Shown here piece after piece: positions 1 through 43,305 of a stretch of DNA of 43,305 nucleotides. The position numbers and the translations under genes were made by a program. Below the pieces are notes generated by a model that saw only the letters and a program-made list of their open reading frames with translations, made no database searches and was not told where the DNA came from. Origin of the DNA: Chloroflexota bacterium (GTDB taxonomy: Bacteria > Chloroflexota > UBA4733); the NCBI GenBank assembly GCA_023489405.1, contig JAMDCW010000131.1:1-43305 (forward strand). The letters are read 5' to 3'. The first letter of the stretch is position 1, and each line of letters opens with the position of its first letter.

Positions 1-21
1 CGGCGGATTCGTATGACCTAG
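1..21. repeat. Left arm of a perfect 21-nt inverted repeat. It is the reverse complement of 561..581 inside serS and may extend off the left window edge.
   Basis: 1..21 cggcggattcgtatgacctag is the exact reverse complement of 561..581 ctaggtcatacgaatccgccg. Read on the + strand in frame (3..62) it gives AADSYDL, identical to the serS peptide AADSYDLEV, then diverges to VIALSALLCLSSL and stops at 60..62. Confidence 0.85.
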
Positions 22-291
22 TAATCGCTCTATCAGCCCTACTATGCTTATCTTCGCTATAGAGTGTAGGCACAGAAGATTAGAGGCGTATTTACACTAA
101 TACAATGCTAATAGGCGTCTCGGTTGGGGAAGAAAGTCTTTTTTGAATGGTTGAAAGCGCTCAATGGCGCTCTCTGTTGCCGGTACGAGGCGGGTATAAG
201 CTGCCAAGCGGAAGCAGCAACACGCTCGTGCTTTTATCCGACGGCGCTGTTACCACAACAGGAGCAACGCCGCGACAGACGAGCTGCTACC

Positions 292-1560
292 TCAGTATTC
301 CGGCCGGAGGACATCCGTTCCCATGTAGGGCTGCAAGGTAGCAGGTAATCGCACTGATCCGTCGGGCTGCTGGCCATTCTCAAGAATTGCGGCGATCGTA
401 CGATCAATAGGCAAACCGGAGCCATTGAGCGTATGGACGAACTCAGGTCGTTCTCCTTCTCCTCGCCGGAAACGGATATTCGCTCGACGCGCCTGGAAAT
501 CTTCGCAGTTGCTGATCGAAGCGATCTCTCGGAACTGCTGAGCGCCTGGCAGCCACACTTCTAGGTCATACGAATCCGCCGCGGCAAAGCTGAGGTCACC
601 TGTGCAGAGCCGGATCAGCCGATAGTGAAGCTCAAGAGCTTGTAGGAGCTGTTCGGCATGCTCCACCATGCGATCAAGCTCTCCATAAGAATCTTCAGGG
701 CGGGTGAAGGCATACATTTCAACCTTATGGAATTGATGGAGGCGGATGATACCCCGTGTATCCCGACCGGCTGCTCCGGCTTCACGGCGCCAGGAAGGAC
801 AGTATGCCGTATAGCGGAGCGGTAGTTGCCCGGCAGTGAGTATTTCTCCGCGATGAAGATTAGTGAGCGGAACCTCGGCAGTTGGATTAAGCCAGAGATC
901 ATCCTGATCGAGAAAATAGGAATCTTCGGCGAACTTAGGAAGCTGCCCTGACCCTTCCATGACAGCGCTCTTCATCACGAATGGCAACCCCATTTCGATG
1001 TATCCCTGATATTTGACGTGGAAATCAAGGAAGAAAGCAGTGAGGGCGCGCTGGAGACGGGCTCCTAACCCCCGGGCTACGTAGAAACGTGTTCCAGCAA
1101 TCTTCACACCGCGCTCAAAATCCAAGATGCCGAGCTTCGTTCCAATTTCCCAATGCGGCAGAGGTGGCATCGAAAACTCCGGAGGATACCCCCAGCGGCG
1201 GATTTCCACGTTGGCGGACTCATCCGCACCAACCGGCACGCTGGGATGAGGAAGATTCGGCAGACGGAGGAGCAAATCGTGAAACTCTCGCTCACGCTCC
1301 TGCAACTGTGTCTCGATATCCCGCAGCGATTCTGCAAGTGTGCGCATGAGCGTGCGTTGTTCCTCAGCCGGCCGTCCTGCTTTCTTGATTGATTCATTGA
1401 TCGCATTACGCTCTTGCCGTAAACGTTGACTTTCGTGGAGCAGCTCACGACGTTGACGATCAAGGGTAAGAACCTGCTCAAGCGGACCAGAATCGTGTCG
1501 TACCGAGAGCGCTTGTCGAACTCGTTCAGGGTGTTCGTGAATAAGCGATGCGGCAAGCAA
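292..1560 (-). CDS. serS: Seryl-tRNA synthetase (class II), about 422 aa
   Basis: The ORF 292..1797 translation shows SerS hallmarks: an N-terminal coiled-coil arm (LIHEHPERVRQAL...), FLDQDDLWLNPTAEVPL, RLHQFHKVEMY, and GSGLPIDRTIAAILEN. The first ~79 codons of the tracked ORF overlap lysS, so I place the start at TTG 1560..1558. That start is 1 nt after the lysS stop (1562..1564) and has GGAGG at 1567..1571 six nt upstream. Confidence 0.93.
   Translation of the reverse strand: MLAASLIHEHPERVRQALSVRHDSGPLEQVLTLDRQRRELLHESQRLRQERNAINESIKKAGRPAEEQRTLMRTLAESLRDIETQLQEREREFHDLLLRLPNLPHPSVPVGADESANVEIRRWGYPPEFSMPPLPHWEIGTKLGILDFERGVKIAGTRFYVARGLGARLQRALTAFFLDFHVKYQGYIEMGLPFVMKSAVMEGSGQLPKFAEDSYFLDQDDLWLNPTAEVPLTNLHRGEILTAGQLPLRYTAYCPSWRREAGAAGRDTRGIIRLHQFHKVEMYAFTRPEDSYGELDRMVEHAEQLLQALELHYRLIRLCTGDLSFAAADSYDLEVWLPGAQQFREIASISNCEDFQARRANIRFRRGEGERPEFVHTLNGSGLPIDRTIAAILENGQQPDGSVRLPATLQPYMGTDVLRPEY
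561..581. repeat. Right arm of the 21-nt inverted repeat (inside the serS coding sequence)
   Basis: Exact reverse complement of 1..21. Confidence 0.85.
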
Positions 1561-1561
1561 A

Positions 1562-3037
1562 CTAGGCCTCCTGATCTGTTTTGCGTAGGTGAGGGAACAA
1601 GATGACTTCGCGAATAGCATGTTGATTCGTGATGAGCATGACGAGCCGGTCGATACCAATGCCCAAGCCTCCGGTTGGTGGCATACCGTAACGCAATGCC
1701 GAAAGATAATCTTCATCAAGCTGGTGTGCTTCTTCGTCGCCAGCGGTTGCTGCTCGCTGTTGCTCCAAGAATCGCTTGCGCTGATCATCCGGATCATTCA
1801 GCTCAGTGAAGGCATTCGCGAACTCGAAACCGGCCGCGAATGCTTCGAATCGCTCGACAAGCAGCGGATCAGACCGGTGCCGTTTCGCCAGCGGGGAGAG
1901 CTCCCACGGATAGTCCACTAAGAAAGTAGGCTGAATGAGTGCCGGCTCGACATACAGCTTCACAAGCTCATCGATCATTTTGCCCCATGTTGTCTGCCCT
2001 TTTACCGAAAGCCCACGCTGCCGGCAAGCGGTGCTTAGAGAGTCGGCGTCACGATAAGCGGTGAAGTCAATCCCTGTGGCCTCTGCCAGAGCCTCTCGCA
2101 TGGAAACTCGCTGCCACGGAACGGCGAATGAAAGCGAATGCCTTTGATACTCGACATGCTCAGATCCAGTAACGTCACGCACTACTGTGCTCACTAGGTC
2201 TTCCGTTAGGCGCATGATGTCTGTGTAATCCGCGTAGGCTACATAGAGCTCCATCATCGTGAATTCTGGGTTATGGCGGTGAGAAACTCCTTCATTCCGA
2301 AAGTCGTGACCAATTTCATAGACCTTAGAAAATCCGCCGACAATCAGCCGTTTTAGGTAGAGTTCGTCGGAGATGCGCAGGTACAGATTTTGGTCAAGCT
2401 CATTGTGATAGGTCACAAACGGTTTTGCAGCAGCACCACCATAGAGCGGCTGCAAAATGGGCGTTTCAACCTCTAAGAACCCGTGCTGGTCCAAGTATGC
2501 CCGCATGATGGTTACGAGCTGGCTGCGTTGTCGAAATAGTTTTCTCGTGGAAGGGTTGGCCAGTAGATCGAGGTAACGCTGGCGCAAGCGCAGTTCAACA
2601 TCGCGCAATCCGTGATATTTTTCCGGCGGCGCTTCCAGCGCTTTTGCCAACATCGTCAGTTGGCGTACCGCGATAGAAGGTTCACCGGTGCGAGAGCGCA
2701 ACGTTTCACCGCTTGCTCCAACGATGTCTCCCGCATGGAGATCACGAAGCATTGTCCAACTCTCGTCACCTACGAGGTCTCTACGAAACATCAGTTGGAC
2801 CGTACCGCTATCATCGCCGAGGTGCGTAAAAGCGATCCGTCCGAGCTCCCGGATGGTGCCTATCCGCCCAGCGACGGTAACCGTTGAAGGTGTATCAGCG
2901 AGCGCGGCGGCACCTGCCGCATCGTGCGTAGGGGCAAAGTGATGTGGATAGGGGTCGATGCCGCGCGCTTTTAAGCGTTCAAGCGCCGCACGTCGCTGTT
3001 CGAGCTCCTGTGTCGTGCTGTTAACTTCTTCGGTCAC
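1562..3037 (-). CDS. lysS: Lysyl-tRNA synthetase, class II
   Basis: 491 aa with an N-terminal OB anticodon-binding region and class II motifs (FLEVETPILQ, HNPEFTMMELYVAYADY, GGLGIGIDRLVMLIT). GTG start at 3037..3035 overlaps the birA stop by 17 nt. Confidence 0.95.
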   Translation of the reverse strand: MTEEVNSTTQELEQRRAALERLKARGIDPYPHHFAPTHDAAGAAALADTPSTVTVAGRIGTIRELGRIAFTHLGDDSGTVQLMFRRDLVGDESWTMLRDLHAGDIVGASGETLRSRTGEPSIAVRQLTMLAKALEAPPEKYHGLRDVELRLRQRYLDLLANPSTRKLFRQRSQLVTIMRAYLDQHGFLEVETPILQPLYGGAAAKPFVTYHNELDQNLYLRISDELYLKRLIVGGFSKVYEIGHDFRNEGVSHRHNPEFTMMELYVAYADYTDIMRLTEDLVSTVVRDVTGSEHVEYQRHSLSFAVPWQRVSMREALAEATGIDFTAYRDADSLSTACRQRGLSVKGQTTWGKMIDELVKLYVEPALIQPTFLVDYPWELSPLAKRHRSDPLLVERFEAFAAGFEFANAFTELNDPDDQRKRFLEQQRAATAGDEEAHQLDEDYLSALRYGMPPTGGLGIGIDRLVMLITNQHAIREVILFPHLRKTDQEA

Positions 3038-3851
3038 TCAGCCGCCTGCTCCTCTCTCGCAACTCCTTCGGATCCAAGCGCTCGCCTCGATGGGTGACTG
3101 TCACCGCAGCGCCCGGTTGCAGGCGAATAGTACCGCCGGTATCTAGTCGCACAATGAGCGCACCTCTGCTGTCAACGGCCGTGGCTACTCCTTCTACCAA
3201 GCGTCCATCGAATGTCAGCTCTATACGGCGGCCAACGGAATCTAGCGAGAGGCGCCAAGCCTCTCGAATGACATCTACTCTACCTCGATAGAGGAGGTTT
3301 ACCAGATGGAAAAGCTCTGTCAGCCAGCTCTCCCACAACGCACCGCGATCGGGGCGGTGAGAGCTCCAATAAGCCACTGCTGTTGCAGGGGTGCGCACAT
3401 CATCCGGCGCTCGAGTAACATTGAGACCCAGGCCGATGATCGCAAAAGGATGTCCAGACGGTTGTTCTGTTAACACGCCAGCTACCTTTGTCTGATCAAG
3501 CAAGACATCATTAGGCCACTTTAAGCGTGGGGGAAGTTCAACGACCGGTCTCAAAGCCTGGACACAGGCGATGGCAGCAGCGGCAGTAAGCCACGGAGCA
3601 TAGCCGGCCCGAGGAGGAACCGCGACGATAACAGATGTTGCGATTCCTGCTGTCGCTTGGTCTATCCACATCCGTCCATGTGTACCACGCGCCTGAGATT
3701 GCTTATCGGCGACAACGACGGTGAAAGGTTTGCATCCTGCTTGAAGCAGGTCGCGCGCAACGTCTTGCGTAGATGCGCACTCGGTCATGAATACGCAAGA
3801 GGTGATGCCAACGCGCTGTAAGGCGTCGATGTGGGAAGCAAAATCGTCCAC
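3021..3851 (-). CDS. birA: Biotin-[acetyl-CoA-carboxylase] ligase, group I (no N-terminal HTH repressor domain)
   Basis: 276 aa. Contains a GRGRxGRxW-like loop (QARGTHGRMW), the KWPNDV signature and a C-terminal SH3-like tail. GTG start at 3851..3849; there is no room for a winged-helix domain. Confidence 0.85.
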   Translation of the reverse strand: MDDFASHIDALQRVGITSCVFMTECASTQDVARDLLQAGCKPFTVVVADKQSQARGTHGRMWIDQATAGIATSVIVAVPPRAGYAPWLTAAAAIACVQALRPVVELPPRLKWPNDVLLDQTKVAGVLTEQPSGHPFAIIGLGLNVTRAPDDVRTPATAVAYWSSHRPDRGALWESWLTELFHLVNLLYRGRVDVIREAWRLSLDSVGRRIELTFDGRLVEGVATAVDSRGALIVRLDTGGTIRLQPGAAVTVTHRGERLDPKELRERSRRLSDRRS

Positions 3852-3869
3852 TGCAGCCCCATAACGAAT

Positions 3870-3905
3870 GAGAGGGGAACGGAGTTTAGCGCTCCGCTCC
3901 CCTCT
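3870..3905 (-). terminator. Strong imperfect hairpin between the PBP gene and birA (possible terminator or attenuator)
   Basis: gagaggggaacggag / loop tttagcg / ctccgctcccctc pairs at 12 of 13 positions. On the minus-strand RNA it is followed by a U-containing stretch (ucauucguuau). It lies about 200 nt downstream of the PBP stop and 19 nt upstream of the birA start. Confidence 0.45.
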
Positions 3906-4107
3906 ACCAAGGTTGCTCTGGGCAGCGCCCTACGCGTTGACCACCTCCATAAGCTGCAACTTCGTGGGGAAACTGCCCTCGCAACAAGAACTACCCACTA
4001 CACACCACCTCCTTTCTTCCGTATTCATCCTAGCACACAGGGGTCGATTTGAAGAAATGAGGAGACCTAAAGAGGTCAATGGATCATGCGGTTATTTCTG
4101 GCGCAGA

Positions 4108-6429
4108 CTATTTCGGAATATAGGTATCAGTACCGATTGTCGAAGGCACGCGCGGCCAATTGGCTGGGCAGAGGTATTCCGTCGTGATGCATTCCCGATG
4201 GTTCCCAGGAGGAACGAGAGACTCCCAGTTGATATTGAAGTACGCTTCATACACACGTCGACACATTGGACCAGCGACATCTGCCCCCTCGCCAGCGTGC
4301 TCTGCCATAGCAATGACCGCAATCTCCGGATTATCTGAAGGAGCGAAGCTAGCAAACCAGGCGTGCGGTATTTTTTGTCCACTCTGAGCCGTACCTGTTT
4401 TCCCAGAAACGGGAATAGGAAAGTCGCGAAAAGCCCATGAACCGGTCCCCAGCCAGTTAGTCGTTTCCGCCACTGTCTGTCGCATTGCTGCTCGGATAAA
4501 CGCCAAGTCACTCTTGCTGACCGGCAATTGAGCTACAGCTTTCACTGGTGCTGGCTGGCTAACCTGGCCAGCGGGAGAGACTACTCTATCGATGATGCGT
4601 GGCACGTACATAGTGCCACCATTCGCGATGGCACTAATCCAAGTGGTCATCTGCAGCGGTGTAACGAGCAATGACCCTTGACCGATGGCCATGTTTACCG
4701 GATCACCCGGATACCACGGCTCCTTCAATACTTTCGCCTTCCATTGTGGTGTCGGCAGCAAACCAGCGGCCTCTGGCACTCCTATGATGCCGGTAGGTCG
4801 ACCTACGCCGAACTGTTGAATGAGTGAAGGGAAATAACTATGTCCTCTCTGTAGATCGAGCTCATGCCCAACGTTGTAAAAGACGATGTCACATGACTGA
4901 GCAAGCCCTTCGTAGAGACCGATGATCCCGTGGCCAGTGACTTTCCAACAGTGCATTGGCATCCCTAGACCATTCCAGACACCTTTGCAGTCAAAGAGGG
5001 AACGCGGCGTATACACTCCGCTCGCTAATGCCGCTGAGATGCTAACGGTTTTGAATGTTGAGCCTGGCGGATATACGCCGAGTGCAGGGCGATTGAGCAG
5101 TGGTTGGTTGGGATTCTTGAAGAGGTTGTCTGCCTGGGATTGGCTAAGGCCCAAGATGAAGGTATTGGGGTCAAAAGAAGGTGAGCTCGCAAGAGCTAAA
5201 ATCGAGCCATCTTTGACGCGCATCACGATGATACTGCCATTGTAATTCCCCAGGGCCTCCTGGGCGGCTTTCTGCAGTCCGGCATCGAGTGTGAGAACAA
5301 TTGTGCTGCCTTTCATGGGAGTACGCTCGGCAATCGTCGTTACGACATCACCTTGTGGGGTAATCACAGCCAGCTTGCCACCGCGCCGGCCGGCGAGGAT
5401 AGCTTCACCCCACCGCTCGAGTCCACTCTTCCCTATCCAATCACCGCTGAGATAGCCTTGTTTCCACAGGGTATTCAGCTCTTGGGCGCTGATCTCACCG
5501 AGATAACCAATGGTGTGGGCTGCAGAGGCGTCCTGTGGGTAGCCCCGCAGTTGCACATCTGATAGGTCAATTCCTTCGGTACTACCAAATGCTTCTTTGA
5601 CTTTAGTCACTAGGGCAGGGGGTACGATCTGGATGGGTTGTAGCCATGTGGGATGTTGATTCGCCTTGTTGTAGAGTTGCTGAAGCTTATCACGGGGATA
5701 GTTCAGAATCTTACTGATAGCATCGAGCAATTGAGAGGGATTTTTCATGAGTTGAGGGACGAGGCCTATACTTGTGTAGGCAATTTCAGTAGCGAACTTT
5801 TGTCCCTTAGCATCAATAATGTCCCCTCGTGGCTGCGATAAAGGGAACATATGGATGAGGTTGTCTCCTATTAGGTCTTTAAAAATCACTGATGGCAACC
5901 ATTGAACGCGCCAATCTGATCCTTGTTGTATGAGAGAGAGGGTATTATCCTCTTCATAGGTACCTATGAGAGCTGTAGTCATTGTTACATGGAATTGCTG
6001 GTTAGGTTCTTGTGTATTTTTGCTCTGATGAAGCTTTGCTACCAGGCTAATTATACCTACCTCATCCCAAATAGCGTTATAACGCTGGACAAAGGTCTCT
6101 TTCGTGATACCCTTCTGCGCTTCAGCGCTGATCAGCGGATACATTGCATCGAATTTCTGGGATTGCCATAGCGTGAGAAATTCTTGTGCCACCTCCTGGG
6201 GAGTGTTATGGGCTACTGGTGTTGGAGTCGGTACCGGTGTAGTAGATGGAATACTTGTAAGTCGAGCCGTAGTAGTAGATGACAATTGCGTTTCTAATGA
6301 TGAAGTCGTCTGAGAGCTGGGAGTATTCACATGAGATCCAGGCGCTCCAGCGCAAGCTGCTAATGGGGCTGACAGGGTAGCGATAGAGGAAGCTGCTCGC
6401 AAAAACCGTCGCCGGGTAATTGATGACAT
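4108..6429 (-). CDS. Class B penicillin-binding protein (transpeptidase) with an NTF2-like (MecA_N-type) N-terminal domain and a Tat-like/lipobox signal
   Basis: Active-site motifs are STFK (PGSTFKTVS) and KTG (SGKTGTA). The dimerisation and transpeptidase layout is typical of class B PBPs, and an NTF2-like segment reads EVAQEFLTLWQSQKFDAMYPLISAEAQKGITKETFVQRYN. The N-terminus MSSITRRRFLRAASSIATLSAPLAACAG has a twin-arginine plus an LAAC lipobox. I start the gene at ATG 6429..6427 (M8 of the tracked ORF). Confidence 0.9.
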   Translation of the reverse strand: MSSITRRRFLRAASSIATLSAPLAACAGAPGSHVNTPSSQTTSSLETQLSSTTTARLTSIPSTTPVPTPTPVAHNTPQEVAQEFLTLWQSQKFDAMYPLISAEAQKGITKETFVQRYNAIWDEVGIISLVAKLHQSKNTQEPNQQFHVTMTTALIGTYEEDNTLSLIQQGSDWRVQWLPSVIFKDLIGDNLIHMFPLSQPRGDIIDAKGQKFATEIAYTSIGLVPQLMKNPSQLLDAISKILNYPRDKLQQLYNKANQHPTWLQPIQIVPPALVTKVKEAFGSTEGIDLSDVQLRGYPQDASAAHTIGYLGEISAQELNTLWKQGYLSGDWIGKSGLERWGEAILAGRRGGKLAVITPQGDVVTTIAERTPMKGSTIVLTLDAGLQKAAQEALGNYNGSIIVMRVKDGSILALASSPSFDPNTFILGLSQSQADNLFKNPNQPLLNRPALGVYPPGSTFKTVSISAALASGVYTPRSLFDCKGVWNGLGMPMHCWKVTGHGIIGLYEGLAQSCDIVFYNVGHELDLQRGHSYFPSLIQQFGVGRPTGIIGVPEAAGLLPTPQWKAKVLKEPWYPGDPVNMAIGQGSLLVTPLQMTTWISAIANGGTMYVPRIIDRVVSPAGQVSQPAPVKAVAQLPVSKSDLAFIRAAMRQTVAETTNWLGTGSWAFRDFPIPVSGKTGTAQSGQKIPHAWFASFAPSDNPEIAVIAMAEHAGEGADVAGPMCRRVYEAYFNINWESLVPPGNHRECITTEYLCPANWPRVPSTIGTDTYIPK

Positions 6430-6652
6430 CGTAACCCCCACTCTGATCATCGGAACTCATTCTCGTGCTGCGAACCTGAGGATCTTTGTGCGGCCAGTGT
6501 ACCGGAGTCTCACCTTACGGCCGACAAGCATCCGGAGCTCTCCTCATAGCAGTGGCCAAAATGCCTTCCGGATATTCCAGCGATATTGTTAAGGACTGTT
6601 TAGTTAGCACTTCTCCGGACCGCAGCAGCCCCCTAATCTAGGATCTGACCTC

Positions 6653-7435
6653 TTACCTTCTCCGAATGGCATACCTATACCGAGCTAACGTTCTTGACTC
6701 CCAGCCGACCACGATGATGGTAGACACAGCAGCCGCGATCAAGCCAGTACTGCGCGGATCGTAGTACGAGCCGTTGACCGGGAACAGTTGCCAGGTAACG
6801 TTGATCATCATATGGAAGAGCACCATGGCAAAGACACTCTTGCCAGTGTTGTTGTAGAGCCACACCATTACCAGCCGCAATGCCACGGTGCCAAGGGTCC
6901 ACCAGGCGATCCAGGACACTGAACGGTGAGCCTGCGCCAACGGTATGTAGTGATAGAGAGCCCAAATCAGCCCCAGTACGATGCTGGCCTGTAACGCTCC
7001 CCACCTTTCCTGCATCGGATCGATGGCGTAGCCGGACCAGCCTAGTTCTTCGCCCAGCGCGCCGATGAAGAACACGGCGCACAGGATTAGCGCCGACAAA
7101 ACTCCGATCTGCGGGGTTGGTACGTGCGTTCCGGACAGGCGTAGCACACCAAATGACAGCGCCATTACCACGGGCATGATCAGCAAGGTGGGCACGTACC
7201 AGATCTTCGCTTTGATCCGCTTAAAGTCAAATGATCGCTTCAGCAGGGTAGCCAGGCCTGCGTTCTTATTCTCCCGGTACACAAGAATCATGGCCGCTAG
7301 CATCGGGCAAACGGCCGCCAGTGCAGCCACTGGCAAGCCAGGTAGCGGCTCCAACCCGGTCACGGCGCCGGTTAGCCAGAACGGAATAGCAAAGGCGAAA
7401 GCCAATAAAAAGAACGTTAGAGGCGACTTTTTCAT
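6653..7435 (-). CDS. CPBP-family intramembrane glutamic endopeptidase (CAAX protease / Abi-like)
   Basis: Polytopic membrane protein with the EExxxR-type motif (GEELGWSGYA) and downstream His motifs (ALYHYIP, VLFHMMINV). The start is probably M36 of the tracked ORF (MKKSPLTFF..., 7435); the 7540 start is possible. Confidence 0.75.
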   Translation of the reverse strand: MKKSPLTFFLLAFAFAIPFWLTGAVTGLEPLPGLPVAALAAVCPMLAAMILVYRENKNAGLATLLKRSFDFKRIKAKIWYVPTLLIMPVVMALSFGVLRLSGTHVPTPQIGVLSALILCAVFFIGALGEELGWSGYAIDPMQERWGALQASIVLGLIWALYHYIPLAQAHRSVSWIAWWTLGTVALRLVMVWLYNNTGKSVFAMVLFHMMINVTWQLFPVNGSYYDPRSTGLIAAAVSTIIVVGWESRTLARYRYAIRRR

Positions 7436-7637
7436 AACAAGCAGCGCTGGGATCGCGCCGAGAACGGCTCGCCCGGCATGGAAGGGAGAGCGCAGGTAAT
7501 CTGAGCCGTCACGTCGGGTTGCCATAAGAAGCCGTGCCACTCGAGCGGCCGCGGAGTGTCACAAAGTTCAAAATTGTAGAGATTACGATACATGACAAAG
7601 TGATGATAAAGCCACCCTGCCCACTGGAGAATGCTGG

Positions 7638-8447
7638 CTACCACTGAACCGTCAGTTGGTCCACAGTGACCGTCTCCTTACGTGCTCGCGCATCCATGTA
7701 GAGGAGAACAACGATCGTGATATTGTAGGTGGTCACCAATGCGGTAATAATCCACTGGATCAGGAAACCCAAAATTACTCCTCGAAAGACGAACCCAAGA
7801 ATAGCGCTGACTAACGCTGATGCGATAGATCCTGCGAGCAAAGTGAGGAGGACGGTGCCAAAGATCGGCCACCACCGACCCCGGACTAAGTAACTGCTGC
7901 GCTGCAGAGCCGCCGAACCACTGAGGCCCTCGATCATCACCACCGGACCTAAGAACAGCCACCGAATTGCCAGGTAGATTCCCAAAGGGATCAAGATGAT
8001 CGTAACAAAGCAGAGGGCGATGAGGAAGCCGGCCAGCAAACCGGTCAACGTCAATGGAGCGAGACGCGCCCCCGCAGCGCTATATGCGCGCCCGATATCG
8101 ATGGGGCGGTTGATGAGGTCCTCTGCCACTCCAACGGTCACAGCGCCTTCCATGAAAAATGTCAAGACCACGATGAGGAAAAGGCCGAGAGCATCGACGA
8201 ACAGAGTACGAACAAGGTTGTTACTCGCTATTCCATTCCTCGCCATCATTATGCTGACGAGCGATATGAGAAGTTGGATCCCGAGCACAATTCCAAGCAG
8301 ATTCCAGAAATACTTGCGATAAAGCTCTAGGGTCCGGGTCAAAAGTTGGGTCAGATTTAGGGGACAAAGCGTAGCCGGACTATCCTGCGAAAGCACGTTA
8401 CTACTCCTTAAACAAGCCTTATTAAGAGAACTATGCAGCATAATCAT
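7638..8447 (-). CDS. Hypothetical polytopic membrane protein (about 6 TM, YciC/UPF0259-like architecture)
   Basis: 269-aa ORF with several long hydrophobic segments and no catalytic motif that I recognise. Confidence 0.5.
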   Translation of the reverse strand: MIMLHSSLNKACLRSSNVLSQDSPATLCPLNLTQLLTRTLELYRKYFWNLLGIVLGIQLLISLVSIMMARNGIASNNLVRTLFVDALGLFLIVVLTFFMEGAVTVGVAEDLINRPIDIGRAYSAAGARLAPLTLTGLLAGFLIALCFVTIILIPLGIYLAIRWLFLGPVVMIEGLSGSAALQRSSYLVRGRWWPIFGTVLLTLLAGSIASALVSAILGFVFRGVILGFLIQWIITALVTTYNITIVVLLYMDARARKETVTVDQLTVQW

Positions 8448-8580
8448 AAATCTGTACAGGTCTATACACCAATTTGACTAGGAAAAACAGTGACTAATTC
8501 TCAATTTAGTAGAGACATCCGCAATTCTTGTGGATACTAACCTGCAAACCATTACAAGAAAGTGTCGAGTGCTGGACTTC

Positions 8581-8613
8581 GGGCTTTCACCACTGCGATG
8601 GTGGTGAAAGCCC
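8581..8613 (-). terminator. Perfect 13-bp hairpin 23 nt downstream of the SBP gene stop
   Basis: gggctttcaccac / loop tgcgatg / gtggtgaaagccc. There is no clear U-tract, so it may be a terminator or an RNA-stability hairpin. Confidence 0.5.
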
Positions 8614-8635
8614 GTCGACCGTGATGCTCCAGCGC

Positions 8636-10096
8636 TCAGCTCGTCTTCATCACATTATTAGCCTTCTGATTCACCTCCGCCAGCGCTTGTTTCGGCTGAG
8701 CGGTTCCAGCCATCACACTCTGTAACATGCTCTGTAGGATGTCTCGCACTTGCTGCCAGGCGGCGACCTTGGGCTCCCCGGTATTGCCGGGATACTTCAG
8801 GCCGTCAATAGCAACGCTATTGCGAGGATTTTCAGCAAGGAATTGCCTGTACGCGGGGGTCTCTGTAGCAGACTTGCGAAGGGGCACATACCCGGTTCCG
8901 AGTGCCCAAGCTGCGGTTTGCTTCGTATCGCTGAAGTACTTCATGAAAGCCCAGGCGCCTCGCTGGGCATCGGCACTAGTTTTGAAGAGACAGACGTTGC
9001 CACCATACAGGTCTGAGCGTGGCGTTTGGCCGGTTTTGCCGACAGGAGGCATTTCTGCCGTCCAGTTGAAAGTTTTTCCAGCTTTCTTCAGATCCGCCAG
9101 TATATATGACCGAGCGGCGCTCGAGTCCTGATAGAAGACGGTTTTTTGCTGCTCAAAATCGGTCTCGGACTGATACCCTTGTGGGGCTCTCACTGCCTTG
9201 GCCTTTGCCGCTTCGGCCAGTAACGCCATTGCCTCCTCCGCTTCAGGTGTATCTATCGTGAGCGTTTTACCGTCTGGAGAGATCAGGTCTCCACCACGAC
9301 TAAATACCCACGTTGCAAAGCGCGAAGCATCGGCTGAAAACTCCCATGCAGGCGAAACAGTCTTGTTGATCTTCAGCATTTGAGTCTTGAAGTCGCCCCA
9401 CGTCGCTGGGGGTTTATCGAAGCCAGCTTGTTTCACCATATCGGCGTCATACCACATCAGCTCAAGGCTCTTAGCAAAAGGAAACGTGAGAAACTTATTG
9501 CCGAACTGCGGAAACTTGCCAAGTTCGAGGAATGCCGGGAAGAAATCGGCCTTATCCGCCGCACTGAGACCAATTTGCGAATTGTTCATGTATTCATCCC
9601 AAGCAACGACGAGTCCGCTCGAATAGAACGCAGCGACCTGATTTTCGTACGCAACTGATAGCGTTACCGGTTGACCGGCATTGATCGCCGCCAAATTCGC
9701 CTGATAGAGATCGTTGTAGTTCCCCTTGTATTCAGGGGCGATGGTATAGCTTGATTGGCTTTTGTTGAAGTCCAGGACAATTTTATTCAGCAGTTGGGCA
9801 TTCGGGCCACTCTGCGTATGCCAGAGCGTCACTTTTGTCCCACGAACGGTAATCGGCACTGCCGTTGGTGTTGGCACTACTTTCTTCGAAGGTGCCGCTG
9901 CTACTGACGACGTAGAGCTTGAAACAGCAGAGCGCGAAACCGTAGTTGAAGCAGAGCTCGTGGCAGGTGCCGTCGAACTCGTACTGGAGGCACTCGTCGA
10001 TGAGGTTGCACCTCCACAAGCGGCGAGCGAAAGTGAGAGAGCAACTCCTCCCATTCCAGCGAGTACGCGTCTCCGTGTGATCAGCCTAGATTCCAT
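8636..10096 (-). CDS. ABC transporter extracellular solute-binding lipoprotein (family 1, CUT1 sugar type)
   Basis: The N-terminus MESRLITRRRVLAGMGGVALSLSLAACGG has an RR motif plus a lipobox. A long Ser/Thr-rich linker follows, then a typical SBP_bac_1 body. The gene sits directly downstream of two CUT1 permease genes. Confidence 0.85.
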   Translation of the reverse strand: MESRLITRRRVLAGMGGVALSLSLAACGGATSSTSASSTSSTAPATSSASTTVSRSAVSSSTSSVAAAPSKKVVPTPTAVPITVRGTKVTLWHTQSGPNAQLLNKIVLDFNKSQSSYTIAPEYKGNYNDLYQANLAAINAGQPVTLSVAYENQVAAFYSSGLVVAWDEYMNNSQIGLSAADKADFFPAFLELGKFPQFGNKFLTFPFAKSLELMWYDADMVKQAGFDKPPATWGDFKTQMLKINKTVSPAWEFSADASRFATWVFSRGGDLISPDGKTLTIDTPEAEEAMALLAEAAKAKAVRAPQGYQSETDFEQQKTVFYQDSSAARSYILADLKKAGKTFNWTAEMPPVGKTGQTPRSDLYGGNVCLFKTSADAQRGAWAFMKYFSDTKQTAAWALGTGYVPLRKSATETPAYRQFLAENPRNSVAIDGLKYPGNTGEPKVAAWQQVRDILQSMLQSVMAGTAQPKQALAEVNQKANNVMKTS

Positions 10097-10148
10097 TCCC
10101 TACCCTTTCTTAAGTGCTGCTTATTCACCACACCCTAGACTGTACGAT

Positions 10149-11045
10149 TCATCCCTTAAGTCCTGATTGCGCAATCCCTTCAATGAACTGTCGCTGGGTA
10201 ATGAGGAAGAGTACCAAGACCGGTATAATCGTAAACGTTGCTGCCGCCATCAACTGGTTAACCTGTGTGCCCTCTTCCGTAATGAAGTAGGCGAGCCCTA
10301 CCTGTATGGGGCGCATTTCATCGCTACTCGTCACAATAAGTGGCCAGATCAGGGCATTCCAGCTATCTAAGAACGTGAAAAGGCCCAACGTGAGCAAACC
10401 GGGAAGGGATAAAGGTGTAACAATCCATCGAAGGTAGCCTGCGTGCCCTAAGCCGTCGATCTGAGCCGCCTCCCACAGCTCATTCGGCAGCGTAGAGATG
10501 AACTGACGCATAAGGAAAATCCCGAATACTGAACCAATCCAGGGAATTATCTGGGCGGTGTAGGTGTTATACCAGTGGAAAGTCTTAATGATAATAAAAT
10601 CCGGGACCAATGTGGCCTCAAACGGAACCATCAATGTCGCAAGTAAGCCGATAAAAATAACATTTTTCCCAAAAAACTCCATTTTTGCAAACGTATATCC
10701 GGCAACCAGTGAGGTGAGAAGAGCGCCAGAGCAGGTAATACCGGCGATAAAAACTGTATTTACGAAATATCGAGGAAAGCCCTTGGGCCAGCTTCCTGGA
10801 AGCTGCCACGCATCAACGTAATTTTGCCACCGCCATTGTTCTGGTAGTAGTGTCGGTGGATATGCAAGTGCCTCAAACTGCGTCTTAAACGACGTCAGTA
10901 TCATCCAGATAAAGGGGAAGGCGATCAATAGGCCACATATCAGTAAAATGCAATGGACTACGAGAGCTGCACGCAGGCGTCGTAAAGGTCGAGGGTGACC
11001 AACCATCACCTGGTGCATTGCGCTGGTCTGGATTGAGCTAACCAC
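10149..11045 (-). CDS. Carbohydrate ABC transporter permease (MalG/UgpE-like)
   Basis: 6-TM BPD_transp_1 protein with an EAA loop (ELWEAAQIDGLGHAGYLRWIVTPL). Its start overlaps the upstream permease by 8 nt. Confidence 0.88.
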   Translation of the reverse strand: MVSSIQTSAMHQVMVGHPRPLRRLRAALVVHCILLICGLLIAFPFIWMILTSFKTQFEALAYPPTLLPEQWRWQNYVDAWQLPGSWPKGFPRYFVNTVFIAGITCSGALLTSLVAGYTFAKMEFFGKNVIFIGLLATLMVPFEATLVPDFIIIKTFHWYNTYTAQIIPWIGSVFGIFLMRQFISTLPNELWEAAQIDGLGHAGYLRWIVTPLSLPGLLTLGLFTFLDSWNALIWPLIVTSSDEMRPIQVGLAYFITEEGTQVNQLMAAATFTIIPVLVLFLITQRQFIEGIAQSGLKG

Positions 11046-12036
11046 TTATCGTCCTCGCGCTACGTCCAACGACGCGAAACTGCACTAGGGTCAAACCAAG
11101 AATAATTCCGAAAAGAAGAAATGCCAGTGCTGATGCATAACCAAGGTGGCCGTAACGGAATGCCTCATTATAAACAAGCAGAGAAACCGTTGTAGTGGTC
11201 CCTGCAGGTCCACCATTAGTCATGATGTAAATCTGATTGAAGGCTTTAAAGCTTCCTATCACAGAGATAACGAGAATGAAAAACGTGGTGGGTAGGAGGA
11301 GCGGCCACGTCAGAAAACGGATGACTTGCCATTCACTAGCACCATCGAGTCGCGCCGCTTCATAAAGCTCCTTGGGTATAGATGTCATGCCAGCGAGGAA
11401 GACGACCACATCAAATCCCTGGCTGTACCAGATGGACATGATGGCAATACAGACCATAGCGAGGCTTGGACCGACAGCCCAATGGGGAAGGTGAATACCA
11501 AGGGGTTGAAGAAGCAGCAAGAATATGCCACGTGGTTCATTTAACCATTGTGGGCTTGGTACGCCTATCCATTTCCATAGGCTACTAAATATGCCGTCGG
11601 TTCGGAATAATGTACGCCATACCGCTGCTGCAGCAACTGAAGATGTAACATACGGAACAAAAAAGAGCGTCCGATAAAAACTTAGTCCCTTAATGGGCCG
11701 GCTCAGAAGAATAGCAGCAAAAAATGCAAAGGCCATACTTGGTATAACTGTAAAGAGCGAGTACCACGCGGTCGTTGCTAAGGCAGCTCGAAAATCACCG
11801 CTCCCAAGAATTACCTGATAATTGGTGAAGCCAAGAAAAGCTCCTTTAATTACTTTCCAGTTAAAGAGGCTAATATAGAAAGCAAAAGCTATCGAAAAAA
11901 GATGAAAAGTCGCAATAAGTATGATAGATGGGAGGAGAAAGGCGTAGGCGAGCACTGTAGTGCGCCAATATTTCCGGCGACGCACAGACGAAACAACCGG
12001 GCGCGATGGGAAAAGCGAGGAAGCGGTCAAAGCCAT
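11038..12036 (-). CDS. Carbohydrate ABC transporter permease (MalF/UgpA-like)
   Basis: EAA loop ELYEAARLDGASEWQVIRFLTWPLL and a polytopic architecture. Confidence 0.88.
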   Translation of the reverse strand: MALTASSLFPSRPVVSSVRRRKYWRTTVLAYAFLLPSIILIATFHLFSIAFAFYISLFNWKVIKGAFLGFTNYQVILGSGDFRAALATTAWYSLFTVIPSMAFAFFAAILLSRPIKGLSFYRTLFFVPYVTSSVAAAAVWRTLFRTDGIFSSLWKWIGVPSPQWLNEPRGIFLLLLQPLGIHLPHWAVGPSLAMVCIAIMSIWYSQGFDVVVFLAGMTSIPKELYEAARLDGASEWQVIRFLTWPLLLPTTFFILVISVIGSFKAFNQIYIMTNGGPAGTTTTVSLLVYNEAFRYGHLGYASALAFLLFGIILGLTLVQFRVVGRSARTISG

Positions 12037-12219
12037 CGCGTCACCGTTCCAGCTCGATACCCCGTTAGAAACCGGTACCTCTTTTTTTCAGTCCCAGTAT
12101 ACCGAGTCTAGCCGAGCGAGCGACCGCATATTTTAGCGCAGCTTAAGGCAATGCCCCAGAAACAATGTTTTCCGTCTTGCGGCGTCTAAACCACCTTACC
12201 CTGGTACGATTACGTAGAG

Positions 12220-13110
12220 GTGTATGCTAGGGGGTGGCTGGTGAAAGTCCATTTTATTACTCCTCAGGGCTACTGCTACGGAGTGGTACGAGCCATGCGT
12301 ATCGCTAAGCAAGTTGGTGATTCGTCACCAGATCCTGTATACGGCTTAGGTCAAATGGTTCATAACCGTCATATGATCGAGGAGCTTGCTGAGCACCACG
12401 TGACCACGATTGATGGGCCACATCGCCTAGAAATTCTCAACCAGGTCGAATCAGGTACGGTGATCTTTACGGCTCACGGTGTATCCCCTCAAGTGCGCGC
12501 TCGTGCCAGTGAAAAAGGCCTCCGGGTTATTGACGCAACGTGTCCGGATGTCACCCGTACACACGAGCTTGTCAAACGGCTTGCGCAAGAAGGCTATCAG
12601 ATTGTTTACATCGGTAAGCATGGCCATCCGGAGCCAGAAGGAGCGATGGGGAATGCTCCTGGGCAGGTGCACCTTGTCGAGACTATTGCAGAGGTCGACA
12701 TCCTTGACCTTCCTGAAGGCAAGAAAGCCGTCACGACCCAGACGACGATGAGCCTCTGGGACACTCAAGAGATCGTCGAACGTCTAAAGCAGCGCTATCC
12801 TGACATTGAAGTGTATAACGAAATCTGTACGGCCACTCAAGATCGGCAAACGGCAGCAGTAGAACAAGCGCGGCTATGCGATGTCGTCATCGTGGTAGGT
12901 GACGAACGATCATCGAATACCAACCGTCTTGTGGATGCTGTTCGTGAACGCGCTCAGAAACCAGCGTATCGAATAGATAATGCGACCGAGATCAACCTCG
13001 CTTGGCTACAGGGGGCAAAGGTTGTTGGAGTAACTTCAGGGGCTTCAACAAAAACCCAGATTACGCGGGAGGTCGTCAAGTTCATTCAGAGCTTGCCGGA
13101 TGAGCTCTAG
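12220..13110 (+). CDS. ispH: 4-hydroxy-3-methylbut-2-enyl diphosphate reductase (MEP pathway)
   Basis: PQGYCYGVVRAMRIA with the N-terminal Cys, TAHGVSP, DATCPDVTRTH, NEICTATQDRQ and VVGDERSSNTNRL match the three Fe-S Cys regions of IspH/LytB. An alternative start at GTG 12241 is equally plausible. Confidence 0.92.
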   Translation: MYARGWLVKVHFITPQGYCYGVVRAMRIAKQVGDSSPDPVYGLGQMVHNRHMIEELAEHHVTTIDGPHRLEILNQVESGTVIFTAHGVSPQVRARASEKGLRVIDATCPDVTRTHELVKRLAQEGYQIVYIGKHGHPEPEGAMGNAPGQVHLVETIAEVDILDLPEGKKAVTTQTTMSLWDTQEIVERLKQRYPDIEVYNEICTATQDRQTAAVEQARLCDVVIVVGDERSSNTNRLVDAVRERAQKPAYRIDNATEINLAWLQGAKVVGVTSGASTKTQITREVVKFIQSLPDEL

Positions 13111-13160
13111 AATACAAGGCGGTGCGACGTCCCTGGGAGTGTGAGTTCATAGAGAAGGGT

Positions 13161-13193
13161 AAGCGGTCCACCCTATACAAGAGTGGACCGCTT
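13161..13193. terminator. Bidirectional hairpin terminator between the convergent ispH and secreted-protein genes
   Basis: aagcggtccac / loop / gtggaccgctt is a perfect 11-bp stem, with T-containing tracts on both sides. Confidence 0.6.
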
Positions 13194-13204
13194 CTCTATA
13201 GCAG

Positions 13205-14029
13205 CTAGCTTACAGATGTGGTGAGCGTGTAGCTGGTGGGATTGGTTGGGGCATAGTCATAGACTTGAACGGTGTAGACACCCGTAGGGTTTCCAGAAAG
13301 GGTGAGAGCAAGCGAGCCATCCGATTGCAATGTCGCGGTGCCAACGAGATTGCCACTGGCATCATAGACATTGAAGCCGGCAGCACCTTGCGCAACAGCT
13401 ATCGAAGGTGACGCGGTCATCGTGATAGTTAACGCCTGCGAACTGTCCATATAGTTCACGCTATAGAGCCGGTAGCTGCCACCAGTATTCCCAGCGAGAT
13501 TACCGGAAACGGACCCTGCTAATGGCGTCACGGTAGGCTGAGCAGAAGCTGGTGTAGACGATATAGTGCTTGTAGCGGCTGTCGACGATGGAGGTGCAGC
13601 CACCCCACTTGCGGAAAGGGTGAAGTTCAGGCCATAGACAGGATCATAATCGTAAAGCTGCACGGTTGCTGTTCCACTGCTAGATTCAGAAAATGTGAGT
13701 GTCGCGTTAGTAGGACTCGTTGGGGTGGAAGTGCCAACCTGAACTCCGCCAACATAAACGGCGAATCCCGCTGCACCGTTCTCCATCGCGGTGCCATTTG
13801 CGAGGGTAAGGTTGAGAGTAACCGGCGTAGTAGCGCCGTACGGTACCTGGAAGTAGTCAAAGGATCCGCCAGAGTTAGCGGAGAGCGCACCAGAATACGA
13901 AGAGGTTAATGCTATAGGATTGCTGGCTGTACCTACCGGGGCAGGCGCAGCCAGGGCTATATTCGGTAGCGACAGTGCTAGCACACTGCCGGAGGCGATC
14001 AATGCACTGAAGATCATGCGCTTGTTCAT
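13205..14029 (-). CDS. Secreted protein made of two tandem beta-sandwich repeats of about 115 aa (pre-peptidase C-terminal/PPC-like)
   Basis: The signal peptide is MNKRMIFSALIASGSVLALSLPNIALA. The two repeats share the pattern xLAxNxGGSxxxYxVxY...GAAGFxVYxxGxxVGTxT...TVQ(L/V)YDYxP...(Y/F)TL and are separated by a Ser/Thr/Pro/Ala linker. Confidence 0.6.
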   Translation of the reverse strand: MNKRMIFSALIASGSVLALSLPNIALAAPAPVGTASNPIALTSSYSGALSANSGGSFDYFQVPYGATTPVTLNLTLANGTAMENGAAGFAVYVGGVQVGTSTPTSPTNATLTFSESSSGTATVQLYDYDPVYGLNFTLSASGVAAPPSSTAATSTISSTPASAQPTVTPLAGSVSGNLAGNTGGSYRLYSVNYMDSSQALTITMTASPSIAVAQGAAGFNVYDASGNLVGTATLQSDGSLALTLSGNPTGVYTVQVYDYAPTNPTSYTLTTSVS

Positions 14030-14163
14030 TGCTTCTCTTTCTTCCTTTACCTATCTGCTTCCTAAGCAGTACATAGACTAGGAGGAAAGAATCAAAAACT
14101 AGTCACGGGTTTCGTCACACGAGTTGAAAGCAAATGTAAAAGATTTTGCGTAGTGACAATTCT

Positions 14164-14937
14164 TCAGAGCGCCATAATACTGTATCCGGCGTCCACGTGA
14201 AGCACCTGGCCGGTGACACTTTTCCCGAGATCGCTCAGCAAGTAGAGCGCAGCATTCCCAAGGTCCATCCCGTCGATATTACGTCTCAAGGGAGCATGCT
14301 CGTTCACAATGCGCTCGATATCCTGGAACCCACTAATGGCGCGAGCGGACAAGGTGCGTTGGGGACCTGCTGAAATGGCATTCACGCGAATCTGGGACAG
14401 ACCGAGGTCGTATGCAAGGTAGCGGACGCTACACTCCAGAGCAGCTTTGGCAACTCCCATAACATTATAATTCGGCACCACTCGTTCGCTACCCAAGTAG
14501 CTGAGTGTCACGATGCTACCACCACCCCGAGCCTTGAGGAAGGGCTCTGCCTCTCGCGCAATGAAAGCGAGCGAGTAGACACTCACATCAAGCGCCAAGA
14601 GAAATCCATCCCGACTCACTTCTACAAAACGCTTTCCGCTGATGTCCTCACGATTAGCAAATGCGAGACTATGAACGACTGCATCGATACCACCGTGGCG
14701 TTCGCCAAGTTGGTGGAAAATAGAGGGAACATCGAGGTCATTTCCCACATCACAGGTGTATATCTCATTACTACCGATGGTATTCGCTAGCTTTCGCACC
14801 TCGGGCTCCATGCGCTCTTGCGCGCAGAATGCCAGCGTCGCGCCTTCCCGAGCAAGCGTCTGAGCGATGCTCCAGGCGATACTGCGGTGATTGGCCACAC
14901 CAAAGACTACGGCAACTTTGCCGTCCATGAGCCCCAT
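14164..14937 (-). CDS. fabI: Enoyl-[acyl-carrier-protein] reductase (NADH), FabI
   Basis: GKVAVVFGVANHRSIAWSIAQ, VHSLAFA, YNVMGVAKAALE (Tyr-x6-Lys), IRVNAISAGPQRTL and VDAGYS. The start is probably ATG 14937 (MGLMDGK...), preceded by a purine-rich GAGAGGAAGAGG. Confidence 0.93.
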   Translation of the reverse strand: MGLMDGKVAVVFGVANHRSIAWSIAQTLAREGATLAFCAQERMEPEVRKLANTIGSNEIYTCDVGNDLDVPSIFHQLGERHGGIDAVVHSLAFANREDISGKRFVEVSRDGFLLALDVSVYSLAFIAREAEPFLKARGGGSIVTLSYLGSERVVPNYNVMGVAKAALECSVRYLAYDLGLSQIRVNAISAGPQRTLSARAISGFQDIERIVNEHAPLRRNIDGMDLGNAALYLLSDLGKSVTGQVLHVDAGYSIMAL

Positions 14938-15080
14938 TCCTCTTCCTCTCTCTCCCAAAAGATGACTCAGGCATATCAAGGGCGATTTCAAGTCCCAGAC
15001 ATCGACGTACTAAGAGCCATCACCAGAAGCGCACAATTGCCGCACGGCAGTGACGATCAAGTACGTAATAACTCGCTCAC

Positions 15081-15911
15081 TTATATCAGGTCATTAGCAT
15101 AATCAGAGCATCGTTCAGGATCGGTGATCCAACCTCGCTTCAAAGCATAGATGGCCGCCGCCGTTCGATCGTTGACGCTGAGCTTACGCAGGATAGCGGT
15201 AATGTGATTTTTGACCGTCTGATCGCTGATGCTCAAAGCACCAGCGATATCCTTGTTGCCGCATCCCTGAGCTATCAGACGTAAAACCTCCAGCTCCCGA
15301 GGCGAAAGTGGTGTATACGTCGGCCCAACGACAGCCTCTTCTGCTAACAGACCTGCCTGCTTGATTTCGCGCATCTCCCTCTCGATCGGCCCATCATATC
15401 TGACAGGCTCTGACTCTGGCGGATTGATAACGACACGTCCCTGATGGGCATCCCGAAGCGCATGGCGGATCTGATCTTCATCAGCCAGCTTTGATAGATA
15501 ACCGACAGCACCCACCTTCATTGCGCGGAACATTTCCTTCTCATCTTCAGTTTCGCTGAGGATCAGGCAGTGCAGTGATGGTTGTAGGCGCCGTGCTCGG
15601 GCGACAAGGGCAAAGCCATCGACATCCACTAGCTCTACACAAGCAATGAGCAGATCAATCTCTTCACGCTGTAGGATATTCAACGCCTCTTGGCAGCTAT
15701 CCACTGCCCCCGTGACGGTGTAGATTTGATCTTCTTCGAGACAAGCAAGCAAGCCGCGTCGCACGAGCGGGACTGACTCCGCTATTAAGACCCGCAGTGT
15801 CTGTGCGGCTCCGTCTAGTGTCACGTCTGAGTGTGTCACGTCTGCAAGAGGTATTGTTACGGACTGCCCAGCAAACACCATGCGTACGTCTTCCTTCCCT
15901 CTAACTCCCAC
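15081..15911 (-). CDS. LuxR/NarL-family transcription regulator with a degenerate (pseudo-)receiver domain; orphan, with no adjacent kinase
   Basis: The C-terminal HTH reads LSPRELEVLRLIAQGCGNKDIAGALSISDQTVKNHITAILRKLSVNDRTAAA. The N-terminal REC-like fold has IAES where DD is expected. Cys91 (TGT 15639..15641) occupies the phospho-acceptor Asp position (IDLLIACVELVDVDG against the NarL-type PDLILLDLNMPGMNG). The conserved Ser and Lys are retained (LSET, GYLSK). Confidence 0.8.
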   Translation of the reverse strand: MGVRGKEDVRMVFAGQSVTIPLADVTHSDVTLDGAAQTLRVLIAESVPLVRRGLLACLEEDQIYTVTGAVDSCQEALNILQREEIDLLIACVELVDVDGFALVARARRLQPSLHCLILSETEDEKEMFRAMKVGAVGYLSKLADEDQIRHALRDAHQGRVVINPPESEPVRYDGPIEREMREIKQAGLLAEEAVVGPTYTPLSPRELEVLRLIAQGCGNKDIAGALSISDQTVKNHITAILRKLSVNDRTAAAIYALKRGWITDPERCSDYANDLI

Positions 15912-15999
15912 GCTATTTCATCCACTGATCTGCTTTTACACTTTGCGAGATGAAATCTGTGCTCATGGTGTACGCAAGTGTTCGGTCTGGCGCTGATCG

Positions 16000-17247
16000 C
16001 TAGCCGGAAGCTCCTATCCGTGTTGCGTTACCTCCTGGATCAGGCCTATCAGCGTCCGGGGGAATACAGAGATCCCAATAGAGGAGCACATGTTCACGTG
16101 CTATCTGATCCCAGGTAAACCGCTGGGCGGCTTCGCGAGCGCGTTCCTTTCGCATAGCCCTTTGAGACGGATGGCTAAGCAATTGAAGTGCCACAATGAG
16201 CTCTTCGATGTTACCTGACTGATATGTAAGGACTGCTCCTTCAGGTAACTCCTCAAGACCCTCTTGAGGTGTGGTTGTCACAATACAACAGCCATGAGCC
16301 AAAGCTGCCATCAACGTGCCACGCCGTAGTGAATATCCGTCGCGGAAAGGTAGGACGACGATATCTGCCGCTTCAAGATCAGCCGACACTGTTTGCGCAC
16401 TCTCATATCCCGTGAATATCACTCGCTGACGAATATCGAAATCCGCAATGAAGCGCTCCAGCTTGCTCTGTGTGGAGATGTTCGTCTGATCGCTCTGGCC
16501 GGTACCCCCTCCAATAATGAGCAGACGTATCGGTGCACCATTCCGTGCCAAGCGGGCTGTAGCTTGAACAAGATCTTCAAGCCCTTTTGTCGCATTCGTA
16601 AAACCGAAGTTCGCTAAGACCAGCTCATCATCTGCAATACCGCGCTGCTGCCGCCATAGAAGACGATCCACAGATTCTGGTGGTGGCAGAATATTCGCCC
16701 CTATGGGTATATAGCGAATGGTGCGGATACCGGTGGCCTTCAGGTAGGCCTGATCTCCTCTATTCGTAACGACTACGGCATCAGATCCCTTTGCCATCCA
16801 GATCGGTGCTCGCCTATCCAGCCCAAGCCGGCCAGAAAGTGGAAAAAAATGAGGGGGTAGCACATCGTGGAATGTTGTGACGACGAGTGGTCGAATAGAC
16901 CACGTACGAAGAGAGGATGGGCCAAAAGGCACGACGCTCTGTAGGCCGAAGGCAGCAGCTTGAAACTGGAAATGGACGATATCGGGCTTGATATGCCGTA
17001 CAAAGGCTGCGAAAGGGCGCCAACTCCGTATATCCCAATGCGCCATTGAGCGAGACACATGGCTATCAGCTTTTAGGGCCCACCAGGCATCTTCATTGAT
17101 CGCATCTCGTGACGATAATGGTTTTTCAGAGGTGAGAACATAGACATCTTCACCTCGATCCGTCAGAGCAGCGGCTAGTCGATCGGTATAGTCCCCTACA
17201 CCACCAACTGCTGGAGGAAACTCTCCTGTAACCAGCAACTCCCTCAC
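16000..17247 (-). CDS. Glycosyltransferase, GT4 (group 1, GT-B fold)
   Basis: 415 aa with an N-terminal PPAVGGVGDY segment and a C-terminal Glycos_transf_1-like region (LLIIGGG..., ADIVVLPFRDGYSLRRGTLMAALAHGCCIVTT). Overlaps the upstream GT2 by 4 nt. Confidence 0.8.
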   Translation of the reverse strand: MRELLVTGEFPPAVGGVGDYTDRLAAALTDRGEDVYVLTSEKPLSSRDAINEDAWWALKADSHVSRSMAHWDIRSWRPFAAFVRHIKPDIVHFQFQAAAFGLQSVVPFGPSSLRTWSIRPLVVTTFHDVLPPHFFPLSGRLGLDRRAPIWMAKGSDAVVVTNRGDQAYLKATGIRTIRYIPIGANILPPPESVDRLLWRQQRGIADDELVLANFGFTNATKGLEDLVQATARLARNGAPIRLLIIGGGTGQSDQTNISTQSKLERFIADFDIRQRVIFTGYESAQTVSADLEAADIVVLPFRDGYSLRRGTLMAALAHGCCIVTTTPQEGLEELPEGAVLTYQSGNIEELIVALQLLSHPSQRAMRKERAREAAQRFTWDQIAREHVLLYWDLCIPPDADRPDPGGNATRIGASG

Positions 17248-18206
17248 GATACGTCTCCTAGTTTTCCGGTGATCAGCCCACTAACCATAGCCCAGAGCAC
17301 GCTGAGACGCTGCCGCCGCATAGCGCGATTACGCTGGATCAGCAGATATTTGCCAAGCTCCTCGAGACACTGCAAGGCATAGAGTGTAGACAGCCAGATG
17401 CGCAGTACAGTTGCCCAAGGGCGACCGTATAGCAATGCATAAAGGCGTAGCTTACTCCAGTTATGATTCCAGTGACGATGAAGAATATCTTGTCCGCTGC
17501 TATGACCTACGAGATGTGTGACCTGGACGTCGGGAATATAGACGACGCGCCAGCCTTGACGTTTGAAGCGAAGGCACCATTCTAGCTCTTCTGAATACAT
17601 GTGGAAGCGAGGATCGAAGCCGCCCACTTGAGCAATTGCCGCAGCGCGGACAAGCATACACGCTCCGGTAATCCAATCGACATCCTGCACATCATGGGCA
17701 GATCGATCAGAAACATAGTATCGTCGCGTTAGAGCATTCTCACCAAACCACTGCTGGAGCTGCGTGCTCTCGTAAAATCCCGTCCATCTTGTTGGAGCAC
17801 GTCGCCGAGAAGATTGCACTGAGCCATCCTCATTAAGGAGCTGTGGACCAACTACTGCAACGTCGTTGTGCGCGTCTAAATAATGAACCAAGAATTCCAG
17901 AGTACCCTTATGGAGAAAAGCGTCAGGATTGAGGATGAGAACGAACCGTCCACGAGCGCACGTGATGCCTCGATTGTTAGCAGCCGCAAAACCGCGATTC
18001 TCGCTATTACGCAATAGTGTGACGGAGGGATAGTGAGAGGCTACAAAATCTGCCGTACCATCTGGAGAAGCATTGTCAACCACACATATCTCCATCGATA
18101 CTCCGGCGTCTAACACAGTATCGAGACAGCGACCAATGATGTCGCGATTATTCCAAGTAACGACGACGATGCTGACCGCTGGCGGGGTAGGCGAGCTCCC
18201 GCTCAT
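17244..18206 (-). CDS. Glycosyltransferase family 2 (WbbL/rhamnosyltransferase-like)
   Basis: VSIVVVTWNNRDIIGRCLDTV...VVDNASPDGT...NRGFAAANNRG...LILNPDAF is a GT-A DxD-type N-terminal half. Confidence 0.82.
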   Translation of the reverse strand: MSGSSPTPPAVSIVVVTWNNRDIIGRCLDTVLDAGVSMEICVVDNASPDGTADFVASHYPSVTLLRNSENRGFAAANNRGITCARGRFVLILNPDAFLHKGTLEFLVHYLDAHNDVAVVGPQLLNEDGSVQSSRRRAPTRWTGFYESTQLQQWFGENALTRRYYVSDRSAHDVQDVDWITGACMLVRAAAIAQVGGFDPRFHMYSEELEWCLRFKRQGWRVVYIPDVQVTHLVGHSSGQDILHRHWNHNWSKLRLYALLYGRPWATVLRIWLSTLYALQCLEELGKYLLIQRNRAMRRQRLSVLWAMVSGLITGKLGDVS

Positions 18207-19030
18207 TTTGGGCTTCCTCGATCATCGCTGACTAGTGGAAGATCGCCTGTGCCTATCTTCCTTCTATGGGAGAAGAGCACAGCCCGATAGACTGCGATAA
18301 ACTGGTACCAGGCCATCAATAGGCTCAGTACAAAGCCGAGATCACCATCACGCCAGCCTTCGAACTGCCAGTAGCGACGCCAGAACTCGCGAAGAGGCCG
18401 GGTGGCCAGCGCACGGACCCGGAGGGATTCACTTTGGGCGAGCTGGTGTGCATCGAGCTTGGCGTAATTCCACTGTTTCAGGATGAACTCTCGGATACTC
18501 CGGTAGTTATAGTGGAGGAGCGGTGTGTGGAGTCTATCACTAGGACCATTCAAGAGAAGCACTTCGTGGACTGGTCGCAAAGGGTCGTAGCGACCAGCAG
18601 AACGCTGGAAGAGGCGCAACTGGTAATCCGGATACCAACCTGCATGATGAACCTCGCGACCTAGGATAATATTGCGCCTAGGAACCCAGTACCCGGCAAT
18701 ACCGGATGGGCTACCCTTCAGCCGTTGCGCTATTTCACTGTGCAAGCTAGGAGAACATCGTTCGTCGGCATCAACAAAAAAGACCCACTCGCTGCTGACG
18801 AGCTCAAGAGCACTGTTCCGTTGCTCTGCAAAATTGCGAAAACGGTGCTGCTCTATTCTCAACGGAAGGTCGTGGGTTGCTGCCACTCGATATGCTTCTT
18901 CAATCGTGCGGTCTGTACTGAAGCTATCCAGCAGGAAGATATCCTCCGCTGACATCAACGACTGCAGGCAACCGGCGATATCCTGCTCTTCATTGAACGT
19001 GAGGATGATATAGCTGATCTTCGTTACCAT
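18203..19030 (-). CDS. Glycosyltransferase family 2 (short KdtX/WaaE-like type)
   Basis: ISYIILTFNEEQDIAGCLQSL, LDSFSTDRT and VFFVDADERCSP. I start the gene at ATG 19030 (MVTKISY), which sits in the context ATGGTAA with the upstream gene's TAA stop and so suggests translational coupling. Confidence 0.8.
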   Translation of the reverse strand: MVTKISYIILTFNEEQDIAGCLQSLMSAEDIFLLDSFSTDRTIEEAYRVAATHDLPLRIEQHRFRNFAEQRNSALELVSSEWVFFVDADERCSPSLHSEIAQRLKGSPSGIAGYWVPRRNIILGREVHHAGWYPDYQLRLFQRSAGRYDPLRPVHEVLLLNGPSDRLHTPLLHYNYRSIREFILKQWNYAKLDAHQLAQSESLRVRALATRPLREFWRRYWQFEGWRDGDLGFVLSLLMAWYQFIAVYRAVLFSHRRKIGTGDLPLVSDDRGSPK

Positions 19031-19965
19031 GGCAGTCCTGAAGGCCGTAGACACATGGCAGCTACTGCCATCCGTAGTCGGACTTTCCATTGCGCGGTAG
19101 TCAGGTGTCGCCGCATGCCCTGTTTCCACCAGAAAACTGCCTGGTAGAGCAAGCCGATGCGGGTGATGAATTCAAGGGTGACACGTTTTGAGCGCGGTAG
19201 CCACTTAGAGTAGAGTTTAAAGCGGCTACGTTGTAGTTCCAAGAACGTACGCTGCGTGGCGAGCTGTGAAGATCGTCCCCCGTAATGGATCACCTGAGCG
19301 GTAGGCGTGTACCACACTTCCCAGCCTAGGCGTCGAGCCCGTACGCACCAATCCTGCTCTTCACAGTACATCAAATAGCGCTCATCCAAGAGCCCAATAG
19401 CATCAAGAGCCTCTCGCCTGATCATTAGGCAGGCACCTATCACGGCATCTACAGGTCTTTCTAGCTCGTATGCTTCGCGAGCGTAGCGGCCCGAATGGGG
19501 AGTATCCGGATAGCGGAGGTCTCGGAGAAAATACTCCCAGGCAATGGAAGTGATCGACGGGTCTGCAAATGTTGAAAACTGAAGTGTCCCGTCACTATTC
19601 AGCAACTTCGGACCAGCGATGCCCGCTTCAGGATGGCGACTCAACGCTGCTATAAGGGCATCAAAAGAACCGGGGAGGGGTACGGTGTCGGGATTCAGCA
19701 AGACGATAAACTCGCTACGACATTTCTGCAATGCCCAATTATTTGCCCGCACAAAACCTATATTCTCGGTAAATTGGTGTAGATTAACCCAAGGGGCCTC
19801 TTGAGACACGCGAATAACCGTGTTATCCGCTGAAGCACTATCTACAACGAAGCATTCAAACTTTCGCGAGGTTGCTTTTGGTAAGGCATCAAGACACTGT
19901 GTTATCAGCGATTCGCTATTCCATGTTACTATCACTATTGAGAGAACTGGCTTATCCATACTCAT
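19024..19965 (-). CDS. Glycosyltransferase family 2 (WbbL-like; paralogue of 17244..18206)
   Basis: LSIVIVTWNSESLITQCLDAL...VVDSASADNT...NIGFVRANNWA...VLLNPDTV. Overlaps the stop of the upstream fusion gene by 4 nt. Confidence 0.82.
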   Translation of the reverse strand: MSMDKPVLSIVIVTWNSESLITQCLDALPKATSRKFECFVVDSASADNTVIRVSQEAPWVNLHQFTENIGFVRANNWALQKCRSEFIVLLNPDTVPLPGSFDALIAALSRHPEAGIAGPKLLNSDGTLQFSTFADPSITSIAWEYFLRDLRYPDTPHSGRYAREAYELERPVDAVIGACLMIRREALDAIGLLDERYLMYCEEQDWCVRARRLGWEVWYTPTAQVIHYGGRSSQLATQRTFLELQRSRFKLYSKWLPRSKRVTLEFITRIGLLYQAVFWWKQGMRRHLTTAQWKVRLRMAVAAMCLRPSGLPW

Positions 19966-22900
19966 AGGAGCGCCTCAATCGTACGGTAACTACGGTTCAG
20001 TAGATAGATTAGTTTTCCACACTCGTCATCCGTAAGTCCTCCAGAAGAAATAAACAGCAGAATGTAAACGATAACGCTAGCGGGTAGGGCAAATACTAAG
20101 GAATGACTACTTGTTAACACACCGGTAGTAATGCTACCAATGCTAGAAACAAGGGAAGGGATAGAAATACGCCTCCAAGGCAAGTATACACATATATGTC
20201 GTACACCATAGAGGAAAGGAATAAGTAGGACTACCTCTGATAAGACCGTTATTATTGCGGCAGCTTCTGAATGGAGCAAAGGAATGAATATTATATTGGC
20301 AATAATGTTAAAGGAAACTCCAATAATAAAAGAACTGGTAATATAACGCTCTTTCCCTAGAGAGATAAGTACATATTGAGTCAATCCATTTATATAGCTA
20401 AATATCAGGAAGAATATCAGAATTTGCAAGAGAAATGCTGAATATTCGAAACCAGGGTAAAATACTCGAATAATAGGGTAGGAAAAGACAATAAATATCG
20501 ATATCAAAAATAGCGCCGAAGCAGTCAATATCCGCATCAACCGACCGTAGAGGTATGTAAAATCGCTCAATGAGCTGGTGGCATAGCGCGACAGTAAAGG
20601 AAACGAAGCGCCCACTAGATATGATGAAATAAACCCACATCCATCAATAAACTTATAAGCAATGCTGTAATAACCAATCCCTGCTGCATTACCCCACAGA
20701 AAAGTTAGTAATACAATATCGATACGAAAGAATATGAGATTGAGGAGGTTATTCACCATAAATGTAAAAGATCCGATACTCATGTTCACAGTGTCAGGTA
20801 TATCAATAGCAAATATAAGAGACAGTTTAGCTCTATATAGCATAATGCTGAGTAGTATGGCAGAAAAAATATTGACCATAAAAGATGCCAATGCAAGACC
20901 GACGATATTCCAGCCTTTTATTAGGAAAAATGCACCAATGAGCACTCGTAGTAAATTGCTCGATACTTCGATGAATGCGGGAATCTCGAAATGCTCTAGA
21001 GCTTTTAGCATACTGCTCGCGGCAGCACTCACAGAACTCGGAAATAAGCCTATAACGAGAAGCCAGAGCGCTGTGGCAGTCATGACATCATAACGACCAG
21101 AGCGTACTGCTAAAGCCGTCAGAAGCCAAGTCACCGGGAGGGCAATCAGGGCTAGCATGAAGCGTGCGCCCAGGCTATTCCAGAAATAGCGCCGTGCTTG
21201 AGAGTGGTCACGAGCAACAGCACGCAGCACATAGGTGCTTAGACCAAAATCTTGAATGGTAGAGAGAATTCCAAAGATCGCCACGGCCTCTGCGTAGCGT
21301 CCGACACCGGCTGGCCCAATGAGCAGTGCGGTGAAAACGCTGAACCCGAAGTCCAATACCTTGTTAGCGAGGTTGCTAGCCATTGGGCTCATAGCATTCT
21401 TAGCAAGTCTTCTGCCGGGAAAGTCGCTCAAATGCCAGAACTCCTCCAGTGAGGGCCACATTTTCCAGACAAAGAGGAGAAGGAGAGCAACAAAGCTAAT
21501 GATACTGAGCATAAGTCCCAACCGAAAAGATGCCGGCTGATAGCGAAACTCCACGATAAAATGCCCAGCGGGCAGCACTACCCCTCGGAAGGCCTCATCT
21601 GCCGGCACGATCTTCGCTTGGGTCCAAGGGCCAGCTTCATGTACCGGGCGATAGCGGACGGTCCAGCCAGGATAGTACGTGTCTGACAAGACGAGCGCGG
21701 ATGTTCCAGTGGTTTGAACGTCCAGTGTTATCCGCGACGACTGATACGATTGTATTTCTGCTGTGCCGGTTCCATCGAGGTGGATTGGCGCATCATCCTC
21801 CAAGACAGCCTCATGGGCTGGATCGAACGCCGGCTGACTGAGTAGGGCCAGCGCTTGCGATTGGCGATGCACTGTAACCGCCCGGCCAACGACAAAGGCA
21901 CGGGGTAATGTCGAGGTCATACGATAGACATTAATTGGCCCAGAAAGCACTTGATCGAGATTAGGGGCCTGGAGCGCATCTACCGATAGTACATACTTTA
22001 CGTTGAGTAATCGCAGCAAGGGTGATTGTAGCGTAGCTTTATCAACAAGAGTTTTTGTCGTTTGACTATAAAGATTTAAGTTTGCCATCTGGGGTTCGAT
22101 GAGATTGAGGAGCCGCGCATATCTTCGAAGAACGATGGTGTCATATCCTCGAATATCTTGGAGACCAAAGATCATCGCCGTATTTGGCGCAAGAATATCC
22201 TGAGGACCGAATGATGCAATCCGAAATGGGCTGTTGGCCTTCTCTTGACTGATCAAATAACGAATACTTGGAGGTATTTCTTGGTTGTTTTGTATGGTAG
22301 CGTACGCACCACCAACAATAGAGAGAAGACTGGGATTTACTTGTGAGTTAAAGCCCCCAGTAGCAGCAACTAAATCAGCGTAAGTCAGCCCAATAAGGGC
22401 AACAGCAGCAGAAAAACGTAAATAGCGGTGATTTGCTAAAAATACTAGAATACACAATAAAATAGCACAGCACGTTAAGAAGAATACAGCAACCACGATA
22501 TGAGGCCAAACTAAAGAAAACCATTCACGTCCGCCATGAAGCTGATTTGCCAGAAACCACTGATTCTTTGGCTTTGATGCGTCACGCTGTAAAATTTCAG
22601 TAAGGAAAGTTGCAATTCTTGATCGATATATAAAACTGATGACAACACCTAGAATAGTACCTACTGCACATAGCCCAACTAGTATTACGTGAAAATTAGT
22701 CAAGTGACGAACTATGTGATCGAATCGGTGCTGGAATATACTATTCAGACCAATCCCTGATAAAACAGCAATACTAAATGAGTACACATAAACCCAACGG
22801 AATGCGGTGTGAATCTGTGTAAAGCCGGGAACAAGTCGAAATAATATTGCATACAAAGGACTGCCAAATGCTAATAACAAACTTATGACTACTAGTACAG

Positions 22901-24146
22901 CAAAAAAGTATGAGATCCGATTGCGCCGTATCATCACACCGAGCGGAGCAAGAGCAAGAGGGATAATACCAACATAGCTTGCAGCTTCCACATAGTTTTT
23001 GATACCCCAAAATGCGGTATCCGGTGGCCAGGAGGATCGACCATCGACACCTAAACCGGGCTGGCGAATGTGGAACGAGAACAGATCAACATAATGGTGA
23101 ACCGTAGGATTACCAAAAAAATCCGGAATGATAAATGTCACCAGTTGTCGAAGAGGAAGCGCCCATCCTCGAACATCTGCCAGAGTGACTGAATTGGCAC
23201 GGAAGTTCCGGCTAATCTCCTCAGCAAAAGGCAAAAGCTGCACAGCACTCAGACCGACTCCCAAAATGCCCATCGTCAGCAGCCAGGCAGCAGTAGAAGT
23301 CACTTGTCTCCACGATAAGCGCTGGAGAACTATGCGAAGGAGATGCCAGAGGCAGTAAACGCTCGTAGTGGAGAGCACGTAGAAGGTGATCTCAAGATGC
23401 CCCGCGAGAACCTCCAACCCAATGGCGAGAGCTCCAAGCACAACTCCACTGATCACCAATACAGGTCGGTGTTGTTCTCTGGCAGGTTCTCTCACGCCGA
23501 GGCCACGCATAGTGAGTTCGACACATGCCAGGATGGCTGGTAGCCAGACCATTGCTCCGATCATCTGTGGCCATAAGACACTCGTAAGGAGACTGGAGCA
23601 CAAGCTGAACACGACTCCTGTCAGAACCGCACCCAGACGACCTTCACCGACGCTTCTCAAGTACAAGTAGGCAAATACAGCCGCCAATCCTAACTGAGAG
23701 ACGGTGTAGAAGCTATAGGCGTACGCAATGGGCATAATGACAAACCATAAAACAAAGGGATAGAGCACCTGGTACTGCCCAGCAGCCAGGAACGGTGCGC
23801 CGCCCAGCATGTCAGGGTTCCACAATGGGAGATGGCCGCGTAGCAATTCCTGAACGAGAAATCGCTTCCAACCAAGATTCTGAATAATCATGTCGCTAAT
23901 AAGTGCGTTATGAGGAGTCTGAAAGCCTGGCAGTATCGCTTGGGCTTGAGCTGCCCAAGGTTGCATCAGCAATAGATTATCGATCGGGAGCAGGATACGT
24001 TGACCAAGAAGCGATGGGAAAAAGACCAGGGCAGGTCCCAACAGGAGCATTGCGCAGATGAAAAACTCAATTCTCCTGGCTGAGCGTGAAGCCGTAGATG
24101 GAGAAGCTGGATGAGCAGTTATGGAGTCAGCTAGGATTGCTGTCAC
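19962..24146 (-). CDS. Single-ORF fusion of an N-terminal YfhO-family GT-C membrane glycosyltransferase (about aa 1-885) and a C-terminal Wzx/MOP-type polysaccharide flippase (about aa 890-1394)
   Basis: The 1394-aa ORF is uninterrupted. The N-terminal part carries YfhO hallmarks (LRGHLPLWNPDMLGGAPFLAAGQYQVLYP). It ends with the typical YfhO C-terminus YYPGWTVRY...FRGVVLPAGHFIVEFRYQPASFRLGLMLSIISF plus a final TM. The C-terminal part starts like Wzx/polysaccharide-biosynthesis proteins (LAKNAMSPMASNLANKVLDFGFSVFTALLIGPAGVGRYAEAVAIFG), followed by about 12 TM segments. Confidence 0.75.
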   Translation of the reverse strand: MTAILADSITAHPASPSTASRSARRIEFFICAMLLLGPALVFFPSLLGQRILLPIDNLLLMQPWAAQAQAILPGFQTPHNALISDMIIQNLGWKRFLVQELLRGHLPLWNPDMLGGAPFLAAGQYQVLYPFVLWFVIMPIAYAYSFYTVSQLGLAAVFAYLYLRSVGEGRLGAVLTGVVFSLCSSLLTSVLWPQMIGAMVWLPAILACVELTMRGLGVREPAREQHRPVLVISGVVLGALAIGLEVLAGHLEITFYVLSTTSVYCLWHLLRIVLQRLSWRQVTSTAAWLLTMGILGVGLSAVQLLPFAEEISRNFRANSVTLADVRGWALPLRQLVTFIIPDFFGNPTVHHYVDLFSFHIRQPGLGVDGRSSWPPDTAFWGIKNYVEAASYVGIIPLALAPLGVMIRRNRISYFFAVLVVISLLLAFGSPLYAILFRLVPGFTQIHTAFRWVYVYSFSIAVLSGIGLNSIFQHRFDHIVRHLTNFHVILVGLCAVGTILGVVISFIYRSRIATFLTEILQRDASKPKNQWFLANQLHGGREWFSLVWPHIVVAVFFLTCCAILLCILVFLANHRYLRFSAAVALIGLTYADLVAATGGFNSQVNPSLLSIVGGAYATIQNNQEIPPSIRYLISQEKANSPFRIASFGPQDILAPNTAMIFGLQDIRGYDTIVLRRYARLLNLIEPQMANLNLYSQTTKTLVDKATLQSPLLRLLNVKYVLSVDALQAPNLDQVLSGPINVYRMTSTLPRAFVVGRAVTVHRQSQALALLSQPAFDPAHEAVLEDDAPIHLDGTGTAEIQSYQSSRITLDVQTTGTSALVLSDTYYPGWTVRYRPVHEAGPWTQAKIVPADEAFRGVVLPAGHFIVEFRYQPASFRLGLMLSIISFVALLLLFVWKMWPSLEEFWHLSDFPGRRLAKNAMSPMASNLANKVLDFGFSVFTALLIGPAGVGRYAEAVAIFGILSTIQDFGLSTYVLRAVARDHSQARRYFWNSLGARFMLALIALPVTWLLTALAVRSGRYDVMTATALWLLVIGLFPSSVSAAASSMLKALEHFEIPAFIEVSSNLLRVLIGAFFLIKGWNIVGLALASFMVNIFSAILLSIMLYRAKLSLIFAIDIPDTVNMSIGSFTFMVNNLLNLIFFRIDIVLLTFLWGNAAGIGYYSIAYKFIDGCGFISSYLVGASFPLLSRYATSSLSDFTYLYGRLMRILTASALFLISIFIVFSYPIIRVFYPGFEYSAFLLQILIFFLIFSYINGLTQYVLISLGKERYITSSFIIGVSFNIIANIIFIPLLHSEAAAIITVLSEVVLLIPFLYGVRHICVYLPWRRISIPSLVSSIGSITTGVLTSSHSLVFALPASVIVYILLFISSGGLTDDECGKLIYLLNRSYRTIEALL

Positions 24147-24312
24147 GTCTCATACCCCGCTCCTTAAATCCCTTGGTGTCGAGATTAGTTAGATGCACAG
24201 TGATATTGATGTCCAAAGCCAACCGGCGAGAAGTATACGAGCCAGTGGCTTCTGGCTTGAAAACAGCGAGTCCCCGGTAGCAGTTATCATTCTGACCTCA
24301 TCCAACAGCACT

Positions 24313-25491
24313 CTAGCCACTCCGGTAACGTTTGCGCAGCAAAGTCATCAGTCGCTCACGCTCATCGGCGTACGATTCTCTATCGGTTTTCCCTAAGCTA
24401 TACGCATCATCAAGCTCGGCTATGCGTGCAATGAGCGTATCTACGGAGTTTGGAGGGTTATCTATCTGCCTACGCGAACGCAGAAATACATAGAGGATAG
24501 GTGCTAAGACCGCGACGATGACAACGGTTATTTCAGCGATAGTCTGCACATGTCGCTCAATAAAGACCGTGACCCGTTGTAGCAGTGTAGCTTTCGGTAA
24601 GCCTGTCAAATGTACAGAGATAGTACCACCTGACGGCAGAGAGCCTCTTGAGAGAACATCAAACTGTTTGCCGCCAAGTGCGACAGTACCATCAGGATGG
24701 AAACCGAGAGAGCTAACCTTCACAGAAGAGGGAGAATAAAGTACTTGAGCAGCCGAGATAGGATAGACAAAATGAAGAGGAATATCCATATCAGAACCAT
24801 TGTAAGGGATGCGAAAAGAGTAAGAAACAGTCGTATTACCAGGAAGAACGGGAGCGGTACTGGCAATCCCTCCGCTAGCTCGAATAACTTGATTAACACC
24901 TAATCCCGATTGCAGACCAACGTCATCGACCCCTAATGGAAGAGGAAGCAGGATGAGATTCTTAGATTGTCCACTAGAGGATTGTGTGGGAATAAACGTC
25001 TCTTCAGTAGGATTATGAAACCTCAATAGCAACAAGAAACTTACATGCTGAGTATCCTGCCGAAATCCCCCAAAAACGAGGGTTACTGTACTTAACAAAA
25101 GATGCGGTTGTTTCTTAGTCGCATTGTAGACAGTAATTTTGCTATGGACAGGTGAATTATTAGTGGGGAGACGGATAGGGGCACTATTATAATCAATACC
25201 TTGATATATAACCTGGGAAAACACTACAATAGAACCACTAACCGGCACTCCTACAAATGAAAATCTCCCTTGATTATCCGTTTGAACTGTAGCTAATACC
25301 TTCTCGGCGGTCCCTTGAACTACCATGAGATGCACAGAAATCCGAGGAACACGAGAGCCAAGAGTACCATTGACTACTATTCCATCAACGCCGACGGTCA
25401 GCTCAGATGCTACCGCTAGACGATATGACAATACCAGGCCAACGATCAGCATGATTGTCATCGAGAAATAGAAGAATAGATAACGTCTCAC
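24313..25491 (-). CDS. Bitopic/anchored envelope protein: N-terminal TM, carboxypeptidase-regulatory-like Ig domain, second beta-rich domain, C-terminal TM, and a short cytoplasmic CcmI-like helix
   Basis: The N-terminal anchor is MTIMLIVGLVLSY. A CarboxypepD_reg-like segment reads VHLMVVQGTAEKVLATVQTDNQGRFSFVGVPVSG. The C-terminal TM is IAEITVVIVAVLAPILYVFL, followed by IARIAELDDAYSLGKTDRESYADERERLMTLL. The gene is 13 nt downstream of ccmD on the same strand. Confidence 0.6.
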   Translation of the reverse strand: MRRYLFFYFSMTIMLIVGLVLSYRLAVASELTVGVDGIVVNGTLGSRVPRISVHLMVVQGTAEKVLATVQTDNQGRFSFVGVPVSGSIVVFSQVIYQGIDYNSAPIRLPTNNSPVHSKITVYNATKKQPHLLLSTVTLVFGGFRQDTQHVSFLLLLRFHNPTEETFIPTQSSSGQSKNLILLPLPLGVDDVGLQSGLGVNQVIRASGGIASTAPVLPGNTTVSYSFRIPYNGSDMDIPLHFVYPISAAQVLYSPSSVKVSSLGFHPDGTVALGGKQFDVLSRGSLPSGGTISVHLTGLPKATLLQRVTVFIERHVQTIAEITVVIVAVLAPILYVFLRSRRQIDNPPNSVDTLIARIAELDDAYSLGKTDRESYADERERLMTLLRKRYRSG

Positions 25492-25504
25492 ACCTTAGCC
25501 GTCA

Positions 25505-25705
25505 TTATAGCTGGATGTTCTGTGGCTGACTAGCCGATCCTGCTGGATCTCCAGGAGACTGACTTTCAACTTCCTGTAATTTCCGGTGTAGTTCCGCAGC
25601 TTCCTGCCTAACTGACCGTATGACTCCATTAATCCAATAGAGATAGATAAAGAGAGCGATCCACAAGACTAAATAGGCGGCAACTAAATACCATAGGTTT
25701 GTCAT
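25505..25705 (-). CDS. ccmD: Heme exporter protein D (CcmD-like small single-TM protein)
   Basis: 66 aa with N-terminus MTNLWYLVAAYLVLWIALFIYLYWI followed by a charged tail. It sits immediately after ccmC, which is the usual position. Confidence 0.7.
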   Translation of the reverse strand: MTNLWYLVAAYLVLWIALFIYLYWINGVIRSVRQEAAELHRKLQEVESQSPGDPAGSASQPQNIQL

Positions 25706-25711
25706 GGTTAC

Positions 25712-26473
25712 TCATTCTAGTTCTTCAGCCCGCTGTCGCAGTTCTCTCAAGTCATCGCGTACCGTCTCCAAACGGAGACGCTGAACAAACAACGCTACAC
25801 CAAGAATGGTAAACGCAAACACCGACACCAGCAGCGCTATAAGCATCGATGGAGCCAAATGGCCGGGAGCCAACACATCGGCTTGAGGATGAAGCGTTCG
25901 CCACCAGGATACTGAAAACTGTACGATTGGCACATCGATGAACGTAATGATGCCGACGATGGCGGCATAGCGCGGAGCACGTCCTTCATCGGCGGTGTAA
26001 GCACGCAAGAGCAGGTAAGCGAGATCCATAAACCAAAGGACGAGTGTCGTTGTCAAACGGGCATCCCATGTCCACCATACTCCCCAGACAGGACGCCCCC
26101 AGATCGACCCCGTAATTAATACGATAGTGGTAAACAATAGACCTATCTCAGCAGCAATGCGAGCGACACGATCCCATACTGGCCGGCCACGCCATAGATA
26201 GAGGACGCTCGCTACGAAAAGTACAAAGAAAGCAGCATACGCATTCCACGCCGTACCGACATGGACATAGAAGATGCGGAATACATTCCCTTCAACCGCA
26301 TCCTTCGGTGTCACCAAGAGCCCCAAGATCAGGGTCAACAAAATTCCTACGGCGCTCATCAGCGTGAGCAGGCCCCCCACGATGTATGCTAATGAACTGG
26401 AATGAGCACTTTTTAAATGTACTGCAGACTGCACGCTCACTGGGCCTCCTTTACAACCTCCACTGATGATCAT
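25712..26473 (-). CDS. ccmC: Heme exporter protein C
   Basis: WWD domain WGRPVWGVWWTWDARLTTTLVLW, the flanking conserved His (YVHVGTAW) and a 6-TM layout. There is an ATGA start/stop overlap with ccmB. Confidence 0.9.
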   Translation of the reverse strand: MIISGGCKGGPVSVQSAVHLKSAHSSSLAYIVGGLLTLMSAVGILLTLILGLLVTPKDAVEGNVFRIFYVHVGTAWNAYAAFFVLFVASVLYLWRGRPVWDRVARIAAEIGLLFTTIVLITGSIWGRPVWGVWWTWDARLTTTLVLWFMDLAYLLLRAYTADEGRAPRYAAIVGIITFIDVPIVQFSVSWWRTLHPQADVLAPGHLAPSMLIALLVSVFAFTILGVALFVQRLRLETVRDDLRELRQRAEELE

Positions 26474-27222
26474 CTATCAAAAACGTTGTCCGCTACAGCT
26501 AATGTAATAAAGAAAAACAGCCCGGTATACGCACATGCGAGTTGTAACCATGGGTGGCTGAGTGCGGGTGGCTGAGCCACGAGTGATTGGCTCACCTCTT
26601 CAACGGAAGCGATGATTAAAGGCACGCTGATAGGCAACAACAACAGAGGTAATAGGAGCTCTCGGGCTCGGGCTTCAGCGCTCAGCGCACTAAAAAGAGT
26701 ACCGAGCGTACTAAATCCCAACGTTCCAACGAAGAAGCTCGCGAGAATGAGAGGCTTCCAGAGAGGTGCGTTAAAGAGCAAAGCACCAATCGGTAAAACT
26801 ATCAACTCCATTGCACACATGAGGATGACATTGATCCCCACCTTTGCGAAGAGCAAGGCCGAACGGTTCACGGGACTCACAAGCAGGCCTTCAAGTTCAC
26901 CACGATCACCAGCAACAGGGAAAGCTCGCTGAAAACCGAGCATGCCACCGAAGATGATGGCAGTCCACAGCACGCCGCTCAAGACATCGCCTGGAGGATT
27001 GGGATGGAGATCAAAAGCAAAACTAAAGATGAGAACGATGAGGAGAGAGAACACCACCATGGTTACCGGTGTTTCACGCCCTCGCCAAGCACTACGGATC
27101 TCAGCTTGCAAAAGTGCCCACCACTGTTGCAGAGCAGCGCCAGCGATCATCTGGGTGGAGAGTGCGGGAGGAGAATCAACGTGCGAGGTTGCCACGAGAG
27201 CTTCTCTCATATGCTGATTCAA
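26470..27222 (-). CDS. ccmB: Heme exporter protein B (ABC permease)
   Basis: A 6-TM protein positioned between ccmA and ccmC with a CcmB-like sequence (FSFAFD...GVLWTAIIFGGMLGFQRAF...ELEGLLVSP). The start is uncertain: 27222, 27210 or 27150. Confidence 0.8.
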   Translation of the reverse strand: MNQHMREALVATSHVDSPPALSTQMIAGAALQQWWALLQAEIRSAWRGRETPVTMVVFSLLIVLIFSFAFDLHPNPPGDVLSGVLWTAIIFGGMLGFQRAFPVAGDRGELEGLLVSPVNRSALLFAKVGINVILMCAMELIVLPIGALLFNAPLWKPLILASFFVGTLGFSTLGTLFSALSAEARARELLLPLLLLPISVPLIIASVEEVSQSLVAQPPALSHPWLQLACAYTGLFFFITLAVADNVFDR

Positions 27223-27925
27223 TCATTTCTACTGAGACTGCTTGGCTCGGGTTATCGAAAACCAGCCTTCCTCCAACAATGACGAGTACGCGATCCGACA
27301 ACCGCTGTGCTTGTTCGATCCGATGCGAAGTAAACAGGACCGTCGCCCTACTCTTCTCTACTATATCTACAAGAACTTGCTCGAATCGACCGAGGGCTAA
27401 CGGGTCAAGTCCGGATTCAGGTTCGTCCAGCAGCAACAATCGAGGCTGGCCTAGCAATGCCCGTGCTAAAGCGAGTCTTTGTACCATGCCACGCGAAAAA
27501 AAGGCAACGCGACGATGCGCAGCATCAATAAGACCAACAGACTGGAGCAGACGCTCAGTATCCTCCTTGGACCAGGGAAGAGCGTGAAGAGCAGCGCTCA
27601 ACGTGAGATTCTCAGCAGCAGTAAGCTGGCTGTAGAATAAAGAGTGGTGAGCGACATACCCAATCAGTTGACGGACTTCGTGCCCATTACTACCTATGGG
27701 CCATCCAAAAACACGAACAACACCGGAATCGGGAGACAGCAAAGTGGCGAGAATACGCAGGATGGTGGTCTTTCCAGCACCATTTGGACCAAGAAGCGCT
27801 ATCCGCTCTCCGACCTCTACCGAGACAGAGAAATTCCTGACTACAAGCTGGGCGCCATAGCGTTTCATCAGCCGCTGCACATCCACAGCGAGTGGGGATG
27901 GAGCTATAGTTATTGATGTATCCAC
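27176..27925 (-). CDS. ccmA: Heme ABC exporter ATP-binding protein
   Basis: Walker A GPNGAGKTT, signature-like FSRGMVQRLALARAL and Walker B LLLLDEPESGLD. Its operon position is immediately upstream of ccmB. Confidence 0.88.
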   Translation of the reverse strand: MDTSITIAPSPLAVDVQRLMKRYGAQLVVRNFSVSVEVGERIALLGPNGAGKTTILRILATLLSPDSGVVRVFGWPIGSNGHEVRQLIGYVAHHSLFYSQLTAAENLTLSAALHALPWSKEDTERLLQSVGLIDAAHRRVAFFSRGMVQRLALARALLGQPRLLLLDEPESGLDPLALGRFEQVLVDIVEKSRATVLFTSHRIEQAQRLSDRVLVIVGGRLVFDNPSQAVSVEMIESAYERSSRGNLAR

Positions 27926-29085
27926 GTCTGCCCTGCATCCCTACTGAAATATAAATTGCCTTGATTATCGAGGGCAATTACCGTGTCGGCTGAATGTTGA
28001 TTAACTGCTACTGCCCGAAGGGGAACTGACAAAGGAGCCGCGAACCAGCTTCCCCCTCCATCTCTGGAGGTATACAAGCCATCATTGGTAGCTGCCAACA
28101 ACAGTCCGTGGAACACCTGTCCCTGAGGCCCGATGGATTGATCGGCCGTTGCCGCATAGACGACTGCATGCACTGGGGTTTGGGGTAACAGCCCGTTGAC
28201 TAAGCCGTTAGCAAGCGCCCACGTTTTCCCTTCGTCAGTGCTCACTTCGACGCCTCGCGAGGTAGCTGCTACAAGCAAAGGGTGAACACCTGGAACGATA
28301 GCGAGCGATGCAATACCATTTGGAAGCGTGCCAAGATGAAGCGGTTGCCATGTCTGACCGCCGTCCTGAGACTGGACGAGCGCACCATCGCTAAGAATTG
28401 CCCCCACCCCTTTCCCAGAGGGGAGTGGGAAGAGGGATTCAAGCCGCCGAAATTCAGAAGGTAACTGATGTTGGATCCACGTTTTCCCGCCATTGTTGCT
28501 AACAGCAAGCAGTTGTCTAGAGGCTATGAGCAGACGATCGGGCTGAGAAGGATCAAAGGCCAGTGCAGCAGCACCAGGAATAGGGCTCTTGGTCCACGGG
28601 CTAGCAGAAGTGCTACTGGAGTGTGCAGTTGCAAAGAGCAACCCTGCTGAAACGATCACCAAAATGGCGGCGAACGTACTGCCAATGACCAGCCGGCGAG
28701 GAGCATGGGCCCTCACCATTCGAGGTCCTCTTTGGGGCATAGGAGAGCCGTGAGAAGACTTTACAGGTACATGGCCGCGCCGGGCAGCAATTGCACGTTC
28801 AAGCGCTTCTTCTCTATCTCGCTCTTGCTGTTCAATTAAGCGAAGTAATGCCAGGGCCTGATGAGCATAACGCTCACGCAGAGGAAAATAATCCTCATCA
28901 TTCAGTTTCCCTAAGTCACGTTCTAAGTCTAGCTCTCGTAGCGCCAGGAGCGCAGCGTCATGTCGATCATAGAGCTGATCAGTTCCGGGATCCTCTGGCC
29001 ATGGGACACTCGCCCGACTGAAAATGGGATGGAGGACAAATGCTCCTAGAGTGACCGTAAGTACGACAAACGCTACGAGTATCAT
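27910..29085 (-). CDS. CcmI-like N-terminal module (TM1, cytoplasmic helical loop, TM2) fused to a periplasmic/extracytoplasmic Asp-box (BNR, Ycf48-like) beta-propeller
   Basis: TM1 is MILVAFVVLTVTLGAFVLHPIF. The loop reads LLALRELDLERDLGKLNDEDYFPLRERYAHQALALLRLIEQQERD. TM2 is LVIGSTFAAILVIVSAGLLFA. Five Asp-box-like repeats follow: SNNGGKTW, SQDGGQTW, STDEGKTW, SRDGGGSW and SRDAGQTW. The gene has an ATGA overlap with the ccmH stop and overlaps the ccmA start. Confidence 0.7.
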   Translation of the reverse strand: MILVAFVVLTVTLGAFVLHPIFSRASVPWPEDPGTDQLYDRHDAALLALRELDLERDLGKLNDEDYFPLRERYAHQALALLRLIEQQERDREEALERAIAARRGHVPVKSSHGSPMPQRGPRMVRAHAPRRLVIGSTFAAILVIVSAGLLFATAHSSSTSASPWTKSPIPGAAALAFDPSQPDRLLIASRQLLAVSNNGGKTWIQHQLPSEFRRLESLFPLPSGKGVGAILSDGALVQSQDGGQTWQPLHLGTLPNGIASLAIVPGVHPLLVAATSRGVEVSTDEGKTWALANGLVNGLLPQTPVHAVVYAATADQSIGPQGQVFHGLLLAATNDGLYTSRDGGGSWFAAPLSVPLRAVAVNQHSADTVIALDNQGNLYFSRDAGQTWIHQ

Positions 29086-29672
29086 CGGTGAGCTCCACCG
29101 TCGTGCGCCGGCATGTGGGTAGCCCCCGAACTATCCGAGCTATTGATTTTTTCTGAATCTGAAGCGGTTGAGCGTCCTGTCGGGATAGGGGATTGCAGGC
29201 GCACCTCAGTCATCAGCGCATCAGGATCATTCGGGTCATCTGAAGCGGCATGAACCCATCGAACGGCAGCAAAGCTGATGCCGAAGAGGCTCACAGCTAA
29301 AACAACGAGAGGAACAAGCCATATACCCAAGGTAATGCCACGTTTAGGAGGGTTAAGAAGAATACCAGGACCATAGCGCGCAACAAAGTACTGGCGTATC
29401 TGGGTATCAGTCCATCCCTCCTTAACCTGCTGCTCAATGATGTGTCGCATTTCAATCGCCAGCACTGATGGTGAGTCTGCGACTGTTTCACCCTGGCAAA
29501 TAGGGCAAGCAAGCTGCTCTTCAATAAGCCGAGCTCGTTGTGCTGGCGTGGGGGCAATAGATGACGAATGGTCAGATAGCAAAGATGCTAGAGCGATGGC
29601 AGTCAAAACGAGCAAGACAGCACTGAGCCACAATGCGTTACGCTTCACTAGCCACACTTCCCTGTTCGACAC
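29082..29672 (-). CDS. ccmH: Cytochrome c-type biogenesis protein CcmH (NrfF family thiol-disulfide component)
   Basis: LACPICQGETVADSPSVLAIEMRHIIEQQVKEGWTDTQIRQYFVARYGPGILLNPP carries the CxxC motif and is followed by a TM. An alternative start at GTG 29648 would give an 11-nt overlap with ccmF. Confidence 0.88.
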   Translation of the reverse strand: MSNREVWLVKRNALWLSAVLLVLTAIALASLLSDHSSSIAPTPAQRARLIEEQLACPICQGETVADSPSVLAIEMRHIIEQQVKEGWTDTQIRQYFVARYGPGILLNPPKRGITLGIWLVPLVVLAVSLFGISFAAVRWVHAASDDPNDPDALMTEVRLQSPIPTGRSTASDSEKINSSDSSGATHMPAHDGGAHR

Positions 29673-31635
29673 GAGGAGTAAACAAACGCGGTTGCCGGCG
29701 AGCGGGCCAACCGAGTATCAGGACGCCAATCCCGAAGAGCACTGCGCCGATCCAGAGAAGCGAGACTTGTGGATTAATGAACACGCGCAGGTCAATGGCT
29801 CCTTGTGGGGTAATGCTTGTTACCAAGACATAGACATCGTCCAGCCACGGGAATGTAGTCATAATGCTTATCCTCGATACGGGTTGAGAGTTCCAGTGAG
29901 CATATACACGCTTTTCCGGTTGAACGTATCCTAGTAATGAGTTATTGTGGCGAACAGCTATCGCGGCAGCCTCAGCCACATAGTCGGTTCCTCGCGTACT
30001 ACTCACGCCAACGTACTGCAGCGTGTACGATCCAACTCGGAGACTCTGTCCAGGAGTCAACTCTCGCTCGGCTGATTGCTGAAAAGTTGAACCAATCACA
30101 CCAACAGCAAGGATGAGAATCGCGAAATGCACGACATAGCTCCCCAAGCGACGACGTTCTTTTAGCCAAACTCCTGTCAGCGCTACGCGGATACCATCCC
30201 CACTCTGTCGACGTGCCTGGGCACCCCGGCTGATTTCTATGGCAGTTGCTATAGCGGTGAGCGCACAGGCACCGTAAGCCAGTGGGGCGAGTCCACGGGG
30301 CATACCCATCACCAAGAGCACTACGGTAACAGCACCTCCGGCGAGGAGCGGCAGAGTAAATGCCTGCCAAAAGCGCTGGCCTGAAGTACGACGCCAAGCG
30401 AGTAGGGGACCTACCCCCATCAGCAGTAGGATGATACAGAAGATCGGCGTATCAACTTGAACATAGTACGAAGCTCCGACTCCAATTTTCGCTCCTTTGA
30501 GCGCCTCGGTGACGATAGGGAAAATGGTTCCCCAAAAGATTGCGACGATCGATGAGGCAAGGAGCATATTATTGAGCAGAAAAGCACTCTCTCGGGCAGC
30601 AAGGCTATCGAACCGCCCGCGCGAGCGCAGCAACGGGAGCCGCCAGGCGATGAGGGCGAGGACGCCTACAAGCACAATACCTAGAAAGGTAAAGAACAGT
30701 GGTCCTACGGATGACTCTGCAAACGCATGAACAGAAGTAATCACACCGCTACCGACGATGAACATACCGAACACGGCGAGGGCAAAACCAGCAGTGGCGA
30801 GGACGATATTCCATACCCGGAGCATTCCGCGCCGCTCCTGAACCATCAGGGAGTGGAGCAATGCTGTCGCGACGAGCCAGGGCAAGAGAGCGACATTTTC
30901 AACAGGATCCCACCCCCAGTAACCACCCCAGCCAAGTACGTGGTACGCCCACCAAGCCCCAGCGATAAGACCACATCCCTGAATCGTCCACGCTACCAAG
31001 GTCCAGCGCCGCAAAGCCTTCAGCCAAAGACTGCCCATTTCACCATGAATCAATCCTGCTACGGCAAAGGCGAAAGGCACCGTGAACGCCATGTAACCTG
31101 TGAGAAGGAGCGGCGGATGGAAGCTCATCGCTTCATCTTGGAGCAAGGGATTTAACCCTTGACCATCGCTAGGAGTTGTTGATAGGACGTTGAAGGGATT
31201 TGCACTGGTGAGGAGAACGACGAGGAAAAAGGATTCAACGAGGCTGAGCACGGCGAGCACAAGCCCTAATGTCGCTGATTCTCGCCGGCGCTGGACCCAG
31301 AATACCGCCGCTGTGATCCAAGAAAGCATGACCGTCCTGAATAAAAGGGAACCGGCTTGTCCTCCCCAAAAAGCGCTCACAATGGCCCGCGTTGACATGG
31401 AGCGGTTAGAAACTTGAGCAACGAAAGCTACCTGGAATTGGTGCGTCAGTAAAAGTCCCCAGAGTACCAACGCACAGAAAGTGAGGAGGGCGGTCGCTGA
31501 GAGAGCAGCGCGCACTGCGCTAAGGCGGAGCTCAGATACGCCGCGGATGTGTGCAATTCCACCACCAACTGCACTAAATAGAGAGAAGGCGAGCGCAACA
31601 GCAAGAGCAAGCGACGCAACGGATGGTATGCTCAT
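29638..31635 (-). CDS. ccmF: Cytochrome c heme lyase subunit CcmF
   Basis: 665-aa polytopic protein with the WWD motif WGGYWGWDPVENVALLPWL. Confidence 0.93.
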   Translation of the reverse strand: MSIPSVASLALAVALAFSLFSAVGGGIAHIRGVSELRLSAVRAALSATALLTFCALVLWGLLLTHQFQVAFVAQVSNRSMSTRAIVSAFWGGQAGSLLFRTVMLSWITAAVFWVQRRRESATLGLVLAVLSLVESFFLVVLLTSANPFNVLSTTPSDGQGLNPLLQDEAMSFHPPLLLTGYMAFTVPFAFAVAGLIHGEMGSLWLKALRRWTLVAWTIQGCGLIAGAWWAYHVLGWGGYWGWDPVENVALLPWLVATALLHSLMVQERRGMLRVWNIVLATAGFALAVFGMFIVGSGVITSVHAFAESSVGPLFFTFLGIVLVGVLALIAWRLPLLRSRGRFDSLAARESAFLLNNMLLASSIVAIFWGTIFPIVTEALKGAKIGVGASYYVQVDTPIFCIILLLMGVGPLLAWRRTSGQRFWQAFTLPLLAGGAVTVVLLVMGMPRGLAPLAYGACALTAIATAIEISRGAQARRQSGDGIRVALTGVWLKERRRLGSYVVHFAILILAVGVIGSTFQQSAERELTPGQSLRVGSYTLQYVGVSSTRGTDYVAEAAAIAVRHNNSLLGYVQPEKRVYAHWNSQPVSRISIMTTFPWLDDVYVLVTSITPQGAIDLRVFINPQVSLLWIGAVLFGIGVLILGWPARRQPRLFTPRVEQGSVASEA

Positions 31636-31638
31636 GTC

Positions 31639-32154
31639 CTAGGGATTACCCCCACTTCCCTTACCTGCTTGTGCAGTGGCTTGGGCATCTGCAGCGGCAA
31701 AGCGAGCATCGTGCTTCACGATAATTTGGGAAGCTTTGAATACACCATCCGACTGTAAAGCCCCTTCGACAATGGCATCTTGATAGTGCCCATCGCGGGC
31801 ATAGCCAAACATGTCCGGCACAACACCGGTATAGACTACGGGTAATCGGCTGCCATTCTTATCAGTCATTTCGAATCGCAATGTCTGCGTTTTGGCGTTC
31901 CAGTGAATCGATCCGTCTGCAGCACGTCCACCGATGCGAACAATCTGGCCATATGCTGCAGGTCCTTTAGCGCGGAGCTGACCTACCGTCAAATAATATT
32001 CAGCACTCGCTTTCGTAGCTGTAAAGACGAGATACAACAGCGTGAGGGCTGCTGCCACACCGGCAGCAACCACCTTCCAGGATAATGGCTGCCGGCTAGG
32101 ATGCTTCTTCTGTGCCAGGCCGTACGGTTCTACAGGGAGATTACGCACTCCCAT
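31639..32154 (-). CDS. ccmE: Heme chaperone CcmE
   Basis: An N-terminal TM, an OB-fold body (RIGGRAADGSIHW...LRFEMTD...LPVVYTGVVPDMF...IVEGAL) and the heme-binding His in IIVKHDARF. The stop is 3 nt before the ccmF start. Confidence 0.85.
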   Translation of the reverse strand: MGVRNLPVEPYGLAQKKHPSRQPLSWKVVAAGVAAALTLLYLVFTATKASAEYYLTVGQLRAKGPAAYGQIVRIGGRAADGSIHWNAKTQTLRFEMTDKNGSRLPVVYTGVVPDMFGYARDGHYQDAIVEGALQSDGVFKASQIIVKHDARFAAADAQATAQAGKGSGGNP

Positions 32155-32233
32155 TAACTGCTCCTTTCTTCGATGAGCAGCGCTTCATCTTCATGCTAAC
32201 CATTCGATCACCAAATTCTAGGGCATCTGCCCT

Positions 32234-32701
32234 CTAGGAAGTCGCTCCGTAGCTGACATCAAAGATTACTTGCAAGATCACCGCGAGTGCTGAAACCGCC
32301 AGGCCCAGTACGAGTACAACGTACGGCGCTGAAAGCCAGTGTGGTAGGTGTTTTTGCCGGTGCGTTCGCCGCGCCAGACCAGAAGCAATAACCATCATAA
32401 TGACAGAGAGCAACACTTTCAGCGCGAGGATTACGGCATAGATACGATGAAGGTGAGGCTGTGATAGCCGATCAAAGGTCAGTATGGCACCTGTAAATAT
32501 TAGTACGATGCTACTCACCTGGCTCACCTCACGCATCTGATCGTTCACCAAAGAGAAGAGTAGGCGCTGTTGATCACTGTGCACTGCGGACTTCAGTGCC
32601 GGCTGCAATGCACCGATAAAAAAGATCATGCCTCCCACCCACGTAATAGCAGCGAGTAAGTGGAAAATTCTGATGATCACCAGGAGGAAAAGGCCAACCA
32701 C
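32234..32701 (-). CDS. Small 4-TM membrane protein, CopD-domain-like, Cys-free and His-containing
   Basis: IFHLLAAITWVGGMIFFIGALQPAL resembles the CopD/HemJ-type first helix. The 155-aa protein lies between ccmG and ccmE. Confidence 0.45.
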   Translation of the reverse strand: MVGLFLLVIIRIFHLLAAITWVGGMIFFIGALQPALKSAVHSDQQRLLFSLVNDQMREVSQVSSIVLIFTGAILTFDRLSQPHLHRIYAVILALKVLLSVIMMVIASGLARRTHRQKHLPHWLSAPYVVLVLGLAVSALAVILQVIFDVSYGATS

Positions 32702-32711
32702 CTGCCTTACC

Positions 32712-33290
32712 TTAGCTCCCTATCAACTGCTCAAGAAGCCTTGTCAGCTCCTTTTCGTCTACCGGACCAATCCAGTGATCTACGACCTGACCTTCTTTGT
32801 TCAAAAGAAATGTCTCAGGTACACCAGTAATCCCGTAGTCAATCGCAATATGGCCTGATGGATCTTCTGCTACCGGATAGGCGACGTTATGGTCCTTGAG
32901 AAATGTGACAGCGTTAGCTCGTGTATCCCATACATCAATGCCGAGAAAAACTACGCGGGCGTGGAAAGCCTGCCATACTTTTTGTAGAGCAGGTACTTCT
33001 GTCTGGCAAGGAATACACCAGGAAGCCCAAAAGTTGATCAAGATGGGCTTTCCGCGCTCATTGTAAAGGTTAAAGGTCTGGCCGGAAAATAACTGGAGAT
33101 GGAAAGATCGAGCCTTATAAGGAGGTTCGACCATAATCAGTTGTCCGGTTCCAAAAACCTGGGCCGCACCGCGCCCTCCAGAGAGAAGACCGCCGCTCGT
33201 AGCGAGGCTCTGATGAGCCAATGCCCAACCGCCGAGGCCTAAAAAGATCAAAATTACGAGCAGCGCTCCACCTAGCAGAGCAATTCGCAT
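32712..33290 (-). CDS. ccmG: Membrane-anchored thioredoxin-like thiol:disulfide oxidoreductase (CcmG/DsbE/ResA/TlpA family)
   Basis: An N-terminal TM, then ILINFWASWCIPCQTEVPAL (WCxxC) and GVPETFLLNKEG (cis-Pro loop). It is the first gene of the ccm array. Confidence 0.85.
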   Translation of the reverse strand: MRIALLGGALLVILIFLGLGGWALAHQSLATSGGLLSGGRGAAQVFGTGQLIMVEPPYKARSFHLQLFSGQTFNLYNERGKPILINFWASWCIPCQTEVPALQKVWQAFHARVVFLGIDVWDTRANAVTFLKDHNVAYPVAEDPSGHIAIDYGITGVPETFLLNKEGQVVDHWIGPVDEKELTRLLEQLIGS

Positions 33291-33594
33291 CAGCAGACCC
33301 GCTTCATCTTGTTGTAGATACCACTACACAGTGGAGAAAAACCTTGGAATAGTTTTACCGATTTACTGCTCCCACTGTTACCGGCAGGGGATAGTGCACA
33401 GTCTATATCTTTTCTGAGAGATTCCACCTACATGAAGATTCAACGGTAGCCGCCTACACACCTCTCGTACAATCATCGCTCAATGGCGTAGTATCATTTC
33501 AAGGATAAAGTGAATTGCAGAAGCGCTAAACTGCATGGAAACCGATCATTGTGTGATGCAGCCTTGATTGTGATTGTGAGGAAGCAGACAAAGG

Positions 33595-35082
33595 GTGAGT
33601 GATTTGAGCGAAGAAGAACGAGAGTCGCGATCGCACGATAGCCCACCTCACGCCGAGTCACTTCCACAGTCAACATTAGCAGGCGAAGGGGCGTATCGGA
33701 CTGATTCGTCCTTCACTCAGATTGAGGCGTCAGCAGCATCCAATCAAGCGGTCGATATCCAGCACGGATTGGCCGAGGAGCAGTGGTTCGAGCAAGAGGC
33801 ATCCTGGCTGACGAGGTTTTTGGCAAATCCACGGAGCCCGCAGTTGCTCATGGTGCTCCTCATAGGTGTCTCATTCTTCTTCCGTGTGCTTTGGTTAGAT
33901 CAACCACCCGGATCCCTCATCTTCGATGAAAAATACTACATCTCTGCAGCAAGAACAATCCTCGGGATTCATCAGCCGGCTGATGCCCCCTACGCCAATA
34001 GCATTGTGGGGAAAGATCCCAATGCAGAGCACCCACCACTCGCCAAGCTGATCATAGCCGGCATTATGCGCGAGGTGGGAGACAACGCTTGGGGCTGGCG
34101 CTGGGGTAGCGTCATCGCAGGGATGCTTACTATCCCGCTCATCTTCGTCATTGCACGAGCAATAGGGCTCAGTAACTGGACCGGGCTACTGGCCTCTTTT
34201 CTCTACACATTCGACAACCTTGTCTTTGTCACCAGCCGGATCGGCATTCTTGACATCTACATGATGCTAGGAATGCTTGGGGGTATCGCCCTCTATCTCC
34301 GTGGAAAGACGGTGGCATCAGCGTTCTTGTTTGCTTTCGGCATCCTCTGCAAGGAATATGGCGCCTTCGGCGTTATCATTGTTGGGGCCTATGTCCTCGC
34401 TATAACTGCCTACGATACCCCCGGCTGGCGGATCGCACTGCGGCGTATAGCCCAGGTCGTCATGACAGGTTTGCTCACAGTCATACTGACTGTCGGCTTA
34501 CTGTGGCCACTTGATCTTAAGTTCAGTGAACATCAAAACCCTATCGAACACCTGCACTACATCTGGTCGTACGGCACTCATTTGACGCACCCTGCAGGCC
34601 CTACGGGCATCGAGAGCTGGCCATGGGAGTGGCTCATCAACGAGGTGCAGATTCCGTACCTGAAAGTAACGGTCACTGTTTGCAATACAACCCTCGCAAA
34701 TAACAAACCATGTCCCCAAAATGACGTTGTGCGGCAGTATGATTCCATCCTCTTTCGAGGCGCTATGAATCCTTTTCTGCTCTTTCTCCTACCTCTATCG
34801 TTTGCCTATGCGATTGGCCAGCTTAATACACCGCATCGTCGGAACGCTGTGCTTAGCCTTACATGGTTTGCTGTGACATTTCTTCCTTTCATACCTATCA
34901 CGGTCATCGACCACCGGATATCGTATATCTACTACTTTTTACCTTCGATTCCTGCGCTGGCACTGGCAACAGCCGAACTTTTCACATCACCTCGTATGCC
35001 TCGCTGGGTCATTGCCGGGCTCATAGGAGGAATACTCTACGGCTTTGCGGGATATTTTCCCTTTTCCGGATTCAAGCTCTAA
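33595..35082 (+). CDS. Phospholipid-carrier-dependent GT-C glycosyltransferase (PMT/ArnT-like, GT39/GT83 type)
   Basis: After an acidic N-terminal tail there is a first TM, then a loop with the DE motif (SLIFDEKYYISAARTILG) and EHPPLAKL. Many TM segments follow. GTG start. Confidence 0.75.
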   Translation: MSDLSEEERESRSHDSPPHAESLPQSTLAGEGAYRTDSSFTQIEASAASNQAVDIQHGLAEEQWFEQEASWLTRFLANPRSPQLLMVLLIGVSFFFRVLWLDQPPGSLIFDEKYYISAARTILGIHQPADAPYANSIVGKDPNAEHPPLAKLIIAGIMREVGDNAWGWRWGSVIAGMLTIPLIFVIARAIGLSNWTGLLASFLYTFDNLVFVTSRIGILDIYMMLGMLGGIALYLRGKTVASAFLFAFGILCKEYGAFGVIIVGAYVLAITAYDTPGWRIALRRIAQVVMTGLLTVILTVGLLWPLDLKFSEHQNPIEHLHYIWSYGTHLTHPAGPTGIESWPWEWLINEVQIPYLKVTVTVCNTTLANNKPCPQNDVVRQYDSILFRGAMNPFLLFLLPLSFAYAIGQLNTPHRRNAVLSLTWFAVTFLPFIPITVIDHRISYIYYFLPSIPALALATAELFTSPRMPRWVIAGLIGGILYGFAGYFPFSGFKL

Positions 35083-35185
35083 ACCGGTGAGCTCGGTTTT
35101 ACGCGAGAGCTGGGTAGCCATAGAGGTATACTGTAGCAATTGGGAGCAGAATCAGTTTACGTTCGGTAAAGAGAAGTATCGAAAT

Positions 35186-35788
35186 ATGCGAAATCCTTTT
35201 CGTCAAGACTCATCTATCGAGCCTCTAGCAGGGCGGGTTCCGCCAGGTCAGTCGTTGACGCGTGACTTCCCTGTGCTTCACTATGGTCCTGTACCGGTAG
35301 TCAATTTAGCACGCTGGAATCTGCGCATCTATGGGCTTGTAGCTTATGCACCCACGCTTACTTGGGAGCAATTCTGCCGGTTGCCGCGAAAAGAAGCTAC
35401 CCTTGATATCCACTGTGTTACGCGGTGGAGCAAGCTTGACACCACGTGGAGTGGCGTCGACGCACTAGCGCTTTTAGAGGAAGTGAAACCACTTCCTCAT
35501 GCGCGTTTTATTATCGCTGAATGTGAATATGGTTTTACAACCAGCGTTCCTATCGATGTCTTTGCCCAACCGCAAACGCTCTTGGCAGACACCTATGAAG
35601 GTAAGCCATTGACACCGGAACACGGGTATCCCCTGCGTCTCCTGATCCCGGGGCGTTATTTCTGGAAAAGCGCGAAGTGGCTGCGTGCGCTCAAATTCGC
35701 TGCGCAGGACGAACTCGGCTTCTGGGAACGGAACGGCTACCATAACAATGCTGATCCGTGGAAGGAAGAGCGCTTTTCCGACGATTAG
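35186..35788 (+). CDS. Sulfite-oxidase-like molybdopterin-binding oxidoreductase (short, about 200 aa form)
   Basis: WNLRIYGLV...LTWEQF..LP...ATLDIHCVTRWSKLDTTWSGV (Mo-ligand Cys context), YEGKPLTPEHGYPLRLLIPGRYFWKSAKWL and GFWERNGYH. I start the gene at ATG 35186; the tracked ORF's upstream extension overlaps the preceding gene. Confidence 0.8.
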   Translation: MRNPFRQDSSIEPLAGRVPPGQSLTRDFPVLHYGPVPVVNLARWNLRIYGLVAYAPTLTWEQFCRLPRKEATLDIHCVTRWSKLDTTWSGVDALALLEEVKPLPHARFIIAECEYGFTTSVPIDVFAQPQTLLADTYEGKPLTPEHGYPLRLLIPGRYFWKSAKWLRALKFAAQDELGFWERNGYHNNADPWKEERFSDD

Positions 35789-35852
35789 TGTGGGTTGGTA
35801 AGGTGGGTAGTTGTGTCACTGGAATTTATGAAAGACGGGAGAGGTACGTCCG

Positions 35853-36407
35853 GTGTTTGGATTCAGCCACGCTCCTGAGCTTATTGCGCTCCTGATCATT
35901 GCTTTTCTCGTTTTTGGTCCGGAGAAGTTACCTGAGCTGGCTCGCGGAGCAGGTCGTGGACTTCGAGAGTTCCGCCGCATTACTGGTGAGCTCCAGGGTT
36001 CTCTGACAACGACATTCCAGGAGCCTATCCAAGAGATCCGACAGGTGCAAAGCGAGATGCGACAATCCGTTCAAGAGATGAGGCAGTATGCAAGCGCTTC
36101 GCTCCTTGAAGCATCTCCGAACCAAAGGTACGCTGATTCAGCCGGTAGTTTTGAGCAGGCTCCACTAACCGAAGCAGAGCCGCAGTCTTCGGAATGGTTC
36201 GCGCCAGACGGCGATCCGCATACTTCAATGTCTCCTGAGGCCCCTGCCCAACTGCCACCTTCGAGGCTCCCTTCTGCGAGGAAGCCGAGCATCGTTTCCT
36301 CCTTCTCGGCTTTGACGGCGGGAGCAGGCGCCTCCTACAGCGAGGGCCAAGGCAGCGAAGCGAAGCAGTCGACAACTGGAGATTCGCCAAGCGCTGAGCC
36401 GAAGTGA
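35853..36407 (+). CDS. tatA: Twin-arginine translocase TatA/TatB-family protein with a long acidic/Ser-Pro-rich tail
   Basis: LIALLIIAFLVFGPEKLPELARGAGRGLREFRR is the canonical TatA/B TM plus amphipathic helix. GTG start. Confidence 0.8.
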   Translation: MFGFSHAPELIALLIIAFLVFGPEKLPELARGAGRGLREFRRITGELQGSLTTTFQEPIQEIRQVQSEMRQSVQEMRQYASASLLEASPNQRYADSAGSFEQAPLTEAEPQSSEWFAPDGDPHTSMSPEAPAQLPPSRLPSARKPSIVSSFSALTAGAGASYSEGQGSEAKQSTTGDSPSAEPK

Positions 36408-36434
36408 ATACCGAGGGAAACGACTGAGAGCTCC

Positions 36435-37145
36435 ATGAATATACGCCCCACTATCGAACAGTTGCCTAACATCAGAGCAGGAGTTTTTCTGCTTCACGCT
36501 AACCGTCCAGTACTCATAGATACTGGAATGCGTGGTCAAGGTCGCCGCCTGATTTCAGCTCTGCACCAACGGGGGCTACGTCTGGAAGATCTGGCGGTCA
36601 TCGTGCTGACGCACTGGCACATCGACCACACTGGAGGTCTCCGGGTGCTCGGTCGGTATACTCACGCTCCAGTAGCTTGTCACGAAGCTGATGTTCCTTA
36701 CATTACGGGAGCAATCAAACCGGTGAAACCTCGAGCAGGCACTGAAGCGGGGCGCTTTGGGCGCTGGCTTCTCACAAAGCTTTTTCAACCCCATCCTATA
36801 GATGTGGTGCTCCACGATGGAGAAGAAGTGCCGGAGATCAATGGGCTATACGTTGTTAGCACACCTGGACATACTCCTGGGCATGTCTGCTACTACTACG
36901 AGCCACTCCAGGCTCTCTTCGCGGGCGATGCTCTCGTGAATCGCAATGACAAGCTCGGTTTTGCTCCAGAGAGCTTTAGTGTCGATAGTGTCCAGGCCCG
37001 TCAAAGCATAGAGAAGCTCCGACGGCTATCCATAGCGCAATGTTATTTTGGCCATGGCATGCCTATTCTTGAACAAGCTCACGACCGTATCGAACAATTT
37101 GTCACGTCGGCTCATGCCGAGAAAGCCGAGCAGTCTATCAATTAG
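36435..37145 (+). CDS. MBL-fold metallo-hydrolase
   Basis: The HxHxDH motif (LTHWHIDHTGG), later TPGHTPGH and GDAL, and a final FGHG. Confidence 0.85.
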   Translation: MNIRPTIEQLPNIRAGVFLLHANRPVLIDTGMRGQGRRLISALHQRGLRLEDLAVIVLTHWHIDHTGGLRVLGRYTHAPVACHEADVPYITGAIKPVKPRAGTEAGRFGRWLLTKLFQPHPIDVVLHDGEEVPEINGLYVVSTPGHTPGHVCYYYEPLQALFAGDALVNRNDKLGFAPESFSVDSVQARQSIEKLRRLSIAQCYFGHGMPILEQAHDRIEQFVTSAHAEKAEQSIN

Positions 37146-37167
37146 TTTAAGGAGCGACAGGACTCTT

Positions 37168-37467
37168 ATGGGCATGACAACAGCCAGCGGATCATCGCAG
37201 CCTGAACTCATAATTTATGGGCGCGAGGGGTGCTGCTTGTGTGATGATGCTGAGATCTTCGCCTCCCGAGCCAGCCAAAGCTACCAGCTAAGCCTACGGC
37301 GAGTGGACATTACCGAAAATAGTCCGCTGTGGGACATTTACCGCTTCCGCGTACCGGTCGTCATTTTAGACGGAGAGGAGCTCTGTGAAGGTCGTATTAC
37401 CGAGCAATGTCTCCGAGAAGCTCTCAAGCAAGCTTTGGAACATAAGACGACGATACCACACCGCTGA
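37168..37467 (+). CDS. Glutaredoxin-like protein (DUF836/thioredoxin fold)
   Basis: LIIYGREGCCLCDDA (CxxC-type), VDITENSPLWDIYRFRVPVVILDGEEL. I start the gene at ATG 37168 after AAGGAG (37149..37154); ATG 37174 is an alternative. Confidence 0.7.
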   Translation: MGMTTASGSSQPELIIYGREGCCLCDDAEIFASRASQSYQLSLRRVDITENSPLWDIYRFRVPVVILDGEELCEGRITEQCLREALKQALEHKTTIPHR

Positions 37468-38224
37468 TCCACTATGGCACATCCTCCTAGGGGCCAGTTG
37501 TATAACCATAACTTTTATAGGGTTGGGTCTGGCGACGGGTTCTTCTCTGCGCCTCTTACGATGGCTCGGGGGAGGCGTCTGTGCGCAGATTCTCAGTCAC
37601 ACCTTTGCTCCGGGCGGTCACTTCCTTCCTCTTTGCAGCCGTGATACGGGGATCTACCTTGGTATCTTCCTCTCCACGGCCTGGCTTGCCGCCAAAGGTC
37701 AGGGAACTGCGGCACGAACGCCGCACCTAGGCCGAACCCTAGTGTTGTTACTACCGTTCGTAGCGCTAGGAGTTGATGGATTCAACGCCCTATTCAATGA
37801 TCTTCAACTACCCCATCTCTATGCCCCCACAAATACCCTACGGCTTATTATGGGGCTTGCGGCAGGTAGTGCATTGCTTCTATTAGTTAGTCCAGTCTAT
37901 GCGACTACTCTCAGTGCGTACGACATCCAGCGAGCGCAACGTATTTCTCGTCAATCAGCTTTCATCTTTTTCGCACTACTCGCGATTGCTACTGGGGGTA
38001 TTTTGAGCAATGCGAGTATTCTCGCTATTCCCATTGCGTTTATCAGCATGAGTGGCCTCTTTACCATTCTTGTCATGCTCAATCGAATTTTCTTACACGG
38101 GTCTGCCGGCCTAATCCATCGCGGAATGCCTGTACCGTTCCTATCGAGATTTCCCTTGCTCGCCCTAGTTAGTATCGCAGAGCTGGGGGTTCTCAGCTTG
38201 ATCCACGCGCTCGTCATTGCATAG
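37385..38224 (+). CDS. Polytopic membrane protein, divergent DUF2085-like
   Basis: GGVCAQILSHTFAPGGHFLPLCSRDTGIYLG resembles the DUF2085 core CHQ..R.....G...P.CARCTGIYLG but has His to Ala and Cys to Asp substitutions. The start is uncertain: ATG 37385 would overlap the glutaredoxin-like gene by 83 nt, and an in-frame TTG near 37521 is possible. Confidence 0.5.
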   Translation: MKVVLPSNVSEKLSSKLWNIRRRYHTADPLWHILLGASCITITFIGLGLATGSSLRLLRWLGGGVCAQILSHTFAPGGHFLPLCSRDTGIYLGIFLSTAWLAAKGQGTAARTPHLGRTLVLLLPFVALGVDGFNALFNDLQLPHLYAPTNTLRLIMGLAAGSALLLLVSPVYATTLSAYDIQRAQRISRQSAFIFFALLAIATGGILSNASILAIPIAFISMSGLFTILVMLNRIFLHGSAGLIHRGMPVPFLSRFPLLALVSIAELGVLSLIHALVIA

Positions 38225-38252
38225 CGTACCGCCGTTGATCCGTTGCAATGGC

Positions 38253-38281
38253 TTGACGGGCTGTCGCTGTGCTGTTATAAA
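38253..38281 (+). promoter_or_regulatory. Near-consensus sigma-70-type promoter for the DAHP synthase leader
   Basis: -35 TTGACG (38253..38258), a 17-nt spacer and -10 TATAAA (38276..38281). It is about 270 nt upstream of the DAHP synthase start. Confidence 0.55.
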
Positions 38282-38310
38282 TCGCGACAGTAGATATTTT
38301 TGGAGGATAA

Positions 38311-38397
38311 GTGCGTATCGCAGCGAACTGTAGCGCTGCGGCGTCCGGCTGGTTTGGTTGCTTTAGCTACCTGCCGCACGTCGTGGTGCTAGGTTAG
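38311..38397 (+). CDS. Candidate 28-aa leader peptide MRIAANCSAAASGWFGCFSYLPHVVVLG (aromatic-codon cluster)
   Basis: GGAGG at 38302..38306 and GTG at 38311. Trp, Phe, Phe and Tyr codons cluster at 38350..38370, and the stop is TAG 38395..38397. It lies just downstream of the predicted promoter and upstream of mutually exclusive stems. It is too short to appear in the ORF track. Confidence 0.3.
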   Translation: MRIAANCSAAASGWFGCFSYLPHVVVLG

Positions 38398-38553
38398 GGG
38401 ATCCGCTGAGGCGAATACCCTGGCAGCCACGGACGTGCGAGCAGGCCGTCACGTGGCTGAGTGCTGTCCAGTTCCTCTAGTCAGAGCACTGAAGCCCAGA
38501 AGACGGCTTGATTCTCACGTCCTGGTTGCTTTGCAAGAAAAGCACCTAAGAAT

Positions 38554-39453
38554 ATGGAGAGGAAATCAGCCGTGAGTATTGCCAGTCTGTCATCCATTCA
38601 GGAATCACCCAGCCGGTCATACCCTTTGGTCAGTAGGCAATCACATCCGAACGATACTGTGGTAACTGTCGGTGCTGCCCGCTTTGGCGGTGGCCATTTC
38701 GCAGTGATCGCTGGTCCGTGCGCGGTCGAGAGTCGAGAGCAGATTTTAGAGACAGCACATGGTGTCCGCGAGGCCGGCGCGCAGATGCTTCGGGGTGGTG
38801 CTTATAAGCCACGGACTTCGCCATATGACTTCCAGGGCCTTGGAGAAGGAGGCCTTGAGCTTCTCGCTCTCGCGCGCGAGGAAACCGGATTGCCGATTGT
38901 CACTGAAGTTATGGATTCTGAAGACATTTCACTCGTTGCGCGCTACGCGGATATGATCCAGATCGGTACCAGGAGCATGAGCAGTTTTCGATTGCTTCAG
39001 AAAGTGGCACAGACCGGCAAGCCTGTTCTTTTAAAACGTGGCATGCAAGCGAGTATCAGAGAATGGCTGCTGAGTGCAGAGTATCTTCTCGCTAACGGCA
39101 ATGACCGCGTTGTGCTTTGTGAGAGAGGAATTCGAACGCACGATAGCGAATTCCTGCGCAATACATTCGACCTCTCAGCAATCGCGCTGGGTCACTTAGA
39201 AACTCATCTCCCTATTATTGCGGATCCAAGTCATGGAACAGGACGCGCCGACCTCGTACCAACGATGAGCTTGGCTGCTGTTGCTGCGGGTGCTGACGGT
39301 CTGATTCTAGAAGTACATCACAACCCTGCAGAAGCGCTTTGTGACGGTAGACAGAGCCTCTCTCCCGCGACGTTTACAGAGCTATGCAGCCGTCTGTCGG
39401 CGTACGTAGATCTTGAAGGTAAACAATGGTCACCTTTTTGTCTGGCAGGGTAA
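38554..39453 (+). CDS. aroF: 3-deoxy-7-phosphoheptulonate (DAHP) synthase, type I-beta, without a fused regulatory domain
   Basis: [56 protein letters not shown] and ADPSHGTG. The start may instead be the in-frame GTG 38572, which has a better SD (GGAGAGG 38556..38562). Confidence 0.9.
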
Positions 39454-39692
39454 AACCTCAAAAGCTCCGGCGAGATTCCTTGCCTGGCAGACAGGGAGGA
39501 GAAGGTCACAACCATTGAACTTACAACCTTACCTGCACCATAAATGCACGTAGTAAGTGCAGCGCGACCATAGAGGGTGGTGTCTATTCTGGTTGAGTCG
39601 TCACCGTACTTTTTACCCTTTGTCCGGTTACTAAGGTGATCGGCTACCGTACAATCAGAAGTGTGCAGATGGGACATTGAGGGAATCTGTCA

Positions 39693-40607
39693 GTGGGAGA
39701 AATTCTTTTACTTCTTCACCAGATGACCCTCATCGATATCGTCGATATCGTAGCGGTGACGCTCTTGATCTACTTCCTACTCGTTGTTATTCAAGGCACG
39801 CGAGCAGACCAGATTCTCATTGGCATTGCTGTTCTCATTCTGCTATCGGGGCTGGTACAGCTTCTACACCTCGAGGTTCTTGGATGGCTTCTCCAGACGA
39901 CCCTTCCTGCTCTACTGGTCGCAATCCCAATCATCTTCCAGCCAGAACTCCGACGCTTACTCGAACAGCTAGGCCGTACGAGCACCATGATCCAGCGTCC
40001 GTTGACTGTGCTCACTCCGCATCAAAACGCCAATCCCCTGCGCACTGTTGATCAAATCTGCGAAGCTACAGTTCGATTAGCAGAACGGCGCTACGGAGGG
40101 CTTATGGTTATTGAACGTGAGACCGGGCTCAATGATATTATCGTGCGAGGAGAACAGCTAGACTGCCAGGTCAACGCAAGCCTCCTACTCAACCTTTTCT
40201 TTATCAATGCCCCTCTTCACGATGGTGCTGTCATCATTCGCGGCGATCGCATTGTCGCAGCGCACTGTCTCTTACCCCTCTCTGATGAGGTAGTTGATAC
40301 GGAAAACTTCGGCACTCGGCATCGTGCAGCCCTAGGCATCAGCGAAGTAACCGATGCTGTCGCCATTGTGATATCAGAAGAGAGCGGCACGATATCCATC
40401 GCGATGAATGGGCAGATCATTCGGAATCTCGATGAAGAGCGCTTGCGTAGTTTGCTCATCTCGGCTCTGATGCATGGGCCCACCATCACGACAGGCCCAG
40501 CAACCAGAGGTCCTTCATCAGGGATTGCACCAGGAAAACACTGGAAACTACCATTTTTTGGCCGGCAGCGAGTCAAAGATCACCCTGCCGATCAGGGAGT
40601 AACCTAG
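39693..40607 (+). CDS. cdaA: Diadenylate cyclase CdaA (membrane-anchored DisA_N/DAC domain)
   Basis: Three N-terminal TM segments, then LHDGAVIIRGDRIVAAHCLLPLS and GTRHRAALGISEVTDAVAIVISEESGTISIA (DGA and RHR motifs). GTG start. Confidence 0.92.
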   Translation: MGEILLLLHQMTLIDIVDIVAVTLLIYFLLVVIQGTRADQILIGIAVLILLSGLVQLLHLEVLGWLLQTTLPALLVAIPIIFQPELRRLLEQLGRTSTMIQRPLTVLTPHQNANPLRTVDQICEATVRLAERRYGGLMVIERETGLNDIIVRGEQLDCQVNASLLLNLFFINAPLHDGAVIIRGDRIVAAHCLLPLSDEVVDTENFGTRHRAALGISEVTDAVAIVISEESGTISIAMNGQIIRNLDEERLRSLLISALMHGPTITTGPATRGPSSGIAPGKHWKLPFFGRQRVKDHPADQGVT

Positions 40608-40608
40608 A

Positions 40609-41952
40609 TTGAGCTTCCAACAGTTCGCCCACTTCATCACGCATACGCTGGGAATCCGGTTCCTGCTAGCGCTCGTCACGGCGGTTGGCTTATGGGTCTG
40701 GCGGACTGAGCAGAATTTTGGCACACTGAATATCAGCGTTCCAACAGCTATTCCTGTCGAGATCACAGGCCAACACAATGGCCTTGTGGTTGTTCCTCAG
40801 ACCGGCGGAACGCCAACTGTCCATATACGCGTTACTCTTCCTGCGCGCGATCAGGACCGCGTATCGGTAACGTGGTTCCGCGCTACCGTCAATGTAAGAG
40901 GGACAACACAACCGGGAACACAACTTTATCCCGTCACCGTTGTGAGCCTTGAGCCTAATGTGGTCGTAGATACGGCAAGCATTCTGCCCAGTGAGATACC
41001 AGTAACGCTTGATCGAATTGGTACACGGCGATTTCAGATCCAGCCGGTCTACCAAGGGAATCCGCCCGCAGGGTACACGTATTCCCTTGCACAGCTCGAC
41101 CACAACTCGGCAACAATTAGTGGCCCCGAAACTATCCTCAATCAAATTGCATCCGTCGTCGCGGTCATTCGCCTTGATAACCGCCAGAAAACTTTTGATG
41201 AAACGGTTCCACTTATTCCACAAAATGCCCAAGGGGGAGATGTTTCCACGTCAGATCTCACGCTGAGCCCGAAAACGGCCGTAGCCCACATTGAGATTCA
41301 CCAGCAGGCCATTACCAAGACGGTTCCGGTGCTTCCTCAGGTAAGCGGGCAAACAGCGCCTGGCTACGTAGTCACTGCGATTAATGTCAGTCCTCAGACA
41401 GTAACACTCGTTGGTAATCCATCGATCATCGACTCCTTACAGACGATTTCCACCAGCACTATCAATGTTGCGAACGTGACAAAGGATCTCGTAGAGAATG
41501 TCTCGCTACAAACACCAAACAATGTGCAAGTGGCAGGGCCAAGTAAAGTGCAGGTTACTGTACACATTTCAGCAATTTCAGGTAGCATCATTATCGCCGT
41601 GGCTCCCCAGATCAAAGGGCTGCCATCGCAATGGCAAGCTCACATACAAACAACGAGTGTCAACCTCACTTTAATTGGTCCTGCTGCAGTGTTGCGGAAT
41701 TTGAAGCCATCGGATATCAAGCTCATCGTTAATGTCAGCAATCTTGGACCAGGGCAGCATGAAGTAACGCCAACGGTAGAACTTCCTCAACAAGTAACGC
41801 TGCAAGCACGAGCTCCCGGGAAAGTTCAGGTGACGCTTCTAGCGCCAACACCTACACCTACACCCACGCCGATACCAACAGCAACTGCGACGCCACGTCC
41901 TACGCCAACCAGCACGCCTGTACCACAGCCGACGGCGACGCCAGCAGCCTAA
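40609..41952 (+). CDS. cdaR: CdaR / YbbR-domain regulator of CdaA, with a Pro/Thr-rich C-terminal tail
   Basis: An N-terminal TM, repeated YbbR-like beta modules (GYxV..I.V.P..V.v.G) and a position 1 nt after the cdaA stop. TTG start. The tail APTPTPTPTPIPTATATPRPTPTSTPVPQPTATPAA is encoded at about 41835..41949. Confidence 0.8.
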   Translation: MSFQQFAHFITHTLGIRFLLALVTAVGLWVWRTEQNFGTLNISVPTAIPVEITGQHNGLVVVPQTGGTPTVHIRVTLPARDQDRVSVTWFRATVNVRGTTQPGTQLYPVTVVSLEPNVVVDTASILPSEIPVTLDRIGTRRFQIQPVYQGNPPAGYTYSLAQLDHNSATISGPETILNQIASVVAVIRLDNRQKTFDETVPLIPQNAQGGDVSTSDLTLSPKTAVAHIEIHQQAITKTVPVLPQVSGQTAPGYVVTAINVSPQTVTLVGNPSIIDSLQTISTSTINVANVTKDLVENVSLQTPNNVQVAGPSKVQVTVHISAISGSIIIAVAPQIKGLPSQWQAHIQTTSVNLTLIGPAAVLRNLKPSDIKLIVNVSNLGPGQHEVTPTVELPQQVTLQARAPGKVQVTLLAPTPTPTPTPIPTATATPRPTPTSTPVPQPTATPAA

Positions 41953-42064
41953 TGCATTTGTACACTAGACTTGAGAGCAGGTGCTATAAGGGGACAATGC
42001 ACAACCATGCCATTTCTGTCTCTAACACGCCAGAACACAGCTCGTTCTCGAGAGGAGCGGTATT

Positions 42065-42391
42065 GTGAGCGATAAACTTTCTCTGGAGACTGCGAACGAC
42101 GCTATCGAGCCTTCGGGTCAAAATACCCAGGAGACTCTAACGACACCAGAACCCTCATTGCCGACTGCACCATCAGCTCGCTCCACTTCCGTCCGGCAAC
42201 TTACTGCTGCAGAAGCGGCTCTCCAACTCACGCTCAAATGGATGGATCACGCTGCGGAAGCTTCGGAGTTAGCGCTTAGCGATCCAGAGCAAGCGGAGCA
42301 GCAAGCGCGGTCTGTGAATACCTTCTTTGTCAGTGTGCTTGATACGCTACGGTCGCACTTTCCCAGCCATAAAGAGCCAGCAGATCAATAG
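42065..42391 (+). CDS. Hypothetical small acidic protein (108 aa)
   Basis: An ORF with a GTG start and no recognisable motif. Coding status is inferred only from length and its position after cdaR. Confidence 0.35.
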   Translation: MSDKLSLETANDAIEPSGQNTQETLTTPEPSLPTAPSARSTSVRQLTAAEAALQLTLKWMDHAAEASELALSDPEQAEQQARSVNTFFVSVLDTLRSHFPSHKEPADQ

Positions 42392-42455
42392 TTCCGCTGG
42401 CATAGGAGTGCTTGGAACGAGGCTTCAGAATCGGGTATTATTCGCTGCGCTTCTA

Positions 42456-42528
42456 AGGAGTGTAGCTCAGTTGGTAGAGCAGCGGTCTCCAAAACCGCCG
42501 GTCGGGGGTTCGAGTCCCTCCACTCCTG
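42456..42528 (+). tRNA. trnW: tRNA-Trp (anticodon CCA), 73 nt, 3' CCA not encoded
   Basis: Hand-folded cloverleaf. Acceptor stem AGGAGTG/CACTCCT, D arm GCTC-AGTTGGTA-GAGC, anticodon arm GCGGT-CTCCAAA-ACCGC, variable loop CGGTC, T arm GGGGG-TTCGAGT-CCCTC, discriminator G. Confidence 0.93.
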
Positions 42529-43305
42529 CTGTCTACAGACTGGTTTCCAGCTCCGGGCCGTCACGAGAAGAGGCCAGCTGACAGCCATCTTGACGGCCAA
42601 ACTCCAATAACTGCCCTAATTGCGTCGCCGCCTCGCGCTCCATGGTGTCGGGAATGTGCGTGTAGTGGCGAGTCATCGCGAGTGAGGAGTGGCCGAGCAG
42701 CTCCTGGGCAACGGCGAGCGGCACGTGCGCTTCGGCGAGAAGCGATGCCGTGGTGTGGCGCAGGGCGTGGAAGGGCACGCGCGGCAGCCCAGCTCGCGCC
42801 AGCACACGGCGGTAGGGCCGATGGATGAGGTTCGTCGCCTCGGTATACGTCCCCCGCTCGCTGGGGAAGACCAGGTCATGATCCTCCCAGCCGCCAGCGG
42901 TCAGCCGCTCCTGGAGTTGCCGCTGGCGGTGCTGGCGGAGCGCCTCCAGGGCCGTCGGGATGAGAGGGAGCGTGCGGCGGCTACGGCGGCTCTTCGGCTC
43001 GCCGGCGACGGCTCCCACGCGCGGCATGTGGCGGACGGAGCGGCGCACGCTCACTGTCGCCTGCTCCCAGTCCACATCCGCCCAGGTAAGAGCGAGCAGC
43101 TCGCCCTGGCGCATGCCAGTGTAGAGGGCGAGGGCGAAGAGGGCGGCGAGGCGCTCCCCTTGCGCCGCTGCGAGCAGGCGTTGCGCCTGCTCCGCCGTGA
43201 GCGCCGCTTGCTCGACATCAGGCACCCGCGGCGGCTTCGCGAGTGCCGCGGGGTTACTCGGGATGACGCCCAGCTCGACGGCGCGATGGAGGGCGGTACG
43301 CAGGA
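42529..43305. mobile_element. Left edge of a putative integrated element (genomic island or prophage) inserted at tRNA-Trp
   Basis: An integrase abuts the tRNA 3' end and base composition jumps abruptly. A hand count of 43021..43080 gives 43/60 G+C, against about 32/60 in a typical core row such as 27301..27360. Confidence 0.55.
42533..43305 (-). CDS. int: Tyrosine recombinase / phage-type integrase (5' end beyond the window)
   Basis: The catalytic region has RRTLPLIP..(Arg), HALRHTTASLL (HxxR), LLGHSSLAMTRHYTHI (His...Tyr). The reading frame stays open to the right edge (…LRTALHRAVELGVIPSNPAALAKPPRVPDVE…), so the tracked GTG 43225 is not the true start. The stop is at 42533..42535, 4 nt after the tRNA-Trp 3' end. 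Confidence 0.88.
   Translation of the reverse strand, partial: LRTALHRAVELGVIPSNPAALAKPPRVPDVEQAALTAEQAQRLLAAAQGERLAALFALALYTGMRQGELLALTWADVDWEQATVSVRRSVRHMPRVGAVAGEPKSRRSRRTLPLIPTALEALRQHRQRQLQERLTAGGWEDHDLVFPSERGTYTEATNLIHRPYRRVLARAGLPRVPFHALRHTTASLLAEAHVPLAVAQELLGHSSLAMTRHYTHIPDTMEREAATQLGQLLEFGRQDGCQLASSRDGPELETSL

Follow-up and report, generated by a model that had tools for sequence, protein, structure and literature searches.

Organization of the ccm operon

What takes the place of CcmI in a System I operon that encodes every component from CcmA to CcmH and, within the sequence at hand, no TPR protein? The question is raised by a locus of an uncultured Chloroflexota bacterium in which a gene for a 391-aa protein, hereafter gene X, lies between ccmH and ccmA. 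To our knowledge, no subunit of System I is less well understood than CcmI, as regards both the role of its membrane/cytoplasmic segment and the presentation of the apocytochrome to CcmF. The CcmI-1 segment of the Rhodobacter protein has been described as docking onto the CcmF/CcmH haem-ligation complex, and the cytochrome c maturation defect that follows loss of CcmI-2 is reportedly rescued by overproduced CcmG or CcmFH. Summaries of the division of the protein into CcmI-1 and CcmI-2 and of its action as an apocytochrome chaperone are available (PMC3884852, PMC7676999), and some systems can do without CcmI (PMC3601427).

Within the window, i.e. the whole stretch of 43,305 nucleotides analysed here, the operon runs in the order ccmG, a CopD-like gene, ccmE, ccmF, ccmH, X, ccmA, ccmB, ccmC and ccmD (all coordinates below refer to features on the minus strand). 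The ccmG, ccmE and ccmH genes were assigned from Pfam/NCBIfam matches and the remaining ccm genes by synteny with annotated relatives, which bears out the full ccmA to ccmH set listed in the initial annotation. The product of ccmH (29082..29672) matches Pfam CcmH (6.3e-28); the haem lyase gene ccmF (29638..31635) is identified by the Cytochrom_C_asm and CcmF_C domains of its syntenic genes and by tblastn to annotated CcmF, and ccmA (27176..27925) is an open reading frame whose syntenic genes carry an ABC_tran domain. Gene X (27910..29085, ATG start, stop codon included) was said to be coupled on both sides, and indeed its start codon shares an ATGA with the stop of ccmH, downstream of a Shine-Dalgarno-like GGTGGAG stretch, and at the other end ccmA starts with a GTG inside X, an overlap of 16 nt.

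The claim that the window holds no TPR-containing CcmI also stood. No TPR domain was detected in ORFs of at least 150 aa elsewhere in the window, TPR families were absent from the genes of loci L001 and L002 that are syntenic with the operon-flanking ORFs, and X itself matched no TPR family of Pfam/NCBIfam at E ≤ 1; the absence of a TPR CcmI applies to the visible 43 kb of the genome. An Rfam scan of the window returned a tRNA only.

We found 11 full-length homologues of X (41-83% identity). The order ccmF-ccmH-X-ccmA is kept in all eight other loci carrying an X homologue, one of which has a 33%-identical relative and non-syntenic flanks. X is in other words a ccm-cluster gene beside ccmH in the window and in eight further loci, as expected if it is retained next to ccm genes in relatives. 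A scan of genome contigs with the X family retrieved only four species representatives, all of them Chloroflexota MAGs. The Iamia and Deinococcus plasmid loci are CcmF-only metal-resistance islands, and a Pseudonocardia plasmid has an ordinary TPR protein after ccmH.

The N-terminal module of X and its relationship to CcmI

The first transmembrane helix of X (TM1, residues 1-22, 29020..29085; hydropathy 2.46, modelled helix 2-22) contains an invariant proline (Pro20), aligns with TM1 of the TIGR03142 model and of canonical CcmI, and is the first helix of the CcmI-N-like module. It is followed by a helical hairpin (residues 33-104, 28774..28989; modelled helices 33-57 and 63-104) bearing the motifs ALRELDxERxxGKLxDxDYFPLRERYA and LERAIAARR. 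This is the best-conserved part of X across the 11 aligned homologues, and the LxELDxxxDLGKxxxEDYxxxRER segment pointed out at the start is real. Then come a variable basic linker (residues 105-131, 28693..28773) of low conservation and pLDDT below 50, and TM2 (residues 132-156, 28618..28692; hydropathy 2.44, modelled helix 135-156), which by hydropathy covers residues 132-152. The loop between the two helices holds 19 K/R and 19 D/E, and the Arg-rich stretch immediately N-terminal to TM2 indicates that the loop is cytoplasmic and the C-terminal domain outside. Hydropathy, charges and modelled helices agree on two transmembrane helices with a cytoplasmic loop of ~100 aa and a large outside C-terminal domain, that is, the CcmI-1-like topology that had been proposed. 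The zinc ribbon of the relatives described below, a cytoplasmic element, falls in the same loop as the X linker.

The resemblance to CcmI/CycH concerns gene position, both genes directly following ccmH, and architecture, with an N-out TM1, a cytoplasmic helical loop (L-x-E-L-D-x-D-x-x-x-G-x-L), TM2 and a large outside domain; the N-terminal module is moreover related at the profile level. TIGR03142, the model of the CcmI N-terminal domain (cutoff 29.3 bits), scores X below its cutoff, with 11.1 bits for the full-length protein and 14.6 bits (E = 0.029) for the isolated module, and gives 7.6-12.9 bits for the other members of the X family. It is nevertheless the top NCBIfam match of the isolated module (fourth of four for full X, behind propeller families), and its matches in the X family run colinearly along positions 2-89 of the 118 in the model. 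Among relatives of the module, P0085 passes the cutoff at 34.2 bits, P0141 reaches 28.1 and P0139 23; at E ≤ 1e-3 the model matches 45 of the 147 best module relatives, one of which passes the cutoff.

Comparison of X and its relatives by hhalign with the CcmI N-termini of Pseudomonas, Cupriavidus and Methylophaga gave 94% probability (E = 1.4e-7, 76 columns) and a score of 45.9, against 27-33 for controls in which the loop was shuffled and only TM1 retained and 18 for reversed sequences, the generic TM1 helix contributing part of this profile-profile score. The X family by itself reached 86% with canonical CcmI N-termini. On the strength of these profiles, the first ~105 residues of X (TM1 plus the cytoplasmic hairpin) and the N-terminal domain of CcmI are forms of one module, which upholds the relationship first suggested from the letters of the sequence.

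X differs from CcmI/CycH in its longer cytoplasmic loop, whose LERAIAARR end is missing from canonical CcmI, in operon order (E-F-H-X-A-B-C-D versus A-B-C-D-E-F-G-H-I), and in its outside domain, which is a five-bladed BNR propeller without periplasmic TPR repeats, whereas that of CcmI/CycH consists of TPR repeats plus an alpha/beta domain. Two other readings of the loop were discarded. Neither X nor Y, the gene discussed below, has a Pfam SHOCT match, the sole such match being a weak one at the C-terminus of P0152; and an anti-sigma reading does not fit a protein that begins with a TM helix and not with a cytoplasmic anti-sigma domain.

The extracytoplasmic domain

The outside domain (residues 165-391, 27913..28593) matches Pfam BNR (PF02012; E = 2.9e-11, 42 bits versus a cutoff of 27), Sortilin-Vps10 (3.6e-09, above the curated cut-off) and PSII_BNR (5.5e-07, marginally above with 29.6 versus 27), so that the profile check called for by the initial annotation came out in favour of a propeller. 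The five Asp-boxes it had listed are all present, namely SNNGGKTW (residues 196-203, 28477..28500), SQDGGQTW (239-246, 28348..28371), STDEGKTW (282-289, 28219..28242), SRDGGGSW (340-347, 28045..28068) and SRDAGQTW (381-388, 27922..27945). They are spaced by 41-58 residues and follow the BNR pattern of a repeated S-x-D-x-G-x-T-W, one per blade. The model of the domain (pLDDT 91, pTM 0.88) has five groups of strands, arranged as five four-stranded blades; as confidently modelled, the outside domain of X is a small five-bladed BNR propeller.

The best Foldseek matches of the propeller are Ycf48 and GH74 proteins, with TM-scores of 0.4-0.5 (0.39-0.43 for the Ycf48 chains, some of which were solved with bound D1 peptide). 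As every match is seven-bladed, global superposition gives low TM-scores of 0.26-0.5. Ycf48 is a photosystem II assembly factor binding a nascent subunit, its propeller holding the D1 peptide. Ycf48/HCF136 is the best fold match of X (TM-score 0.4-0.5, about 20% identity) and shares with it PSII_BNR and an outside propeller that, by analogy, could bind an unassembled polypeptide. However, it has seven blades instead of five, and it is a lipoprotein or a soluble lumenal protein with neither a CcmI-like anchor nor a link to ccm; the Ycf48 equivalog NF010237 gives X 33.3 bits versus a cutoff of 326. Of the "BNR/Ycf48-like" label, the BNR class can thus be kept and Ycf48 itself cannot.

The best-scoring NCBIfam model for the X propeller is the F510_1955 family (NF045728), small BNR lipoproteins of Bacillaceae, at 95.7 bits in three stretches versus a cutoff of 175. 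These proteins resemble the X propeller in being small (profile of 246 positions), and differ from X in being lipoproteins without a CcmI-like module. The "glycosylhydrolase" in their name was inferred from GH74 similarity, the function of the family being unknown (PMC3948429). A PDB sequence search with X retrieved BNR proteins only, with no match for the N-module; among them are sialidases and GH74 xyloglucanases, the latter matching over the repeats only.

A family signature lies in and after blade 3 (28099..28212), in a region of locally lower pLDDT, and consists of columns invariant in two family alignments: ANG[FL]VNGLLP (residues 292-301) and YAxTADQxxGPxG...GLL (310-329). The 33%-identical protein P0280 retains ANGFVNGLLP, and the signature is a candidate functional surface.

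Short zinc-ribbon relatives and a proposed origin of the propeller

A search with the module profile brought up a large family of about 8,500 clusters (50% identity), X being found at 5.2e-34 in the joint search, and the A2 alignment profile finds short zinc-ribbon relatives with E-values down to 4.6e-9. All members of the module family with readable surroundings lie in ccm operons, and such proteins occur in those of Chloroflexota MAGs, of a Bacillota plasmid and of metagenome contigs. Most of the best 147 module relatives are short, about 90 of the 147 carrying a cytoplasmic zinc ribbon alone after the module, and none has a TPR; the module relatives are mostly devoid of any extracytoplasmic domain.

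In sequence, the X module is closest to short CcmI-N/zinc-ribbon proteins (among them P0063, P0085 and P0139), which share the LERAIAARR helix end and, as X, are encoded in ccm operons upstream of ccmA. Unlike X, they are of ~120-200 aa, with one TM, one or two cytoplasmic zinc ribbons and nothing outside. X has the motif of this short family (TM1 plus hairpin, ELD-x-D/E-x-x-x-GK-x-x-x-x-DY, LE-x-x-IA-x-x-R), but lacks its C-terminal zinc ribbon (CxxC...CxxC) and has no Cys pairs; compared with the short form, TM2 and the propeller are gains of X and the zinc ribbon a loss. Short module genes are present in the ccm operons of loci L005, L007, L011, L018, L025 and L026, where they precede ccmA and follow ccmF, ccmH or ccmG; they stand directly before ccmA in L007 and L026, with a cytochrome c gene in between in L005. 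Operons of the System I* type had been regarded as minimal. CcmE is of the Cys type (System I*) in the three loci checked (L005, L007 and Cytobacillus firmus) and of the His type in the X clade. The short family is unnamed, its members being annotated as zinc ribbon domain-containing or hypothetical proteins.

P0280 possesses all three elements, zinc ribbon, TM2 and propeller, with the ribbon where X has its basic linker. Because the nearest module relatives are short and carry a zinc ribbon, and because P0280 keeps both ribbon and propeller, the propeller seems to be an addition to the short zinc-ribbon form and not a direct TPR swap. The original idea of a propeller replacing the TPR domain therefore stands only in that the outside domain is BNR and not TPR, while the nearest relatives suggest an addition to a zinc-ribbon form. 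A propeller would have joined a short zinc-ribbon CcmI-like protein, P0280 would represent an intermediate, and the zinc ribbon would later have been lost in X.

A second candidate component, gene Y

The product of gene Y (24313..25491) has a signal anchor followed by a beta-sandwich ectodomain and a C-terminal TM helix, and it ends in the cytoplasm with a tail, IAELDDAYSLGKTDRESYADERERL, similar to the X loop. The position of the gene after ccmD is conserved. Homologue searches returned Y itself and one close relative only, more distant Y-like links coming from pairwise BLASTP. One such protein, P0244, is a Y-type protein fused to the N-module, and in Cytobacillus firmus a Y-like gene stands beside an N-module-only gene (coding for a module protein without zinc ribbon), between this gene and ccmA. 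Judging from these gene arrangements and motifs, Y is a probable partner of X.

Functional interpretation

X is probably a CcmI-type subunit. By analogy with Rhodobacter CcmI-1, its membrane/cytoplasmic module would dock it onto the CcmF/CcmH haem-ligation complex, perhaps jointly with the cytoplasmic tail of Y, and its propeller would act as an outside platform that keeps unfolded apocytochrome c and/or CcmE close to CcmF, a role analogous to that of the CcmI TPR segment and of Ycf48 holding the D1 peptide. Taken as a whole, the explanation of X as a CcmI-type System I accessory subunit with a propeller as outside binding platform has in our view an even chance of being right. The client-binding role of the propeller is what we infer from these analogies. 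As most module relatives have no extracytoplasmic domain, the conserved job of the module cannot be apocytochrome binding outside, and homology sets no constraint on what the propeller does. A tentative two-part reading, to which we give somewhat less than even chances, is that in this Chloroflexota clade the propeller is the docking chaperone of the haem-ligation complex for apocytochrome c (and/or CcmE), an independent, non-TPR solution to the CcmI-2 task, and that the N-module is an ancient cytoplasmic/membrane core of CcmI working with a Y-type protein. On the side of the second part, the N-module occurs mostly as zinc-ribbon forms in System I*-type operons, and the tail of Y has a similar helix motif.

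The module might instead work on the cytoplasmic/membrane side only, for example in the coupling or control of the haem-delivery ATPase CcmAB(CD) or in the stabilisation of CcmF. The propeller would then be a lineage-specific addition with no affinity for cytochrome c precursors, and might position the machinery in a monoderm-type envelope, bind glycan or sense the outside. The predominance of zinc-ribbon-only forms among the best relatives (~90 of 147, with TPR in none) agrees with this, as does the placement of the gene immediately upstream of ccmA, often overlapping it, in most loci read. P0221, a single cluster representative, is a module-ABC_tran fusion pointing the same way, but this lone case may be a gene-calling or frameshift artefact. 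Similarly, the propeller relatives include carbohydrate-active GH74 enzymes, yet X has one small propeller and not the two-propeller cleft of GH74. We regard this purely cytoplasmic role as rather unlikely: it leaves unexplained a sizeable outside domain retained over a span that brought identity down to 33-45%, with an invariant family-specific loop, and canonical CcmI unites both roles in one protein.

An improbable alternative is that X acts outside the haem-ligation step as a Ycf48-style assembly factor, passing new holocytochrome c or another cofactor subunit to a specific respiratory complex. Its closest fold and HMM likeness is to Ycf48, and the non-canonical operon members (the CopD-like gene and Y) suggest extra assembly tasks; however, the five blades and the score of 33 bits against the equivalog cutoff of 326 set X apart from Ycf48, all loci inspected show the N-module to be ccm-specific, and the 43-kb window has neither a CxxCH cytochrome c gene nor a gene of a respiratory complex. 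We consider it very improbable indeed that X lies in the ccm operon by accident and works as an ordinary glycosidase or sialidase-like enzyme of the BNR type, anchored in the membrane. Its best NCBIfam model bears the name "F510_1955 family glycosylhydrolase" and its PDB matches include xyloglucanases and sialidases, but the 95.7 bits fall under the cutoff of 175 for a family whose own function is unknown (PMC3948429). In GH74 xyloglucanases, a tandem of two seven-bladed propellers makes up the catalytic cleft, which the single five-bladed domain of X (~227 aa) cannot form, and accident is hard to reconcile with start and stop overlaps on both sides, a strict position in nine loci and an N-module common to proteins of other ccm operons.

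For X as a CcmI-type subunit, the comparison with its relatives implies that the outside domain of CcmI-type proteins is exchangeable, being TPR, BNR propeller or absent. The N-module, by contrast, has been conserved widely, and all loci examined place it within a ccm operon, those of System I* type included. Such proteins offer a natural domain-swap set for separating the two functions of CcmI; the System I* ccm operon of Desulfovibrio, whose "CcmI" reportedly enhances maturation, has reportedly been expressed in an E. coli ccm deletion host. Our literature search found no paper describing a CcmI-like anchor combined with a propeller, in keeping with the original suggestion that this propeller-bearing CcmI-type protein is an undescribed variant of the System I accessory subunit. 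X and Y together represent two unannotated, operon-encoded candidate Ccm components of non-proteobacterial lineages, in Chloroflexota and, as Y-like and module-only genes, in Bacillota.

The ccm operon and its 391-aa gene

The gene at 27910-29085 (minus strand) encodes a protein of 391 aa, here called X, which its MAG record ('Chloroflexi bacterium') lists as a hypothetical protein. It is part of a minus-strand operon that reads ccmG (32712-33290), a CopD-like membrane protein (32234-32701), ccmE (31639-32154), ccmF (29638-31635), ccmH (29082-29672), X, ccmA (27176-27925), ccmB (26470-27222), ccmC (25712-26473), ccmD (25505-25705), and a gene for a 392-aa protein, here called Y (24313-25491). 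The coupling on both sides reported by the initial annotation is borne out: the ATG start of X shares an ATGA with the TGA of ccmH, with a GGTGGAG stretch 5' of it, and the GTG start of ccmA lies inside X, overlapping its 3' end by 16 nt. Hydropathy gives two strong transmembrane segments (residues 1-22 and 132-152), the second directly preceded by an Arg-rich stretch. All five Asp-boxes that had been claimed were located, starting at residues 196, 239, 282, 340, and 381, and BNR, Sortilin-Vps10, and PSII_BNR each exceed the Pfam gathering threshold. The same annotation had noted the lack of a TPR-bearing CcmI, and indeed no TPR domain is present in any other scanned ORF of at least 150 aa in the 43-kb window, while the syntenic genes of relatives that correspond to operon-adjacent unscanned ORFs show no TPR family.

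Relationship of the N-terminal module to CcmI

The initial annotation had proposed a CcmI-like membrane module at the N-terminus of X, taken here as TM1 plus a cytoplasmic helical hairpin (~105 residues). When this module is isolated, its best NCBIfam match is TIGR03142, the CcmI N-terminal domain, which is also the only NCBIfam match of X lying outside the propeller. The match is colinear with the module (model positions 2-89 of 118) and reaches 11-15 bits (E = 0.03-0.4), below the cutoff of 29.3. A profile of X-family N-termini retrieves proteins of ~145-190 aa (E down to 4.6e-9) that share with X the TM1, the ELD/ELDFDxxxGK...DY helix, and the LERAIAARR helix end, and that close with one zinc ribbon or two. 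With a joint profile (A3), searched at full HMMER sensitivity against 1.84 billion cluster representatives, we obtained 8,508 matches with E <= 1e-3, of which 2,364 reached E <= 1e-10. Among the best 147 matches, TIGR03142 is the commonest NCBIfam family (45/147 at E <= 1e-3), zinc-ribbon Pfam domains occur in ~90, BNR propellers in 4, and TPR in none. At 34.2 bits the zinc-ribbon protein P0085, which JGI names CcmI, is the one that exceeds the TIGR03142 cutoff; P0141 and P0139 score 28.1 and 23 bits.

We also compared the module with canonical TPR-bearing CcmI taken from annotated ccm operons of Pseudomonas aeruginosa, Cupriavidus necator, and Methylophaga replicons. By hhalign, A3 matches their N-termini with 94% probability (E 1.4e-7, score 45.9, 76 columns), and the X family alone with 86% (E 5.3e-6, score 39.5, 52 columns). 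Controls that retained TM1 and shuffled the loop columns (30 runs) scored 27-33, and reversed sequences 18-20, so the loop motif adds true signal beyond a generic transmembrane helix. The loop is missing from the canonical CcmI of Xanthomonas sacchari (L019 7820-8851) and Burkholderia sp. RPE67 (L021 7685-8749), where TM2 follows TM1 almost directly; it is therefore variable, and not universal, even among TPR-type CcmI. Direct HMM support for a CcmI-type N-terminus in X is weak, though consistent in direction, and the indirect support is strong. We therefore regard residues 1 to ~105 of X as homologous to the N-terminal module of CcmI, in line with the initial claim, although X itself stays below the curated threshold.

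A separate observation concerns P0145, a cluster representative of 6,790 aa with 18 separate stretches matching module profile positions 49-98, the loop part. This protein probably consists of repetitive coiled coil, which may mean that the loop motif scores on some unrelated helical repeats.

Genomic context and architectures of the module family

All module relatives with readable surroundings lie in ccm operons, where they precede ccmA and follow ccmF, ccmH, or ccmG. A module with a zinc ribbon is found in the arrangement ccmE-F-H-G-[module + zinc ribbon]-cytochrome c-ccmA-B-C-D in L005/L006 (P0063, with near-identical relatives annotated Anaerolineales), in ccmE-F-[module + zinc ribbon]-ccmA-B-C-D, devoid of ccmH, in L007, and in ccmF-[module + zinc ribbon]-ccmA in L026. 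In L025, ccmH, ccmG, and a 52-aa ORF precede P0152, which joins the module to a double zinc ribbon, a TM helix, and a long extension. Plasmid p1 of Cytobacillus firmus (L018) reads ccmE-F-H-[116-aa module only]-[310-aa Y-like protein]-ccmA-B-C. A module fused to a Y homologue (P0244; BLASTP 3e-19 against the window's Y) is encoded directly after ccmH. A single cluster representative, P0221 (346 aa), joins the module to a CcmA-like ABC_tran domain; it may be a true fusion hinting at a link between the module and CcmA, or an artefact of frameshift or gene calling. The module is ccm-specific in every locus read, with a C-terminal partner that varies.

A further informative architecture is that of P0280 (468 aa, 33% identity to X; L009/L010 8001-9407), which combines the module, a zinc ribbon within the cytoplasmic loop, TM2, and a BNR propeller slightly longer than that of X, in a locus (ccmE-F-H-[P0280]-ccmA-B) with flanks unrelated to the window's. 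The natural reading is that short zinc-ribbon proteins are the widespread form of the family, and that TM2 and a propeller were gained in one Chloroflexota lineage, P0280 being the intermediate, before X lost the zinc ribbon. Since the propeller would have been added to a zinc-ribbon form, it corresponds to the TPR segment in position and topology, as an analogue; the proposed replacement of TPR by a propeller holds in that sense, and not as a direct evolutionary exchange.

Conservation of X

Only ten other full-length homologues (391-395 aa, 41-83% identity by alignment) were retrieved from 5.8 billion proteins by word-indexed search, all from Chloroflexota MAGs where a source is named; weaker matches are generic double-propeller 'PSII assembly factor-like' proteins, aligned over the C-terminal half only. 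The X form is confined to one small clade of uncultured Chloroflexota. All eight other homologue-bearing loci show the order ccmF-ccmH-X-ccmA (L001, L002, L004, L009, L012-L015), confirming retention of the gene beside ccm genes, and the string G-CopD-like-E-F-H-X-A-B-C-D-Y is complete wherever the contig is long enough. Across loci, sequence divergence is faster in X (41-49% identity) and Y (32-42%) than in CcmF (52-74%) or CcmC (72-81%), a pattern expected for accessory subunits. The best-conserved part of X is cytoplasmic (D36-R103, ALRELDxERxxGKLxDxDYFPLRERYAxQA...LERAIAARR), the linker preceding TM2 is variable, and the propeller displays, beyond the Asp-boxes, an invariant signature ANG[FL]VNGLLP ... 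YAxTADQxxGPxG ... GLL.

A five-bladed propeller

The full-length AlphaFold model of X (mean pLDDT 73.6) is confident in the helices and the propeller only (propeller ~90). Modelling of residues 160-391 with 15 sequences gave pLDDT 91 and pTM 0.88, with five four-strand groups carrying one Asp-box each; in this model a short N-terminal strand of the domain could close the ring. Foldseek against the PDB ranks Ycf48 chains at the top (E ~1e-8, 17-21% identity), several of them from structures with bound D1 peptide, followed by GH74 xyloglucanases, DAIP, and WD40 proteins. TM-scores are only 0.4-0.5, with Ycf48 matches at 7-9 Å RMSD, because all matched structures are seven-bladed. X scores 33 bits on the Ycf48 equivalog model against the 326 needed, and has five blades whereas Ycf48 has seven. 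It also falls below the F510_1955 family model (95.7 vs 175 bits), and cannot form the GH74 cleft, which needs two propellers, being a single five-bladed domain. X therefore belongs to the BNR class and to no characterised family within it: of the suggested BNR/Ycf48-like propeller, the first half stands on Pfam and the model, and the assignment to Ycf48 does not.

Protein Y

The ectodomain of Y is a CarboxypepD_reg-like beta domain, held between a signal anchor and a C-terminal TM helix; the cytoplasmic tail reads IAELDDAYSLGKTDRESYADERERL. Of all window ORFs other than X itself, Y matches the module profile best, through this tail, although weakly (E = 0.014-0.17), and the motif ELDDAYSLGKTDRESYADERERL in the tail is similar to the loop of X. 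Throughout the X clade Y comes after ccmD, and the protein of Y architecture in C. firmus (L018 9655-10587; BLASTP E = 0.001) adjoins the module-only gene. X and Y are probably partners, and Y is likely an unannotated Ccm component; that their similar cytoplasmic helices pair is speculation.

Proposed function and novelty

The topology of X, the homology of its module, its strict operon embedding, and an outside propeller with an invariant family-specific loop are shown here. In Rhodobacter, CcmI is a member of the CcmFHI ligation complex and binds apocytochrome c and apo-CcmE, with separable roles for CcmI-1 (membrane and cytoplasmic) and CcmI-2 (periplasmic) (PMC3884852; PMC7676999). By analogy, the module would tie X to CcmF/CcmH, and the propeller would serve, outside the membrane, as a platform on which unfolded apocytochrome and/or CcmE could bind. 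The main weak point of this reading is that most module relatives have nothing outside the membrane, which must place the module's core function in the cytoplasm or the membrane and leaves the role of the propeller unconstrained by homology. We hold it highly probable that X acts as a dedicated Ccm subunit of the CcmI type, and put forward apocytochrome/CcmE binding by its propeller, drawn from the Rhodobacter protein, as a tentative suggestion somewhat short of even odds.

Full-text literature searches returned no paper joining CcmI with a zinc ribbon or a beta-propeller with ccmF and ccmH, and none joining Ycf48 and cytochrome c maturation in a relevant sense, while reviews portray CcmI solely as a TPR protein (PMC3884852; PMC3601427). 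X therefore represents, as initially proposed, a variant not yet described of a subunit whose kind is known. The broader point, and perhaps the more consequential lead, is that ccm operons hold a large family of short CcmI-N/zinc-ribbon proteins that has no name.

Other features of the locus

The 155-aa polytopic membrane protein between ccmG and ccmE (32234-32701, minus) is not a standard ccm gene; it shows weak similarity to the CopD C-terminus (NF033808, E = 4.8e-7, below cutoff), and its position is kept across the X clade. CcmE of this clade (window 31639-32154, minus; L001, L002, L004, L009) has the haem-binding His, with Phe where the conserved Tyr stands (KHDA[RN]F vs proteobacterial KHDENY). 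The Cys-type CcmE of System I* (KC[PG][ST][RK]Y) is found in L005, L007, and C. firmus (L018), the loci in which short module or zinc-ribbon proteins occur. Immediately downstream of Y lies a 1,394-aa ORF (19962-24146, minus), whose counterpart in syntenic relatives carries YfhO and Polysacc_synt (flippase-like) domains, with three family-2 glycosyltransferases after it; in L001 and L002 this cluster for envelope glycans likewise adjoins the ccm operon. The sole Rfam match in the window is a tRNA gene at 42456-42528 (plus).
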